This document shows, in pieces, positions 1 through 64,000 of a stretch of 64,000 nucleotides of DNA. The notes beneath the pieces were generated by a model, which was not told where the DNA came from, did no database searches, and worked only from the letters and a program-made list of their open reading frames with translations. Within the stretch, counting starts at the first letter, position 1; the number at the start of each line of letters is the position of its first letter. Location of the stretch: the NCBI GenBank assembly GCA_963666565.1, contig OY762911.1, positions 1,600,001 through 1,664,000 on the forward strand. The letters run 5' to 3'. Source of the stretch: Thermoanaerobaculia bacterium (GTDB lineage: Bacteria > Acidobacteriota > Thermoanaerobaculia > Multivoradales > Multivoraceae). Made by a program: the position numbers and the translations under genes.

Positions 1-133
1 GAGCAAACTCCCGGGGGCCCCGCATCCACCGTGGTATCTTGGAGTTCCGCCGGTTTGCGGGTGCTGCGCCGCGGGCGCTTCGAGTTCTGATCCTCGCGGC
101 CGGCGCAGTCGTCAGGTCCAGGACTCGAAGACC

Positions 134-2122
134 GTGAGCCGATCCGCAGCCTCCCACGTCGCGCTCCTTTGCGCCTGGTCGTTGCTCCAGGCGGCGCCGG
201 CCGAGGCTCAGGAGCCCGTCGCCGCGTCGCGCACCGAAGCGGCGCCGCCCCACGCCCAGGAGGCCGTCGCCGCGTCGCGCACCGAAGCGGCGCCCGCGGT
301 CGACCTGGACGGCGACGAGATCGGCGTGGACGAAGTCTCGCGCGGCCAGACCGGCTACGGCCTGTCCGTGTTCGCGGGCAGCGAACCGGAGCGCTTCGGC
401 GTCGAGGTCGTCGGCGTCCTGCGCGAGATGGACCCGGGCACGAGCTTCATCGTCGCCCGGCTCTCCGGCAAGGGCCTGGAGGAGTCCGGCGTCGTGGCCG
501 GAATGAGCGGCAGCCCGGTCTACATCGACGACCGCCTGGCCGGCGCCGTGGCCTACTCCTGGGCGTTCACAAGCGAAGCTCTGGCGCTCGTTACCCCGAT
601 CGCCGCGATGCGCCGGTTGAGCGCGCTCGACCCGGGCGAAGCGGCCGGCGGCTCGCTCGGCCTCTCGGCGCCGGCAACGCCCGCGCCGCGAACGCACACA
701 CCGGGAACGCTCGCGCCGCGAACGCCCACGCCGCGAACGCTTGCGCCGGGGGCGCCTGCGCCGCGAACGCCGGCGCCGTTCGAGCGCTCGGTGCGGCACC
801 TCCTCGAACCGCCAGAGGACGTGGCCGGCGCCGTCAACGAGATCGTGGCCGAGCAGTTGGGCGGCCTCCTGGCGCCCTCCGACTGGGGCGGCCGCGGCGC
901 CTCGATCGCCACGACGGGCTTCGGCGAGCCGGTGCGCCGGATGCTCGCCGCCGCTCCCGCCGGCCGCGCCGAGGCCTCCGAAGCGCCGGAACTCGGCGCG
1001 GGCAGCGCGGTCGCGGGCGTCCTGATCGACGGCGACCTCAAGCTCGCCGTCGGCGGCACGGTGACCCGGGTGGAAGACGGCGAGGTGCTCGCCATGGGCC
1101 ATCCCTACCTCGGCGTGGGACCGCTCGGCGTGCCGATGGCGACGGTCGAGGTGGTCGGCGTCGTCCCCCGGCTCAACAGCTCGACCCGGCTGAGCAACAT
1201 CGGCCCGGTGGTCGGCGCGTTCGACCAGGACCGCTTCGCGGGGCTCAGGGGCACGCTCGGCGCGGAGGCGCGCACGATCCCGATGACGATCGACGTCGAG
1301 ACGCCGAACGGCGAGTCCCGCCGCTTCGACCTCCGGCTCGCCGACCTGCCCATCATGCTGCCGTCGCTGGTCGGCATCCCGACCATGCAGGCGCTCGATT
1401 CGGCCTCGTACGGCGGCGGCGAGAGCAGCCTCGACATGACCGGCACGTTGCGGCTGCGAGGCCACGACGACGTGCCGTTGCGCCAGGTCTTCGACGGCTC
1501 GAACCCCGGCACGGGGGCCGCGTTCTACCTCATCTCCCTGGTCGGCGCCTTGGTCAACTCGGACCACGAGGCGGTCGAGATCGAGGGCATCGATCTGACG
1601 CTGAGCCAGAGCCACGCTCCCCGGACGATCGCGATCGAGCGGGCCCAGGCGTCGTCCAGCCGGGTCCGCGCGGGGGACACGGTCCAGGTCGTGTTCGATC
1701 TGCGCCGGCACCGCGGCGACCGCTTCCAGGAGACGCTGGACGTCGTCGTGCCCGAGGACCGGCGCCCCGGCCGCTACTACCTGTTCGTGGGCGACGGCGT
1801 CAGCATCGACGGCGCCCGGCTCCAGCTTCAGCCGAGCAGGGCGTCCTCGCTGGAGGACGAACTGAAGCTGCTGCGGTCGTTCCAGCCGCAGAGCCGCCTG
1901 GCCGCGCTCGGCGTCGTGCCGGCGCGCGGGCTGATCGTCGAGGGTCGGCCGATGCCCGACCTGCCGGCCACCGTGCGGTCGATCTGGCAGGCGTCGCCGC
2001 TGCAGGGGGAGCCGCGAGCCTTGAACCTGACGATCGTCAGCGAGGACGGCCGCGATCTCGGCACGCCGCTCGACGGCCTGTTCCGGATCGACCTCCAGAT
2101 CCTGCCGGGCGCCGCGCCGTGA
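134..2122 (+). CDS. SpoIVB-like peptidase S55 domain protein, secreted
   Basis: Signal peptide; GVVAGMSGSPVYIDDRLAGAV motif typical of family S55. Confidence 0.85.
   Translation: MSRSAASHVALLCAWSLLQAAPAEAQEPVAASRTEAAPPHAQEAVAASRTEAAPAVDLDGDEIGVDEVSRGQTGYGLSVFAGSEPERFGVEVVGVLREMDPGTSFIVARLSGKGLEESGVVAGMSGSPVYIDDRLAGAVAYSWAFTSEALALVTPIAAMRRLSALDPGEAAGGSLGLSAPATPAPRTHTPGTLAPRTPTPRTLAPGAPAPRTPAPFERSVRHLLEPPEDVAGAVNEIVAEQLGGLLAPSDWGGRGASIATTGFGEPVRRMLAAAPAGRAEASEAPELGAGSAVAGVLIDGDLKLAVGGTVTRVEDGEVLAMGHPYLGVGPLGVPMATVEVVGVVPRLNSSTRLSNIGPVVGAFDQDRFAGLRGTLGAEARTIPMTIDVETPNGESRRFDLRLADLPIMLPSLVGIPTMQALDSASYGGGESSLDMTGTLRLRGHDDVPLRQVFDGSNPGTGAAFYLISLVGALVNSDHEAVEIEGIDLTLSQSHAPRTIAIERAQASSSRVRAGDTVQVVFDLRRHRGDRFQETLDVVVPEDRRPGRYYLFVGDGVSIDGARLQLQPSRASSLEDELKLLRSFQPQSRLAALGVVPARGLIVEGRPMPDLPATVRSIWQASPLQGEPRALNLTIVSEDGRDLGTPLDGLFRIDLQILPGAAP
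668..778 (+). repeat. 15-bp coding tandem repeat, about 7 units (A/T-P-R-T-x)
   Basis: gcgccgcgaacgcNN units in the S55 peptidase linker. Confidence 0.8.
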
Positions 2123-4467
2123 GGGGCCGGCGCCGCACCGTCGCCGTTACTGCGCTGCTGTTCGCCGGCGCCGTGACCGGAACCGCGGCAGCCTCGGAGG
2201 TTCAGATCTGGCGCGCCGACAGTCAGGCCGCCTTCCTTGCCGGCGAACTCGTCGACGTCAGCGTCGATCGCCTTGGCGTTCTGAGGCTGGCGCAGCGCGC
2301 GGAGCAGTTCGCCACCCTCTCGGAACCCTTCCTGTTCTCCTTCGCCGGCGCGAACGGCCGCTTCGCTGCCGGGACCGGCAACTCGGGCAAGGTGCTGGAG
2401 ATCGCTGCCGGAAGCGACGCCGACGCCGGCTCGGTTGCGGAACTCTTCGCGGCCGAGGAGCCGGAGATCTTCGCGGTCTGGGTCGACGGCGACGGCACGG
2501 TGTACGCCGGCTCGTCGCCGGACGGCAAGGTGTACCGCAAGCCCCCGGACGGTGAGGTCGAGGTCGTCTTCGACCCGGAGGCGAAGTACATCTGGGCGCT
2601 CCTGGGCGACGGCGACGGCGGCCTGCTGGTCGGCACCGGCCCGGAGGGCAGGCTGTACCGGGTGGACCTCGCGAACGGCGAGTCCGAGCTGCTCTACGAC
2701 AGCGCGGACCTGCACGTCCGCTCGCTGGCCCGGCGCGCCGACGGCACGCTGTTGGCAGGTACGGCGGGCGAGGGCCTCCTGCTCGAGATCGACGCGGAGG
2801 GAGCGGCGCGCACTCTCTACGACGCGGCCGGACCGGAAGTGCTGGCGATCGTCCCTGGCGAGGACGGCGCCTTCTACGCGACCGCTCTGGCCTCCGAGGC
2901 GAGCTTCGTCGACCTGAGCAGCGCGCGAAGGTCCTCCGCGAGCGGCTCGTCGAGCGGCGCCGCCAGCCGCGCCGGCGGCAACGGCGGCGGCTCGTCGGAA
3001 TCGAGCGACCGGCCGACCCAGGTCACGTCCCAGGCGGGCGCCATCTCGGTCGGCAGCCGCGCCGCCTCGTTCAAGGGACCGCGCTCCGAGGTGCTGCGGA
3101 TCGACGGGAGCGGCTGGGTCGAATCCATCTGGAAGTTCGAGGCCGAGACGGTGTACGCCCTGAGCTACCAGCAGGACAGGCTCTGGGTCGCCACCGGCCA
3201 GGAGGGCAAGCTGTTCAGCTACCAGGACGAGCAGATGGTGTTGGAGAAGGACCTCGACCAGGGCCAGATCGTGGGGTTGGCCGAGGGGCCGGCTGGACCC
3301 GTCTTCGCGAGCACGAATGCGGCGGCCGTCTACGGCTTCGTCGGCGGCGGGGCCGCCGGGCTGGCGGAGCAGGGCACGGTCACCGCAAAGCCGCTCGACG
3401 CGTCGTCGGTGGCGAGCTTCGGCTCGATCCGCTGGCGCGGCCGTGCCGGCGACGGAGTCGAGGTCGCGCTCTCGGCCCGCAGCGGGATGAGCTCGACGCC
3501 GGACGAGACGTGGTCCGCGTGGACCGCAGCCTCCGCGGCGCGCGAGGCGCCGCTCTCCGACCTGCCGCCGGGCCGCTACCTGCAGTGGCGGGCCGAACTT
3601 CGGGGCGGCGGCGACCGGACGCCCGAGGTCGTGGCGGTCGAAGTCACCTACCGCCAGCACAACCGCAAGCCGGAGATCGCGAAGCTGGACGTGCTGCCCG
3701 CGGGCACGATCCTGGTGCCGACGAACTTCAACCCCTCGAACCAGGCCTACGAACCGGCGCACCCGAACCGCGACCGCATCTTCACCGTCGTCGGCGATCC
3801 GGCGCAGACGCAGAAGGGCTCGACGAAGACGCTGTGGAAGCTGGGCTACCGGACCCTGCGCTGGGAGGCCGAAGACCCGAACGAAGACCGTCTCCGCTAC
3901 CGGCTCTCGTTCGCCCGCGAGGCGGCGCTTGCGGCCCGGGAAGGAGCGGCCGGCGCCGCCCCGCCCGCGGTCGCGGGCGCCGCCGAGGACGCGAACGGCG
4001 ACGGAGCGGGCGACTCCGATGGGCTGTGGCTCGAAGTGGCGGACGATCTGAAGGCGACCTTCCTGAGCTTCGACGCCACGGTGCTGCCGGACGGCGTCTA
4101 CCGCTTCCGCGTGGAGGCCAGCGACCGGCTCGACAACGCCGTCGGCGAGGCGCTGGAGGCCGAGCGCGTGTCGGCCGCGGCGGTCGTGGACCACAGCCCG
4201 GCCCGGCTCGTCTCCGCGACCCGCGACGGCGACCGGGTGACGGCGGTGGTGGAGGACGCCTGGAGCCCGCTGCGCGAGGCGGTCGTCAGCAGCGACGCCG
4301 GCGAGTGGCGTTCCGTCCGCGTCGAGGACGGCCTCCTCGACAGCCGGCGCGAGACGCTTTCCATCGCGGCGCCGGCGGGCGCACGGCTGCTGCTCCTGCG
4401 GCTGACCGACGCCGCCCACAACGTGACCACGATCGACCTCTCCGACCAGCTCGGGAGCGGCCAATGA
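2119..4467 (+). CDS. Secreted beta-propeller protein with C-terminal Ig/FN3-like region
   Basis: GTG at 2119 overlaps the upstream TGA; signal peptide; repeated GTGxxGKVY/LY blades. Confidence 0.7.
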   Translation: MRGRRRTVAVTALLFAGAVTGTAAASEVQIWRADSQAAFLAGELVDVSVDRLGVLRLAQRAEQFATLSEPFLFSFAGANGRFAAGTGNSGKVLEIAAGSDADAGSVAELFAAEEPEIFAVWVDGDGTVYAGSSPDGKVYRKPPDGEVEVVFDPEAKYIWALLGDGDGGLLVGTGPEGRLYRVDLANGESELLYDSADLHVRSLARRADGTLLAGTAGEGLLLEIDAEGAARTLYDAAGPEVLAIVPGEDGAFYATALASEASFVDLSSARRSSASGSSSGAASRAGGNGGGSSESSDRPTQVTSQAGAISVGSRAASFKGPRSEVLRIDGSGWVESIWKFEAETVYALSYQQDRLWVATGQEGKLFSYQDEQMVLEKDLDQGQIVGLAEGPAGPVFASTNAAAVYGFVGGGAAGLAEQGTVTAKPLDASSVASFGSIRWRGRAGDGVEVALSARSGMSSTPDETWSAWTAASAAREAPLSDLPPGRYLQWRAELRGGGDRTPEVVAVEVTYRQHNRKPEIAKLDVLPAGTILVPTNFNPSNQAYEPAHPNRDRIFTVVGDPAQTQKGSTKTLWKLGYRTLRWEAEDPNEDRLRYRLSFAREAALAAREGAAGAAPPAVAGAAEDANGDGAGDSDGLWLEVADDLKATFLSFDATVLPDGVYRFRVEASDRLDNAVGEALEAERVSAAAVVDHSPARLVSATRDGDRVTAVVEDAWSPLREAVVSSDAGEWRSVRVEDGLLDSRRETLSIAAPAGARLLLLRLTDAAHNVTTIDLSDQLGSGQ

Positions 4468-4553
4468 GCCAGCATGATCGACCTCTCGGGCCCGCTCGGG
4501 AGCGCCCTTGCCAGCATGATCGACCTGTCGGGTCAGTCGGGAGCGCTCCATGA
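4464..4553 (+). CDS. Putative 29-aa relay mini-ORF formed by a junction duplication
   Basis: ATGA overlap with the upstream stop (4464-4467) and with the coaD start (4550-4553). Confidence 0.35.
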   Translation: MSQHDRPLGPARERPCQHDRPVGSVGSAP

Positions 4554-5032
4554 GCCGGCGAATCGGCATCTTCCCCGGTTCCTTCGACCCGGTCCACAAC
4601 GGCCACCTCGACCTGATCGAGCGCGCCCGCCGGCTGTTCGACGTGCTCTACATCGCCGTCCTCTACAACGAGCAAAAGCAGGCCCTGTTCTCGGTCGAGG
4701 AACGAATCGACCTCCTGCGCGACCTGGTCGGCGATTCCGGCGACTGCCGGGTCGAGAGCTTCAGCGGCCTGCTGGTCGACTACGCCCGCGACAAGGGCGC
4801 CGCCGCCGTGGTCCGTGGCCTCCGCTCCGGCGCCGACTTCGACTACGAACTGCCGATGACCCTGATGAACCGCCGCCTCGCCCCCGGCATCGACACGATC
4901 TTCCTGTTGCCCGCGCCTGAGTGGATCTACCTCTCGAGCCGGCTGACAAAGGAAGTCGGCGGCCTCAAGGGCGACCTGACGGGCGCCGTGCCGCCCGCCG
5001 TGCTGGAGGCACTGCGCCGGAAGTTGGACTAA
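4550..5032 (+). CDS. coaD: Phosphopantetheine adenylyltransferase
   Basis: FPGSFDPVHNGH, VRGLR and DFDYE motifs. Confidence 0.97.
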   Translation: MSRRIGIFPGSFDPVHNGHLDLIERARRLFDVLYIAVLYNEQKQALFSVEERIDLLRDLVGDSGDCRVESFSGLLVDYARDKGAAAVVRGLRSGADFDYELPMTLMNRRLAPGIDTIFLLPAPEWIYLSSRLTKEVGGLKGDLTGAVPPAVLEALRRKLD

Positions 5033-5162
5033 GCGCTCACCGGGTGCCTAGCCTAGCGGGTCGAGTACCGTGGTTTGGCGGCTGCCGCTGACCGCACGTT
5101 GGTCCGGATTGAGGTGACTGGCAGCGCCGAGTCAGGTAGCCAAGCTAGCCGCCTAGCCCCAA

Positions 5163-5423
5163 CTAACGGGGCACAATCGGCGGGTACTTGAACTCGGGCA
5201 TTTCGCTGGAATCCAGTGCCTGCACATGGCAACGTCCATCCTCCTGCAGGTGATGGAGAAACCGGACCCGGCCTCGTGAGCGACGTCCTGGATCCGGCAA
5301 CCTAATGATCCGGCCCTTGCACACTTCTAGGTCGCCGGTGCCTTGATACTCGGTCGCGATCTGGGTACCTGTCGCTGGATCGGTAACGGAGATACGGAAG
5401 CGTCCGAACGGCCAAAGTCTCAT
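5163..5423 (-). CDS. Hypothetical protein, 86 aa
   Basis: ATGA overlap with the upstream ORF. Confidence 0.55.
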   Translation of the reverse strand: MRLWPFGRFRISVTDPATGTQIATEYQGTGDLEVCKGRIIRLPDPGRRSRGRVRFLHHLQEDGRCHVQALDSSEMPEFKYPPIVPR

Positions 5424-5677
5424 GCCAGTTGATAGAAGGCCACACGGCGGTCATCTCGATGGCGTACCGCGACGAGCCAGACTCCTCCGACTTGGAAGGG
5501 ATATGGACGGTGAAACTCCATGTCTTCCTCGCTGACGACAACTCCGTAGCTTTCCGGGTCGACCCTGATCGGCGCTTCGCTTGACGTGACGAACACGGCA
5601 CTGTCGAATGAGTCGCTGGCCATCGCGAGTTCAGCGGTGTATTCACGACCGAGAGCGGAAACGAGAGAGGCCTTCAT
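5420..5677 (-). CDS. Hypothetical protein, 85 aa
   Basis: ATG at 5677 overlaps the stop of 5674-5949; its own stop overlaps the next ATG. Confidence 0.6.
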   Translation of the reverse strand: MKASLVSALGREYTAELAMASDSFDSAVFVTSSEAPIRVDPESYGVVVSEEDMEFHRPYPFQVGGVWLVAVRHRDDRRVAFYQLA

Positions 5678-5949
5678 GATGGGTTCTCTTCGTTGACTTC
5701 CACGGTCGCCTCCTTGGGCCGGGGCGCCTTCAGCGCTTGGTCTAGCATGTCGACAACCGCAGCAGCGACCTCTCGGCTTAGCACGAGCTTCGAGATCTGC
5801 TCGACCTTGCCGATGTTCTCTCGCGACAGCACGAATCCGAACATCACGGCCACTAGGTCTCGGCCCACGGGGGTTGCTGTCGCGACGTTGACTGGCTGGA
5901 ACAAGACTTCGTCCTCTCCAGACCAATCGGGTTCACGCTTCTCGGCCAT
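5674..5949 (-). CDS. Hypothetical protein with a DUF3467-like pattern
   Basis: N...VAVMFG...KLVLSREVAAAVVDML resembles DUF3467 by eye. Confidence 0.55.
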   Translation of the reverse strand: MAEKREPDWSGEDEVLFQPVNVATATPVGRDLVAVMFGFVLSRENIGKVEQISKLVLSREVAAAVVDMLDQALKAPRPKEATVEVNEENPS

Positions 5950-6175
5950 TCTTCATCCTCGATCTCGGTGGTTCATCTCGATAGGACGTGCGGCAGAGGC
6001 ACCGGCAGACTGACGATGAGGCGGAGTCGCGGTCAACGTCGGCTGCCTAGTCAGCCTCATCATCTCTCCAAACAGCGTTGGACACGACGCCGACCCCAAA
6101 CTGGTTCAGTGTAGCGCAGCCTGTCCACTCCTTCTACGCTGGTGGCGCGAAGCCAGGCGGGGTCAACGGATTTCG

Positions 6176-6643
6176 TCAAGGCCTCAACACCCCGCCGCCT
6201 CCGAGACCCTTGCCGCAGTTTGGCGTTGGCACACCCAACGTCCGCCAAGACTCTACTCGCCCCTTCAAGGCGACCTGACGGGCGTCGCGCCGCCGGTCGT
6301 GCTGGAGGCGTTGCGCGTTCGGGACTAGCCAGACTGGGATGCTCAGCCAGTCGGAGGCCTTCCGCCTTGCCGGTGGCTTTACGCTCACCATCGAGGCGGT
6401 AGGGGCTAGCCCGCGCTCAGCGAGTACGTCGTACAGGGTTTCGTGTTCGCAGCAGTCGTCGAAGAAGCCAGTGAGAGCCTCTTCAAGCATTCGATAGGAC
6501 GCCTTCCTGGTGTCGCCGTGGCTCGCGACGTCCAGGGCGGGACAGGTTGCGACCCAGACGTCGTCCTCGCGGTGCGCCTCGACTTGGACGGTCACGGTCC
6601 AGGCGAGACCATGGCTGATCGTCTCCTTGGCTCCTGTCCGCAC
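6176..6643 (-). CDS. HicB-like antitoxin (orphan); C-terminus probably read-through
   Basis: HREDDVWVATCPALDVASHGDT...LEEA motif; GTG at 6643 with upstream AGGAG. Confidence 0.7.
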   Translation of the reverse strand: MRTGAKETISHGLAWTVTVQVEAHREDDVWVATCPALDVASHGDTRKASYRMLEEALTGFFDDCCEHETLYDVLAERGLAPTASMVSVKPPARRKASDWLSIPVWLVPNAQRLQHDRRRDARQVALKGRVESWRTLGVPTPNCGKGLGGGGVLRP

Positions 6644-6729
6644 GGTCGTTCCACTCCTAGGGGCGTTCTCGGGGGGCGCGGAGTACAGTATCAGGCGGTC
6701 ACCGACTCCGGTGGGCGTACCGCCTACCA

Positions 6730-7788
<1,059 letters not shown>

Positions 7789-7792
7789 CGCG

Positions 7793-9658
<1,866 letters not shown>

Positions 9659-9809
9659 CTTGATTCTGCGGATGGGGGCCGGGCGCTGTCGGGGAGCGGG
9701 TCCGTTCCCGCCGCCGCTACCGCGGGCGGCCCTGCGGGCTCGGTCCGCGGGGATGATCTGGCGGCAGATAGTACCATGACGCTGCCCCGCGCATTGGCGA
9801 GAACTCCAG

Positions 9810-11918
9810 GTGGCCAGTCGGGACAAGAAAGCGAGACGAAGCAGGCCGATCCTACGAGCGATCTGGCTGTCGGTGGCGACGCTCGCGCTGACGCTCGCCA
9901 TCGTCACGGTGTCGCTCGAAGCGCCCGTGGCCCTGGATCTGCTCGCGTGGACCGTCATCACCGTGGTCGGCGGCGCCGTGCTGTGGCTGCTGCTCCTGTG
10001 GCTGCAGCGCCGCCTGCTGTGGCGACTCGGCCGGCGCCTGGCGTTCAGCTACATGCTGCTGGGCCTGCTGCCGCTCCTGCTCAGCCTGGTGCTGGTCGTC
10101 GTTGCCGCCTACCTGCTGTCCGGTTTCTTCCTCGGCCACCTCTACCGCGACGCGGCGATCGGTCTCCACGAGGAGATCGACGCGTCCTCGGAGTTCTTCA
10201 TCGAGCCGCTGGAGATGGAGGCGATCTTCGATCCCTCGATGCTGCCGGCCTCGTCGGTCCGCGGCACGGCGCTCGCCTACTACAGGAACGGCAGCCGCGT
10301 GGCGGGCGATGCGAGGGCGCCGGAGGACTTCCCGGTCTGGCTGGTCCAGGAGGACGCCTCGGACCTGCGCCGCGACAGCATCCTGCCTCCCCTCGTCGCG
10401 CTGCCCGACGGCTCGGCCACCCTGGCGTCCGCGTCGGCAAGGGGAACGTCCGGCGTCGTCGCCTTCTTCGATCCCGAGGCCGGAGACTCCCTGGAGCGGC
10501 GGCTGAGTTCGCAGAGCGGCGTCTGGATCCGGCTCGGGCGGCCGGGCGAGGAGGAAGGCACGGACACCGCCGTCCTGCTGTTCGGCGCGACCGAGTTCGT
10601 GCTGCAGCCGCTGGCGCGGAACCGGGGCGGCGCCGACCGCGAGGCCTTCTTCGAGTCCCAGAACGCGAGTTCGCCGATCAGCATCGTGGGGGTCGAGATC
10701 GCGGGTCCGCTCCGCTCCTTCGCGGACGGCTCGCCGGCGTCGTCGCCGGTTTCCGTGTCGCTGGCGGCGACTCGCCAGATCGTCTTCCGTCATCTCTTCT
10801 CGGCGTCGGCCCAGGTGGACACGGCGGGCTGGATCGCCTTCTTCATCCCGGCTTTCCTGCTCTTCGACGTGTTCATCGGCGCGACCGTCATGGCGATGTT
10901 CATGATCCTGGGGCTCAGCCGGGCGGTGAACCGCCTGAGCACGGCGACCGACGCGGTTCAGTCGGGAGACTTCTCGGCCCGCATCCCGGTGCGTCGCAAG
11001 GACCAGATCGGCGCTCTCCAGCGGTCGTTCAACGAGATGGCGGGAGGCCTCGAGCGCCTGATCGCCGAGCGCACGGCCCGGCGAGCCCTGGAGCGGGAGC
11101 TGGAGTTCGCCCGCGAGGTTCAGGAGAACCTGATTCCGGGCCAGGGACTGGTCGTCGAAGGGGTCGAGTTCGCCACCTTCTTCGAGCCGTCGGCGGCGAT
11201 CGGCGGCGACTACTTCGACATCCTCAAGCTCCCCGGCGAGTGGGAGGGCGACCGGGAACGGCTCGGCGTGGTCATCGCGGACGTGGCCGGGCACGGCCTC
11301 TCGGCCGGCCTCCGCATGGCGATGCTGAAGGCCGGGCTGCTGACCCTGGTGGAGGAGGGCAAGCCGGCGCGGCAACTGCTTCCCGCTCTGGACGGACTGG
11401 TGCGCAAGGCGAGCAGCCGCAGCAAGGAACGTGCTTCCGCGGCGCCCGGTGACCGCGATCGTGTGTTCGTCACGGCGAGTCTCTCCCTGATCGACGTATC
11501 GACCGGCACCGTGGAGATGACGAACGCCGGCCATCCGCCGGCCTACCTGCTGCGAGACGGCGAGATCGAGGAGATTCTGCTTGCCGGCTCGCCGCTCGGC
11601 GCGTTCGGCGAGGACTACGGCTTCCGGCGGTTCGAGCTGGCGCCGGGCGACGTCATGGTCTGGCTCTCGGACGGGTTCATCGAGGCCGCGGACGCGGATG
11701 GCGAGGTGTTCGGCTACGAGCGCACGATCGACTCGCTCAAGGGTTCGGCGGACAGCGCCGTGGAAGTGCGCGACCGGATCCTGGAGGACATCCGCCGCTA
11801 CACCGAGGGCGTCGGCGCCGACGACGACCTCACCCTGGTCGTGATGCGCTACCAGCCGGAGGCGGCGACCTCGGAAGTGTCCGCCGACCAGGAACTGCTG
11901 CGGGCGGCCGGCGGCTGA
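9810..11918 (+). CDS. Membrane HAMP + SpoIIE/PP2C (RsbU-like) phosphatase
   Basis: TM helices, HAMP region, GGDYFD, DVAGHG, NAGHPP, SDG, DDLT. Confidence 0.9.
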   Translation: MASRDKKARRSRPILRAIWLSVATLALTLAIVTVSLEAPVALDLLAWTVITVVGGAVLWLLLLWLQRRLLWRLGRRLAFSYMLLGLLPLLLSLVLVVVAAYLLSGFFLGHLYRDAAIGLHEEIDASSEFFIEPLEMEAIFDPSMLPASSVRGTALAYYRNGSRVAGDARAPEDFPVWLVQEDASDLRRDSILPPLVALPDGSATLASASARGTSGVVAFFDPEAGDSLERRLSSQSGVWIRLGRPGEEEGTDTAVLLFGATEFVLQPLARNRGGADREAFFESQNASSPISIVGVEIAGPLRSFADGSPASSPVSVSLAATRQIVFRHLFSASAQVDTAGWIAFFIPAFLLFDVFIGATVMAMFMILGLSRAVNRLSTATDAVQSGDFSARIPVRRKDQIGALQRSFNEMAGGLERLIAERTARRALERELEFAREVQENLIPGQGLVVEGVEFATFFEPSAAIGGDYFDILKLPGEWEGDRERLGVVIADVAGHGLSAGLRMAMLKAGLLTLVEEGKPARQLLPALDGLVRKASSRSKERASAAPGDRDRVFVTASLSLIDVSTGTVEMTNAGHPPAYLLRDGEIEEILLAGSPLGAFGEDYGFRRFELAPGDVMVWLSDGFIEAADADGEVFGYERTIDSLKGSADSAVEVRDRILEDIRRYTEGVGADDDLTLVVMRYQPEAATSEVSADQELLRAAGG

Positions 11919-11928
11919 GGAGAGGCGG

Positions 11929-12726
11929 GTGCGGGTCGGATTGCGGGCCGCCGCGACGGCCGCGGCTCTGCTGCCTGGCGCGGCGGCCGCGGCTCTGCTG
12001 TCTGGCGCGGCGGCGGCCGAGGCGAAACGGGTGCGGGTGGGATTTCGAGTCGCCGCGACGGCCATGGCTCTGCTGGCGGTTGGCGCGGGGGCGGCCGGCG
12101 CCGAGCTCGCGATCCTGACCAACGGCCATCGCTACAAGGTGGCCGCGTGGGAACTCCAGGACGGCGGCCGGGTGGCGGGGGTCGAACGGATCCGGCTGGT
12201 TCTGGAAGGCGGCGGGTCGGTGACGCTGCCGCTGATGCAGGTCGAGCGGATCGTCGACGACGAGATCGTCGAGGCGCCGCCGCCGGAACCCGCCGCGGAA
12301 CCCGTCTTCACGTTCGACTACCGGCCCGGCCAGACGGCGCCCGCCACACCCTACGGCGAGCTGTTCCTCGCTGTCGGCCGCGAGCACGAACTGAATCCCG
12401 ATCTGCTGGCGGCGATGGCCCGGGCGGAGTCCGCCTACGATCCGGCCGCCGTGTCCTCCAAGGGCGCCCGCGGCCTGCTCCAGTTGATGCCGGCCACCGC
12501 CGAACGCTTCGGCGTGTCGCCGGGCGAACTCCACGACCCGGCTCGCAACGTCCTCGCGGCGGCCCGCTACCTGACCTGGCTGCGCCGCCGCTTCGAGGAC
12601 GACCTGCCGCGGGTACTGGCCGGCTACAACGCCGGCGAAGGCGCCGTCGACGCCCACGATGGCGTGCCGCCGTATCGCGAGACCGTGAACTTCATCGGCC
12701 GGGTGTACGGCTTCCTCGGCCTGTAG
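11929..12726 (+). CDS. Lytic transglycosylase (SLT domain); true start may be 12031
   Basis: AES, GARGLLQLMP and YNAG motifs; duplicated N-terminus. Confidence 0.9.
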   Translation: MRVGLRAAATAAALLPGAAAAALLSGAAAAEAKRVRVGFRVAATAMALLAVGAGAAGAELAILTNGHRYKVAAWELQDGGRVAGVERIRLVLEGGGSVTLPLMQVERIVDDEIVEAPPPEPAAEPVFTFDYRPGQTAPATPYGELFLAVGREHELNPDLLAAMARAESAYDPAAVSSKGARGLLQLMPATAERFGVSPGELHDPARNVLAAARYLTWLRRRFEDDLPRVLAGYNAGEGAVDAHDGVPPYRETVNFIGRVYGFLGL

Positions 12727-12731
12727 CCGCT

Positions 12732-12791
12732 GGGTGCGCGGGTCTTCCGACCCGCATCGGGCGCGATGCCGCAAAGCGGCGAGCCCGAGCT
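12732..12791 (+). repeat. REP copy GGGTGC-GCGGGTC-TTCC-GACCCGC with a second hairpin
   Basis: Matches the family consensus. Confidence 0.85.
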
Positions 12792-12799
12792 GCTCGGCG

Positions 12800-13726
12800 T
12801 CACCGAGCCCGCGGGTGATGCCGGTCGTACAGCGTCTTCAGCCTGTGCTGATGAATGTGCGTGTAGATCTGCGTCGTCGTGATGTTCGCGTGCCCCAGCA
12901 TCACCTGGACCGCCCGCAGGTCGGCGCCGTGCTCCAGCAAATGCGTCGCGAAGCTGTGCCGCAGCACATGCGGCGACAGGTCCGGTATGCCGGCGCCGAG
13001 TCCGTAGTTCCTGAGCAGCTTCCAGAACCCCTGCCGCGTCAGCCCGCCGCCGCGGTAGTTGACGAACACGACGTCGTGTCTCCCCTTCGCCATCGCCGGC
13101 CGCACCTCGCGCAGGTAGCGGTTGAGCCAGTTCTCGGCCGATTCGCCGACCGGCACCACCCGCTCCTTGGCGCCCTTGCCGAAGGCGACGAGGTAGCCGG
13201 CGTCGAGCTGGAGCTGAGTGCGTTCGAGGCCGACCATCTCGCTGACGCGAAGCCCCGTGGCGTAGAGCAACTCGATCATCGACCGGTCGCGGATCCCGGC
13301 CGGCCGGCTCGTGTCCGGGGCGTCGAGCAACGCCTCGACCTGCGCCTCCCGCAGCACCTTGGGTAGCCGGCGCGGCAGCCGCGGCGGGTAGAGGTTGACC
13401 GCCGGGTTGTCGCCCCGGTCGCCCTCGTTCACCAGGAAGGCGTAGAACCGGCGCATCGACACCAGCGCGCGGCTGACCGATCGCGGCGACAGCCCGTCCC
13501 GGCGCAGGCGCCGCAGGTGCTGGCCGAGCTGTTCGACGGACGCGGTCAACAGGTCGCCGCCGGCGTCCTCCAGGTTGCCCGCCAGCCGGACGAGGTCGCG
13601 CCGGTAGGCGTCGACGGTGTGCTGCGAGAGGCCGCGCTCCACCAGCAGCCCGTCGAGATAGCGGTCCAGCGTCCGCTCGCTCTCGGACACCGTCGCGGGC
13701 CGGTTCAGCGTCTTCGTAGCGGCCAT
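12800..13726 (-). CDS. xerD: Tyrosine recombinase XerD
   Basis: LYATGLRVSE, HVLRHSFATH, LGH, TQIY; ATG at 13726. Confidence 0.92.
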   Translation of the reverse strand: MAATKTLNRPATVSESERTLDRYLDGLLVERGLSQHTVDAYRRDLVRLAGNLEDAGGDLLTASVEQLGQHLRRLRRDGLSPRSVSRALVSMRRFYAFLVNEGDRGDNPAVNLYPPRLPRRLPKVLREAQVEALLDAPDTSRPAGIRDRSMIELLYATGLRVSEMVGLERTQLQLDAGYLVAFGKGAKERVVPVGESAENWLNRYLREVRPAMAKGRHDVVFVNYRGGGLTRQGFWKLLRNYGLGAGIPDLSPHVLRHSFATHLLEHGADLRAVQVMLGHANITTTQIYTHIHQHRLKTLYDRHHPRAR

Positions 13727-13762
13727 TCGTATAGCCAACAATCTATCAGTCGGCCAGCCGCT

Positions 13763-13945
13763 GGGTGCGCGGGTCTTCCAACCCGCCTTGGGTGCGCGGG
13801 TCTTCTGACCCGCATCAAGCGCAACGCCGCGAAGCGGCGAGCCCGAGCCGCGTTCCGCACCGGATGCCCGGTCATCGCGTCGTCGCACACCGGGTGCGCG
13901 GGTCTTCCGACCCGCATCGAGCGCGATGCCGCGAAGCGGCGAGCC
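13763..13945 (+). repeat. Cluster of three REP copies (13763, 13790, 13892)
   Basis: Near-identical 24-mers. Confidence 0.85.
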
Positions 13946-13972
13946 GGAACACGCCGCGCTACGATTCATCCC

Positions 13973-15640
13973 ATGACGAAACGAACCTTGGCACTCCCGC
14001 TCTCGCTCTCGCTTCTCATCCCCTGCCTCGTCGCCTGCGGCGAGCCAACGCCGGACACCGCGACCCAGCTCGCCACCTGGATCGCCGACCTCTCCGACGA
14101 CGCCATGGAAGGCCGCGGCCCGGGCACCCCAGGCGACGTCATGGCGCGTCAGTACATGATCGACGTGATGGCCGGGATGGGCCTCGAACCCGCCGCGGCC
14201 GACGGCGGCTGGGAGCAGCGGTTCGACATCGTCGGCATCGACGCGACCGTTCCCGAGACCTGGACGTTCCACTCCAGCGGCGGCGACAGCGCCGACTTCG
14301 CCTTCTGGGACGAGTTTATCGCGCACAGCGGCGTGCAGTCGGAACAGGCGGCGATCGAGAACGCCGAGGTCGTGTTTGTCGGCTACGGCATCCAGGCGCC
14401 CGAGTACGAGTGGGACGACTACGGCGACGCCGACCTCGCCGGCAAGGTGCTCGTCATGCTGAACAACGACCCGGACTGGGACCCGGACCTGTTCGAGGGC
14501 GACCGCCGGCTCTACTACGGCCGCTGGACCTACAAGTACGAGAGCGCCGCGGCCCAGGGCGCGGCCGGAGCGATCGTCATCCACACGACTCCGTCGGCCG
14601 GCTATCCGTTCCAGGTCGTGCAGACCTCCTGGACCGGACCGCAGTTCGAACTCCCCGACGAGGGCGAGCCGCGCACGCAGATCAACGCCTGGCTAACGGA
14701 AGATGCGTCGCGCCGCCTGTTCGACCTGGCCGGCGTCGACTACGACGAGACCCTGGAGTCCGCCCGCAGCGCCGACTTCACCCCGGTGCCGCTCGGCCTG
14801 ACGACGAGCCTCGCGCTCACCAACACGGTGACCAGCGAGCAGACGGCCAACGTGCTCGGCGCGTTGCCGGGCAGCGACCCGGACCTGGCGGACGAGTGGA
14901 TCGTCTTCACGGCCCACCACGACCATCTCGGCGTCTCGCCGGACGAGAGCCCGGAAGACCGCATCTACAACGGCGCCCTCGACAACGCGGCCGGGGTCGC
15001 CCAGGTGCTGGCGGTCGCCAGCAAGCTGGCGGCGCAGAGAACGGCGCCGAGCCGTTCCATGCTCTTCGCCCTCGTCGGCGCCGAGGAACAGGGCCTGCTT
15101 GGCTCCGAGTACTACGCCGCCCACCCCACCGTGCCGCCCGGCAAGATGGCCGCGAACATCAACTACGACGGCGGCAACCAGTGGGGCCGCACCCGCGACG
15201 TGACCTACATCGGCTACGGCAAGTCGAGCCTCGACGCCGTCGTCGAGGCCGCGGCCGCCGAGCAGGGCCGCACCGTCCTGCCCGACCAGTTCCCAGACCG
15301 CGGCTTCTTCTACCGCTCCGACCAGTTGAACTTCGCCCGCATCGGCGTGCCGGCCATCTACCTCGACAACGGCACCGACTTCATCGACCGGCCGCCGGGC
15401 TGGGGCAGGGAGCAGTTGGACGCCTGGACGGCGAACGTCTACCACCAGGCGTCCGACGAGTACCAGCCGCTTACCGAAGACGGCGAGGGCTGGAACCTGG
15501 AAGGCATGGTCGAAGACGTCGAACTCGGCCTGGCCTGCGCCCGCGACATCTCCGAGAACCCCGAACTCCCGACCTGGAACCCCGGCGACGAGTTCGAAGC
15601 CGCGAGGCTCGCGGCACTTGCCGCCGTGGCCGGCGAGTAG
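13973..15640 (+). CDS. M28 family peptidase lipoprotein with PA domain
   Basis: Lipobox LVAC; AHHDH, GALDNA, AEE and SD metal motifs. Confidence 0.9.
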   Translation: MTKRTLALPLSLSLLIPCLVACGEPTPDTATQLATWIADLSDDAMEGRGPGTPGDVMARQYMIDVMAGMGLEPAAADGGWEQRFDIVGIDATVPETWTFHSSGGDSADFAFWDEFIAHSGVQSEQAAIENAEVVFVGYGIQAPEYEWDDYGDADLAGKVLVMLNNDPDWDPDLFEGDRRLYYGRWTYKYESAAAQGAAGAIVIHTTPSAGYPFQVVQTSWTGPQFELPDEGEPRTQINAWLTEDASRRLFDLAGVDYDETLESARSADFTPVPLGLTTSLALTNTVTSEQTANVLGALPGSDPDLADEWIVFTAHHDHLGVSPDESPEDRIYNGALDNAAGVAQVLAVASKLAAQRTAPSRSMLFALVGAEEQGLLGSEYYAAHPTVPPGKMAANINYDGGNQWGRTRDVTYIGYGKSSLDAVVEAAAAEQGRTVLPDQFPDRGFFYRSDQLNFARIGVPAIYLDNGTDFIDRPPGWGREQLDAWTANVYHQASDEYQPLTEDGEGWNLEGMVEDVELGLACARDISENPELPTWNPGDEFEAARLAALAAVAGE

Positions 15641-15670
15641 GGATTCCCGCGCCGATGATGTCGCTGCCCC

Positions 15671-15711
15671 GGGTGCGCGGGTCTTCCGACCCGCTGCCGC
15701 CGGAGGCGGCC
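15671..15711 (+). repeat. REP copy plus GCCGCC-GGA-GGCGGC hairpin
   Basis: Exact 24-mer. Confidence 0.85.
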
Positions 15712-15779
15712 AGGAGGCGCCGCCGCGAAGCGGCGACCTCGCTGGCGCCCGTAGAGCTTGACGACCAAGGGAGAAACGA

Positions 15780-16019
15780 ATGACCGAAGCCCGAATCGCG
15801 GACCGCGTTCCCGCCAAGATCGAACTCGAAGCCGGCACCTACTGGTGGTGCCGCTGCGGCGAGTCCAAGAACCAGCCCTTCTGCGACGGTTCCCACCGCG
15901 GCACCGACTTCGAGCCGATGCGCTTCACGCTGGAGGAGGATCGCCGCGTCGCGCTCTGCCAGTGCAAGCGCAGCGACAAGATGCCGCACTGCGACGGCAG
16001 CCACCGCTTCCTCGACTGA
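15780..16019 (+). CDS. CDGSH iron-sulfur domain protein (two motifs)
   Basis: Two CxC...PxCDGSH motifs; GGGAG SD. Confidence 0.95.
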   Translation: MTEARIADRVPAKIELEAGTYWWCRCGESKNQPFCDGSHRGTDFEPMRFTLEEDRRVALCQCKRSDKMPHCDGSHRFLD

Positions 16020-16066
16020 ACCAGCGAGGATTCGGCCGAACCCCGACCTGCCAACGTCGATGCAAC

Positions 16067-17095
16067 TCACTCAAGCACGTACTTGAGCCGCCTGACGAAG
16101 TACTTGGTGTCAGATCGGTAGCTGGGGTATGCTCTCCGGACTGCCTTGATCGTGTCCGCGGAAACAAGAACGGCGTCAGCGCCTTCGATGTCGTTGACCC
16201 TCTTTTCAGCATCCAGGTAGTCCTTGAAGATGCGATGTTGATCGCCTTGGCGGTAAGCTCTGATATGGAACTTGCCTTGATCGGGGCGACGTTCGAGCAG
16301 GAAGAACGGCCGACCCCTGGCGGTTCCAAGGTCATCGATGCTGTCGATAAGCAGGGGGTACTCTTGGAGGCGTGCGACGGCGTCGAGTCGTTTCGAGCGC
16401 TCCCGGATTTTTTCCCAAAGAAGGTTGCGGTCCGGCGGTGTGCCTGGAACAGCGGGGCGGTTCTCCTGTAACGCAAAGGCGGAAGCAACCAGCGTGAAGA
16501 ACTTCAGCCACTCTTCCTCGCCCTCACTCGATTTCAGCGACTGCTGGAGAAACGCGCCTGCCGTTTCTACGGCGGTGGCCCAAGCGTGCTGAAGACGAGT
16601 TCGAAGTTGCACTTCTATGAGATGGCCGTTGTACGTCGTGGTCCTTTCGCTGTGGTAGCGGTAGACCAAGTGAAGACTCCTGTAGCCGGAGGTCTTGGGT
16701 GATTCGATGTAGTTCTTCTCGTTTACGAGACGGTGTCTTGTACGCGGTGTGCGATAGGCGTCGCGAAGTGCCAAGACGTCGTCGATTGAGTTGACCACAG
16801 CGCGGCAACCCCCTATGTCCTGCATTTGGGACAGCTTCATGGTGGGGAAGCGGACGAGTTTCTGGATTGCTGAAGGCAGCCGCTTGAGGCGTTGGGAGAT
16901 TACAGGGTTGGTGCAGATCCGGGCTTTGGCTCGCAAGCCGTTCTGGAACGTATTCAGCGGGAAGGCATGCGAGGAGCGCCAGTTGGCGAAGACCCTGAGA
17001 TCTTCCTCGGGCAAGCTACCGTTAGTTGCTTGGGCCAGAGCGCGCCCGGCTCGGTCGACTTGGCTCTTGGAGTGGTCGGGGATGATCCAGGTCAT
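16067..17095 (-). CDS. RelA/SpoT synthetase-domain protein, fused CapRel-like toxSAS
   Basis: QRLKR, MQDIGGCR, SGYRSLH, EVQLRT...QHAWA; C-terminal VLVS...AYPSY (YxxY). Confidence 0.85.
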   Translation of the reverse strand: MTWIIPDHSKSQVDRAGRALAQATNGSLPEEDLRVFANWRSSHAFPLNTFQNGLRAKARICTNPVISQRLKRLPSAIQKLVRFPTMKLSQMQDIGGCRAVVNSIDDVLALRDAYRTPRTRHRLVNEKNYIESPKTSGYRSLHLVYRYHSERTTTYNGHLIEVQLRTRLQHAWATAVETAGAFLQQSLKSSEGEEEWLKFFTLVASAFALQENRPAVPGTPPDRNLLWEKIRERSKRLDAVARLQEYPLLIDSIDDLGTARGRPFFLLERRPDQGKFHIRAYRQGDQHRIFKDYLDAEKRVNDIEGADAVLVSADTIKAVRRAYPSYRSDTKYFVRRLKYVLE

Positions 17096-17190
17096 CTGTC
17101 GATAGCTTCTCGGTGACTCAAGTGCGGGGGCCTTGGGAGGCGGAGGACGGTCTAAGGCCGAACAAGCCTCCGTTTCGGCGCGGGCGGCTT

Positions 17191-17706
17191 CTAGTCTGCT
17201 TCCCGTGTCGGTTGGATTATCTCGGAAAGCATCCACTCCGGGAGCTCCTCGATCTTCCGCATCGTGGCGGGCTTCTTCGTCAGCTTGAAGGTGACGCTCT
17301 GGCCCTCGGCTATGCGGACTAGGGTTCCGGCTGAGCCTTCGGACACCGCTCCCTTGCGCCACGCATCGAAGAGGATGGAATCTGGCCGAATCCCGAGGCA
17401 GAAGAGGTAGTCGTAGGTCCGGTCGAGCCGCACGTGGTTGAACTGAAAGGCGCCTCCCTTGTCTTCCGAGGCCGTCTTGACCTCGAAGAGCTTGCCGCCG
17501 ATCTCCAAATCGGCCGCTGAGATCCGGGAACCCACGCGGTTCGCCACGATTCCGTGGCGCTGCAGGTAGCGCTGGACGAAATCCTCGCCGATGTCGCCCC
17601 GGTTGGTGTTGGCTACGCGGCGGAAGGGCTCGAGCGGCGCGTCGGTCCAGATCGTCTCGGGCGTGTGCTCCTGGATGACGAGGAGCATCAACTCGACCGG
17701 ATTCAC
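17191..17706 (-). CDS. Putative PD-(D/E)xK restriction endonuclease
   Basis: GDIGE...ADL...EVKTA; GTG at 17706 overlaps the MTase stop. Confidence 0.7.
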   Translation of the reverse strand: MNPVELMLLVIQEHTPETIWTDAPLEPFRRVANTNRGDIGEDFVQRYLQRHGIVANRVGSRISAADLEIGGKLFEVKTASEDKGGAFQFNHVRLDRTYDYLFCLGIRPDSILFDAWRKGAVSEGSAGTLVRIAEGQSVTFKLTKKPATMRKIEELPEWMLSEIIQPTREAD

Positions 17707-18509
17707 TCGGGCGCCGTCCACAAGGCGCCGGGCCAGTCGCGTTTCCAGAAGACGAGGAAGTAGGAGTGGTTCTTGCGGGCGTGAACCTGTCTGACCGCTC
17801 GGCTGACGCCGGGACGGTTGGTTCTCACCACGACGAAGAGGTCCTCGGCGACGAAGCCGAGTTCCTCGTAGGCCTGGATGATCTCGACATGGGTGAAGCG
17901 CTGCCTGTTGGAACAGACTTCGTCCTGGCACTTGACGATCATCACGCCGCGAGGACGGAGGACGCGGTAGGCCTCCTTGCCGCCGTCCTCGTACAGGGCC
18001 AGGACGGCCTCGTGGTACTTGGCCTTCGTGCGGTTGCCCGTGTCGTTGTTCCGGTAGTAGCGCTCGAAGGGCTGGTGGGTCGAATGCGCGGTCCCGCCCG
18101 GGGTGTGCATGTAGGGCGGATCGAAGACGACGCAGTCGACCGCGGCGTCCTCGTAGGGCAGATCCCGGCAGTCGACGCCCGTCTGGAGGTCCGTGGCCAG
18201 CAGATCGTAGAGGCCCGCAGGGACGTTCCGCCAGAACACGCCCTTGCCGTAGGTGACGTCGGCGACCGTGCTCCCCGGCGCCAGGTAGAGGTCCAGAATC
18301 TGGGGGAGCACCGTCTCGTTGCCGCCAACGGAGGCGCTCAGCACCAGGTCGTTCGTGGCGATGCCGTTTCGTACTACGCGCCTCTGCCGGGCGCCTGAGG
18401 GACTTCCGCCTGCGATGGAGGACGAACCCGGCGACGACGGCTCGTTCGGAGGATCCAGGACCAACTGTCGCCGTTTCCGGTCGGCGGGGCGCGCTGAAGT
18501 CCGGGGCAT
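17703..18509 (-). CDS. DNA amino-methyltransferase (N6A/N4C)
   Basis: DVTYGKG SAM-binding motif followed by DPPY. Confidence 0.85.
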   Translation of the reverse strand: MPRTSARPADRKRRQLVLDPPNEPSSPGSSSIAGGSPSGARQRRVVRNGIATNDLVLSASVGGNETVLPQILDLYLAPGSTVADVTYGKGVFWRNVPAGLYDLLATDLQTGVDCRDLPYEDAAVDCVVFDPPYMHTPGGTAHSTHQPFERYYRNNDTGNRTKAKYHEAVLALYEDGGKEAYRVLRPRGVMIVKCQDEVCSNRQRFTHVEIIQAYEELGFVAEDLFVVVRTNRPGVSRAVRQVHARKNHSYFLVFWKRDWPGALWTAPE

Positions 18510-18518
18510 GAGCCGATG

Positions 18519-19775
18519 CTATCCCGCCACTATCTCCGCATCGTGGCCGCACCAGACGAGGCCGGACACCAGCTTCGGCAGGAAGCGGGTCGACTTCGGC
18601 GGCAGCAGGTCGCCGTCTTCGGTGGCCAGGGCGAACTGCTTCGGGGTCATCGGCGGCAGGAAGATGCCGGCGGCGATTTCGGCGCGGTCGAGCAGGGCGA
18701 CGATCTGGTCCGGGTCGGCTTCGTAGGCGATGCTGCCGTCGGTGGCGGACTCGATGGGTACGCCGGTGGTCTTCAGCAGGTGATGGTGGAGAAGTACCGC
18801 GGGCAAGTTCGCCTTGCGGCCCGGAGTTTCGGCCGGGGCGGCGTCCGGGTCGAGGGTCCAGAGTTCGGGGGCATCGTCGCCCTGGAACCAGACGGCGAGC
18901 GCCGGTTGCGGTGCGGCCGCGACGCGGGCGGCGATCGCCGGCCCCGCGGTTTCCTCGAGCGGCTCTCTCTCGACAGGCAGCGCGGCCATGGCCGCGCGGT
19001 CCACCGGCGCGCGGACGCCGCGGTGGACCGGGTCGATCCGCAGGTTCGCCGACGCCAGGCTCGTCAGCACGACCATCTTGCAGGCCGCGGCCGTGCCGCT
19101 CGCCGCGCCCGCCTCGGCGGCGTAGGTCTGCGCCACCTGGGTGCGGTGGTGACCGTCGGCGATGGCGGCGCGGCCGTCCTTGAGCGCGGCGGCGTAGGCG
19201 GCGATTCGCCCGGCATCCGTGATCCGGTAGAGCGCATGAACGTCGCCGGTCCAGGGGTCGGTGTGCCGGACCAGCGCGTCCCCGGCGCCGCCGGAGCAGT
19301 CCTCGGCGAGCATCCGTTCCAGCGTGCCGTCGTCCTCCGCCAGATAGAACACCGGCTCGATGTCGATCCGGCTCAGCCGCAGCAGGTCCAGCCGCTCGGC
19401 GATCGACTTCGCGACGGTCTGCTCGTGCGGCCACAGGTCGCCTTCGCGTCCCGGCTCGACGCCGACCAGGGCGCAGAGGCCGAGGCGGCTCGAGCCGTCG
19501 GGCTCGACGATCGCGTACGGATAGACGGACGGCGTCTCGTCCCGGACGACGATGCCCCGCTCGCGCCACTCGCGGTGCAGCGCCACCGACTGTCCATGCG
19601 GCGCCCGGCCGCCGTCGCCGACCGGCTTCGTGACGCGGGCGAACTGATGCGGCGACTGCTCGTGCAGCTTGTCGCGCAGGGCCTCGTCGATCTGGTCGAA
19701 CGGCGGCGCCGCCTGCGCGGCGGCGTTCACCTTGGCGGCGTTGTAACGGTAGCCCTGGAAGGCGAATAGCTTCAT
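18519..19775 (-). CDS. DUF1015 family protein
   Basis: APPFDQI, PHEQT, IADGHHR and PPKSTRFLPK motifs. Confidence 0.9.
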   Translation of the reverse strand: MKLFAFQGYRYNAAKVNAAAQAAPPFDQIDEALRDKLHEQSPHQFARVTKPVGDGGRAPHGQSVALHREWRERGIVVRDETPSVYPYAIVEPDGSSRLGLCALVGVEPGREGDLWPHEQTVAKSIAERLDLLRLSRIDIEPVFYLAEDDGTLERMLAEDCSGGAGDALVRHTDPWTGDVHALYRITDAGRIAAYAAALKDGRAAIADGHHRTQVAQTYAAEAGAASGTAAACKMVVLTSLASANLRIDPVHRGVRAPVDRAAMAALPVEREPLEETAGPAIAARVAAAPQPALAVWFQGDDAPELWTLDPDAAPAETPGRKANLPAVLLHHHLLKTTGVPIESATDGSIAYEADPDQIVALLDRAEIAAGIFLPPMTPKQFALATEDGDLLPPKSTRFLPKLVSGLVWCGHDAEIVAG

Positions 19776-19892
19776 GTCGGCTCCTGGTCCGAACGCTGCC
19801 GGGCCGTTCGCCGGCCAGCCGCGAGTGCGTCAGGCGCGGATGCTAGTCGGAGATCCTCAAGAACGGACGGACGGCGGCAACGCGGTCGCTCC

Positions 19893-22106
<2,214 letters not shown>

Positions 22107-22134
22107 GTCGTTCGAGTTCTCCTGCGTGGCGCGT

Positions 22135-23184
22135 TCAACGTTCGCTTCTTTCGTCTCGGGCGGGGCCGGAGTCGCCGGCGGCGCGGGCGGCGTCGTCCTG
22201 GGCGGGGCCGGAGTCGTCGCGGGACGGATCGAAAGCGGACGTCTCGGCCAACCGCTCGAAGAGGGCCTTCTCCTCGTCGGTCAACCGCTTCGGCACGACG
22301 ACCCGGATTTCGGCCAGGAGATCGCCGCCGGGTCCCTTCGGATCGGGCAGGCCGCGTCCGCGCAGGCGCATCTTCCGCCCGGTCGACGTACCGGCGGGCA
22401 GCCCCGCCTCGGCGTGGCCGGCGAGCGTGGGAACCCGGATTGTGCCGCCCAGCGCCGCCGTCCACGGCGCGACCGGCACGTCGCAGAGGAGGTCGCGGCC
22501 TTCGCGGCGGAAGACCGCGTGCGGCAGGGCCTCGACCCGGAGCAGCAGGTCGCCGTCGGGGGCGCCCGAACCCTTGCCGCCCTGGCCGCCCAGGCGAATC
22601 GCCTGGCCCGGCAGCACGCCCCTGGGGATGCGGACTTGCAGGTTGCGGGTCCGGCCGTTCGTTCGGTCGAGGAACTCGACCGTCCGTGGGCCGCCCTCGG
22701 CCATCTGCTCGAGGCTGAGCGGCAGGGTGACTTCCTGGTCGCGGCCCCGGCGGGGAGGCGACCAGGTCGAGTGCCGGCCGCCGCCGGGGAAGCCCTGCGC
22801 GCCCGCGCCGCCGAACAGCATGTCGAAGAACGAACTGAAGCCGGAGCCGCCTCCGGCGCTCCGGAACTCGAACCGGCCGTCGCCGCCGCCGAAGCCGCCT
22901 CCGTCGCCGAAGTGGAAGCGGAAGCCCTCCCAGCCGGGCGGGGGAGCGCCCTCGGACTGAACCTGCTTCCAGGCGGCGCCGTACTGGTCGTACTTGCTGC
23001 GCTTGTCCGGGTCCTTGAGGACCTCGTAGGCCTCGCCGATGTCCTTGAAGCGGGCCTCGGCGCCCGGGTCCCTGTTGACGTCCGGATGGAACTGGCGGGC
23101 CAGCTTGCGGTACGCCTTCTGGATGACGGCGGGCGTCGCGTCCTTGTCGACGCCGAGGGTCCGGTAGTAGTCCTTGTACTCCAC
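22135..23184 (-). CDS. cbpA: Class II J-domain protein (CbpA/DnaJ-like)
   Basis: HPD J domain, G/F region, no zinc finger. Confidence 0.85.
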
Positions 23185-23243
23185 GTTCTTCGGTTCCCGT
23201 TCCTGGTTGAGCCTGAGCGTTCCCGACCCAGGTTCGGCGGATA

Positions 23244-23264
23244 GTTTAGTCTATCTCACTCAAC
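23244..23264. promoter_or_regulatory. HAIR-like (HspR) operator upstream of cbpA-clpB
   Basis: Minus strand GTTGAGT-N7-ACTAAAC versus consensus CTTGAGT-N7-ACTCAAG; overlaps a TAAACT -10. Confidence 0.6.
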
Positions 23265-23341
23265 TTTGGAACTGGGAGTGTGGATGCCGAATGCGAATGC
23301 CGGCCTTCGGCCGGCATTCTTCTGGCCGCCTTCGGCGGCAA

Positions 23342-23390
23342 GCGGGTCAGGAAGACCCGCGCACCCGGCGGGTCGGAGGATCCGCGCACC
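23342..23390 (-). repeat. Two tandem REP copies, reverse orientation
   Basis: Slightly degenerate matches. Confidence 0.8.
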
Positions 23391-23461
23391 GAGGCGCGGG
23401 CTCCTGGCCGCCTTCGTCGGCCTTCCGAACGGAACGCGCGAGGCCGAAGGCCTCGCTCCGC

Positions 23462-23713
23462 TCACGGCGGGTCGAAGCCGAACGCCGTGTAGTTCAGGGC
23501 GATGTACTTCTCCTGGCCCTCGGGAACCTCTTCGAGGGGCAGGATCGCCTGCACCGGGCAGGCATCGACGCACAGGCCGCAGTCGATGCACTCCTCCGGG
23601 TGAATCAGGAGCAGTTCCCAGTCGTCATCGTCGTAGATGCAGTCGACGGGGCAGACATCGACGCACGACGTGTCCTTTACGCCGATGCACGGTTCGAAGA
23701 TGATGTGGGTCAT
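23462..23713 (-). CDS. Dicluster (7Fe/8Fe-type) ferredoxin
   Basis: C...CVDVCP and CIDCGLCVDACP; ATG at 23713. Confidence 0.93.
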   Translation of the reverse strand: MTHIIFEPCIGVKDTSCVDVCPVDCIYDDDDWELLLIHPEECIDCGLCVDACPVQAILPLEEVPEGQEKYIALNYTAFGFDPP

Positions 23714-23908
23714 CGGACTGTTCCTCGCGTGCCGAACGCCGCCCGCGCCATCGCTTGCGGGCAGCCTTGAAACGGGGCAGACAGTAACAGAGTCGCCCCG
23801 AGCGGCAAAGACGCCCCGCCGCCGAGCGGAGCCGGCCTGACGGCCGGCTTTCCGAACAGGACGCGCCGCCAAGCGGCGACGACTCTCCCGCGCCAGGTGT
23901 CGGCGGCA

Positions 23909-25039
23909 TCAGAGCTCGAAGCGGCCGGGCCGCATGGCCCGCGGAATCGCCAGGCCGGGGTCGTCCGGCTCGCGGCCGAGGACCAGGGGCGCGACCATCT
24001 TCGCCGTAAGCGGCGCCAGCAGGATGCCGTTGCGGAAGTGCCCGGCCGCGACGTGCAGCCGTTCGCCCAGCCGGCCGACGATCGGCCACGGGTCCGGCGT
24101 GCCCGGTCGCAGCCCGGCCCAGTGTTCGACCGGCTTGCGGCCTTTCAACGCCGGCAGCAGATCGGCGGCGCCCGCCGCCAGGTCCGCGCGGACCGCGGCG
24201 CTCAGGCCGATGTCGAAACCCGCGCGCTCGACCGAGGCGCCGATCAGCAGGCGCCCGCCCGCGCGCCGGACGGCATAGAAGGTCGGCGTGCGGATCGCTC
24301 CGAGAAACGGCCAGTCGACGCGATCGAACGCGATCATCTCGCCCTTGACCGGTGAGATGGGGAGCGGAGGCAGCCCCCGGATCGACGCGGTCCAGGCCCC
24401 GCCGCAGACCACCGCGGCGCCGGCGGCCCGCTCGAAGCCGGCGCCCGAGACGCCGACCTCGCCGGGCGCCTCGACGACGCTCTCGACCGTGGCGCGGTGC
24501 AGGACGACGTTCCGGTTCCGCAGCGCCGCCGCCGCGGCCGCCCCGGCCAGGCGGTTGTCGACCCGGTGCTCGCCGGGCAGCAGCAGCGCTCCCTCGATCC
24601 CGGGGCGCAGGTCGGGCACCAGCTCGCGAAGCTCGGACCGGTCGAGGTCCCGAGCCGCGTCGCCGTGTTCGAGGGCCCGGGCCTTGATCCGGTCGAGCAC
24701 GGCGCGGCCCTCGGCGTCGAGGATGGGCAGCAGCGAGCCGGTGTCGTCGTAGTCGATCGACATCCCGCTCTCTCGTTCGAGCGCGGGCGCCAGATCGCGC
24801 CAGAGGTCGCGCGACCGGAGCGAGATCCGGGCGTACGCCTCGTCGGCGACGCTCTCCGCGATCGGCGCGATCATCCCGGCCGCGTTGGGCGACGCCGCGC
24901 CTTTCCGGCGGTCGTCGACGAGCTCGACCCGGGCGCCCGCGAGGTCGAGTTCGCGCGCGATCAGCAGCCCGATCAGCCCGCCGCCGACGACGAGAACGTC
25001 CGGCCGCGGCCCGGGGCCCGGGCCGTCCCGCCGGGTCAT
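23909..25039 (-). CDS. thiO: Glycine oxidase ThiO-like FAD oxidoreductase
   Basis: GGGLIG, AAGM, WAGLRP, GHFRNGILLAP; ATG at 25039. Confidence 0.8.
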   Translation of the reverse strand: MTRRDGPGPGPRPDVLVVGGGLIGLLIARELDLAGARVELVDDRRKGAASPNAAGMIAPIAESVADEAYARISLRSRDLWRDLAPALERESGMSIDYDDTGSLLPILDAEGRAVLDRIKARALEHGDAARDLDRSELRELVPDLRPGIEGALLLPGEHRVDNRLAGAAAAAALRNRNVVLHRATVESVVEAPGEVGVSGAGFERAAGAAVVCGGAWTASIRGLPPLPISPVKGEMIAFDRVDWPFLGAIRTPTFYAVRRAGGRLLIGASVERAGFDIGLSAAVRADLAAGAADLLPALKGRKPVEHWAGLRPGTPDPWPIVGRLGERLHVAAGHFRNGILLAPLTAKMVAPLVLGREPDDPGLAIPRAMRPGRFEL

Positions 25040-27420
25040 CGGTCGCCGGCCAGCGTTTCCGCGTGCAGCCGGGCCCGTGGGGCGATGGGCGGGCCGGCGT
25101 CGGACCGGAGCCGTCCGCGTTCGGTCGAGGCGAGGGCCTCGAAGACGGCGCGGGCCCGCGACCGGTACTCGTCCCGTCCCTCTTCGGCGAGGACGGTCAG
25201 TGCCAGTCCGAGCAGGTACTGGACCGTGTCGCGGCCGAGCCCGCTGCGGCCGGGAGCCTCGATCGTCCGAAGCTGGCGGACCGCTTGCGCCTGGTCGCCG
25301 GCGGCCAGCAGCAGGTTCGCCAGCTCGAGTTCCAGGAGCCAACGCGGGATGTCGCCGGCGCGCTCCAGCTCCTGGTGCAGCCGGGCGGTGACGGCCGCCG
25401 GCAACAGGTCGGGATCGAACGTGTCGAGCAGGGCCCAGCCCCACTCCGGTTCGACGCTGCGGACGGCGGCGCCGCCCGGACCGCGCGTTGCGATTTCGAT
25501 CGCGTCCCCCGGTTCGAGGCTCTCCACGGCGGTCGTCAACTGGAGCGAGGAGGACGCTGGCCGGCCGTCGATGGAGACGACCTCCATGCCCGGCGCCAGC
25601 CCGGCGGCCGCCGCCGGGCCGCCCGCCTCGACCGCTGCCACGACCGGCACGCCTCCGGCCAGGGAGTCCATCAGCGTGGCGCCGAAGCGCGGCGTCCTCC
25701 GGCCGAGGTCCGGATCGAGCGCCGCCGCCAGCCGCTGCAGGGCGTCCTGCTCCAGCCGGCGGTTCTCGATCCGCAGGCTGCGCACGTCGGGCGTCGCCGG
25801 TCCGGGAACCGCCGGCCACCACCACAGGTCGGCGGCGTCGGCGACCAGATCGTCGTTCAGCACCGCGGCGACGTAGAGCGCCGCCGGAAGGCTCGCCTGA
25901 ACCTCCCGCTGGATCGCGGCCCAGTCCAGGTCGCGTTCGGCCGTCGCCCGGTCGCGGAGCGCGGCGGCGCCGGCGCCCAGCCGGGCGAGCAGGTCCGTTC
26001 CCTCGGCGCCGCGGTCGAGGACGGTGTACGTGCCGGCGCCGCGCAGCGCGTCGAGCGCGAGTTCGACGGCGCGGACGCCGGCTGGGTCGTCGCCGAACAC
26101 GCCGAGATAGACGAGGGCCGGCCGGAGCTCGACCTCGACGTCGATCCGACGCCGGTCCTCTGCGACCACCGAGGTCTCGAAGTAGCCGAGCGTGCCGTGT
26201 GTCACCGACAGGTCGTAGGCGCCCGGCGGCAGGCGGACCTGGGGCGGAGACTTCGACCGGTCGGGCCGGAGCGTGCGGCCGTTGCCGAGGACGCTCGCGC
26301 CCTCGGTCAGGCCGACGAGGCCGACGACCGCCTCCTGGCGCTCCAGGACGACCGGCGGCAGTTCGTAGTCCTCCAGGCCGGGGATCTGGAGACTCGTGCG
26401 GAAGCTCCGGAAGCCGTCCTTCTCGATCTCGATCCGGTGGCGGCCGGGCGGCAGATCGTCGAGCCAGAGTTCGCGCGAGAAGTCCTCGGGCGGGTGGCTT
26501 GCGGCCGGTCCCTCCGGCCGGAACCGGGGCTCGGCCTGGCCGTTCGTCCGTCCGCGTTCGATTCCGTCGACCAGCACGGTCGCGCCGGTGGGGGCGGTAC
26601 GCAGCTTGACGACCGCGCTGTCGCGCTCCAGTTCGACCGTCACTTCCAGGTCCGTCCCTCCCGCGACCGCGAAGGCGGCGGTGGTCGGCAGGTAGCCCGG
26701 ACGGGAGACCTGCGCCAGGTAGTCGCCGACCAGGAGCGGGGCGGGTTCCGGCGGCACGAAGGGCTCGGGCTCGTCCCCTTCGCCGGCCGGCGTCTCGTCC
26801 GCGTCTCCGTCTTCGGCCGCCTCCTCCCCGGCCTCGTTCTCCGCCGCCGGCGGCTCGGGCGGCGGCGCCGCGTTCTCGAACGCGAGGTCGCCGACGCGGA
26901 TCTCCGCGTCCAGGGGCGTGACCAGGAAGGAGACGCGGCCCACGAGTTCGTCCTTCCGGCCCTGGAGACGGTCGGTCAGTTGCCTGCCGGCGGTCTCGGC
27001 GTCCAGCTCGAACAGCGGGTCGAGACGGACGATCCGGTCGAGCGCCAGGTCGGCCCCCTCCCGGTCGTCCAGTGTCCATCGCGCGGCCGCCAGGTAGAGC
27101 CAGGCCGTGCGCAGGGTCTCGAAGAGACGGGGATCGCCGGCGGCGAGGTTGCGGTCGCCTCCGGCGTCGGCGGCGAGCGGTTCGAGAGTGTCGATCACGT
27201 CCTGCAGCAGGGGAATCGCCCCTTCCGAGTCGCCCTCGGCGTAGATGTCGCCGGCTTCGCTCAGGGTGGCCGCCGTCCGGGGCGGCAGCCGGGTCGACCG
27301 CTCGATCTCGAGGTCGCTACGGCCGATTTCCTGGACGCCGATGCGCTGCGCTGCGGCCACGCCGCAGAAGCTGGCCAGGATCGTCAGCGCGGCGGCAGCG
27401 GGGAGGATTCGGCGGCACAT
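25036..27420 (-). CDS. Secreted PEGA + PDZ + TPR-like protein
   Basis: Signal peptide; PTGATVLVDG...GRT (PEGA); GPAAAAGLAPG (PDZ). Confidence 0.75.
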   Translation of the reverse strand: MCRRILPAAAALTILASFCGVAAAQRIGVQEIGRSDLEIERSTRLPPRTAATLSEAGDIYAEGDSEGAIPLLQDVIDTLEPLAADAGGDRNLAAGDPRLFETLRTAWLYLAAARWTLDDREGADLALDRIVRLDPLFELDAETAGRQLTDRLQGRKDELVGRVSFLVTPLDAEIRVGDLAFENAAPPPEPPAAENEAGEEAAEDGDADETPAGEGDEPEPFVPPEPAPLLVGDYLAQVSRPGYLPTTAAFAVAGGTDLEVTVELERDSAVVKLRTAPTGATVLVDGIERGRTNGQAEPRFRPEGPAASHPPEDFSRELWLDDLPPGRHRIEIEKDGFRSFRTSLQIPGLEDYELPPVVLERQEAVVGLVGLTEGASVLGNGRTLRPDRSKSPPQVRLPPGAYDLSVTHGTLGYFETSVVAEDRRRIDVEVELRPALVYLGVFGDDPAGVRAVELALDALRGAGTYTVLDRGAEGTDLLARLGAGAAALRDRATAERDLDWAAIQREVQASLPAALYVAAVLNDDLVADAADLWWWPAVPGPATPDVRSLRIENRRLEQDALQRLAAALDPDLGRRTPRFGATLMDSLAGGVPVVAAVEAGGPAAAAGLAPGMEVVSIDGRPASSSLQLTTAVESLEPGDAIEIATRGPGGAAVRSVEPEWGWALLDTFDPDLLPAAVTARLHQELERAGDIPRWLLELELANLLLAAGDQAQAVRQLRTIEAPGRSGLGRDTVQYLLGLALTVLAEEGRDEYRSRARAVFEALASTERGRLRSDAGPPIAPRARLHAETLAGDR

Positions 27421-27425
27421 CCGGC

Positions 27426-28553
27426 CTACTCCAGCACCAGGACGTCGCCGAGCCGGCTGTCGGCGATGAAGATGCGTGCCTGGCCGTCGACCGCGACGTC
27501 TTCGGGCGCCCGCAGTTCCCGGCCGCCGGGAAGGACGGGACCGAGCGTCGCCAGCGGCACGGCGGCGGGGTCGTAGACGAGGACCTGCATCGTTGCCGCG
27601 TCGAGCACGTAGCGGTTGCCGAACGGGTCGACATCGAGCGCGACGGGCCGCCGCCAGTCGGCCCGAAAGGCCTCCTCGAAGCGCCCGTCGGCGGCGAACC
27701 GCAACACGGACGGAGGCGTCGAGCGGGCGCCGGCGTCGAGCACGTGAATGGCGCCGTCCCTGCCCACCGCCAGGTCGATGGGCTCGGTCATCGTGGCGAC
27801 GCGCAGGGTCTCGAGCGGCCGGCCCTCCGGGTCGAAGCGGAGCACCTCGGCGGAGCGGCGCGAGAGCACGGTCCAGGCGCCGGAGTCGTCGCGGTGGGCG
27901 GCGACGATGCGGTCCAGGTCGCCGCCGCCGGGACGGGTGAAGGCGACGGTCCGCGGGTCTTCGATCCCGGTCACTCCGTCGGCGGCGATGACGCCGGGGG
28001 CGCCCGCCGCGGCGTGGCTCGGCCGGACCGCGCCGCGGAGGTCGCGGGCGGCCGACGGCGCGCCGCCGGCGTCGAGGATCGCGGCCCGGTTCGCCTCGGT
28101 GACGACGAGCCGGCCGTCCGCGCCGGTGGCGACCCCGCGCGGCCTTTCGATGCCGGCGCGATCCGGCAGGTAGCTGCGCGCCGCGAGCCAGCGCTCCTGG
28201 CCGGCGACCGGCCGCAGGATGAGGCGGTGCATCAGGGTCGTCCGTTCCAGCGAGCCGACGGCGACGTCGCCGTCCGCTTCGCCGCGGCGGAGAGCGCCTT
28301 CGCGGGCCAGGCGCAGGTGCTCGGCGGCGGTCCGCCAGTCGCCCCGCTTCAGCAGCAGGTCGCCGAGCTCGAAGTGGGCGTGCGGCGTCCGCTCGCTCTC
28401 GGGTTCGCGCTCCAGCACGCGGAGCAGTTCGGCGACCGTCTCGCGCTCGGTTGCGGCGTCCTGGGCCGGCAGCGCCGCAGCGAGCAGGGCCAGCCCGAAG
28501 GCGGCCGCGGCCGCGTGCCTAGGCGTCGAGTTCTTCGGAGAGCCGCTCGTCAC
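27426..28553 (-). CDS. TPR + NHL-repeat protein
   Basis: PRGVA, PIDLAV, PVALDVD and PEDVAVD NHL repeats; start uncertain. Confidence 0.75.
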   Translation of the reverse strand: MTSGSPKNSTPRHAAAAAFGLALLAAALPAQDAATERETVAELLRVLEREPESERTPHAHFELGDLLLKRGDWRTAAEHLRLAREGALRRGEADGDVAVGSLERTTLMHRLILRPVAGQERWLAARSYLPDRAGIERPRGVATGADGRLVVTEANRAAILDAGGAPSAARDLRGAVRPSHAAAGAPGVIAADGVTGIEDPRTVAFTRPGGGDLDRIVAAHRDDSGAWTVLSRRSAEVLRFDPEGRPLETLRVATMTEPIDLAVGRDGAIHVLDAGARSTPPSVLRFAADGRFEEAFRADWRRPVALDVDPFGNRYVLDAATMQVLVYDPAAVPLATLGPVLPGGRELRAPEDVAVDGQARIFIADSRLGDVLVLE

Positions 28554-30366
28554 TGAGCCGCCGGGCGGTTGGCGAGAGGGGGGCGTGGGTGAGGATCTGA
28601 CTGGCGCGCGCAATCGCCTTCGCCGCGTCGCCCAGATCCTGGTAGATCACCATCTCCTTGTAGAGCAGGTCGGCGAGTTCGTCGAGCCGTTCCTCGACTT
28701 CGCCGGCGTAGGGTCCGTCGGGGAACCGCTCCAGGTACTCGGACCCGCTCGTGATGTCGTCGTAGCTGCCGGCCAGGCTGCGCAGCCGGTCCTCGGCCCG
28801 CTCGCCGAGTTCCGGGTCCCGCTCCTGGAGCGCCAAGTGCTGCAGCGAGCCGAGACGGGTCAGTACCGGCGCCAAGTTGCGCAGCCCGCGCTGCGCCGCG
28901 GCGGCCGGAGTGTCGCCGTCCTCCGCGATGTCTCCGGCCGGCTCGGATTCCCAGGCCTTGAGGAAGTTCTCCACCGCGTCGGTCTCGCGGCCCAGCCGGC
29001 TGCAGGCGACGCCGAGCAGCAGCGCCACACGGGGCGCCCGGGGCGAGTCGGGGTAGTTCGAGAGAAAAGCCTCGAGGAACGGGGTCTCGAACACGCCGCG
29101 GTCGAGGATGCCGATCGAGTCGCGGTAGAACTCCTCGCTCTGGCGCCGGAGGTCGGCGAGTTCCTGGCTCAGCACGGCGAGGAACGGCGAATCCGGCGTC
29201 AGCGAGCGGACGGCTTCCATCTCCTTGCGGTAGGCGGCCGTCACCTCGCCGTAGTCCCGCGAGGTGGCCAGCCGCTCCAGTTCCCGGTCGCGCCGCTCGT
29301 GCAGCCGCTCCAGCCGCAGCGACTCGGCGGCCGTTCCGGCGGGCCAGGCGTTGAGCGCCATCGTCTTCACGAACCGGAGCGCCGGCGGCGCCGCCTTCGA
29401 CTCCCGCGGCTGCGGCCCGGGCCGGGGCGCGAGCCGCTTCGTCGGGTTCGCCGCGAACGCGAGCAGGCTCTCCTGGGTCGCCTGGCGATAGGCGTCGACC
29501 TCGTCGCCCGGCGCCGCTTCGAGCGTCGCGAGGTAGCGGCCCCGCGCTTTCGCGGCCAGGACCCGGGAGTCGAAGAAGGGATGGGTCTGCCAGTAGCCGT
29601 ACGCCTTCGACTGCGGGATGCGTTCGCCCATCCTGGCCATCAGCCGTTCAAGGGCGTTCGGGTCGTAGCCGGCGGCCGCGGCGAAGCGCTGCCCCTCTTC
29701 GTCGCTCTCGTCCTCGTGCTCGCGCGAGTAGCTGCGCATGACGAGCTCGGTGATCGCCATGCCGCCGACCAGCGCGGCCTGGGCCGCCGCCTCGGTCGCG
29801 CTCTGGTCGCGGGTGTAGCCGTAGGGGCCGACGTAGCCGTCGTCCCGGTCGGAGGCGCTCGCCGCCAGCAGCCCCACGCCGAGCAGGGAACTCAGCAGGT
29901 TGAGCCGCGTCGCGCGCTTCTTCTGCTTGAGGAAGTGCTCGGAGGTGACGTGCGCGATCTCGTGGCCGAGCAGGTTGGCGAGCATGTCGTCCGACAGCCC
30001 GAGGTCGAGCATGCCGCTGGTCACGAAGATCTGCCCCGCCGGCAGCGCGAAGGCGTTGGGGATCGGCGTGTCGACGACGGCGAAGGTGAAGGGATACGCG
30101 TCGAAGCCGGCGTGGTACGCCACCTCGTAGCCGATCCGGTTGACCCGTTCCTGCACCTCCGGATCGTCGAGGAGGCCGTACTGCTTCACCGCCTCGGCCG
30201 CGGCGGCGACGCTCTTCTCGAACAGGGCGGGATTCTCGATCTCCACCGCCGGCGCCGCGCCGGAGGCGGTCAGGAGCAGGGCCAGGGTTGCGGCGGTCGC
30301 GGACCGCGCGACGCCCGCGGTTCGGGACGCCCTGCCGGTTCGAGACGATTCGTGAGCGCGCATCAT
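28519..30366 (-). CDS. M48 metallopeptidase with TPR-like C-terminus
   Basis: PNAFALP, HEIAH, E.ESD and THP motifs. Confidence 0.88.
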   Translation of the reverse strand: MMRAHESSRTGRASRTAGVARSATAATLALLLTASGAAPAVEIENPALFEKSVAAAAEAVKQYGLLDDPEVQERVNRIGYEVAYHAGFDAYPFTFAVVDTPIPNAFALPAGQIFVTSGMLDLGLSDDMLANLLGHEIAHVTSEHFLKQKKRATRLNLLSSLLGVGLLAASASDRDDGYVGPYGYTRDQSATEAAAQAALVGGMAITELVMRSYSREHEDESDEEGQRFAAAAGYDPNALERLMARMGERIPQSKAYGYWQTHPFFDSRVLAAKARGRYLATLEAAPGDEVDAYRQATQESLLAFAANPTKRLAPRPGPQPRESKAAPPALRFVKTMALNAWPAGTAAESLRLERLHERRDRELERLATSRDYGEVTAAYRKEMEAVRSLTPDSPFLAVLSQELADLRRQSEEFYRDSIGILDRGVFETPFLEAFLSNYPDSPRAPRVALLLGVACSRLGRETDAVENFLKAWESEPAGDIAEDGDTPAAAAQRGLRNLAPVLTRLGSLQHLALQERDPELGERAEDRLRSLAGSYDDITSGSEYLERFPDGPYAGEVEERLDELADLLYKEMVIYQDLGDAAKAIARASQILTHAPLSPTARRLSDERLSEELDA

Positions 30367-30594
30367 GGGGGAGCCAACGGGCGCGGCACCCGGCGGATTC
30401 CGTTCGAGCGCCGGATGACGGCGGCCGAAACGGTTCGCGTGCGGCTTGAAGCGCCGCCGGGGTTCCGCGACGCCTTAGGATAACCGCGTGTCCGCGTCAC
30501 AGGCGCGGGAGACGCCAGGAGATTGCGTCGTGGAAGCTCGACGCAGCGAGATTCACGGCGCGGTCTCCCGCTGAGGCGGGGGCTGGGGCCAAAC

Positions 30595-31368
30595 ATGGAG
30601 TTTGCGGCAGGCTTGACGGCTCTGAAGGCCGCGGCCAGAAGTCGCCGCGGTCACGAGCCGTGGGTCTTCTACCCGCGGGAGGGCCGCTGGAGATGGTGGT
30701 CGTTCGAGCGCGGGTGGACCGAGATCGAGCGCTGGCGGGCCGTGCTGGAGCGGGGCGAAGGGCCGGCCGCCGGCGCCGCGCCGCCGCCCGAATCCTCGCC
30801 GGAGGCGCTCTGCTGTTGTCTCGCCGGGTCGGCCGGCGAGTCCGGAGACGAGTACCGAGGGGCGTTCGCCGCCTTCGACCGTCTGCTCGCAGGGGGTGGG
30901 TCGGCGCGCGAACTCGTCGTCGTCGCTCCGCCGGAAGCTGCCGCGGCGCCTGCGCCCGCGCTGCCGGATCGACTGGCGGAGCAAGCGCCGGGAACACGCC
31001 AGGGAATGCCGGTGCCGGTGGCCGCGCCGGCGAATCGACTCGCGCGGTTGTGGCTCGAGTGGTGCTGCGCCAACCTGGCGGTGCTGGCGCTCGAACCTAA
31101 GCGGCGCGCCCTGGTCGGCTCCGTGCTGTGGTGCCGGCCGACGGCCCTGTTGCTGGACGCCGGCCAGGAGCGCGCGCTGGCGGCCGCGGTCACGGACCGG
31201 AGCGGCGGACGCAACCGCAGGGCGGCCGGGCTGCTCGACCGGCTGCGCGTCCTGATGGTCGCGCCGGAAGCCGGGGACGAAGCCGGCGAGGTTCCGCCGC
31301 CGGCGGCCGACTGGCGCGCCTGGGGCGTCGAACGCCGGGGCGTGCGCGAGGGCGACTTCAGCCGTTGA
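30595..31368 (+). CDS. Hypothetical protein, possibly a degenerate AMP-binding N-terminal fragment
   Basis: ATG at 30595; fills the gap before the TRAP genes. Confidence 0.45.
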   Translation: MEFAAGLTALKAAARSRRGHEPWVFYPREGRWRWWSFERGWTEIERWRAVLERGEGPAAGAAPPPESSPEALCCCLAGSAGESGDEYRGAFAAFDRLLAGGGSARELVVVAPPEAAAAPAPALPDRLAEQAPGTRQGMPVPVAAPANRLARLWLEWCCANLAVLALEPKRRALVGSVLWCRPTALLLDAGQERALAAAVTDRSGGRNRRAAGLLDRLRVLMVAPEAGDEAGEVPPPAADWRAWGVERRGVREGDFSR

Positions 31369-31382
31369 TACAGTGCGGTCTG

Positions 31383-32438
31383 GTGACTACTGCCAGACCC
31401 TACGTCCGGTTCCTGCCGCTGATCCTGATCGCGGCGGTCGCCGTCCAGCCGGCCGGCGCCGCCGGTTTCGAGGTGAAGATGGCGACGCTCTCGCCCGACG
31501 GCTCGCCCTGGGACGGCTTCTTCGAGACGATGGGCAAGGACTGGGAGGCCGGGACCGACGGCCGGGTAACTCTCACGATTTACCCCGGCGGCGTCGCGGG
31601 CGACGAGCCGGACATCCTGCGCAAGATGAAGATCGGCCAGTACCACGCTGCCGCTCTCTCCGTCAGCGGTCTGGCCGACATCTCGAAGGACTTCACCGTC
31701 TTCGAGATTCCCTTGTTCTTCCACGACGAGCAGGAGATGTTCCACGTGCTGCGGGAGCTGACGCCGGGTCTCCGCGAGACGCTGGACGAGGAGGGCTTCG
31801 TCCTCCTCGGCTGGGGCTACGTCGGCCAGGTCCACTTCTTCACGAACGAGCTGGCGCGCACGGTGGAGGAGATGCAGCGGCTCAAGATCTTCACCTGGGC
31901 CGGCGACGAGGCGATGACGAGCTGGTGGCGCGAGGGCGGCTTCAAGCCGGTGGCGCTGGCGGCGACCGACATCGTGACCGGGCTTCAGACCGGCATGATC
32001 GACGCGCTCGCCGTGCCGCCGATCTACGCGATGCAGGTCCAGTTCTTCAAGCAGGCGAAGTACTTCGCCGACATTCCGCTGATTCCGATGATGGGGGCGA
32101 TCCTCGTCACGAAGCGGGCGTGGAACCGGATCTCGGAAGCGGACCGGAAGGTGATGATCGCCGCCGGCCAGCGGGCCGAGGACAGGATCTTCGAGACGAT
32201 TCCCGCGATCGAGCAGACCGCGGTGGGGCTGATGGGGGGCCAGGGGCTGGAGGTCGTGCCGATCGTGGGCACCGAAGTCGAGGACGACTGGGTCGAGATC
32301 GCCAGGGACTTCGCGGCCAGCATGCGCGGGAACACCGTGCCGGAGGCGATCTTCGACCGGGCGGCGGCGGTTCGGGACGCGTATCGCCGGCAGCAGGAGA
32401 CGGCCGCTCCGTCCACCGGGTCGGACAGCGGCAACTAG
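31383..32438 (+). CDS. dctP: TRAP transporter substrate-binding protein
   Basis: Signal peptide; KMATLSPDGSPW, YPGG and LQTGMIDA. Confidence 0.9.
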   Translation: MTTARPYVRFLPLILIAAVAVQPAGAAGFEVKMATLSPDGSPWDGFFETMGKDWEAGTDGRVTLTIYPGGVAGDEPDILRKMKIGQYHAAALSVSGLADISKDFTVFEIPLFFHDEQEMFHVLRELTPGLRETLDEEGFVLLGWGYVGQVHFFTNELARTVEEMQRLKIFTWAGDEAMTSWWREGGFKPVALAATDIVTGLQTGMIDALAVPPIYAMQVQFFKQAKYFADIPLIPMMGAILVTKRAWNRISEADRKVMIAAGQRAEDRIFETIPAIEQTAVGLMGGQGLEVVPIVGTEVEDDWVEIARDFAASMRGNTVPEAIFDRAAAVRDAYRRQQETAAPSTGSDSGN

Positions 32439-32466
32439 CCAGCGGCCTTTCAACCCGGGTCCTTGC

Positions 32467-34419
32467 TTGACTGAGAGCGCCGCAGCGGCCCGTCCCTGGG
32501 GGCCGGTGCGCTTCCTCCATCGGGCCGAGGACGGTCTCTCGATCGTCCTTCTCGGCGCGATGGTGCTCCTGCCCCTGGCGGAGATCGTCGTCCGCCGGCT
32601 CGGCACGGGCATTCCGGGCGCGCTTCCGTTCGAGCAGCACCTGACCCTGTGGGTCGCGTTCCTGGGCGCGGCGATGGCGTCGCGCGAAGGGCGGCTGCTC
32701 GCCCTGGCCACCGGCAACTTCCTGCCGGAGGGCCGGTTCCGCAGTGCGGCGGCGGTGTTCACCGGCGGGATCAGCGCGATGGTTGCGACCCTGCTGGGCA
32801 GGGCCAGCCTGGACCTCGTCCGGATCGAGTACGAAGGCGGCATCGAGATGGCGGCCGGCGTACCCGTGTGGGTGGGGCAGGCGGTCATGCCGGTCGGCTT
32901 CGCGCTCCTGGCGCTGCGGCTGGCGTGGAAGTCGTCGGAACTCTGGGCGGGCCGCGCCTTGGCCGGGTTCGGCATCGTGCTCGGTCTGTGGATCGGCGCG
33001 AACGCCGACTCCTTCGCGGATCGCACCGCGGCGCCCTGGCTCGTGCTGATCCTCGCTTCGACGCTGCTCGGCGGCCCCATCTTCGCCGCCCTCGGCGGCG
33101 CCGCGGTGTTCCTGTTCCTGTCCGACTGGGTGCCGCTCGCCGCGATTCCGGCCGAGAGCTACCGGCTCGCCGTGTCGCCGACCCTGGCGGCGATTCCGCT
33201 GTTCACGCTGACCGGTTTCCTGCTCGCCGAGGGCGGCGCCTCGGAGCGGCTGCTGCGAGTCTTCCGCGCCATGTTCGGCTGGGCGCCGGGCAGCACCGCC
33301 GTGGTGTGCGCCGTGGTCTGCGCGTTCTTCACCGTCTTCACGGGCGGTTCCGGCGTCACCATCCTGGCGCTGGGCGGCGTGCTCTTCACGGCACTCTCGG
33401 CCGATGGCTACCGGGAGCGCTTTTCGCTCGGCCTCCTTACCGCGTCCGGTTCGCTCGGCCTTCTGCTGCCGATGGCACTGCCGCTCATTCTCTTCGGCAT
33501 CGTCGCCGAAGTGCCGATCGAGGACCTGTTCATCGGCGGGATCCTGCCGGGCCTCCTGCTGATCGCCCTGATCGCCGCCTGGGGCGTCCGGGAGGGTCTG
33601 CGCAGCGGCGCCGGCAAGGCCCTTGCCGTGGCCGCTGAGGAAGACCGCGGCATCCGGGACGTCAGTTGGGAGCGGTTCCCTTCCGTGTTTCGAAGGCGCC
33701 TGCCCATCGTCTGGGAACGGTTGCCGCCTGCCGTCAGGCGGTTCCTGTGCAGTGAGTTCGTGCGCGCTCTCTGGTCCGGCAAGTGGGAGCTGCTGCTGCC
33801 TGTCGTGGTCGTTGGATCGTTCTTCAGCGGCTACGCGACCCTGGTCGAAACGGCGGCCCTGGCGGCTCTCTACGCCTTCGTCGTCCAGTGCCTGGTGCAT
33901 CGCGACGTGAGGCTGGGCAAGCCTCTTCTGGCCGTCGTCCGGCAGTGCGCCGTGCTGGTGGGCGGCGTGCTGATCATCCTGGTGGCGGCCATGGGTCTGA
34001 CGAGCTGGCTGGTCGACGCCCAGGCGGCCCAGGCCCTCGTCGATCTCGTGCAGAACAACATCGAGTCGAAGATCGTCTTCTTGCTCGCGCTCAACGTCTT
34101 CCTGCTCCTGGTCGGCTGCCTGATGGACATCTTCTCGGCCACCGTCGTCGTCGTGCCGCTGATCATCCCGCTCGGCCTGGCCTTCGGCGTCGACCCGATC
34201 CACCTCGGGATCATCTTCGTGGCCAACCTGGAACTCGGCTACCTGACGCCGCCGGTGGGCCTCAACCTGTTCCTGGCGTCCTACCGCTTCGAACGGCCGC
34301 TGCTCGCGGTCTACCGGGCCGCCGTTCCGGCGCTGATCATTCTCGGCTTCGGCGTCCTGCTGATCACGTATGTTCCTGTGCTCACCCTGGGGCTGCTCGA
34401 GTTGCTGGGGAGAACCTGA
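32467..34419 (+). CDS. dctM: TRAP transporter fused small/large permease (DctQM)
   Basis: AIPLFTLTG, DPIHLGI and TPPVGLNLF. Confidence 0.92.
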   Translation: MTESAAAARPWGPVRFLHRAEDGLSIVLLGAMVLLPLAEIVVRRLGTGIPGALPFEQHLTLWVAFLGAAMASREGRLLALATGNFLPEGRFRSAAAVFTGGISAMVATLLGRASLDLVRIEYEGGIEMAAGVPVWVGQAVMPVGFALLALRLAWKSSELWAGRALAGFGIVLGLWIGANADSFADRTAAPWLVLILASTLLGGPIFAALGGAAVFLFLSDWVPLAAIPAESYRLAVSPTLAAIPLFTLTGFLLAEGGASERLLRVFRAMFGWAPGSTAVVCAVVCAFFTVFTGGSGVTILALGGVLFTALSADGYRERFSLGLLTASGSLGLLLPMALPLILFGIVAEVPIEDLFIGGILPGLLLIALIAAWGVREGLRSGAGKALAVAAEEDRGIRDVSWERFPSVFRRRLPIVWERLPPAVRRFLCSEFVRALWSGKWELLLPVVVVGSFFSGYATLVETAALAALYAFVVQCLVHRDVRLGKPLLAVVRQCAVLVGGVLIILVAAMGLTSWLVDAQAAQALVDLVQNNIESKIVFLLALNVFLLLVGCLMDIFSATVVVVPLIIPLGLAFGVDPIHLGIIFVANLELGYLTPPVGLNLFLASYRFERPLLAVYRAAVPALIILGFGVLLITYVPVLTLGLLELLGRT

Positions 34420-34471
34420 TGCGCCGCCGATCCCTGGCCGGGCGGGCGCTTCGCCCGGATGGAGTTCGTCC

Positions 34472-35026
34472 ATGAATTGGAAACGACTGCAGAGCGTCGC
34501 CGTCGTCTGGTCGGCGGTCTTCCTGGGGCTGGCGATCCTCACGGTCGCCGGCGTCCAGATCGTCCCGCGAGGCGCTCCAGGCCTGGTCTGGGCGCTGCAC
34601 GTTCTGGTGGCGGCGGTCGGCTTCCTGTCCGGCATCGCGGCGACCCGGCGGCGAGCCGAGATCGACGTCGAGCGCTGGAAGCTGGTGGAAGACCCCGACC
34701 TCACCTCGGGCGAACGGGAACACGCCCACCGCGAGGCCGAGTCCCTGTTGCGCCGTGCCAGCGCCCAGTTCCTGCTGACCGGCGTGACCCTGGGCGGCTG
34801 GCTCGCCTACCAGTTGCGCTCCGAGCGCCCCGAAGCCGGTGCAGCGGTGACCCGCGTCCTCGGCGGCGAGGCGCCCGACGTGCCCGCCTCCGGCCAGACC
34901 CTGACCGAGGCTCTCGCGCCCGAGCCCGTCTACACCCCGAGCCCCTCCGATCTGCTGATCGCGACACCCCTGATCGCCTTCGGACTCGGCATGCTCTGGG
35001 CCCGCTACCGAGCCAGCCGCACCTAA
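34472..35026 (+). CDS. Hypothetical membrane protein
   Basis: Four hydrophobic segments; GGAG SD before ATG 34472. Confidence 0.65.
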   Translation: MNWKRLQSVAVVWSAVFLGLAILTVAGVQIVPRGAPGLVWALHVLVAAVGFLSGIAATRRRAEIDVERWKLVEDPDLTSGEREHAHREAESLLRRASAQFLLTGVTLGGWLAYQLRSERPEAGAAVTRVLGGEAPDVPASGQTLTEALAPEPVYTPSPSDLLIATPLIAFGLGMLWARYRASRT

Positions 35027-35328
35027 CGCAGTTGCGCCACCGTGGCGCCCCAGCCGCCCCCGCCCGGCCCGCCGCTCCTGAACCCGACCACCCGCGGATC
35101 CCGCTCCAGCACCTTCCGCACGATCTGCCGCTGCACCCCGACGCCTCGCCCGTGGATGATCCGCACCTCGCGGAACCCTCTCTCGTAGGCGGCGTCCAGG
35201 TAGCTCTCGACCACGTCCTTCACCTCCCGCGGCTGAAACGGATGCAGGTCGATCTCATCGCCGATGGGAACCTCGACGACGTCATCGGGCGAGAGTTCGT
35301 CTTCCGGGTTCCTTTCTGAAGAAGACAC
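35023..35328 (-). CDS. Smr/MutS2 C-terminal domain protein
   Basis: IDLH, IIHGRG and GGWGAT motifs; start approximate. Confidence 0.88.
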   Translation of the reverse strand: MSSSERNPEDELSPDDVVEVPIGDEIDLHPFQPREVKDVVESYLDAAYERGFREVRIIHGRGVGVQRQIVRKVLERDPRVVGFRSGGPGGGGWGATVAQLR

Positions 35329-35355
35329 GGGCTGGGGTTGTTCAGAGAGAATCGC

Positions 35356-35532
35356 GCAGTGAGGGGATCGGGAGGGGAGGCTCCCAGCGGACTGGAGCCA
35401 AGCGACTCCCGACGACCTTACGGCAACCGCCGTCCTGGCGGAGCGCCGGCGACCGAAGCGAGCGCTGACCTTCCCTCCACCAAGAGAGCGCGAGCGTCCG
35501 CTGGGAGCCTCCCCTCCCGATCCCCTCACTGC
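35356..35532. repeat. 177-bp palindromic element with perfect 37-bp inverted arms
   Basis: 35356-35392 is the exact reverse complement of 35496-35532. Confidence 0.85.
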
Positions 35533-35537
35533 TCCGC

Positions 35538-38483
35538 TCAGAACAGCTTCAGCACCGCAATGAAGGCGCTCCAGCCGTCGTCGGGGCCAGCCAGGGCGTG
35601 GCCGACGTCCATGTTGACGACGGTGCCCCAAGGGCCGATGAAGGTGCCGACGATGCCGGCGCCGGCGAGCAGTTCGCGGTCGAGGCCGGAGGCTGGGTCG
35701 GTGGCCCAGGCGGCGTCGCCGACGAGGTCGATGCGGAAGATCTCGCCGAGCTCGAAGCCGTAGCTCACGTGGGCGGCCGCGGCGCGTTCGGCCCGCACCT
35801 TGTCGCTCTGGTAGCCGTGGACGTTGACGTCGGAGAAGAAACCGAACTCGTACTTGCTGAACCGGTCGAGATCGCTGCCGTCGACGTACTCAAGGGCCAC
35901 GCCGAACTTCTGGAACTTCGGCAGATGCCAGGTCTTCGCGACGCCGACGTTCCAGAGCGTGTAGCTGTCCGGCGTCACGCTGCCGCCGCCCAGGCCCCAG
36001 GGCTGCCAGTCGCCGCGCAGGTTCCACGAGCCGCCGGCGACGATCCGGTAGCCCGAGCGGATGTAGCGGACGATGGCGCCGGCGCTGTGGCTCAGGTGGT
36101 CCGACGGCAGCACGAAGTCCTCCGCCGTGTCGTCGGCGCGCTGGAACTTGTTCCAGGACAGCTCGTAGCGGAGGTCGAGCTTGACGAAGCTGCCGAGCGG
36201 CCGGCCCAGGCTGAAGTCGATGTTCGGGCGCAGCCGCTCGACGCTCTCGGCCGGCGACTCGACGCCGTCGCGGTAGAGCACGTCCTCGCCCGCGAACGCC
36301 AGCGCGAAGACGTCGACCCCGGCGTCCCAGCGGGAGCCGAACAGGCTCGGGTTGGCGATGTCGGCGAGGATGAGCGGCCCGGCGATGAACAGGTCGGCCT
36401 GGGTGCCCGTGCCGCGCCAGTCGAACGACAGCCAGTTCACCCCGCCCAGCGGCAGCGGCCCGTCCTGGGCCTCGTCGTAGAAGGCGCCGCCGAGGATGAA
36501 CATCCGGGTCTTGTCGTCCTCCTTGACCACCCGTTCGCCTGTCTCCTGGTCGAGTTCCAGGTAGCGGAGGCCCGCCTCCGTGTCTCGCACCATCGTTGCC
36601 TCGGAGGCCAGGGTCGCGTCCCGGCGGGCGTCGAAGTCGGCCGGGTTGATCCGTATCCCGCTCAGCTCGATCTCGCGTTCGACGATCGTCGTCGCGTTCA
36701 GGACCGAGAACAACTGCTGCCCCACGACCCGGGTCGGCAGCCAGTAGGACGAGCGCTCCCACGCCGCCGGGCGTCCGTCCAAGTCCACCGGCGCGTAGAA
36801 CGTGGTCTCGTCGTTGGACAGGACGTCGCCGGTCAGGCCGAGTTGAACGGCGCGCGTCTTCACCCGCGCGTACGTCTCGCGGTCCACCCAGACCGTGCCG
36901 CGGAACAGGCTCCGTCCCTCGGCCAGGGCGGCCGCCGGCTCGAAGTCGACGACCCAGGCGTCGCGGCCCTCCACCGTCGCCGTGCCTCGCAGGCGGTAGC
37001 GGTACTCCCTGGTGAACGTGATCTCGGCCGGCATCGCCGCCGCCTTCTCCGGCTGGATCAGCGGGATCTCGGGGATCCGCTTGCGCCGCCAGCGAATGCC
37101 GTTGACGAAGAAGCTGTCCCAGGCCCAGTCGAAGCCCGCGCCCTGGCGGAAGAAGAAGGGACCCTGGAAGGTCGCGTCCACCGACTGGACGCCGGTTCCG
37201 AGCTGGAAGCGGAGCGACGTCGTGTTCGTGGCGCTGTAGTTCGCGATCCGCCGCGACTGGTCGTCCTCGAAGGCCTGGAGCCGCCGCAGGATCTCGCCGA
37301 CCGGGATGCGGCGGGTGTCGGCGACCGTCAGCGCGTCCTCGATGCTCTCGGTTCCGTCGAGTCCGACCGCCAGATCCCGTTCGAGCCGGAAGACGAAGGG
37401 CTCCGCGGCGTCCCTCAGTTCGAGCTCGTAGCCGTTCCGGGTCCGGCGTCCGCCGAAGACGAGGTCCGATTCGCCGGTCGCCGGGTCGAACCGGGCCGGC
37501 GAGCCGATCTGCCGGTCGCCGAAGCGGAGCGTGAACGGGCCGCCCGTGTCGGGCGGCGAGAGGACGACCCGCAGGCTGAGGTCCTCGCCGCGCACGAAGC
37601 TCCAGGCGTCGGCGCCGGCTGGCGTGGAGTAGGGGTCGAAGGCGACGTCGCCCGAGAACTCCTGGGCGATCAGGCGGGCGTCGCGGACCGTCGCGGCGTC
37701 GGCGGCGGCTTCGCCGGAGAGCTCGAAGAACGAGAGGGAGGCGCCCGCCTCGGCTTCGGCGGCCGCGCGCACCAGCGCCTCGCCGGCCTCGCCGGACGCC
37801 GGGCCGGCCTCGACGGCGACGAGCGCGTCCGGGTCGAGTTCCCGGATGAGCTGCTTCAGTTCGGCAATGCCGGCCGCGCGGCCGGCGCCGGTCCCGCGGC
37901 CAGCCCGGAACGAGACTCCGTCGATGTAGGCGTCGAGTTCCTGGGCGTAGAGGGCGCGGACCAGTTCCGGGTCGGGCGGCAGAGGCTCGGTGACGACGGT
38001 GGCGTCCGGCTGGGCGCCGGTGACGGCGACGGACGCCCGCTTCAGCGCCAGGGCGTACTCCTGGACGGTCGACGGCTCGTTCAGGAGCTCGCCGGGCCAG
38101 ACGAGCTGGAAGAAGGCGCCGGCCTGCGCGGATCGGGCGAGGTCGGCGAGCCGTTCGAGTTCCGGCGTCAGGTCGTCGCCGCCGTCCGCGGCCGGCGGCG
38201 GCGCGGCGAAGCGCACCGCGTACCACGGCAGCGCGCCCGCCGCCGCGAGGGTCGATGCGGCCTCGCGCGCGGCCGTTGCCGCCGCGTCGTCCACGAGATC
38301 CACCGGCCACTTGACGACCAGCACGGCTTCCTCCGGCAGTGCCGGCAGCGTACCCAGAAGGTCCGCGACGGCAGCCGGGTTGCCGGTCGCCAGGCCGACG
38401 CAGGGGTTGCAGGGCAACTGCGCCAGCGCCGGCAGGGCGCCCGCAAGGAGGAGCAGGGTCGCGACGGTTGTTCGTCTGAGCAT
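35538..38483 (-). CDS. Large exported protein with a probable C-terminal outer-membrane beta-barrel
   Basis: Signal peptide; amphipathic strands; terminal Phe (LKLF). Confidence 0.7.
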   Translation of the reverse strand: MLRRTTVATLLLLAGALPALAQLPCNPCVGLATGNPAAVADLLGTLPALPEEAVLVVKWPVDLVDDAAATAAREAASTLAAAGALPWYAVRFAAPPPAADGGDDLTPELERLADLARSAQAGAFFQLVWPGELLNEPSTVQEYALALKRASVAVTGAQPDATVVTEPLPPDPELVRALYAQELDAYIDGVSFRAGRGTGAGRAAGIAELKQLIRELDPDALVAVEAGPASGEAGEALVRAAAEAEAGASLSFFELSGEAAADAATVRDARLIAQEFSGDVAFDPYSTPAGADAWSFVRGEDLSLRVVLSPPDTGGPFTLRFGDRQIGSPARFDPATGESDLVFGGRRTRNGYELELRDAAEPFVFRLERDLAVGLDGTESIEDALTVADTRRIPVGEILRRLQAFEDDQSRRIANYSATNTTSLRFQLGTGVQSVDATFQGPFFFRQGAGFDWAWDSFFVNGIRWRRKRIPEIPLIQPEKAAAMPAEITFTREYRYRLRGTATVEGRDAWVVDFEPAAALAEGRSLFRGTVWVDRETYARVKTRAVQLGLTGDVLSNDETTFYAPVDLDGRPAAWERSSYWLPTRVVGQQLFSVLNATTIVEREIELSGIRINPADFDARRDATLASEATMVRDTEAGLRYLELDQETGERVVKEDDKTRMFILGGAFYDEAQDGPLPLGGVNWLSFDWRGTGTQADLFIAGPLILADIANPSLFGSRWDAGVDVFALAFAGEDVLYRDGVESPAESVERLRPNIDFSLGRPLGSFVKLDLRYELSWNKFQRADDTAEDFVLPSDHLSHSAGAIVRYIRSGYRIVAGGSWNLRGDWQPWGLGGGSVTPDSYTLWNVGVAKTWHLPKFQKFGVALEYVDGSDLDRFSKYEFGFFSDVNVHGYQSDKVRAERAAAAHVSYGFELGEIFRIDLVGDAAWATDPASGLDRELLAGAGIVGTFIGPWGTVVNMDVGHALAGPDDGWSAFIAVLKLF

Positions 38484-38498
38484 TGGCTATCGGATCCT

Positions 38499-39527
38499 CT
38501 ACGATGGTTCGCTAGTTCGTGTTTCTCCGGCGCGGCGCCAGAACTCGTCAGCCAGATCGCCGGCGAGCACGATCTCGGGCCGCAGCTCGACGTCGAAGCG
38601 GTCCCGCACGGCCTGGTGAGCAGCGACCATCAGGTCGAGAACGTCGGCGGCGCGGGCGTTCTTCCGGTTGACGATCACGTTCGCGTGGCGTCGGCTGATC
38701 TCGGCGCCGCCGGCCCGCATGCCCTTCAGGCCGCAGGCCTCGATCAGGCGGCCGGCGTAGTCGCCCTCCGGGTTGCGGAACACGGAGCCGGCGTTCGGCT
38801 TGCCGGAGGGCAGGCTCAGCCAGCGGCGGCGGTTCAGTTCGTCGATCCGCCCGAGCGCGGCGTCGCCGTCGCCGCGCCGCAGCCTGAACTCGGCGCGGGC
38901 GACCACCGCGTCCGTGCCCTGAAGGTTCGTCGTCCGGTAGCCCGGCTCGAGGTCCGCGGCGGCGAGCGTCTCGACGGGACGCCCCGGCCGCGCCACCCGC
39001 ACTTCGGCGAGCACGTCGCGGATCTCCGTGCCGTAGCAGCCGGCGTTCATCACGACGGCGCCGCCGACGGTCGAGGGGAAGCCGGCCAGCGCCTCCAGCC
39101 CGAGCAGGCCCTGCTTCGCGGTGTCCCGGGCCAGCCTCGCGAGGGTGGCGCCGGCGCCTGCGCGGACCGTCTCGCCCTCCACCTCGACCTGTTCCAGCTC
39201 GCCGCGAAGGCGGCAAACGACGCCGCTCATGCCGGCGTCCGGAAACAGCACGTTCGAGCCGTGGCCGTGGACGTGCAGCGGCAGCCCGGCGTCGCGGGCC
39301 GCCGTCAGCACGCCGGCGAGCGCCGCCTCCGCGTCGACCCGCACGAACAGCTCGGCCGGGCCGCCGATCCGCAGCGTCGCGACCGAGGCGAGCGGCGCGG
39401 CCTCGCGCACCTCGACGCCGGGGATCGAGGCGAGCCGATCCCGGGTTTTCCGGTTGACGCCTTCGGGGGGCTGCAATACGCTGACCGCTCCCTTGCCGAT
39501 GTTGGCTGTCACGTTCTTCCACGCCAC
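38499..39527 (-). CDS. murB: UDP-N-acetylenolpyruvoylglucosamine reductase
   Basis: RIGGPA, GSN, GGAVVMNAG, AGSVFRNP, HAN. Confidence 0.95.
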   Translation of the reverse strand: MAWKNVTANIGKGAVSVLQPPEGVNRKTRDRLASIPGVEVREAAPLASVATLRIGGPAELFVRVDAEAALAGVLTAARDAGLPLHVHGHGSNVLFPDAGMSGVVCRLRGELEQVEVEGETVRAGAGATLARLARDTAKQGLLGLEALAGFPSTVGGAVVMNAGCYGTEIRDVLAEVRVARPGRPVETLAAADLEPGYRTTNLQGTDAVVARAEFRLRRGDGDAALGRIDELNRRRWLSLPSGKPNAGSVFRNPEGDYAGRLIEACGLKGMRAGGAEISRRHANVIVNRKNARAADVLDLMVAAHQAVRDRFDVELRPEIVLAGDLADEFWRRAGETRTSEPS

Positions 39528-39734
39528 GTCGCCGAGCGTCCGCAGCGGCCAACTCCCGAGCTCCGTTCAACCGTCTGACGATCCGGGAGAACGCCGAACC
39601 GGTCGCGCGGGAGTATAGCCACGCGCAGTTCCGGCCATGCCGTCGGGGCGGCGCCGCGGCGGCTTTCCGGGGCGCGACGCCGGCAACCTCTACGGCCCTC
39701 CATGCCCCACCAGCAAAACAGGAGAAAGCGAACC

Positions 39735-40811
39735 ATGAAGCAGAGCCGCGCGAACGGAAAGAAGGGAGCGGGCCGGCAGGAGGCCATCTCGGGCGCGTTG
39801 ACCCAGATCGAACGGCAGTTCGGCAAGGGGGCGATCATGCGCCTGGGCGAACAGGAGAACCTCGGCATCGAGTCCATCTCGACCGGATCGCTCGCCGTCG
39901 ACCACGCCATCGGCACCGGCGGATTCCCGCGGGGCCGGGTGGTCGAGGTGTACGGCCCGGAGTCGAGCGGCAAGACGACGCTCGCCCTGTCGGTCACGGG
40001 GCAGGCGCAGCGCGCCGGCGGCACCGCCGCCTTCATCGACGCCGAGCACGCCCTCGACGCCGAGTACGCCGAGAAGATCGGCGTCAACATCGACGAGCTC
40101 CTCGTCTCGCAGCCGGACAGCGGCGAGCAGGCGCTCGAGATCGCCGAGATGCTGGTGCGCTCGAACGCGCTCGACATCGTCGTCATCGACTCGGTCGCCG
40201 CGCTGGTTCCGCGGGCCGAACTCGAAGGCGAGATGGGCGACTCCCACGTCGGCCTGCAGGCGCGGCTGATGTCCCAGGCGCTCCGCAAGCTGACGGCGAT
40301 CGTCGCCAAGTCGAGGACGACCCTCGTCTTCATCAACCAGATCCGCGAGAAGATCGGCGTCATGTTCGGCTCGCCCGAGACGACGACCGGCGGCCGCGCA
40401 CTCAAGTTCTACTCCTCCGTCCGCATCGACATCCGGCGCATCGCGGCGCTCAAGGACGGCGACCAGGTCGTCGGTTCGCGGGTCCGGGTCAAGGTGGTGA
40501 AGAACAAGGTCGCGCCGCCGTTCCGGGTCGCCGAGTTCGATATCGACTACGGCGAGGGCATCTCGCGCGTCGGCGAACTGATCGACCTCGGGGTCCAGCA
40601 CAAGCGGGTCATGAAGAGCGGCGCCTGGTTCTCGGCCGGCGACACGAGGCTCGGCCAGGGCCGCGAGAACGCGAAGCAGTTCCTGCGCGACAACGGCGAC
40701 CTCGCCGACGAGATCGAAGGCCACCTCCGCGGCGAACTCGGTTTGCCGCCCATCGTCGTTGCGGGCGCCGACGCCAGCGGCGGCGAGCAGGCCGCGGCGG
40801 CGGCCGGATAG
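39735..40811 (+). CDS. recA: Recombinase A
   Basis: GPESSGKT and [17 protein letters not shown]. Confidence 0.98.
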
Positions 40812-40846
40812 CGGCGGCGGCTCCCGCCTTCGGCTGGACGTCCGCC

Positions 40847-40870
40847 GGGTGCGCGGGTCTTCTGACCCGC
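40847..40870 (+). repeat. REP copy downstream of recA
   Basis: One mismatch to the 24-mer. Confidence 0.8.
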
Positions 40871-40947
40871 TCTCGGGCGAAGCCGCTTGGGACAGGCTAT
40901 TCTCTGGGCCGCGCGGAGAGATTCCGGATCGAGCGAAGGGAGAGGTC

Positions 40948-41499
40948 ATGAAGAAGATCGAGAATCGGGCATGGTTGCGGCGGCCGGTCGTCGCGTTGAC
41001 GTTCGTGGCGGCAGCCCTGTCGCTGCTGGCCGCTTGCGGCGGCGGCGAGGGCGGAGTCGCCGGGGCGCGGGCCGGCTTCATCGCGGAGATGGGTTCGTTC
41101 TCGGTCGTGCAGCCTCCCGCGGCCGCGGAGGAGGCGACCGAAGGCGCCGAGGCGGAGGCCGAGGCGGCCGCCGACGCCGAAGGGACCGAGGAATCGGCCG
41201 AACCGGTTGAACCCGCGACGGTGACGGTCCTGCTCGACTTCCTGATTCACAACGAGGGCGCCGGCGCCCTCGACGGCGTCACCGTCGACCTCACGATCGC
41301 CGGCCCGGACGGCAACGAGAAGGAGCGCCGCCTCCTCTGGGTCGAAACCGCCGGCCTGACCAAGGGCTCGCAGCGGCAGGTCGCCCACGAACTGACCGAC
41401 GTCGCCTACGTCGACGGCGACGGCTTCCACGTCGAAGTCCGTCACCCGATCCCGATGGAAGAACGCGGCGACTACCGGGAGTTCGACGCCGAGAACTGA
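40948..41499 (+). CDS. Hypothetical lipoprotein
   Basis: Lipobox LAAC; GAGG SD before ATG 40948. Confidence 0.7.
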   Translation: MKKIENRAWLRRPVVALTFVAAALSLLAACGGGEGGVAGARAGFIAEMGSFSVVQPPAAAEEATEGAEAEAEAAADAEGTEESAEPVEPATVTVLLDFLIHNEGAGALDGVTVDLTIAGPDGNEKERRLLWVETAGLTKGSQRQVAHELTDVAYVDGDGFHVEVRHPIPMEERGDYREFDAEN

Positions 41500-41525
41500 G
41501 GTCCTCTGCAGGCCGACAACGACCA

Positions 41526-41699
41526 GTCCGCGGCGGGATGCGGGGAGGGTCCCAGCGGGCTAGAGACGAGCGACTGCCCGCGACCCTCCATCGATCTCCG
41601 ACGCGGCGGAGCGAAGTCGACCGCAGCGAACCCCCAACCCCCCATTCACCAAGAGGGGGTGAGCGTCCGCTGGGACCCTCCCCGCATCCCGCCGCGGAC
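41526..41699. repeat. 174-bp palindromic element with 33-bp inverted arms; same family as 35356-35532
   Basis: 41526-41558 is the reverse complement of 41667-41699; shared interior motifs. Confidence 0.85.
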
Positions 41700-41716
41700 G
41701 GGTACCCGCCGCGACG

Positions 41717-43141
41717 TCAGTACGCGTTCTCTCTCAGCCCGCGGCGCAGCGTCAGCCACAGGATCTGGAGGTCGAGGCGGAGGCTCCAGTTTTCGATGTA
41801 GTAGAGGTCGTACTGGATGCGCTTGCGGATGGAGGTGTTGCCGCGCCAGCCGTGGACCTGGGCCCAGCCGGTGAGGCCGGACTTGACGCGGTGGCGGAGC
41901 ATGTAGTTCGGGATCTTGTCGCGGAACTCGCGGACGAAGGCGGGGCGTTCGGGGCGGGGACCGACGAAGGACATGTCGCCCAGGAAGATGTTCCAGATCT
42001 GGGGCAGCTCGTCGAGCGACCAGCGGCGCAGGAAGGCGCCGAAGCGGGTGCGCCGGGGGTCGTCCTCCGTTGCCCAGACCGGGCCGGTCTTCGATTCCGC
42101 GCCGACTCGCATCGAGCGGAACTTCAGGATCATGAAGGAGCGGCCGTCCAGGCCCATCCGCTCCTGGCGGTAGAAGAGCGGCCCCCGGTCCTCCAGCTTG
42201 ATCAGCAGCGCCACGACCGGCAGGAAGGGCAGCAGCGCGACCATCGCGCCGGCCGCGAGGACGATGTCCAGCGTACGCTTGGCCAGGCTCGACCAGCCCT
42301 CCATCGGCACGTGCGAGAGGTTGATGACCGGCGTGCCGTCGACGTCCTCGATCTCGGCCCGCAGGGTCGCGTACTGCAGGACGTTCGGGACGAGCCGAAT
42401 CTCGATCAGTTCGTTGCCGATGCGGTCGAGCAGGTCGAGGATCTTGCGGTGGGCGGCGAAGGGCAGGGCGATCATCACCTGGTCGACGCCGTTCCGTTCG
42501 ATCGTCTCCTCGAGTTCGTCCAGGGCGCCCAGGACCGGCACGCCGGCGGGTGCCGCGTGCCGCTTCTCCGGGTCGTCGTCGAGGAAGCCGACGACCTCGT
42601 AGCCGAGTTCCCGGTGGCGCACCAGCTTGGCCGCGATCTCCTCGCCGCTGTCGCCGGCGCCGACGATCAGGATGCGGCGCACGTTGTGGCCGCCGCGGCG
42701 AACCGTGCGCAGGACGGCGCGGGTGACAAGCCGCAGGAGCGCGACGAGGAAGATGTCGGTCGCGATGAACAGGGCGAAGAACGCCCGGCTATAGGAGAAG
42801 GGGTCGTCCGAGCCGGCCTGGGTCAGGCGGTCGAACGTCAGGACCGAGGTCAGGATGACCAGCGCCAGGATGGTGGCGACGACGATGCTGATCGTCTCGT
42901 CCACCCGGCTGTGCCCCCGGCGGATGCGGTAGAGGCCGTGGAAGTAGAAGACCGTGGGCCAGATCAGGACGATGAACGGCAGCATCCTGAGGTAGGGCTC
43001 GAAGTCGGGCACCGACTTCGTGATTTCGATGACCGGCTGGACGAACCGCAGGTACCAGGCCAGGAAGAAGGCGCCGACGGTCGCGGCGATGTCCGTGCCG
43101 AGGTTGAGGGCGGCGGTGACGCGAAGTTGCCTGTGGAGCAC
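41717..43141 (-). CDS. Undecaprenyl-phosphate glucose phosphotransferase (WcaJ-like)
   Basis: KFRSM, SLDELPQ, VGPRP and GLTGWAQV. Confidence 0.93.
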   Translation of the reverse strand: MLHRQLRVTAALNLGTDIAATVGAFFLAWYLRFVQPVIEITKSVPDFEPYLRMLPFIVLIWPTVFYFHGLYRIRRGHSRVDETISIVVATILALVILTSVLTFDRLTQAGSDDPFSYSRAFFALFIATDIFLVALLRLVTRAVLRTVRRGGHNVRRILIVGAGDSGEEIAAKLVRHRELGYEVVGFLDDDPEKRHAAPAGVPVLGALDELEETIERNGVDQVMIALPFAAHRKILDLLDRIGNELIEIRLVPNVLQYATLRAEIEDVDGTPVINLSHVPMEGWSSLAKRTLDIVLAAGAMVALLPFLPVVALLIKLEDRGPLFYRQERMGLDGRSFMILKFRSMRVGAESKTGPVWATEDDPRRTRFGAFLRRWSLDELPQIWNIFLGDMSFVGPRPERPAFVREFRDKIPNYMLRHRVKSGLTGWAQVHGWRGNTSIRKRIQYDLYYIENWSLRLDLQILWLTLRRGLRENAY

Positions 43142-43249
43142 GGTCTTCAGTCCTGCGGGGCCGGCGCCGCTCGGTCGCGCGCGCGCCGGATGCTAGCAGT
43201 CCGCGCGGCGCCCGAGCCGCGCTGACGGGCATGGAACTGGCTGTCCGCC

Positions 43250-43323
43250 GGGTGCGCGGGTCCTCCGACCCGCTGGGTGCGCGGGTCTTCCGACCCGCTG
43301 GGTGCGCGGGTCTTCCGACCCGC
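43250..43323 (+). repeat. Three tandem REP copies, 25-bp period
   Basis: Units separated by a single T. Confidence 0.9.
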
Positions 43324-43343
43324 CCGGATGAACGCGCCGGCCG

Positions 43344-44489
43344 TCAGGCCGGCGCCCTTCCGGCGAGAACCTCGCGGTAGATGTCGAGGGTGCTCCCGGC
43401 GGTCCTGTCCCAACGAAAACGGGAGGACCGTTCGGCGCCGCGCTCGGCCAGGCGCCTCGCGTGGTCGCGGTCGGTCATGCAGAGCTCGATCGCGTCCGCG
43501 ATCTCCTCGACCTCGAGCGGGTTGACGAGTTCCGCGTAGCCCTTCGCGATCTCCTTGAGCGACGAGGTGTTCGAGGTGACGACCGGCACGCCCGAGGCCA
43601 TCGCCTCGGCGACCGGCAGTCCGAAGCCCTCGTACAGGGTGGGGTAGAGGAACAGGCTCGCCCCCTGGTACAGGGCCGGAAGGACCTCGCCGTCCACGTG
43701 GCCGAGCAGGCGGATGCGGTCGCCGATCCCGAGCTGGCGGGCCCGGCGTTCCAGCTTGAAGTCGCTGCCGGGCCGGGCGCCGACGCAGACGAGCGGCGCC
43801 TCGAAGCCGGCACGCGACCGGGCCCGCGCGTAGGCCTTGATCACCCGGTCGAGGTTCTTGTGGGGCTTCGGGTTGCCGACGAACAGCAGGTAGGGCCGGC
43901 TGACGCCGGCGCCGTCCAGGGCGGCGCCGAGTTCGTCGTCCGCGAGCGGCCGGCGGAAGCGGTCCTCGACGCCGTTGTAGACGACGCGGACCTTCTCGGG
44001 GTCGACGCGGAAGTAGTTGAGTACGTCGTCGCGCGTGTTGCGCGACACGGCGACGATCCGGTCGGCCCGGGCGACGCTGTGGCGGAACATCCCCTGGGCG
44101 TACAGGGACGCGGCGCGGTTGGGCAGAAAGCCGGGATAGAGCAGGTGGATGATGTCGTGGATCGTGACCACCGTCGGGCAGGGCACGATCGCCGGCAGGA
44201 CGTAGTGGGTGGCGTGGTAGAGGTCCAGCCGGGACCGCGAGATGCGCCAGGTCATCGTCCCGATCTCGCGCAGCGAGTACACCGGCGCGCGTTCGACGAC
44301 GCACCGGAAGTTCGGCGGCAGGTCGGCCGCGAAGTTCCGGTCCTCGGGCCGCACGAACAGGACGTACTCGTTGCCGCCGCCGGCGCCGCCCGCGGCCTCG
44401 ATGCTGGCCAGGCCGCGGATGAGGTTCGCGACGTAGACGCCGATGCCGAAGTCGCGCACCTTGCGGGCGTCGATGCCGATCCTCGCCAC
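43344..44489 (-). CDS. GT4 glycosyltransferase
   Basis: TIHD, KN and EGFGLPVAEAMASG. Confidence 0.92.
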   Translation of the reverse strand: MARIGIDARKVRDFGIGVYVANLIRGLASIEAAGGAGGGNEYVLFVRPEDRNFAADLPPNFRCVVERAPVYSLREIGTMTWRISRSRLDLYHATHYVLPAIVPCPTVVTIHDIIHLLYPGFLPNRAASLYAQGMFRHSVARADRIVAVSRNTRDDVLNYFRVDPEKVRVVYNGVEDRFRRPLADDELGAALDGAGVSRPYLLFVGNPKPHKNLDRVIKAYARARSRAGFEAPLVCVGARPGSDFKLERRARQLGIGDRIRLLGHVDGEVLPALYQGASLFLYPTLYEGFGLPVAEAMASGVPVVTSNTSSLKEIAKGYAELVNPLEVEEIADAIELCMTDRDHARRLAERGAERSSRFRWDRTAGSTLDIYREVLAGRAPA

Positions 44490-44528
44490 GGGGCAAGCCT
44501 AGCGCCGCGCTGCCGGGCGCGGCAGCCG

Positions 44529-44558
44529 TTGACAAGTGGTGGCGACCGTTCGTAGCCT
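44529..44558 (+). promoter_or_regulatory. Sigma70-like promoter of the yceD-rpmF-plsX-fab operon
   Basis: TTGACA-N18-TAGCCT. Confidence 0.55.
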
Positions 44559-44670
44559 TCCGGGTTTGCGCGGCGGCCGCCTTGCCGGAGTCGCGGCGGT
44601 CCGTGAACGAGACGGCGCGGGAGAGGCGGCTCGCGGTTCGAGACGGCGGACGTCTGACGGTGAGAATGGG

Positions 44671-45246
44671 ATGCATCTGCAGCTCGACCAGGCCCGTAAC
44701 GGCCCCCTGCACTGGCGCGATGCCATAAGCGTCGCCGCCGACGATCTGCGCCGCGACGAAGCGCTCGTCCTGGGCGACGTCGACTGCGAAGGCAGCCTGA
44801 CCTTCACCGGGCCGGACTTTCTGCTGCAGGCGCGGCTGCGCTACCGCTGCCGGCTCCGTTGCGACCGTTGCCTGACGCGGTACGAGGAGGACGTCGACCT
44901 GCCGCTGGCGTTCGTCGTCAGGGAGGACGGCGGAGACGCTCCGGCGGCCGCCGACGGCGCCGCGAACGGTGCCGGGGACGAACACGGCGCTCGCGAACTG
45001 GCGCCCGAGGATCTCTCGACGGTGGCCGCGGTGGACGGCGCCGTCGACCTGTTCCGGCTCGTCCGCGAGCACGTCGACCTGAACGTCCCGATGAAACCCA
45101 CCTGCGACGCCGCCTGCCGCGGCCTGTGTCCGCAGTGCGGCGCCGACCGGAACCGGGAAGCCTGCGACTGCGTCGCCGAGCGGGTGGATCCGCGCTGGGC
45201 CGCTCTCGAGGCGGTCCGCGAACGGCTTGTGGATAATCTGAGCTGA
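44671..45246 (+). CDS. yceD: DUF177 (YceD) protein
   Basis: CDRCL, CRGLCPQCG, DPRWAAL; lies upstream of rpmF. Confidence 0.9.
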   Translation: MHLQLDQARNGPLHWRDAISVAADDLRRDEALVLGDVDCEGSLTFTGPDFLLQARLRYRCRLRCDRCLTRYEEDVDLPLAFVVREDGGDAPAAADGAANGAGDEHGARELAPEDLSTVAAVDGAVDLFRLVREHVDLNVPMKPTCDAACRGLCPQCGADRNREACDCVAERVDPRWAALEAVRERLVDNLS

Positions 45247-45279
45247 CCGGCTACCCAGCCACGAAAGGAACGGAAGAAG

Positions 45280-45465
45280 ATGCCCAATCCCAAACGGCGG
45301 CACTCGAAGGCGCGCCGGGACCGGCGGCGGTCCCATGACGCGCTGAAGCGTCCCGCCGGCTCGCTTTGTCCGAACTGCGGCGAAACCAAGCTGCCTCACC
45401 GCGCCTGCAGCCACTGCGGCCACTACCGCGGGCGCGACGTGATCGACGTGGAGGACGTTCTCTAG
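45280..45465 (+). CDS. rpmF: 50S ribosomal protein L32
   Basis: [10 protein letters not shown]; zinc ribbon CxxC...CxxCG. Confidence 0.97.
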
Positions 45466-45498
45466 CCCGGGCGCTCCCGCGCCGCCGGCGTTGATCCC

Positions 45499-46560
45499 AT
45501 GACGAATCCGTCCCCCGCACCCGGCCCGACGGTGATCGCCGTCGACGCGATGGGCGGCGATCACGCCCCGCGGGCCGTGGTCGAGGGGGCGCTGCTGGCG
45601 GCCCGCGAGGACGGACTCCGGCTCCTCCTCGTGGGCCGGCGGGAGGACCTGGAACGGGAGATCGAGGAACTCGAGCCGGCGGCGAGGGCGCGCGGCCGGA
45701 TCGAGATCGTCCAGGCCCGCGAAGTCGTCGGCATGGGCGAGTCGGCACTGGCGGTGCGCCGCAAGCGCGACTCCTCGGTACGGGTCTGCGCGCGGCTGGT
45801 CAGGGAAGGCCGGGCCGCGGCGATGCTGACCGCCGGCAACACCGGCGCCGCCCTGGTCGCCGGCAAGATGGTCATCGGCGTGGCGCCCGGAGTCGACCGG
45901 CCGGCCCTCGCCGTCGTCATGCCGCGCCGCGACGGCAGCACGATCCTGCTCGACGCCGGCGCCAACGTCGATTCCAAGCTGCGCCAGCTCCGCCAGTTCG
46001 CGGTGATGGGCCACTACCTGGCGCAGCAACTCCTGAGCCTGGAGTCGCCGCGGATCGGCCTGCTGTCGATCGGCGAGGAGGTCGGCAAGGGGACGGAGTT
46101 TGTCCGCGAGGTGTTCAAGGCGCTCGACGCGACCGGGCTGAACTTCGTCGGCAACGTCGAGGGCGGCCACGTGTTCGACGGCGCCGTCGACGTCGTCGTC
46201 TGCGACGGGTTCGTCGGCAACGCGATCCTCAAGAGCGCCGAGTCCCTGGGCGAGTTCGTGGGCGGGCAGTTGCGGGACGAAATGGGGCGCACCTGGCGGT
46301 CGCGGCTCGGTTACCTGTTCGCCCGTCCGGCCTTCGAGCGCTTCAAGCGCCGGCTCGACTACAGCGAGTACGGCGGCGCGCCGCTGCTCGGGCTGCGGGG
46401 CGGCTGTTTCGTGGCGCACGGCCGCTCCTCGGCCCACGCGATCCACAGCGCCGTGCGGCGGGCGGTAGAGTTCTGCGAAGCCGACATTCACCTCAAGGTC
46501 AGCGCGAAGCTCTCCGAGGTCGCCTTCGAGACGCGCTCGAAGGCGGTGGTGGCGGGATGA
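45499..46560 (+). CDS. plsX: Phosphate acyltransferase
   Basis: AVDAMGGDHAP and CDGFVGN. Confidence 0.96.
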   Translation: MTNPSPAPGPTVIAVDAMGGDHAPRAVVEGALLAAREDGLRLLLVGRREDLEREIEELEPAARARGRIEIVQAREVVGMGESALAVRRKRDSSVRVCARLVREGRAAAMLTAGNTGAALVAGKMVIGVAPGVDRPALAVVMPRRDGSTILLDAGANVDSKLRQLRQFAVMGHYLAQQLLSLESPRIGLLSIGEEVGKGTEFVREVFKALDATGLNFVGNVEGGHVFDGAVDVVVCDGFVGNAILKSAESLGEFVGGQLRDEMGRTWRSRLGYLFARPAFERFKRRLDYSEYGGAPLLGLRGGCFVAHGRSSAHAIHSAVRRAVEFCEADIHLKVSAKLSEVAFETRSKAVVAG

Positions 46561-47600
46561 CGAACGGTCTCCAGGGAAACTCCTCGAACGGAACGCGGCG
46601 GGTCCGGATCGCCGGCACGGGCCGCTCGGTGCCGGAGCGGGTCCTCACCAACGCCGACCTGGAGCGCATCGTCGACACCACGAACGACTGGATCGTCGGG
46701 CGCACCGGCATCGAGCAGCGCCGGGTCGCGTCCGACGAGGAGTACACCTCGGTCTTCGCCGTCGACGCCGCCCGCAAGGCGCTGGAGATGGCCGGGGTCG
46801 AGGCGTCGGACGTGGACCTCGTGCTCATCTCGACGGTGACGCCGGACATGCCGTTCCCGGCCACGGCCTGCCTGGTGCAGGAGGAACTCGGCGCGAAGGG
46901 CGCCACCGCGTTCGACCTGAACGCCGGCTGCACGGGCTTCGTCTACGGGCTCTCCGTCGCCCGCCAGTACGTGTCGAGCGGCGCCGCCTCCACCGCCCTG
47001 GTCATCGGGGCCGAGTCGCTGACGAAGTACACGGACTACGAGGACCGCGCGACCTGCGTGCTGTTCGGCGATGGCGCCGGCGCGGTCGTGCTGCGCGGCG
47101 AGGATCCGCCCGAGCCTTCGAGCGAGAACGGGCTCTCCGGCATCCTCTCGGTGGCGATCCACAGCGACGGCTCGCTCGCTCACCTGCTCGAGATGCCGGG
47201 CGGCGGCAGCCGCAATCCTCCGAACCGTCCGGAGACCCTGGAGGCGCGTCTCCCCTTCATCCGCATGCTCGGCAACGAGACCTTCAAGGTCGCGGTGCGG
47301 ACCCTGGCCGAAGTGTCCGGCGAGGTGCTCGCCGGCGCCGGCCAGCAGCCCGAGGACGTCCGGTGGCTGATTCCCCACCAGGCGAACCGCCGGATCATCG
47401 ACGCCGTGGGCCGCAGGATCGAGGTGCCGGCCGACCGCGTTTACGTCAACGTCGAGCGCTACGGCAACACCTCGGCCGCCTCCATCCCGATCGCCCTGGA
47501 CGAGCTGAACCGCGACGGCCGGATCGATCCCGGCGACCTGGTCCTGATGGCCGCCTTCGGCGCGGGCCTCACCTGGGGCGCGGCCGCGGTGCGCTTTTGA
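46557..47600 (+). CDS. fabH: 3-oxoacyl-ACP synthase III
   Basis: AGCTGF, PHQAN and YGNTSAAS. Confidence 0.96.
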   Translation: MTNGLQGNSSNGTRRVRIAGTGRSVPERVLTNADLERIVDTTNDWIVGRTGIEQRRVASDEEYTSVFAVDAARKALEMAGVEASDVDLVLISTVTPDMPFPATACLVQEELGAKGATAFDLNAGCTGFVYGLSVARQYVSSGAASTALVIGAESLTKYTDYEDRATCVLFGDGAGAVVLRGEDPPEPSSENGLSGILSVAIHSDGSLAHLLEMPGGGSRNPPNRPETLEARLPFIRMLGNETFKVAVRTLAEVSGEVLAGAGQQPEDVRWLIPHQANRRIIDAVGRRIEVPADRVYVNVERYGNTSAASIPIALDELNRDGRIDPGDLVLMAAFGAGLTWGAAAVRF

Positions 47601-48526
47601 GCGGGACGGCGTACGTCTTTCCGGGCCAGGGCTCGCAGCGGGTCGGCATGGGCCGCGCTCTCGCCTCCGCCTTCCCCGAGGCGCGGGCGGTGTTCGAGGA
47701 GGCGGACGACACGCTCGGCTTCTCGCTCTCCGGGCTCTGCTTCGACGGTCCCGAGGACGAACTCCAGTTGACCGCGAACACCCAGCCCGCGATTGTCGCC
47801 ATGTCGGTCGCGGTGCTTCGCTGCTACGGGGCGCAGAGTCCGCCGCCGGAGGCGCCGGCCTTCGTCGCCGGCCACAGCCTGGGCGAGTACTCGGCGCTGG
47901 TGGCGGCCGGAGCGCTGGAACTCGCCGATGCGCTGCGGCTGGTGCGGGCGCGCGGCCGGGCGATGCAGCGGGCGGTGCCGGTCGGCGAGGGCGCGATGGC
48001 CGCGATCCTCGGCCTGAGCGAGGAGGACACGGCAGCGGCGTCGGCCCGGGCCGCGAGCGAGACCGGCGGCGTCTGCCAGCTCGCGAACCTGAACGCGCCG
48101 GGACAGATCGTCATCGCCGGCGCGGCCGCGGCGGTCGAGCGCGCGACGGAGCTCGCGTCCGAGGCGGGCGCGCGGCGGGCGATCCCGCTGCCGGTGTCGG
48201 CGCCCTTCCACTGCGCCCTGATGGCGCCGGCGCGCGAGGCGATGGAACCCCTGATCCGGGAGGTGCCGATGGCGGACCCGCAGGTCCCGGTCGTGTGCAA
48301 CGTGGACGCGGCGGCGGTGACGACGGCGGCGGCGGCGCGGGACGCGCTGGTCCGGCAGATCGACGGCGCCGTGCGCTGGTCGGAGTCGGTGGCGCTGATG
48401 GCGTCGCGGGGCGTCGAGCGGCTGGTCGAGATCGGACCGGGCAAGGTGCTGTCCGGGCTCGCGCGGCGCATCGAGCGGCGCCTGAAGGTCCGGGCGATCG
48501 CGGCGCCGGAGGATCTGGCCGGGTGA
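47597..48526 (+). CDS. fabD: Malonyl-CoA-ACP transacylase
   Basis: FPGQGSQ, GHSLG and SAPFH; TTG at 47597. Confidence 0.96.
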   Translation: MSGTAYVFPGQGSQRVGMGRALASAFPEARAVFEEADDTLGFSLSGLCFDGPEDELQLTANTQPAIVAMSVAVLRCYGAQSPPPEAPAFVAGHSLGEYSALVAAGALELADALRLVRARGRAMQRAVPVGEGAMAAILGLSEEDTAAASARAASETGGVCQLANLNAPGQIVIAGAAAAVERATELASEAGARRAIPLPVSAPFHCALMAPAREAMEPLIREVPMADPQVPVVCNVDAAAVTTAAAARDALVRQIDGAVRWSESVALMASRGVERLVEIGPGKVLSGLARRIERRLKVRAIAAPEDLAG

Positions 48527-49269
48527 CGGTTTTCGACCTGGGCGGCAGGACGGCGCTGGTCACCGGGGCCTCGCGCGGCATCGGCCGCGCCGCGGCGCTG
48601 TTGCTGGCGCGGCAGGGTGCGCGGGTGGTCCTCGCCGCCCGCAACGAGGAACTGCTCGGCGAAGTCGCCGGCGAGATTCGGGCGCGCGGCGGCGAAGCTC
48701 ATCCGACGGCGCTCGACCTGGCTGACCACGACTCGATTCCCGGCGCCGTCCGCGGATTGCCGAAGGACTTCGCGGCCGTCGACATCCTGGTGAACAACGC
48801 GGGCGTCACCGCCGACAACCTGCTGGCGCGAATGACCCTCGAGCAGTGGCGGCGGGTGATGGACGTCAACCTGACCGGCGCCTTCGTCCTGACCAAGGCG
48901 CTCGTTCGCGGCATGATGCGGCGGCGCCACGGCCGGGTGGTTTCCGTGTCGTCGGTGGCCGGCGTGGTCGGCAACGCGGGCCAGGCGAACTACGCGGCCT
49001 CCAAGGCCGGCCTGATCGGGTTCAGCAAGTCGCTCGCGCGGGAGCTCCTGAGCCGCGGGATCACGGTGAACGTGGTGGCGCCGGGCTTCATCGAGACGGA
49101 CATGACGGCGGCCCTGCCGGACGGGGCGGGCGAGCGCTTCCTCGAGCAGCACGGCCTGGTCCGGCTGGGCACGGTGGAGGACATCGCGGCGGCGGTGCTC
49201 TACCTGGCGAGCGACGAGGCGTCCTACGTCACCGGCGAGGTGCTGAGCGTCAGCGGGGGCATGACCTGA
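48523..49269 (+). CDS. fabG: 3-oxoacyl-ACP reductase
   Basis: [12 protein letters not shown] and YAASK. Confidence 0.96.
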
Positions 49270-49384
49270 GCCCGCGTCGGGACGGCGGGCGCGGCATTGG
49301 ACGGATCGCCCCGGTGGTGGCATAGTCTCTGCTGCCCGCGGGTCCCAGACGCCAAACCTGCCCCTACTCTCGAGAGGAACCAGA

Positions 49385-49618
49385 ATGTCCGTAGTCGCAA
49401 AGGTCAACAGCATCATCGTCGAGCAGCTCGGAGTCGATGCCGACGAAGTCACTCCGGAGGCGAGCTTTACCGACGACCTCGGCGCCGACTCGCTCGACAT
49501 CGTCGAGCTGGTCATGGCCTTCGAGGAGGAGTTCGGCATCGAGATCCCGGACGAGGACGCCGAGAAGATCGGCTCGGTCAAGGAGGCCACCGACTACATC
49601 CAGGCTCACGGGTCCTAG
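49385..49618 (+). CDS. acpP: Acyl carrier protein
   Basis: DLGADSLD. Confidence 0.97.
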
Positions 49619-49677
49619 GGCCGGGAGTCGTCGCAGCGTTTCCGCCGCGCTGTCGCATGTCGAAGTGGCCGCCCACC

Positions 49678-49755
49678 GGGTGCGCGGGTCCTCCGACCCG
49701 CATTGGGTGCGCGGGTCTTCCGACCCGCATTGGGTGCGCGGGTCTTCCGACCCGC
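49678..49755 (+). repeat. Three tandem REP copies, 27-bp period, between acpP and fabF
   Basis: Units separated by ATT. Confidence 0.9.
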
Positions 49756-49776
49756 TTCCGCCGGGACTCGTGACGG

Positions 49777-51018
<1,242 letters not shown>

Positions 51019-51144
51019 CGCGCGCCTGGGTGCGTGTGTCCTCCGACCGCTGGCGCCGAGGGCGGCCGGGAGGTTCGCGGCGGGCTGCTAGTATCGTCGT
51101 CTCAATCAGTTACAGCAGGTGCCGCGCGCCAGAAAGGAACGGAC

Positions 51145-51876
51145 ATGGCTGCATCGACCTCTTCGAACCCCGCCACCAGGATGGGAGGGCTGGCTCTGCT
51201 CGTCGGAGTCGTTCTGCTGTTTGTCGCATCGTTCCTCCTTCCCGGGGGCGTGCTCAACCCGGTGGACCAGACCGACTTCCCTCTGGCCCTTGAGACGATG
51301 GCCGCGAACGCCAGCGCCGCGCATCTGGCGTCGATGCTGTCGATCGGCGGGATGTTCCTCTACATGTACGCCGCCTCCACGTGGCTCCGCCTGCCCGGAA
51401 CGACCGGGTTCGGCGGCGCCTGCCTGCGGTTGGGGGCGTTCGCGAGCATGTTCGGCTGGAGCCTCTACCTCGTCGCGATGGGCATGAGGCAGTTCAGCGT
51501 CCACCTGATGCAGCGCGGCATGCAGCCCGGCGCCGATCAGGCCATGCTGGAGTCCTTCGCCCTCAGCGCCTACGCGGCGATGGCCGGCATCGTTGTGGCG
51601 CTGGTCAGCGTCTATCCGCTCGCGTCCATCCTGGTCGGCATCGGCCTTGCCTCGCGTTTCGACTCGGTGGGCCTCTTCAAGGTGGCCTCCTGCGGCTTCG
51701 TCGTTCTCGGGGTCGTGGCAAGCATCAACCACATGGTCCTTCAGCACGTCCCCACGATCGATCCCAGGGTTCTCCTGGTGAACGACAACGGCATGCAAGC
51801 GCTCGGGTCGCTCTGCTTCGTCATCATCGGGATCGGGATGTACCGCGGCAGGAGCGAACTCACCTCGGAGGACTGA
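51145..51876 (+). CDS. Hypothetical multi-pass membrane protein
   Basis: About six TM segments; AAGGA SD. Confidence 0.7.
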   Translation: MAASTSSNPATRMGGLALLVGVVLLFVASFLLPGGVLNPVDQTDFPLALETMAANASAAHLASMLSIGGMFLYMYAASTWLRLPGTTGFGGACLRLGAFASMFGWSLYLVAMGMRQFSVHLMQRGMQPGADQAMLESFALSAYAAMAGIVVALVSVYPLASILVGIGLASRFDSVGLFKVASCGFVVLGVVASINHMVLQHVPTIDPRVLLVNDNGMQALGSLCFVIIGIGMYRGRSELTSED

Positions 51877-51936
51877 CCGGCGGCAGGGAGGCGCCGGCCT
51901 CCGGCCGGCGCGTCTTTCCGGCCGCTTCCGGCGGCA

Positions 51937-51960
51937 GCGGGTCGGAAGACCCGCGCACCC
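51937..51960 (-). repeat. REP copy, inverted relative to a degenerate copy at 51028
   Basis: Exact reverse complement of the 24-mer. Confidence 0.85.
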
Positions 51961-51997
51961 GGCGGAAGGCCCGCGCCACTCCGGTCGCGGAGCCTGC

Positions 51998-52026
51998 TTG
52001 ACACTCCGTGCCTTCCGGTGCAGTAT
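51998..52026 (+). promoter_or_regulatory. Sigma70-like promoter of the aro-his-trp leader
   Basis: TTGACA-N17-CAGTAT. Confidence 0.6.
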
Positions 52027-52071
52027 GCGCGCTCCTGGAGCCGTTCCGACCCGTTCCGCCTTCGCCTCGTC

Positions 52072-52176
52072 ATGAACTCACCGGCCAGCACTCCCGCGTT
52101 CGTCGCCGCCTCCGTCGCTTCGGCGACCGGCGTCGTCACGGCTTCCTGGTGGGCTCACGGTCACGGCAAGGGCTGA
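52072..52176 (+). CDS. Leader peptide MNSPASTPAFVAASVASATGVVTASWWAHGHGKG
   Basis: TGG TGG then CAC GGT CAC just before the stop; lies upstream of a terminator and the his/trp genes. Confidence 0.75.
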   Translation: MNSPASTPAFVAASVASATGVVTASWWAHGHGKG

Positions 52177-52220
52177 ACCGGGGTCAGGTCCCGGTACGCG
52201 GTCCGGGACGAGGGCGAGCG

Positions 52221-52258
52221 AAAGACCTCCTTCCGGATCGAAGGAGGTCTTTTCGTTT
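52221..52258 (+). terminator. Attenuator terminator / SD-sequestering hairpin
   Basis: AAAGACCTCCTTC-cggatc-GAAGGAGGTCTTT then TCGTTT; 3' arm contains AAGGAGG. Confidence 0.8.
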
Positions 52259-53768
52259 GAGTTCGACAACCGAGAATCCGCCGCGAGCCACCCTGGTGGC
52301 GTCGCTGACCGAGGCGCCCGGCGCGTCCGGCGACGAGGTGCGCGCTCTCTCGGAACAGGCGGACTGCCTGGAGGTGCGAGCGGACCTGGTCGGCGAAGTC
52401 GGCGTCGAGTGGTTGCGGGAGCGGTTCGCGGGCGAGCTCCTCTACACGCTGCGGAGCGAGGCGGAAGGCGGTCGCGGGCCGGTCGAGCCGGAGCGCCGCG
52501 CGGCGCTGCTCTCGGCGGCCCGCGGCTACGACCTGGTCGACATCGAGGCGGACCGCGACCTGGGCAGGACCGTCCTGGACGCGGTCGAACCGGGACGACG
52601 CGTCGTTTCCTGGCACGGGCGGGCCGGAGACGTGAAGGCCCTGCGGGGCCGCCTGAGGCAGGTTTCCGGGGTCGAGGCGCGGCTCTGCAAGCTGGTCGCC
52701 GCCGCGGAGAACTCCGGCGAGGAGCTGGCGCCGCTGGAACTGCTGCTCGAGGAGGGCCGGGAGGACGTCGCGGCCTTCTCGATGGGCGCCGTCGGCGCCT
52801 GGACCCGGCTGGTGGCGCCTCGCTTCGGCGCGCCGTGGATCTACGGCGCCGCGGGGCCGCTCGCCGCCGCGCCCGGCCAGCCGTCCATCGAACGGCTGCG
52901 GGCCGACTACGACCTGCCGCGCCTGCATTGGGCCAGACGGCTGTTCGGCGTCGTCGGCCACCCGACGGCGCACAGCCTGTCGCCCAGGCTGCACAACGCC
53001 GGCTATCGGGACCGGGGCGAGGAGGCGCTCTACGTCGCCTTCGACGCGCCGTCGTTCGAAGAGTTCTGGAGCGAGGTCGCGCGAAGCGACTTCTTCGACC
53101 GCGCGGGCCTGCCCCTGGGAGGCCTGAGCGTCACCGCGCCGCACAAGGCGGCTGCGCTGGCGGCGGCGTCGGAGGCCGGTGACCTGGCGGTGCGCACGGC
53201 GGGCGCGAACACCCTGCTCCCCGGCGCCGGCGAGGCGGCCGGGAGGCCGTGGCGGGCCGAGAGCACCGACCCGGAAGGGGTCGCGGGTCCGCTCCTGCGC
53301 CGCGGCATCGACCTGGCGGGCCGGCCGGCGGCGGTCATCGGCGCCGGCGGGGCCGGGCGTGCGGCCGCCGCCGGTCTCGCCGCGGCGGGCGCCGAAGTCG
53401 CGCTCGCCAACCGCACGGAGTCGACCGGCCGGGCGGCCGCCTCGTCGCTCGGCGTCGCCTTCGTGCCGCTCGATGAACTGGAACCGGGCGCCTTCGACAT
53501 TGTGGTCAACGCCACCTCGCTCGGCGGGCGGCCCGGCGATCCGCTGCCCTGCGACCCGGCGGCGGTCCGTCCCGCGGCGGCCGCGGTCGAGCTGGTCTAC
53601 GGCGGCGGCCCGACGCCCTGGGGCCGGGCGCTCGCGGACCGGGGCGTCGCCGTGGTCGACGGCCGGGAAGTGCTGCTGCATCAGGGACTGGCGCAGTTCG
53701 AGGCGATGACGGGGAAGGACCTGCCCTTCGAGGTCGGCGCAGCGGCCCTGGGTCTGGAGGCGCGATGA
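52257..53768 (+). CDS. aroE: Bifunctional type I 3-dehydroquinate dehydratase / shikimate dehydrogenase (AroD-AroE)
   Basis: LYTLRS.EGG, VSWH, CKL; HSLSP..HN, SVTAPHK, GAGGAG; TTG at 52257 after AAGGAGG. Confidence 0.88.
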   Translation: MSSTTENPPRATLVASLTEAPGASGDEVRALSEQADCLEVRADLVGEVGVEWLRERFAGELLYTLRSEAEGGRGPVEPERRAALLSAARGYDLVDIEADRDLGRTVLDAVEPGRRVVSWHGRAGDVKALRGRLRQVSGVEARLCKLVAAAENSGEELAPLELLLEEGREDVAAFSMGAVGAWTRLVAPRFGAPWIYGAAGPLAAAPGQPSIERLRADYDLPRLHWARRLFGVVGHPTAHSLSPRLHNAGYRDRGEEALYVAFDAPSFEEFWSEVARSDFFDRAGLPLGGLSVTAPHKAAALAAASEAGDLAVRTAGANTLLPGAGEAAGRPWRAESTDPEGVAGPLLRRGIDLAGRPAAVIGAGGAGRAAAAGLAAAGAEVALANRTESTGRAAASSLGVAFVPLDELEPGAFDIVVNATSLGGRPGDPLPCDPAAVRPAAAAVELVYGGGPTPWGRALADRGVAVVDGREVLLHQGLAQFEAMTGKDLPFEVGAAALGLEAR

Positions 53769-54832
53769 AGATCTCCGCGGGCCTGCCGACCGGAGTGTCG
53801 GCCGCTCTCTTCGACAGCGCCAGGCGGCGCCGGCGCCTGGAGGCGCGCCTTTCGGGTCTGCTGGAGGAACGCGGCTTCGCCGAGGTCCTGCTGCCCATCC
53901 TCGACTACTTCGAACCGTACCGGCCGTTGCTGACGGGCCGGCGGCTGGAGCAGCTCTACCGCTTCGTCGACCGGGACGGTCAACTGCTCGTCCTGCGCGG
54001 CGACTTCACGCCGATGCTGGCGCGGCTGCTGGCGCCGCACCTCGACGAACTGGAGTTGCCGCTGCGCCTCTACTACCGGGGCGATGTCGTGCGGCACCAG
54101 CCGCTGCGTCCGGGCCGGATGCGCGAGTACTCCCAGTTGGGCGCCGAACTGCTCGGCGGCGACGAGGCCGAGGCGGACGAGGGGATGCTGACGCTGTTCC
54201 TCGACCTGCTGCTCGAGGCGCGGGGCGCCGAAGGGGACGCTCTGTCGGGAACCGGCGCGGGAAGCCAGCCAGAAGGCCGATGCACCGACAGTGAGTCTGA
54301 GGCCGAGCGCACTGGCGAGGACGCGGCGCTTCGGGTCGTGCTCGGCGCGGCGGGAGCGCTCGACGAGGCCCTTCTGGCTGCCGGCGAGCAAGAAGCCTCC
54401 GACCTTGCGTTGCGGATCGCCAGCCGCGACCGGGCCGCGGCGCGCCGGGCCGGCCTGGCCGAGGTCGTCGAACGCGGCTACCCGTCCGACCTCTCCGTTC
54501 TGGGCGAGGCCGCCGGCGCGGTGTCCGAGCTGGTCGCCCTGCGCGACCGACTGGCCGCCGCGTACCGGTCCCGCGGCATCGAGATCGAGGTCGACCTCGC
54601 CGAGTTCGCCGCCGCCGCGCTCGACAGGCGCATCGGCGTGGCCGCGGGTCCGCGCGGCTACTACGACGGCCTGATGTTCGCGGCCTACGCGCCGGGGACG
54701 GCCCTGGCCCTCGGCGTCGGCGGCCGCTACGACCGGGTGTTCCGCTCGCTCAGCGGCGACTGCTCCGCGGTCGGCTTCTCGTTCGGCCTCGATCTGCTGC
54801 TGGAACTCGGCGCCGCGGAGGCGCGGTCATGA
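53765..54832 (+). CDS. hisZ: ATP phosphoribosyltransferase regulatory subunit
   Basis: HisRS-like LRGDFT, RLYY.G, QLGAEL, YYDG, GGRYD. Confidence 0.9.
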   Translation: MKISAGLPTGVSAALFDSARRRRRLEARLSGLLEERGFAEVLLPILDYFEPYRPLLTGRRLEQLYRFVDRDGQLLVLRGDFTPMLARLLAPHLDELELPLRLYYRGDVVRHQPLRPGRMREYSQLGAELLGGDEAEADEGMLTLFLDLLLEARGAEGDALSGTGAGSQPEGRCTDSESEAERTGEDAALRVVLGAAGALDEALLAAGEQEASDLALRIASRDRAAARRAGLAEVVERGYPSDLSVLGEAAGAVSELVALRDRLAAAYRSRGIEIEVDLAEFAAAALDRRIGVAAGPRGYYDGLMFAAYAPGTALALGVGGRYDRVFRSLSGDCSAVGFSFGLDLLLELGAAEARS

Positions 54833-54912
54833 TCGCGTTCCGCATGTCGCCCGGCTTCTCGTTCGGTCTCGATCGTCTGCTCGAACCTGGGACGGCGGAG
54901 GCACGGTCATGA
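54829..54912 (+). CDS. Putative 27-aa relay mini-ORF formed by an 80-bp junction duplication
   Basis: MIAFRMSPGFSFGLDRLLEPGTAEARS; ATGA overlaps with the hisZ stop and the hisG start. Confidence 0.4.
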   Translation: MIAFRMSPGFSFGLDRLLEPGTAEARS

Positions 54913-55547
54913 TCGCGTTCGGTCTTCCGAAGGGGCGCAACCTCGGTCCGGCGCGCGCCGCCCTCTCGGCCGCGGGGCTCAACCTCGACGGTCTCGGTTC
55001 CTCGCGGCTGCGCCAACGGTTTCCCGATCAGTACGTGCTGGAGACGCCGGTCGAGGTGTTGCTGCTCAAGGACTGGGACCTGCCGCTCTACGTCGAGCAT
55101 GGGATCGTCGACTGCGCGATCGTCGGTTCGGACGTGCTCGAGGAAACGCAGCCCGACGTCTTCCGGCCGCTCCAACTGCGTGACGGCAGGAGCCGCCTGT
55201 CCCTGATCGCCGAAACGCCCGGCCTGCCGAAGCGGAGCGGCCAGCTCCGGGCGGCGACCCGCTATCCGGCCTGGGCCGCGCGGCTGCTGGCTGAGCGAAA
55301 CCTCCACGTCGAGGTGATCCACCTGACCAGTTCGATCGAACTCGGCCCGCTGCTCGACCTGACGGACGTGGCGGTAGACATCGTGCAGACCGGCGGCACG
55401 CTGCGAGCCCACGACCTGCACGAAGTCGAGGTGCTGGCGGAGGTGGCGCCGACTTTCGTCGTCAACCGGGCCTCGTTCCACGCCCACCGGCGCCGCCTGA
55501 GCCGGCTGCTCGGCGCGCTCGAAGAACGGGAGGCGGGCGATGACTGA
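54909..55547 (+). CDS. hisG: ATP phosphoribosyltransferase, short form
   Basis: LPKGR, ATRYP and DIVQTGGTL. Confidence 0.93.
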   Translation: MIAFGLPKGRNLGPARAALSAAGLNLDGLGSSRLRQRFPDQYVLETPVEVLLLKDWDLPLYVEHGIVDCAIVGSDVLEETQPDVFRPLQLRDGRSRLSLIAETPGLPKRSGQLRAATRYPAWAARLLAERNLHVEVIHLTSSIELGPLLDLTDVAVDIVQTGGTLRAHDLHEVEVLAEVAPTFVVNRASFHAHRRRLSRLLGALEEREAGDD

Positions 55548-57195
55548 GTCGCGTTCCGGTGTGCCTGAGGCGGTGGAGGCTGGCATGGCCAAGGCGCCTT
55601 CCGCGCCTGAAGAAGCGGAGGCCGGCGTGGCCAGCGTGCGCTCCGGCGTGCTTCGGGTGCTCGCCGCCGGAGGTCCGGCCGGCCGGGAGCGGCTGGAACT
55701 CCTCGACCGGCGGGGCCGCGGCGGCATCGCCGCGGAGATCCGCCAGACGGCCGCCGAGATCGTCGACTGCGTACGCGCCGGCGGCGACGCCGCCCTGCTC
55801 GAAGCGGTCGCCCGCTTCGACGGCTACCAGGCGGAGACGGCGGATTCCGCTACGGTGGAACGGGCTGCCCGCTGGGTGCGCGGGTCTTCCGACCCGCTGC
55901 CGCCGGAGGCGGCGGAAGTACGCACCGCCCGGAAGGCCGGCGCCGCTCTCGTCGCCGGCCTTCGGCCGGCGGCCCTGTCGTCCGGGCTCGGCCGCTCCGC
56001 AGCGCCGCCCGTGAGCGGGTCGGAAGACCCGCGCACCCAGCGGGCGGCCCGTTCGATGGAAGCGCGGTCGGCCACGGCGCTGCGCCTGACCGGCGGCGGC
56101 GACGCCGGCGACGAAGTCGCGCCCTCCGTCCTCGCCGCCATCGACCGGGCCCGGGACGCGATCGAGACTTGGCATCGCGCCCTGCTGCGCGGCTCCGGCG
56201 TCGAACGCGTCGAGCGCGACGGCGTCACGATCGAGGAGCGCCGAATCGCCATTCGCCGCGTCGGCCTCTACGTGCCGGGCGGCCGCTTCCCCTATCCCTC
56301 GACCGTGCTGATGACCGCGATACCAGCGCGGCTCGCCGGCGTGGAGGAGATCGTCGTCGCCACGCCGCCCCGGGCGTATCTGGAGAGCCCGGTGCTGCGG
56401 CACGTCCTGGACCTCGCCGGAGTCGACGAGGTGTGGGGCATGGGCGGCGCCCACGCGGTCGCGGCGCTTGCCTACGGCACGGAGTCGATCCGCCCCGTCG
56501 ACCTGATCGCGGGACCGGGCAACGCCTGGGTCGCGGCCGCCAAGCAGCATGTCGCCTCGGACGTCGGCGTCGACCGGGACGCCGGGCCGTCCGAGGTCGT
56601 CGTCGTCGCCACCGCGGGCGCGCCGGCGGAGTGCGTCGCCGCCGACCTGCTGGCGCAGGCGGAGCACGACCCGCTGGCGGTCGCCGTCCTGGTCACCGAC
56701 TCCGCCGACCTTGCCGCCCGCGTCGCCGCGGAAGTCGACCGGCAACTCGCCGGCCTGCCGACGGCGGAGACTGCGGCCGCGGCTCTGGATCGCCACGGCG
56801 CGGCCTTCGTCGCCGCCGACTTGGACGAGGCGCTCGCGCTCGCCGAGCGCATCGCCCCGGAGCACCTGCAGTTGATCGGCGGCGCCGCCGAGGCGCGCGC
56901 GGGCGAGCTCCGCAACGCCGGCGCCGTGTTCGTCGGCGCGTCGTCGCCGGTCGCGTTCGGGGACTACGTCGCCGGCCCCAGCCACGTCCTGCCGACGGGC
57001 GGCAGCGCGCGCTTCTCCTCCGGCCTCGGCACGGACGACTTCCTGCGCCGCAGCCACACCGTCCGCTTCTCGGACGAGGCCGCGGCGGCCTGGGCCGGCG
57101 CGGTCGAGACCCTGGCGACCACGGAGGGGCTCGCCGCCCACGCGGCGGCCGCGCGGTTGCGCCGCGAGTCCGGCGACCGGGAGGCCGCGCCATGA
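55540..57195 (+). CDS. hisD: Histidinol dehydrogenase with an in-frame REP insertion
   Basis: GLYVPGG, GPGN, AGPSE, QAEH, PEHL and GPSHVLPT. Confidence 0.93.
   Translation: MTESRSGVPEAVEAGMAKAPSAPEEAEAGVASVRSGVLRVLAAGGPAGRERLELLDRRGRGGIAAEIRQTAAEIVDCVRAGGDAALLEAVARFDGYQAETADSATVERAARWVRGSSDPLPPEAAEVRTARKAGAALVAGLRPAALSSGLGRSAAPPVSGSEDPRTQRAARSMEARSATALRLTGGGDAGDEVAPSVLAAIDRARDAIETWHRALLRGSGVERVERDGVTIEERRIAIRRVGLYVPGGRFPYPSTVLMTAIPARLAGVEEIVVATPPRAYLESPVLRHVLDLAGVDEVWGMGGAHAVAALAYGTESIRPVDLIAGPGNAWVAAAKQHVASDVGVDRDAGPSEVVVVATAGAPAECVAADLLAQAEHDPLAVAVLVTDSADLAARVAAEVDRQLAGLPTAETAAAALDRHGAAFVAADLDEALALAERIAPEHLQLIGGAAEARAGELRNAGAVFVGASSPVAFGDYVAGPSHVLPTGGSARFSSGLGTDDFLRRSHTVRFSDEAAAAWAGAVETLATTEGLAAHAAAARLRRESGDREAAP
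55858..56054. repeat. Inverted REP doublet (REPIN-like) inside hisD
   Basis: REP at 55874 (+) and 56015-56038 (-); arms extend about 16 bp outward. Confidence 0.85.
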
Positions 57196-58334
57196 GCGGC
57201 CGCGCCGAACGGGCGGCCGCCCTGGTGCGGCCGGAGGTGCGCGACCTGTCGGTCTACTCGCTGCACCAGGTCGAGGCCCGCTACAAGCTCGATCAGAACG
57301 AGGCGCCCTGGGACCTGCCTGGGTCGCTCAAGCGGGAGGCGCTGGCCCGGCTGGCCGACCGGCCCTGGTCGGAGTACCCGGACTTTCACGCCGACCGGCT
57401 GCGCCGGCTGATCGGCGACCTGCACGAGTGGCCCATGGAGGGCGTCCTGGTCGGCAACGGCTCCGGCGAACTCCTCGCGACCGTGCTCGAGGGGGTCGTC
57501 CGCCCCGGCCAGGAAGTGCTCATCTGCGACCCGAGTTTCAGTCCCTACAGGACCTTCGTCGCGCGCGCCGCCGGCGTGCCGCGGCATCTGGAACCGGCTC
57601 CCGACCTGGGCCTGCAGATGGACGCACTCCAGGCCGAGGTCGACCGCGACCCGCGGCGGCCGGCGCTCCTCTGCACGCCGAACAACCCGACCGGCGCGGC
57701 GGCGGCGCCCGAAGCGGTGGAGCGCCTGGCGCGGTCCCTGGACGCGGCCCTTCTGCTCGACAACGCGTACGGCGAGTTCTGCCGTCACGACTACCGGCCG
57801 CTGCTGCGGGCGAACCGGAACATCGTCCTCTTCCGGACCCTGTCGAAGGCCTGGTCCCTGGGCGGAATCCGGCTCGGCTACCTGCTCGCCGCGCCCGAAC
57901 TCGTCGCCCAGTTGATCAAGGTCAAGCTGGCCTACAGCGTCGGCCATGCCGCGGCCGCGATCGGCGAGGTGGCGCTGGAGCACGCCCGCCGTTTCCCTCG
58001 CCGGATCGCGGTAGTGCTGGCGCGGCGGAGCCAGTGGGCCGCGATGCTCCGGGAGTTCGGCTTCGAGGTCTTCGAGTCGGAGGCGAACTTCCTGCTCGCC
58101 CGCCACCCGCGCTGCGGCGAGATCCGCGACGGTCTGGCGGCCGCGGGCATCCTGATCCGGGACGTCAGCGGGTACCCGGGGCTGGCGAACTGCATGAGAA
58201 TCGGCATCGGCGCCGGGCCGGCCCTGCGCGCGACCCGCCGCGCGCTGGCCGGGATGTCGGGGGCCGCCGGCGCGAAAGCGCCGGCGCACCCGGTTTCCGC
58301 CGCGCAAGCCCCGAACGGGGGAGGAGAACGATGA
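57192..58334 (+). CDS. hisC: Histidinol-phosphate aminotransferase
   Basis: LDQNE, GNGS, PNNPTG and RTLSKAW. Confidence 0.93.
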   Translation: MSGRAERAAALVRPEVRDLSVYSLHQVEARYKLDQNEAPWDLPGSLKREALARLADRPWSEYPDFHADRLRRLIGDLHEWPMEGVLVGNGSGELLATVLEGVVRPGQEVLICDPSFSPYRTFVARAAGVPRHLEPAPDLGLQMDALQAEVDRDPRRPALLCTPNNPTGAAAAPEAVERLARSLDAALLLDNAYGEFCRHDYRPLLRANRNIVLFRTLSKAWSLGGIRLGYLLAAPELVAQLIKVKLAYSVGHAAAAIGEVALEHARRFPRRIAVVLARRSQWAAMLREFGFEVFESEANFLLARHPRCGEIRDGLAAAGILIRDVSGYPGLANCMRIGIGAGPALRATRRALAGMSGAAGAKAPAHPVSAAQAPNGGGER

Positions 58335-58948
58335 GAACAGCGTCGATCGACCGGAGAACGTCCGAGACCCAGGTCCGCGCCGAACTGTCGCTCGACGGCG
58401 GGGACCGCCGGATCGACACGCCGAACGGGTTCTTCAGCCACATGCTGGACGCGCTGACCCGCCACGGCGGCCTGGGGCTAGACCTCGCGGCCCGCGGCGA
58501 TACGGAGATCGACCTCCATCACACGGTGGAGGACACCGGAATCGTGCTCGGCGACGCGCTCCGGGAGGCGCTCGGCGACCGCGCCGGGGTGCGCCGGTTC
58601 GCGCACGCCTACGCTCCGCTCGACGAGGCCCTGGCGCGCGCCGTGGTCGATCTCTCGGGCCGGGGTTCCTTCCACTTCCGGCTGCCGCCGGACCTGGAGC
58701 AGGCGTGGGTGACGACCGAGTTCCCGCTCACCCTGGTGGGCGACTTCTTCGGCGCCCTGGCCGACCGCGGCCGGCTGACCCTGCACCTGGACGTGCTCCG
58801 CGGGCGCAACCCGCACCACGTCGCCGAGGCCGCCTTCAAGGCGGCGGCGCTCTCATTGCGCGAGGCAGTGTCGCTCCGGCCGGCGGCGTCTCCGGGGGCG
58901 GAAGGGGCCGCCGACGTACCGAGCACGAAGGGGAGCCTCACCGCATGA
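58331..58948 (+). CDS. hisB: Imidazoleglycerol-phosphate dehydratase
   Basis: HHTVED, HHVAE and PSTKG. Confidence 0.95.
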   Translation: MRTASIDRRTSETQVRAELSLDGGDRRIDTPNGFFSHMLDALTRHGGLGLDLAARGDTEIDLHHTVEDTGIVLGDALREALGDRAGVRRFAHAYAPLDEALARAVVDLSGRGSFHFRLPPDLEQAWVTTEFPLTLVGDFFGALADRGRLTLHLDVLRGRNPHHVAEAAFKAAALSLREAVSLRPAASPGAEGAADVPSTKGSLTA

Positions 58949-59718
58949 CCGGCGCGGCGACATCCCGGGAAGCCGGGCTACCCGCCGGTATCCGGCGCGC
59001 TTCCCCCGCGTCGCAGTTCGCCCGGCCCGCGGGCGCGGGCGTCCGCGCGACGGTGATCGACGCCGGGGTCGGCAACATCGGCAACCTGGTGCGGGCGCTC
59101 CGCCACCTGGGCGCCGAGGTCGAGATCACCTGCGACCCGGCAACGATCCGCGCCTCCCGCTGCCTCGTGCTGCCGGGAGTCGGCGCCTTCCGGCCGCCGC
59201 GCGAGGTCCTGCGCGGCGCGCCCGAGGAGGCGATCCGGGCCGCCCTCGAAGGCGGCGCCACCCTGCTCGGCATCTGCATCGGCTACCAGCTCCTGTTCGA
59301 CGGCAGCGAGGAGTTCGGGACGACGGACGGCCTCGCGCTGCTTCCCGGCCGGGTTACCGAACTGCCCGGCGGCGTACCGCTGCCCCACATCGGCTGGAAC
59401 CGCGTCTTCGCGGTCGAGGACCACCCCCTGCTCGCCGGCTCGACGAACGACGACCACTACTACTTCGTCCACTCCTTCGCGCCCGAGGGCGTCCCGGAGG
59501 AGTCGGTCCTCGGGCGCTGCCGGCATGGCCGCAGTTTCCCGGCGATCGCCGGTCGCGGCCGGGTCGCCGGCACCCAGTTCCACCCCGAGAAGAGCGGCGC
59601 CGCCGGCCTGCGGCTGCTGAGCAACTACCTGGCCTGGGCCGGCGACCTCGCCGCCGGCGCCGATGGAGGAGCCCCGGAGGGCCATGGAGGAACACATGCA
59701 ACTGCTGCCGGCCATTGA
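58945..59718 (+). CDS. hisH: Imidazole glycerol phosphate synthase, glutaminase subunit
   Basis: LPGVG, GICIGYQ, YFVHS and QFHPEKS. Confidence 0.94.
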   Translation: MTGAATSREAGLPAGIRRASPASQFARPAGAGVRATVIDAGVGNIGNLVRALRHLGAEVEITCDPATIRASRCLVLPGVGAFRPPREVLRGAPEEAIRAALEGGATLLGICIGYQLLFDGSEEFGTTDGLALLPGRVTELPGGVPLPHIGWNRVFAVEDHPLLAGSTNDDHYYFVHSFAPEGVPEESVLGRCRHGRSFPAIAGRGRVAGTQFHPEKSGAAGLRLLSNYLAWAGDLAAGADGGAPEGHGGTHATAAGH

Positions 59719-60493
59719 CCTGCGGCGCGGCCAGGTCGTGCGCCTTATGCGCGGCGACGACGCCCGCCGCACGGTCTACGACGCCGACCCGGGCGCCGCT
59801 CTCCGCCGCTACCGCGAGGCGGGGGTGGCCCGCGTCCACGTCGTCGACCTGGACGCGGCGTTCGGCGGCCCGCCGCAGCGCGGCGTCGTCGAAAGACTCG
59901 CGCGGCAGGCGCCGGCCGCCGCAGGAAAGGGGTCCAAGGCTGACGTGGAAGCGCGGACGTCCAGTTCGCCGTCCGGGGCGGCGCCGCGGGCCGGCATCCA
60001 GCTCGGCGGCGGCCTGCGCGACCGCGAGGCGGTGGAGTGGGCCTTCGCGGCCGGCTGCGAACGGGCCGTCGCGACCTCGCTCGTCGTGCGCGACTTCGAC
60101 GCGTTCGCAGACCTCTGCGGTGACTACCCGGGCCGCATGGTAGCGGCGCTCGACATGGACGGCGGCGAGGTCCGCCTTGCCGGCTGGACCGAGTCGGCCG
60201 ACCGTTCGCCGGCGGCGCTCTGCGCGCAACTCGCCGGCCTGCCGATCGCCGCCGTGCTCGTGACCGACATTTCGCGGGACGGGATGATGCAGGGCCCGAA
60301 CATCGACCTCGCCTGCCGGATCGGCGACCTGGCCGGAGCGCCGGCGATCCTCTCCGGCGGCGTCCGCTCGGCGGCCGATCTCGAAGCCGCGGCGCGGCGG
60401 CCCGAACTCGAAGCCGCGATCGTCGGCCGTGCGCTCTACGACGGTTCGCTCAGCCTGAACGAGGCAATTGCAGCCTGCGGGAGCTCGCCGTGA
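59696..60493 (+). CDS. hisA: ProFAR isomerase
   Basis: [18 protein letters not shown] and TDISRDG. Confidence 0.93.
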
Positions 60494-61299
60494 GAGCCAC
60501 CATCGAGCCGACCGGCCTGACCCGCCGGATCATCCCGTGCCTCGACGTCGCCGCCGGCCGCGTCGTCAAGGGCGTCCAGTTCAAGAACCTGACCGACCAC
60601 GGCGACCCGACCGAGGCGGCGGCGCGCTACGCCGCCGAGGGCGCCGACGAGATCGTCTTCCTGGACATTATGGCCGCGCCCGAGCGCCGCGACACGGACC
60701 TGGACTGGGTGCGGCGGACGGCCGAGCAGGTGTTCATCCCTCTGAGCGTCGCCGGCGGGGTGCGCAGCGTCGAGGATGGCCGGAAGCTGCTCCTGGCTGG
60801 CGCCGACAAGCTGGGGATCAACACGGCCGCGGTCGCCGAGCCGGAACTGCTGACCCGCCTCGCCGAACGCTTCGGCAGCCAGTGCGTCGTGCTCCCGGTG
60901 GACGCGAAGCGCCGCGAGGAAGACGGCGCGGACGGCCCGCGCTGGGAGGTCGTCACCCACGGCGGCCGCACGCCTACCGGACTCGACGCGCTCGAGTGGA
61001 TCGAGGCCGGCATCGAGCGCGGCGCCGGCGAGATCCTGCTCACCAGCATCGACAGCGACGGCACGAAGGAGGGCTACGACCTGGAACTGCTGCGCCGGGC
61101 CTCGGCGCTCTCGCCCGTGCCGGTCATCGCCTCCGGCGGCGCCGGTACGCTGGAGCACTTGGCCGACGCGCTCGAGACCGGCGCCGCCGCGGTGCTTGCC
61201 GCCTCGATCTTCCACCAGTCGACCTACTCGGTCGGCGCGGTCAAGGACTACCTCGGCCGGCGCTACCCGATCCGCCTTGAGACAGGAGAGAACACGTGA
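60490..61299 (+). CDS. hisF: Imidazole glycerol phosphate synthase, cyclase subunit
   Basis: [12 protein letters not shown] and [10 protein letters not shown]. Confidence 0.96.
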
Positions 61300-62057
61300 C
61301 GGAAGCGACGATCGACCCCGCGGCCCTCACCTACGACGACCGCGGCCTGCTGCCCGTCGTGGTCCAGGACGTGCTCTCGGGCGCGGTGCTCATGCTCGCC
61401 TACGCGAACCGCGAGGCGGTGGAACTGACGCTCGCCACGGGTCAGGCCCACTTCTTCAGCCGCTCCCGCCAGGAGCTCTGGCGCAAGGGCGCCACCTCGG
61501 GCAACACGCTGGCCGTGGTCGAGGTGCTCCAGGACTGCGACCGGGACGCGCTGCTGGTGCGGGCGCTGCCGGCGGGGCCGGCGTGCCACAACTACACGCG
61601 GAGTTGCTTCGAGCCGAACGTGGCCGAGTTCGAGCTCGGCTGGCTGGCGCACATCCTCGCCGAGCGCGCCTCCGCGCCGCCGGAGGAGAGCTACACCGCG
61701 CGCTTGGTCGGCCAGGGCGTGGACCGGATCGCCCGCAAGGTCGCGGAGGAGGCGGGGGAGACCGTGATCGCCGGGGTGCGCGCCGACGCCGAGCCCGGGT
61801 CGGTAGAACGCCGCGACGATCTGGCCGCCGAGACCGCCGACCTCGCGTACCACCTGCTGGTCCTGCTCCAGGCCACCGGTGTCGAACTCGCCGACGTGGC
61901 CGCCGAACTTGGACGGCGCCACCAGGAAGCGCGGGGAACCGGCCGTGCGCCGGGTCCGCCGGCGTCCGCATCGGCTACCGGATGCGGGTCGGAAGACCCG
62001 CGCACCCGGCGCGCGCGGCGGCAGGTTGCGGGCAAGACCGGGAAGGAGCCGTCATGA
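61296..62057 (+). CDS. hisIE: Bifunctional PR-AMP cyclohydrolase / PR-ATP pyrophosphatase
   Basis: [16 protein letters not shown]; [16 protein letters not shown]. Confidence 0.93.
61984..62007 (-). repeat. REP copy in the hisIE 3' extension
   Basis: Exact reverse complement; translated as GSEDPRT. Confidence 0.85.
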
Positions 62058-63565
62058 CCCGCCCTGCCGCGGCCCTCGCCCACACCCGGGACTTCCTCGC
62101 CGACACCTCGACCCCGCTCGGCGTCTACCGCAAGCTGGCCGCTCAGGCGGAAGCGGCGGGAGGCGCAGGATCCCGGCGCTTTCTGCTGGAGAGCATCACC
62201 GGCGGCGAGCACGTCTCGCGCTACAGCTTCCTGGGCGCGAGCCCCTCCCGGGTATGCCGCGTGCATCTCGACCGGCTCGAGATCGAGGATCTGCGGAACG
62301 GCGGCGAGGTCCGGGTCGAGAAGGGCAATCCGCTGCCGAAGCTGCGGCGCCTGCTCGACGGCGTGGCCGCGGACCAGGCGCCGCCGCTGCCGTTCGCGGG
62401 CGGCTGGGTCTTCGCCTTCGGTTTCGACGCCATCCGCCTGGTCGAGCCGCGCCTGGTCGACCATCCGGCCGGGCGACCGCCGGACCCGTTCGGCCTGCCG
62501 ATCGCGACGCTTGCCCGCTTCGACGACGTCCTCGTGTTCGACCACGCGCGCCAGCGGATCGTCGCGGTGGCGAACGAGATCGAGGGCGAGAGCACAGCGG
62601 CCGACGCGGAAGCGCGGCTCGACGCCTTGCAGGCGGTGCTCGAGAGCCGGGGCGAGGCGATGGCGGCGCGGGTCGAGGACCGGGGGATCAAGGCGGAGAC
62701 CGCCGCTCCCACGCTGAGCGACGAGGAGCACGGCCGGGCGGTCAACGTGGCGAAGGAGTACATCGCCGCCGGCGACATCTTCCAGGTCGTGCTCGCCCGG
62801 CGCTGGAAGATCGACCTCGGCGTGCCGCCGGCGACCGTCTACCGGGCGTTGCGGCTGGTGAATCCGTCGCCGTACATGGTGCTGTTCGAGGCGCCCGAGG
62901 TGTCGCTGATCGGCGCTTCGCCGGAGATGCTGGTGCGGCGCACGGGGCGGCGGCTGGAAGTGCGGCCCATCGCCGGTACCCGGCCGTGCGGGGGGACGGC
63001 GGCCCGGGACCGGGCCCTGGCCGAGGAGCTCCTCGCCGACCCGAAGGAGCGCGCCGAGCACGTCATGCTGGTCGACCTGGGGCGCAACGACCTCGGCCGG
63101 GTGGCGTCGCTGGGCAGCGTCTCGGTCGCCGACTTCATGGTCATCGAGCACTACAGCGACGTGATGCACATCGTCAGTTCGGTGGAGGCGGAGCAGGCCC
63201 CCGAGGCCGGGAACGGCGCCGGTTCGGCCCTCGACGCGCTGCTCGCCTGCTTCCCGGCCGGCACGCTGTCAGGCGCGCCGAAGATCCGCGCCGTCGAGAT
63301 CATCGACGAGCTGGAACCGGAGGCGCGCGGCATGTACGGCGGCTCCGTCGGCTACTTCTCGTTCGGCGGCGACATGGACGCTTGCATCACGATCCGCACG
63401 CTCGCGGTCGTGAACGGCGAAGCCTCGATCACCGCGGGCGGCGGCATCGTCGCCGATTCCGAGCCGGCGCGCGAGGCCCAGGAGACGCGCGACAAGGCCG
63501 CGGCGCTGCTGCGGGCGGTGGCCCTGGCGCGCGACCTGGAGGGCCGGCGGGAGTCCTCGCCATGA
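62054..63565 (+). CDS. trpE: Anthranilate synthase component I
   Basis: LLES, NPSPY, PIAGT, EHVMLVDLGRND and GAPK. Confidence 0.92.
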   Translation: MTRPAAALAHTRDFLADTSTPLGVYRKLAAQAEAAGGAGSRRFLLESITGGEHVSRYSFLGASPSRVCRVHLDRLEIEDLRNGGEVRVEKGNPLPKLRRLLDGVAADQAPPLPFAGGWVFAFGFDAIRLVEPRLVDHPAGRPPDPFGLPIATLARFDDVLVFDHARQRIVAVANEIEGESTAADAEARLDALQAVLESRGEAMAARVEDRGIKAETAAPTLSDEEHGRAVNVAKEYIAAGDIFQVVLARRWKIDLGVPPATVYRALRLVNPSPYMVLFEAPEVSLIGASPEMLVRRTGRRLEVRPIAGTRPCGGTAARDRALAEELLADPKERAEHVMLVDLGRNDLGRVASLGSVSVADFMVIEHYSDVMHIVSSVEAEQAPEAGNGAGSALDALLACFPAGTLSGAPKIRAVEIIDELEPEARGMYGGSVGYFSFGGDMDACITIRTLAVVNGEASITAGGGIVADSEPAREAQETRDKAAALLRAVALARDLEGRRESSP

Positions 63566-64000
63566 TCCTCGTCATCGACAACTACGACTCCTTCACCTAC
63601 AACCTGGTGCAGATGCTGGGAGGCCTGGGCGCGGCGCTTCAGGTGGTGCGCAACGACGTCGAGAGCGTGCCGGATCTGCTCGCGCGCGACGCCGGCGGGA
63701 TCGTCCTGTCGCCGGGTCCGGGGCGGCCGGAGGACGCCGGTGTCTGCATCGACCTGCTGCGCGCGCGGCCCGACGTGCCCCTGCTGGGAGTCTGCCTCGG
63801 GCACCAGGCGCTCGGGGCCGCGTTCGGCGGCACGGTCGACCGGGCCGGCGTGCTGATGCACGGCAAGACCTCCGAAGTCGAGCACCGCGGAGTCGGCCTG
63901 CTCGCCGGCCTGCCGTCGCCCTTCGTCGCCACCCGCTACCACTCGCTCGCCGTGGAGGAGGACAGCCTGCCGGCGTCGCTCGAACCGCTGGCGTGGAGCG
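63562..64000 (+). CDS. trpG: Anthranilate synthase component II (partial, runs off the window)
   Basis: MILVIDNYDSFTYN, SPGPG, GVCLGHQ and RYHSL. Confidence 0.9.
   Translation, partial: MILVIDNYDSFTYNLVQMLGGLGAALQVVRNDVESVPDLLARDAGGIVLSPGPGRPEDAGVCIDLLRARPDVPLLGVCLGHQALGAAFGGTVDRAGVLMHGKTSEVEHRGVGLLAGLPSPFVATRYHSLAVEEDSLPASLEPLAWS

Follow-up and report, generated by a model that had tools for sequence, protein, structure and literature searches.

The DNA ahead of a 17-gene biosynthetic operon in Candidatus Multivorans (Acidobacteriota) probably encodes a ribosome-mediated leader-peptide attenuator, which would respond when charged tRNA-Trp or tRNA-His runs short and so control the operon. 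A sequence-only reading of the same DNA had proposed that one translated leader with Trp and His codons would gate an aro-his-trp operon, and comparative evidence (recurrence of the leader, tracking of gene content by its codons, and its position) strongly supports this proposal. The operon has the order aroDE-hisZGDCBHAFIE-trpEGDCFBA, joins shikimate, histidine and tryptophan genes, and contains the full his and trp gene set according to Pfam matches. A terminator scan found no strong terminator-like site within the operon. Table 1 lists the features of the window, that is, the whole 64,000-nucleotide stretch of DNA analyzed. The organism of the window is known through metagenome-assembled genomes.

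Table 1. Features of the leader region and the downstream operon (positions are those of the window).
Feature	Position	Strand	Description and basis
Promoter-like boxes	51998-52003 and 52021-52026	+	TTGACA, 17-nt spacer, CAGTAT; read from sequence
Leader ORF	52072-52176	+	34 codons, MNSP…SWWAHGHGKG*; ATG 52072, TGA 52174-52176; read and translated
Trp codons	52147-52152	+	TGG TGG, adjacent, 7-8 codons ahead of stop
His codons	52156-52164	+	CAC GGT CAC (CAC at 52156-52158 and 52162-52164); last one 3 codons ahead of stop
Segment a	52177-52183	+	ACCGGGG; begins 1 nt past stop codon; pairs with b
Segment b	52188-52195	+	GUCCCGGU; pairs with a or c
Segment c	52203-52213	+	CCGGGACGAGG; Shine-Dalgarno mimic; pairs with b (via 52203-52209) or T5' (52226-52236)
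Terminator / Shine-Dalgarno-sequestering hairpin	52220-52253	+	14 pairs, 6-nt loop, tail CGTTTGAGTT; terminator-like by consensus scan
Hairpin 5' arm (T5')	52220-52233	+	Contains anti-Shine-Dalgarno CCUCCUUC
Hairpin loop	52234-52239	+
Hairpin 3' arm (T3')	52240-52253	+	GGAGG 52243-52247 is the aroDE Shine-Dalgarno sequence
U-rich tract	52250-52259	+	TTTTCGTTTG; last three bases are the aroDE TTG start
aroDE	52257-53768	+	aroD-aroE fusion, first gene of operon, TTG start; Pfam
hisZ	53765-54832	+	Pfam
hisG	54909-55547	+	Pfam
hisD	ends 57195	+	Pfam
hisC	ends 58334	+	Pfam
hisB	ends 58948	+	Pfam
hisH	ends 59718	+	Pfam
hisA	ends 60493	+	Pfam
hisF	60490-61299	+	Pfam
hisIE	61296-62057	+	Pfam
trpE	ends 63565	+	Pfam
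trpG	extends past window end (64000)	+	Pfam
trpD, trpC, trpF, trpB, trpA	beyond window, up to window-equivalent position 69439	+

Direct reading confirmed the promoter-like boxes, the short ORF ending in WWAHGHGKG, and the Trp and His codons, all of which had been described from the sequence alone. Across the 20 aligned genus loci, both boxes are identical in all but one (L020). Of 30 far relatives, 27 have a TTGAC-type -35 box before the leader start codon, and in 25 of these it reads TTGACA. A consensus scan for promoters did not call the pair because the -10 box agrees with TATAAT at only three of six positions. The leader ORF translates to MNSPASTPAFVAASVASATGVVTASWWAHGHGKG*; two Trp and two His codons fall within its last nine sense codons. 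The genome holds 93,810 stop-to-stop frames that are 10 codons or longer; 11 of these, the leader included, have at least two TGG and at least two CAY within their last 10 codons. This rarity, and the conservation described below, make the feature more than chance. The leader ATG, however, lacks a Shine-Dalgarno sequence in this genome, which counts against the attenuator reading. Searches of Pfam and NCBIfam with the leader peptide gave no match.

The leader-region DNA is retained in all 24 other genomes searched in the genus. At the 20 genus loci the reading frame is always intact, and an insertion of 24 nt at one of them (L013) is in-frame. TGG TGG is present at 19/20 loci, both His codons at 19/20, and all four codons together at 18/20. 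The last 10 leader codons are invariant across the genus, third positions included; the attenuator model proposed here leaves this third-position invariance unexplained.

Downstream of the leader stop codon lie five segments (a, b, c, T5' and T3'), each with a CCGG core and each complementary to its neighbor. Helices were taken from alignment columns, since an automatic best-hairpin search after the stop over-extended into coding DNA. In all 38 aligned sequences, segment a begins 0-7 nt from the stop. Over these sequences a:b reaches 91.0% pairing, with three pairs (14 cells) altered on both sides, a level of covariation reached by 0/500 shuffles; b:c is 98.5% paired. At two loci (L058 and L081), one position of b is altered jointly with its partners in both a and c. 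For c:T5', pairing is 84.4%, a percentage reached by 0/500 shuffles, and a single C.C mismatch is invariant; its covariation is slight (4 cells, a score matched by 10/500 shuffles), both sides being tied to the Shine-Dalgarno sequence. In the terminator hairpin, 10 of 13 pairs are altered on both sides (31 cells) and 0/500 shuffles match on any of five measures. All four helices peak at slide 0. The alignment of leaders from orthologous operons that had been suggested as a check showed conservation across families of both the Trp/His codons and this revised set of helices.

The revision concerns the antiterminator. The sequence-only reading had paired 52178-52190 with 52224-52236, to be masked by a ribosome at the stop. 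A hand check reproduced its 11 pairs of 13, including two G-U pairs, and located the two mismatches next to each other, but the pairing is not conserved in relatives: its second helix is only 47.9% paired over 38 relatives, and 131/500 shuffles reach the covariation score of that helix. Pairing of the CCGG core, seen in 94% of cells, is trivial. The comparative data instead support 52203-52213 pairing with 52226-52236 (c:T5') as the putative antiterminator and anti-sequestrator, which would be controlled indirectly via the upstream segments a and b.

A hairpin resembling an intrinsic terminator, likewise predicted beforehand, is present between the leader and the first gene, as in leader-peptide attenuators. 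The earlier reading did not mention that the GGAGG in its 3' arm is 9 nt ahead of the aroDE TTG start. In all rows of the 38-sequence alignments this arm is rich in purines and resembles a Shine-Dalgarno sequence. Because one arm serves both the terminator and ribosome binding at aroDE, the switch probably acts on transcription as well as on translation. The position of GGAGG and its conservation would also suit a purely translational attenuator, in which the hairpin hides the aroDE Shine-Dalgarno sequence without terminating RNA polymerase, as would the poor U-tracts of 7/8 genus representatives and 11/30 far relatives. This explanation is nevertheless unlikely: the genome of the window has 6 U in the 9 nt past the 14-pair stem, at least 5 U in 9 nt are found in 19/30 far relatives (and in 1/8 genus representatives), and control at both levels could coexist. 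As the U-tract is weak in most of the genus representatives, termination may be minor in the genus.

According to the attenuator model, when Trp and His are ample the ribosome would reach the stop codon and cover a. Segment b would then pair with the emerging c, leaving T5' free to pair with T3'; transcription would end within the U-tract that holds the TTG start, and any read-through mRNA would have its Shine-Dalgarno sequence buried. When Trp or His is short, the ribosome would stall at the Trp codons or at the His codons (3-5 codons before the stop), leaving a bare. Segment a would pair with b, and the free c would capture T5' ahead of T3' synthesis; no terminator would form and the Shine-Dalgarno sequence would be open. 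Because either stall leaves a free, the leader would behave as an OR gate, as the earlier reading had also proposed.

Calculated energies for the window sequence are -9.9 kcal/mol for a:b, -13.0 for b:c, -14.7 for c:T5' and -21.5 for the terminator. Before T3' is made, a free a allows a:b plus c:T5' at -26.2 kcal/mol versus -14.6 for b:c alone; when a is masked, c:T5' (-15.7 kcal/mol) and b:c (-14.6 kcal/mol) are near-equal, and b:c is transcribed earlier. The complete OFF state reaches -36.7 kcal/mol. Folding with each ribosome position imitated, as had been proposed, bore out the prediction in part. With thresholds set post hoc, the equilibrium folds under a stalled-ribosome mask were dominated by a:b plus c:T5' in 22/38 sequences, and those under a ribosome-at-stop mask by b:c in 23/38. 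The masked equilibrium folds being only partly as predicted, the model needs co-transcriptional kinetics. In folds with no ribosome, a candidate "region 0" in the leader coding part, which might pair with a in the absence of translation, showed no consistent pairing.

The same operon is preceded by short leader ORFs with Trp-then-His codons in many families and in two or more further orders of the class. In other families of the order, 29 of 53 stretches upstream of aroDE contain an ATG-started short ORF ending in such codons, and the same RNA segments follow 28 of these 29. Tails of these ORFs include …GWHWHAHSKV*, …HGWWWHGVHHFGS* and …SWRWHGHGHHSV*. Across families the leader peptides have Trp/His composition and order in common and are otherwise unrelated in sequence; Trp codons always stand ahead of His codons. 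In the 38 aligned leaders, at least one Trp codon lies within the last 11 codons in every case, the last His codon is 0-4 codons ahead of the stop, and 35 leaders have both Trp and His codons, as expected of a multivalent leader. At least two His codons are found in 35/38; the other three leaders all belong to operons that lack his genes.

Leader codon content also tracks operon gene content. Each of the 29 leaders ahead of his+trp operons contains at least one Trp and at least two His codons, whereas five of six leaders heading operons without his genes have 0-1 His codon (0 in G064, G054, G029 and G150, 1 in G073, and 3 in G032). A Fisher estimate for the association of His codons with his genes is ~2e-5, uncorrected for phylogeny, with the His-poor cases falling in three families. 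Within one family (f10), the leader ends in WWGFVHHHVE* where his genes are present and in WWWRGFVHNRLA* where they are absent. The leader, moreover, follows the his-trp genes when aroDE is elsewhere: in three genomes (G034, G076 and G031) it stands ahead of hisZ, aroDE being apart or upstream. These observations make it quite improbable that the TGG codons alone sense starvation in a Trp-only attenuator with incidental His codons, since at least two His codons persist in every his+trp leader despite unrelated peptides, and in many relatives 3-4 His codons follow one another, with up to 4-5 per leader. Such a Trp-only design would fit the leader of the window, which like classical trp leaders has two adjacent Trp codons but only two His codons, separated by Gly; classical his leaders have more. 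It would also fit the G032 counterexample, whose leader keeps its His codons although its operon lacks his genes.

Two further explanations are the least probable. A riboswitch-like RNA binding a ligand or protein, with the ORF a chance frame in GC-rich DNA, would agree with the nucleotide-level invariance in the genus, which spans from the Trp codons to the hairpin, and with the leader ATG, which has no recognizable Shine-Dalgarno sequence upstream in the genome of the window. It is very unlikely, because sequence-variable, ATG-started ORFs always stop 0-7 nt ahead of a, their codon content follows operon gene content, and mutual pairing accounts for all conserved segments. A cmscan of 51500-52800 against Rfam (E up to 10) found no leader, T-box or riboswitch family, with seven weak, unrelated matches below threshold (best E = 0.11; RNAI at 23.2 bits, where the gathering score is 47). 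Equally improbable is a TnaC-like arrest peptide sensing free amino acid in the ribosome tunnel rather than tRNA charging; the C-terminal WWAHGHGKG does not vary within the genus and sits near the stop codon, but families share Trp/His composition only and no peptide motif, and sensing of free amino acid would presumably switch a biosynthetic operon on when its product is plentiful, the opposite of what is needed.

Leader-peptide attenuation is familiar from textbooks, chiefly through work in Proteobacteria and Actinobacteria. In Escherichia coli, the short trpL ORF has a pair of neighboring Trp codons near its stop, and the ribosome position selects between mutually exclusive hairpins that end in an intrinsic terminator. 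The leader described here likewise has two adjacent Trp codons near the stop, and predicted alternative hairpins with a terminator-like one at the end, but it has five relay segments instead of four, the first gene takes its Shine-Dalgarno sequence from the 3' arm of the terminator and its start codon lies inside the U-tract, it adds His codons (and the operon adds the whole his pathway), and it matches no Rfam leader. In enterobacterial hisL, a run of seven His codons gates the his genes by attenuation. Here, too, His codons precede his genes, but they number from 2 in the window to 4-5 in relatives, are always preceded by Trp, and occur without sequence or structure match to hisL in Rfam. 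The thr and ilv leaders have codons for more than one amino acid, and a shortage of any of these relieves termination. There, the amino acids share a single pathway, connected or branched, whereas Trp and His, combined in the present leader, come from separate pathways whose genes are joined physically in one operon; its leader codons also shift with gene content. In ermC-type translational attenuators, which respond to drug-stalled ribosomes, a hairpin sequesters the Shine-Dalgarno sequence. The position of the leader ribosome would similarly decide the pairing of the downstream ribosome-binding site here, but the codons are amino-acid-specific, and most relatives also have a U-tract terminator.

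Translational attenuators with a Shine-Dalgarno-sequestering hairpin are mentioned in the available portions of PMC2965389. Comparative genomics has also predicted leader-peptide attenuators in Actinobacteria and Firmicutes from conserved short ORFs and terminators (PMC1262725, PMC2965389), which resemble the present case as leader-peptide attenuation outside Proteobacteria; the available portions of these two papers describe no Trp+His leader. Predicted attenuators of Acidobacteria lack an assigned function in almost all cases, according to the accessible part of PMC2965389. The sequence-only reading knew of no leader combining Trp and His, and none was found in the openly available full-text literature searched (including portions of PMC4833913 and PMC2965389), nor was attenuation in Thermoanaerobaculia. 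A literature search on the genus name returned nothing relevant.

On balance, we lean toward the view that Thermoanaerobaculia possess an undescribed modular attenuator, in which a five-segment CCGG relay has the first gene's Shine-Dalgarno sequence as its last arm and the leader codons are rewritten with the cargo: Trp+His ahead of aroDE-his-trp, Trp alone in operons that have lost the his genes, and Tyr/Phe before a DAHP synthase. With its Trp+His codons, the present leader would become the first demonstrated case of one leader peptide joining two separate biosynthetic pathways, through an OR gate that acts on transcription and translation together. The codon set of the leader matches both pathways fused in one large operon, and the relatives form a natural deletion series in which operons that have lost the his genes have one His codon or none in five of six cases; this series is unusually direct comparative evidence for the selection of regulatory codons by operon products. 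A relay with an extra segment pair, in which the ribosome-binding site serves as a terminator arm, is compact and would couple two control levels; the design may interest RNA-switch engineers.

For annotators, this study offers a rule and a covariance model (R1) to find unannotated leaders in an uncultured lineage. In its own genome the model has one match (72.9 bits; the next best has E = 0.09), and it matches 23/23 other genomes of the family. Across 150 other genomes of the phylum it gave three weak matches outside the class, none of them a leader, although the model is too specific to show that the design is absent there. Of the 20 class-level matches inspected, 4 lie in coding-like DNA without a leader and 8 have a Trp+His leader; four of these eight come from two families missing in the order-level sample, for example MIFISRHWHVHHS*.

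A leader ORF ending in Trp and then His codons precedes the aroDE-his-trp operon of this Candidatus Multivorans genome, the element is real, and strong comparative evidence supports the reading that it acts as a Trp+His attenuator. The sequence-only reading had proposed such a leader as the gate of an aro-his-trp operon; the promoter boxes, 34-codon ORF, Trp/His codons and hairpin that it described were confirmed by re-reading the sequence, and the hairpin also by scan. It had missed the GGAGG in the hairpin 3' arm. The T-tract ends in the aroDE start codon TTG itself. The operon comprises 17 genes running in one direction across about 17 kb, the majority overlapping or closely spaced, and the scan found no strong terminator-like sites inside this cluster. 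The hisD open frame begins at 55540 and its Histidinol_dh match starts only at frame residue 189 (window 55547-55900, +); either hisD carries about 120 extra residues at its N-terminus, or hisG is followed by about 350 nt with no assigned gene.

Features of the leader region and operon (window positions)
Feature	Position	Strand	Basis or detail
Promoter-like boxes	TTGACA 51998-52003, 17-nt spacer, CAGTAT 52021-52026	+	direct reading
Leader ORF, 34 codons	ATG 52072 to TGA 52174-52176	+	translated as MNSPASTPAFVAASVASATGVVTASWWAHGHGKG
Trp codons TGG TGG	52147-52152	+	direct reading
His codons CAC GGT CAC	52156-52164	+	direct reading
Segment a	52177-83	+	relatives' consensus GGCCGGG
Segment b	52188-95	+	relatives' consensus GUCCCGGCC
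Segment c	52203-13	+	relatives' consensus CCGGGACGAGG
Segment T5'	52220-33	+	relatives' consensus ACCUCCUUCCGG
Segment T3'	52240-53	+	relatives' consensus CCGGAAGGAGGU, then U-rich, then start codon
Terminator-like hairpin, 14 pairs, T-rich tail	52220-52253	+	consensus scan
GGAGG within hairpin 3' arm	52243-52247	+	9 nt ahead of TTG start 52257
aroDE, type I dehydroquinase/shikimate dehydrogenase fusion	52257-53768	+	Pfam
hisZ, hisG, hisD, hisC, hisB, hisH, hisA, hisF, hisIE	downstream of aroDE	+	Pfam
trpE, trpG	after his genes; trpG runs past window end	+	Pfam
trpD, trpC, trpF, trpB, trpA	beyond window end	+	Pfam

Tails of this kind are rare: of the genome's 93,810 stop-to-stop frames with 10 or more codons, 11, including the leader, have at least two TGG and at least two CAY codons among the final 10. 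The leader peptide has no Pfam or NCBIfam match, and direct reading finds no Shine-Dalgarno sequence upstream of its ATG in the window, a point against the model. The consensus scan of the region did not call the promoter, because only 3 of 6 bases of its -10 box fit the consensus. A 16-codon ORF (MRAPGAVPTRSAFASS, window 52025-52075, +) begins beside the -10 box, and its TGA overlaps the leader ATG as ATGA; this ORF is probably due to chance, since its ATG is missing in the 19 other aligned genus loci.

Five CCGG-containing segments follow the leader stop (a, b, c and the terminator arms T5' and T3'), each complementary to its neighbour. Pairs were counted in structure-neutral MAFFT alignments of 38 sequences, comprising 8 genus representatives and 30 from other families. 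Helix T5':T3' was paired in 85.8% of cells, with both-side changes at 10 of 13 pairs (31 cells) and 0/500 shuffles reaching it on any of five measures. The corresponding values were 91.0%, 3 pairs (14 cells) and 0/500 for a:b, and 98.5%, 2 pairs (3 cells) and 4/500 for b:c. Helix c:T5' was paired in 84.4% of cells, with a C.C mismatch in all 38 sequences and both-side changes at 2 pairs (4 cells); 0/500 shuffles reached its percentage paired and 10/500 its covariation. That covariation is weak, since the link to the Shine-Dalgarno sequence constrains both sides. When partners were slid against each other, all four helices peaked at slide 0. In two loci of one genus (L058 and L081), counted as one event, a position of b changes jointly with its partners in a and c, which fits alternate pairing of b with a and c. 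The antiterminator had been drawn earlier as 52178-52190 pairing with 52224-52236. This 11-of-13 pairing exists in the window by hand check; it fails in relatives, where its second helix is paired in 47.9% of cells. Its CCGG core pairs trivially (94% of cells), and 131/500 shuffles reach its covariation score. Thus, on the aligned sequences, the antiterminator must be redrawn as c:T5'.

Segment a begins 0-7 nt past the leader stop in 38/38 sequences, in many overlapping the stop codon's last base, so a ribosome at the stop would have to cover it. Distances to the stop are 0-4 codons for the final His codon and mostly 6-10 for the Trp codons, and three leaders have a further Trp 1-2 codons away from it. 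Segment a would stay bare if the ribosome stalled on Trp, or on His at a distance of 3-4 codons; in leaders with the final His codon at 0-2 codons, a 13-nt ribosome mask would still cover part of a. In the proposed ON state, a stalled ribosome would let a pair with b and c capture T5', so that the terminator is absent and the Shine-Dalgarno sequence free. In the OFF state, with the ribosome at the stop, b would pair with c and T5' with T3', terminating transcription and burying the Shine-Dalgarno sequence. Predicted fold energies in the window are -9.9 (a:b), -13.0 (b:c), -14.7 (c:T5') and -21.5 kcal/mol (terminator). Before T3' is transcribed, a:b plus c:T5' reaches -26.2 versus -14.6 for b:c alone if a is free; if a is masked, c:T5' at -15.7 differs little from b:c at -14.6, and b:c is the first to be transcribed. 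Once T3' is present, the minimum is b:c plus terminator (-36.7). Equilibrium folds with ribosome masks agree with the model in only 22/38 sequences for the stalled and 23/38 for the stop position, at thresholds chosen afterwards. We infer that the switch logic would depend on folding kinetics.

Every row of the 38-sequence alignments shows a purine-rich, Shine-Dalgarno-like hairpin 3' arm, whereas at least 5 U in 9 nt follow the stem in only 20/38; we therefore read the element as gating both transcription and translation. Within the 9 nt past the stem, the window genome has 6 U, against only 3-4 in 7 of 8 genus representatives; the translational part may be dominant in Candidatus Multivorans.

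Enterobacteria possess trp and his leaders, and the leaders of thr and ilv operons are multivalent. The element would work like both kinds. It differs from known leaders in uniting codons for two separate pathways, in its additional relay stage, in a terminator arm that is also the ribosome-binding site, and in its occurrence in Acidobacteria. An Rfam scan placed it in none of the Rfam leader families. No Trp+His leader is described in the full-text literature searched, which covers few subscription journals and includes passages of PMC4833913 and PMC2965389; literature on the genus yielded nothing relevant.

The close relatives in the genus, which belongs to Thermoanaerobaculia (Acidobacteriota), are all metagenome-assembled genomes. 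DNA of 51990-52400 was matched in 24/24 other genus genomes searched; among other-family genomes, merely short spurious matches were found, in 3/16. In an alignment of 20 genus loci, sequence is almost invariant from the Trp codons through the hairpin and variable in the N-terminal two-thirds of the leader. The last ten leader codons are invariant at the nucleotide level within the genus, which the model does not account for. The frame is retained in 20/20 loci, including L013 despite an in-frame 24-nt insertion, and both Trp and both His codons in 18/20, the exceptions being L013 (single Trp) and L015 (single His). The leader of L020 has the same tail, but its N-terminal part is unrelated and an in-frame ATG is missing. 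In many genus relatives (e.g., L008, L011-L019), the aroDE 5' end carries in-frame inserts of about 27-60 nt just past the start, made up of palindromic GGAGGTCGC…GCGAC units, which in some cases occur two or three times; the window has none in the genus alignment.

An aroDE homologue was found in 60/61 genomes sampled from the order, and upstream DNA was inspected at 53 aroDE loci from its other families. An ATG-started short ORF ending in Trp then His codons occurs at 29/53, and in 28 of these 29 the conserved RNA segments of the element begin 0-7 nt downstream; L061 has a Trp-only leader with different RNA. Leaderless loci include solitary aroDE genes (G036, G042). Across families, the leader peptides (tails such as …GWHWHAHSKV, …HGWWWHGVHHFGS, …WWGFVHHHVE, …SWRSLVHHHAVD and …SWRWHGHGHHSV) have composition and order in common, and nothing else. 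In the alignment across orthologous operons suggested by the sequence-only reading, Trp-then-His tails recur and all four helices are kept. Among 30 far relatives, about 10 (e.g., L056, L057, L059, L064, L069, L073, L086, L103) have the leader ATG 32-35 nt past TTGACA, versus 68 nt in the window, and 8-10 nt past a TCTAAT/TGTAAT-like -10 box. Their leader mRNA may be wholly or nearly leaderless, a possible reason for the missing Shine-Dalgarno sequence ahead of the leader ATG. In genome G041, a second copy (L173, G041:C1:387430-389213) comprises a leader (…AQAWWAHGHGKG), hairpins and aroDE; it is a decayed duplicate, since its aroDE is broken by stop codons.

Codon content follows operon content. 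Gene order past the leaders was mapped by tblastn with the window operon's proteins. All 29 leader-headed his+trp operons, the window genome counted, have at least one Trp and at least two His codons in the leader tail. Another six operons with a leader lack his genes and have the order aroDE-trpE…: four tails have no His codon (RRWWAYAQPYV in G064, CWWSYAQPYV in G054, AWCWWSMAMNRGAR in G029, SWWFRRS in G150), that of G073 (WWWRGFVHNRLA) has one, and that of G032 (RWRSHVHLHGA) has three, an exception to the rule. A plain Fisher estimate that ignores relatedness gives about 2e-5 (29/0 vs 1/5). The His-poor leaders are spread over three families (f10, f6, f14). Family f10 holds both a his-containing genus (…WWGFVHHHVE) and a his-less one (…WWWRGFVHNRLA), whose tail looks like a His run decaying once the his genes had left the operon. 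The G032 leader (loci L056/L116) heads aroDE-trpEGDCFBA, and in its congener G044 the aro-his-trp operon is complete; G032 may have lost its his genes recently, with the leader yet to adapt. A Trp+His leader stands directly ahead of hisZ where aroDE lies apart (G034, G076) or upstream of the element (G031).

A search with R1, a covariance model of the leader RNA, gave one match in its own genome (72.9 bits; next best E = 0.09), and matches in 23/23 other genomes of the family and 46/151 sampled from the class; among 150 other phylum-wide genomes, 3 weak matches appeared, none a leader. Of 20 class-level matches inspected, 8 have Trp+His leaders, including MIFISRHWHVHHS and …RHHHGWWHHLS in families that the order-level sample lacked; a Trp-only leader occurs in 1 and Tyr/Phe-rich leaders in 7, and the remaining 4 were rejected as false positives in coding-like DNA. 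The Tyr/Phe-rich ORFs (…RYAYYYGYFT, …NWFYYGYYT; loci L158-L160, L163, L164, L168, L170; L191:4254-5576(-)) precede a DAHP synthase gene in another family of the class, and the hairpin behind them again contains a Shine-Dalgarno sequence, plus a U-tract. It appears that one attenuator design serves again here with other codons as sensors.
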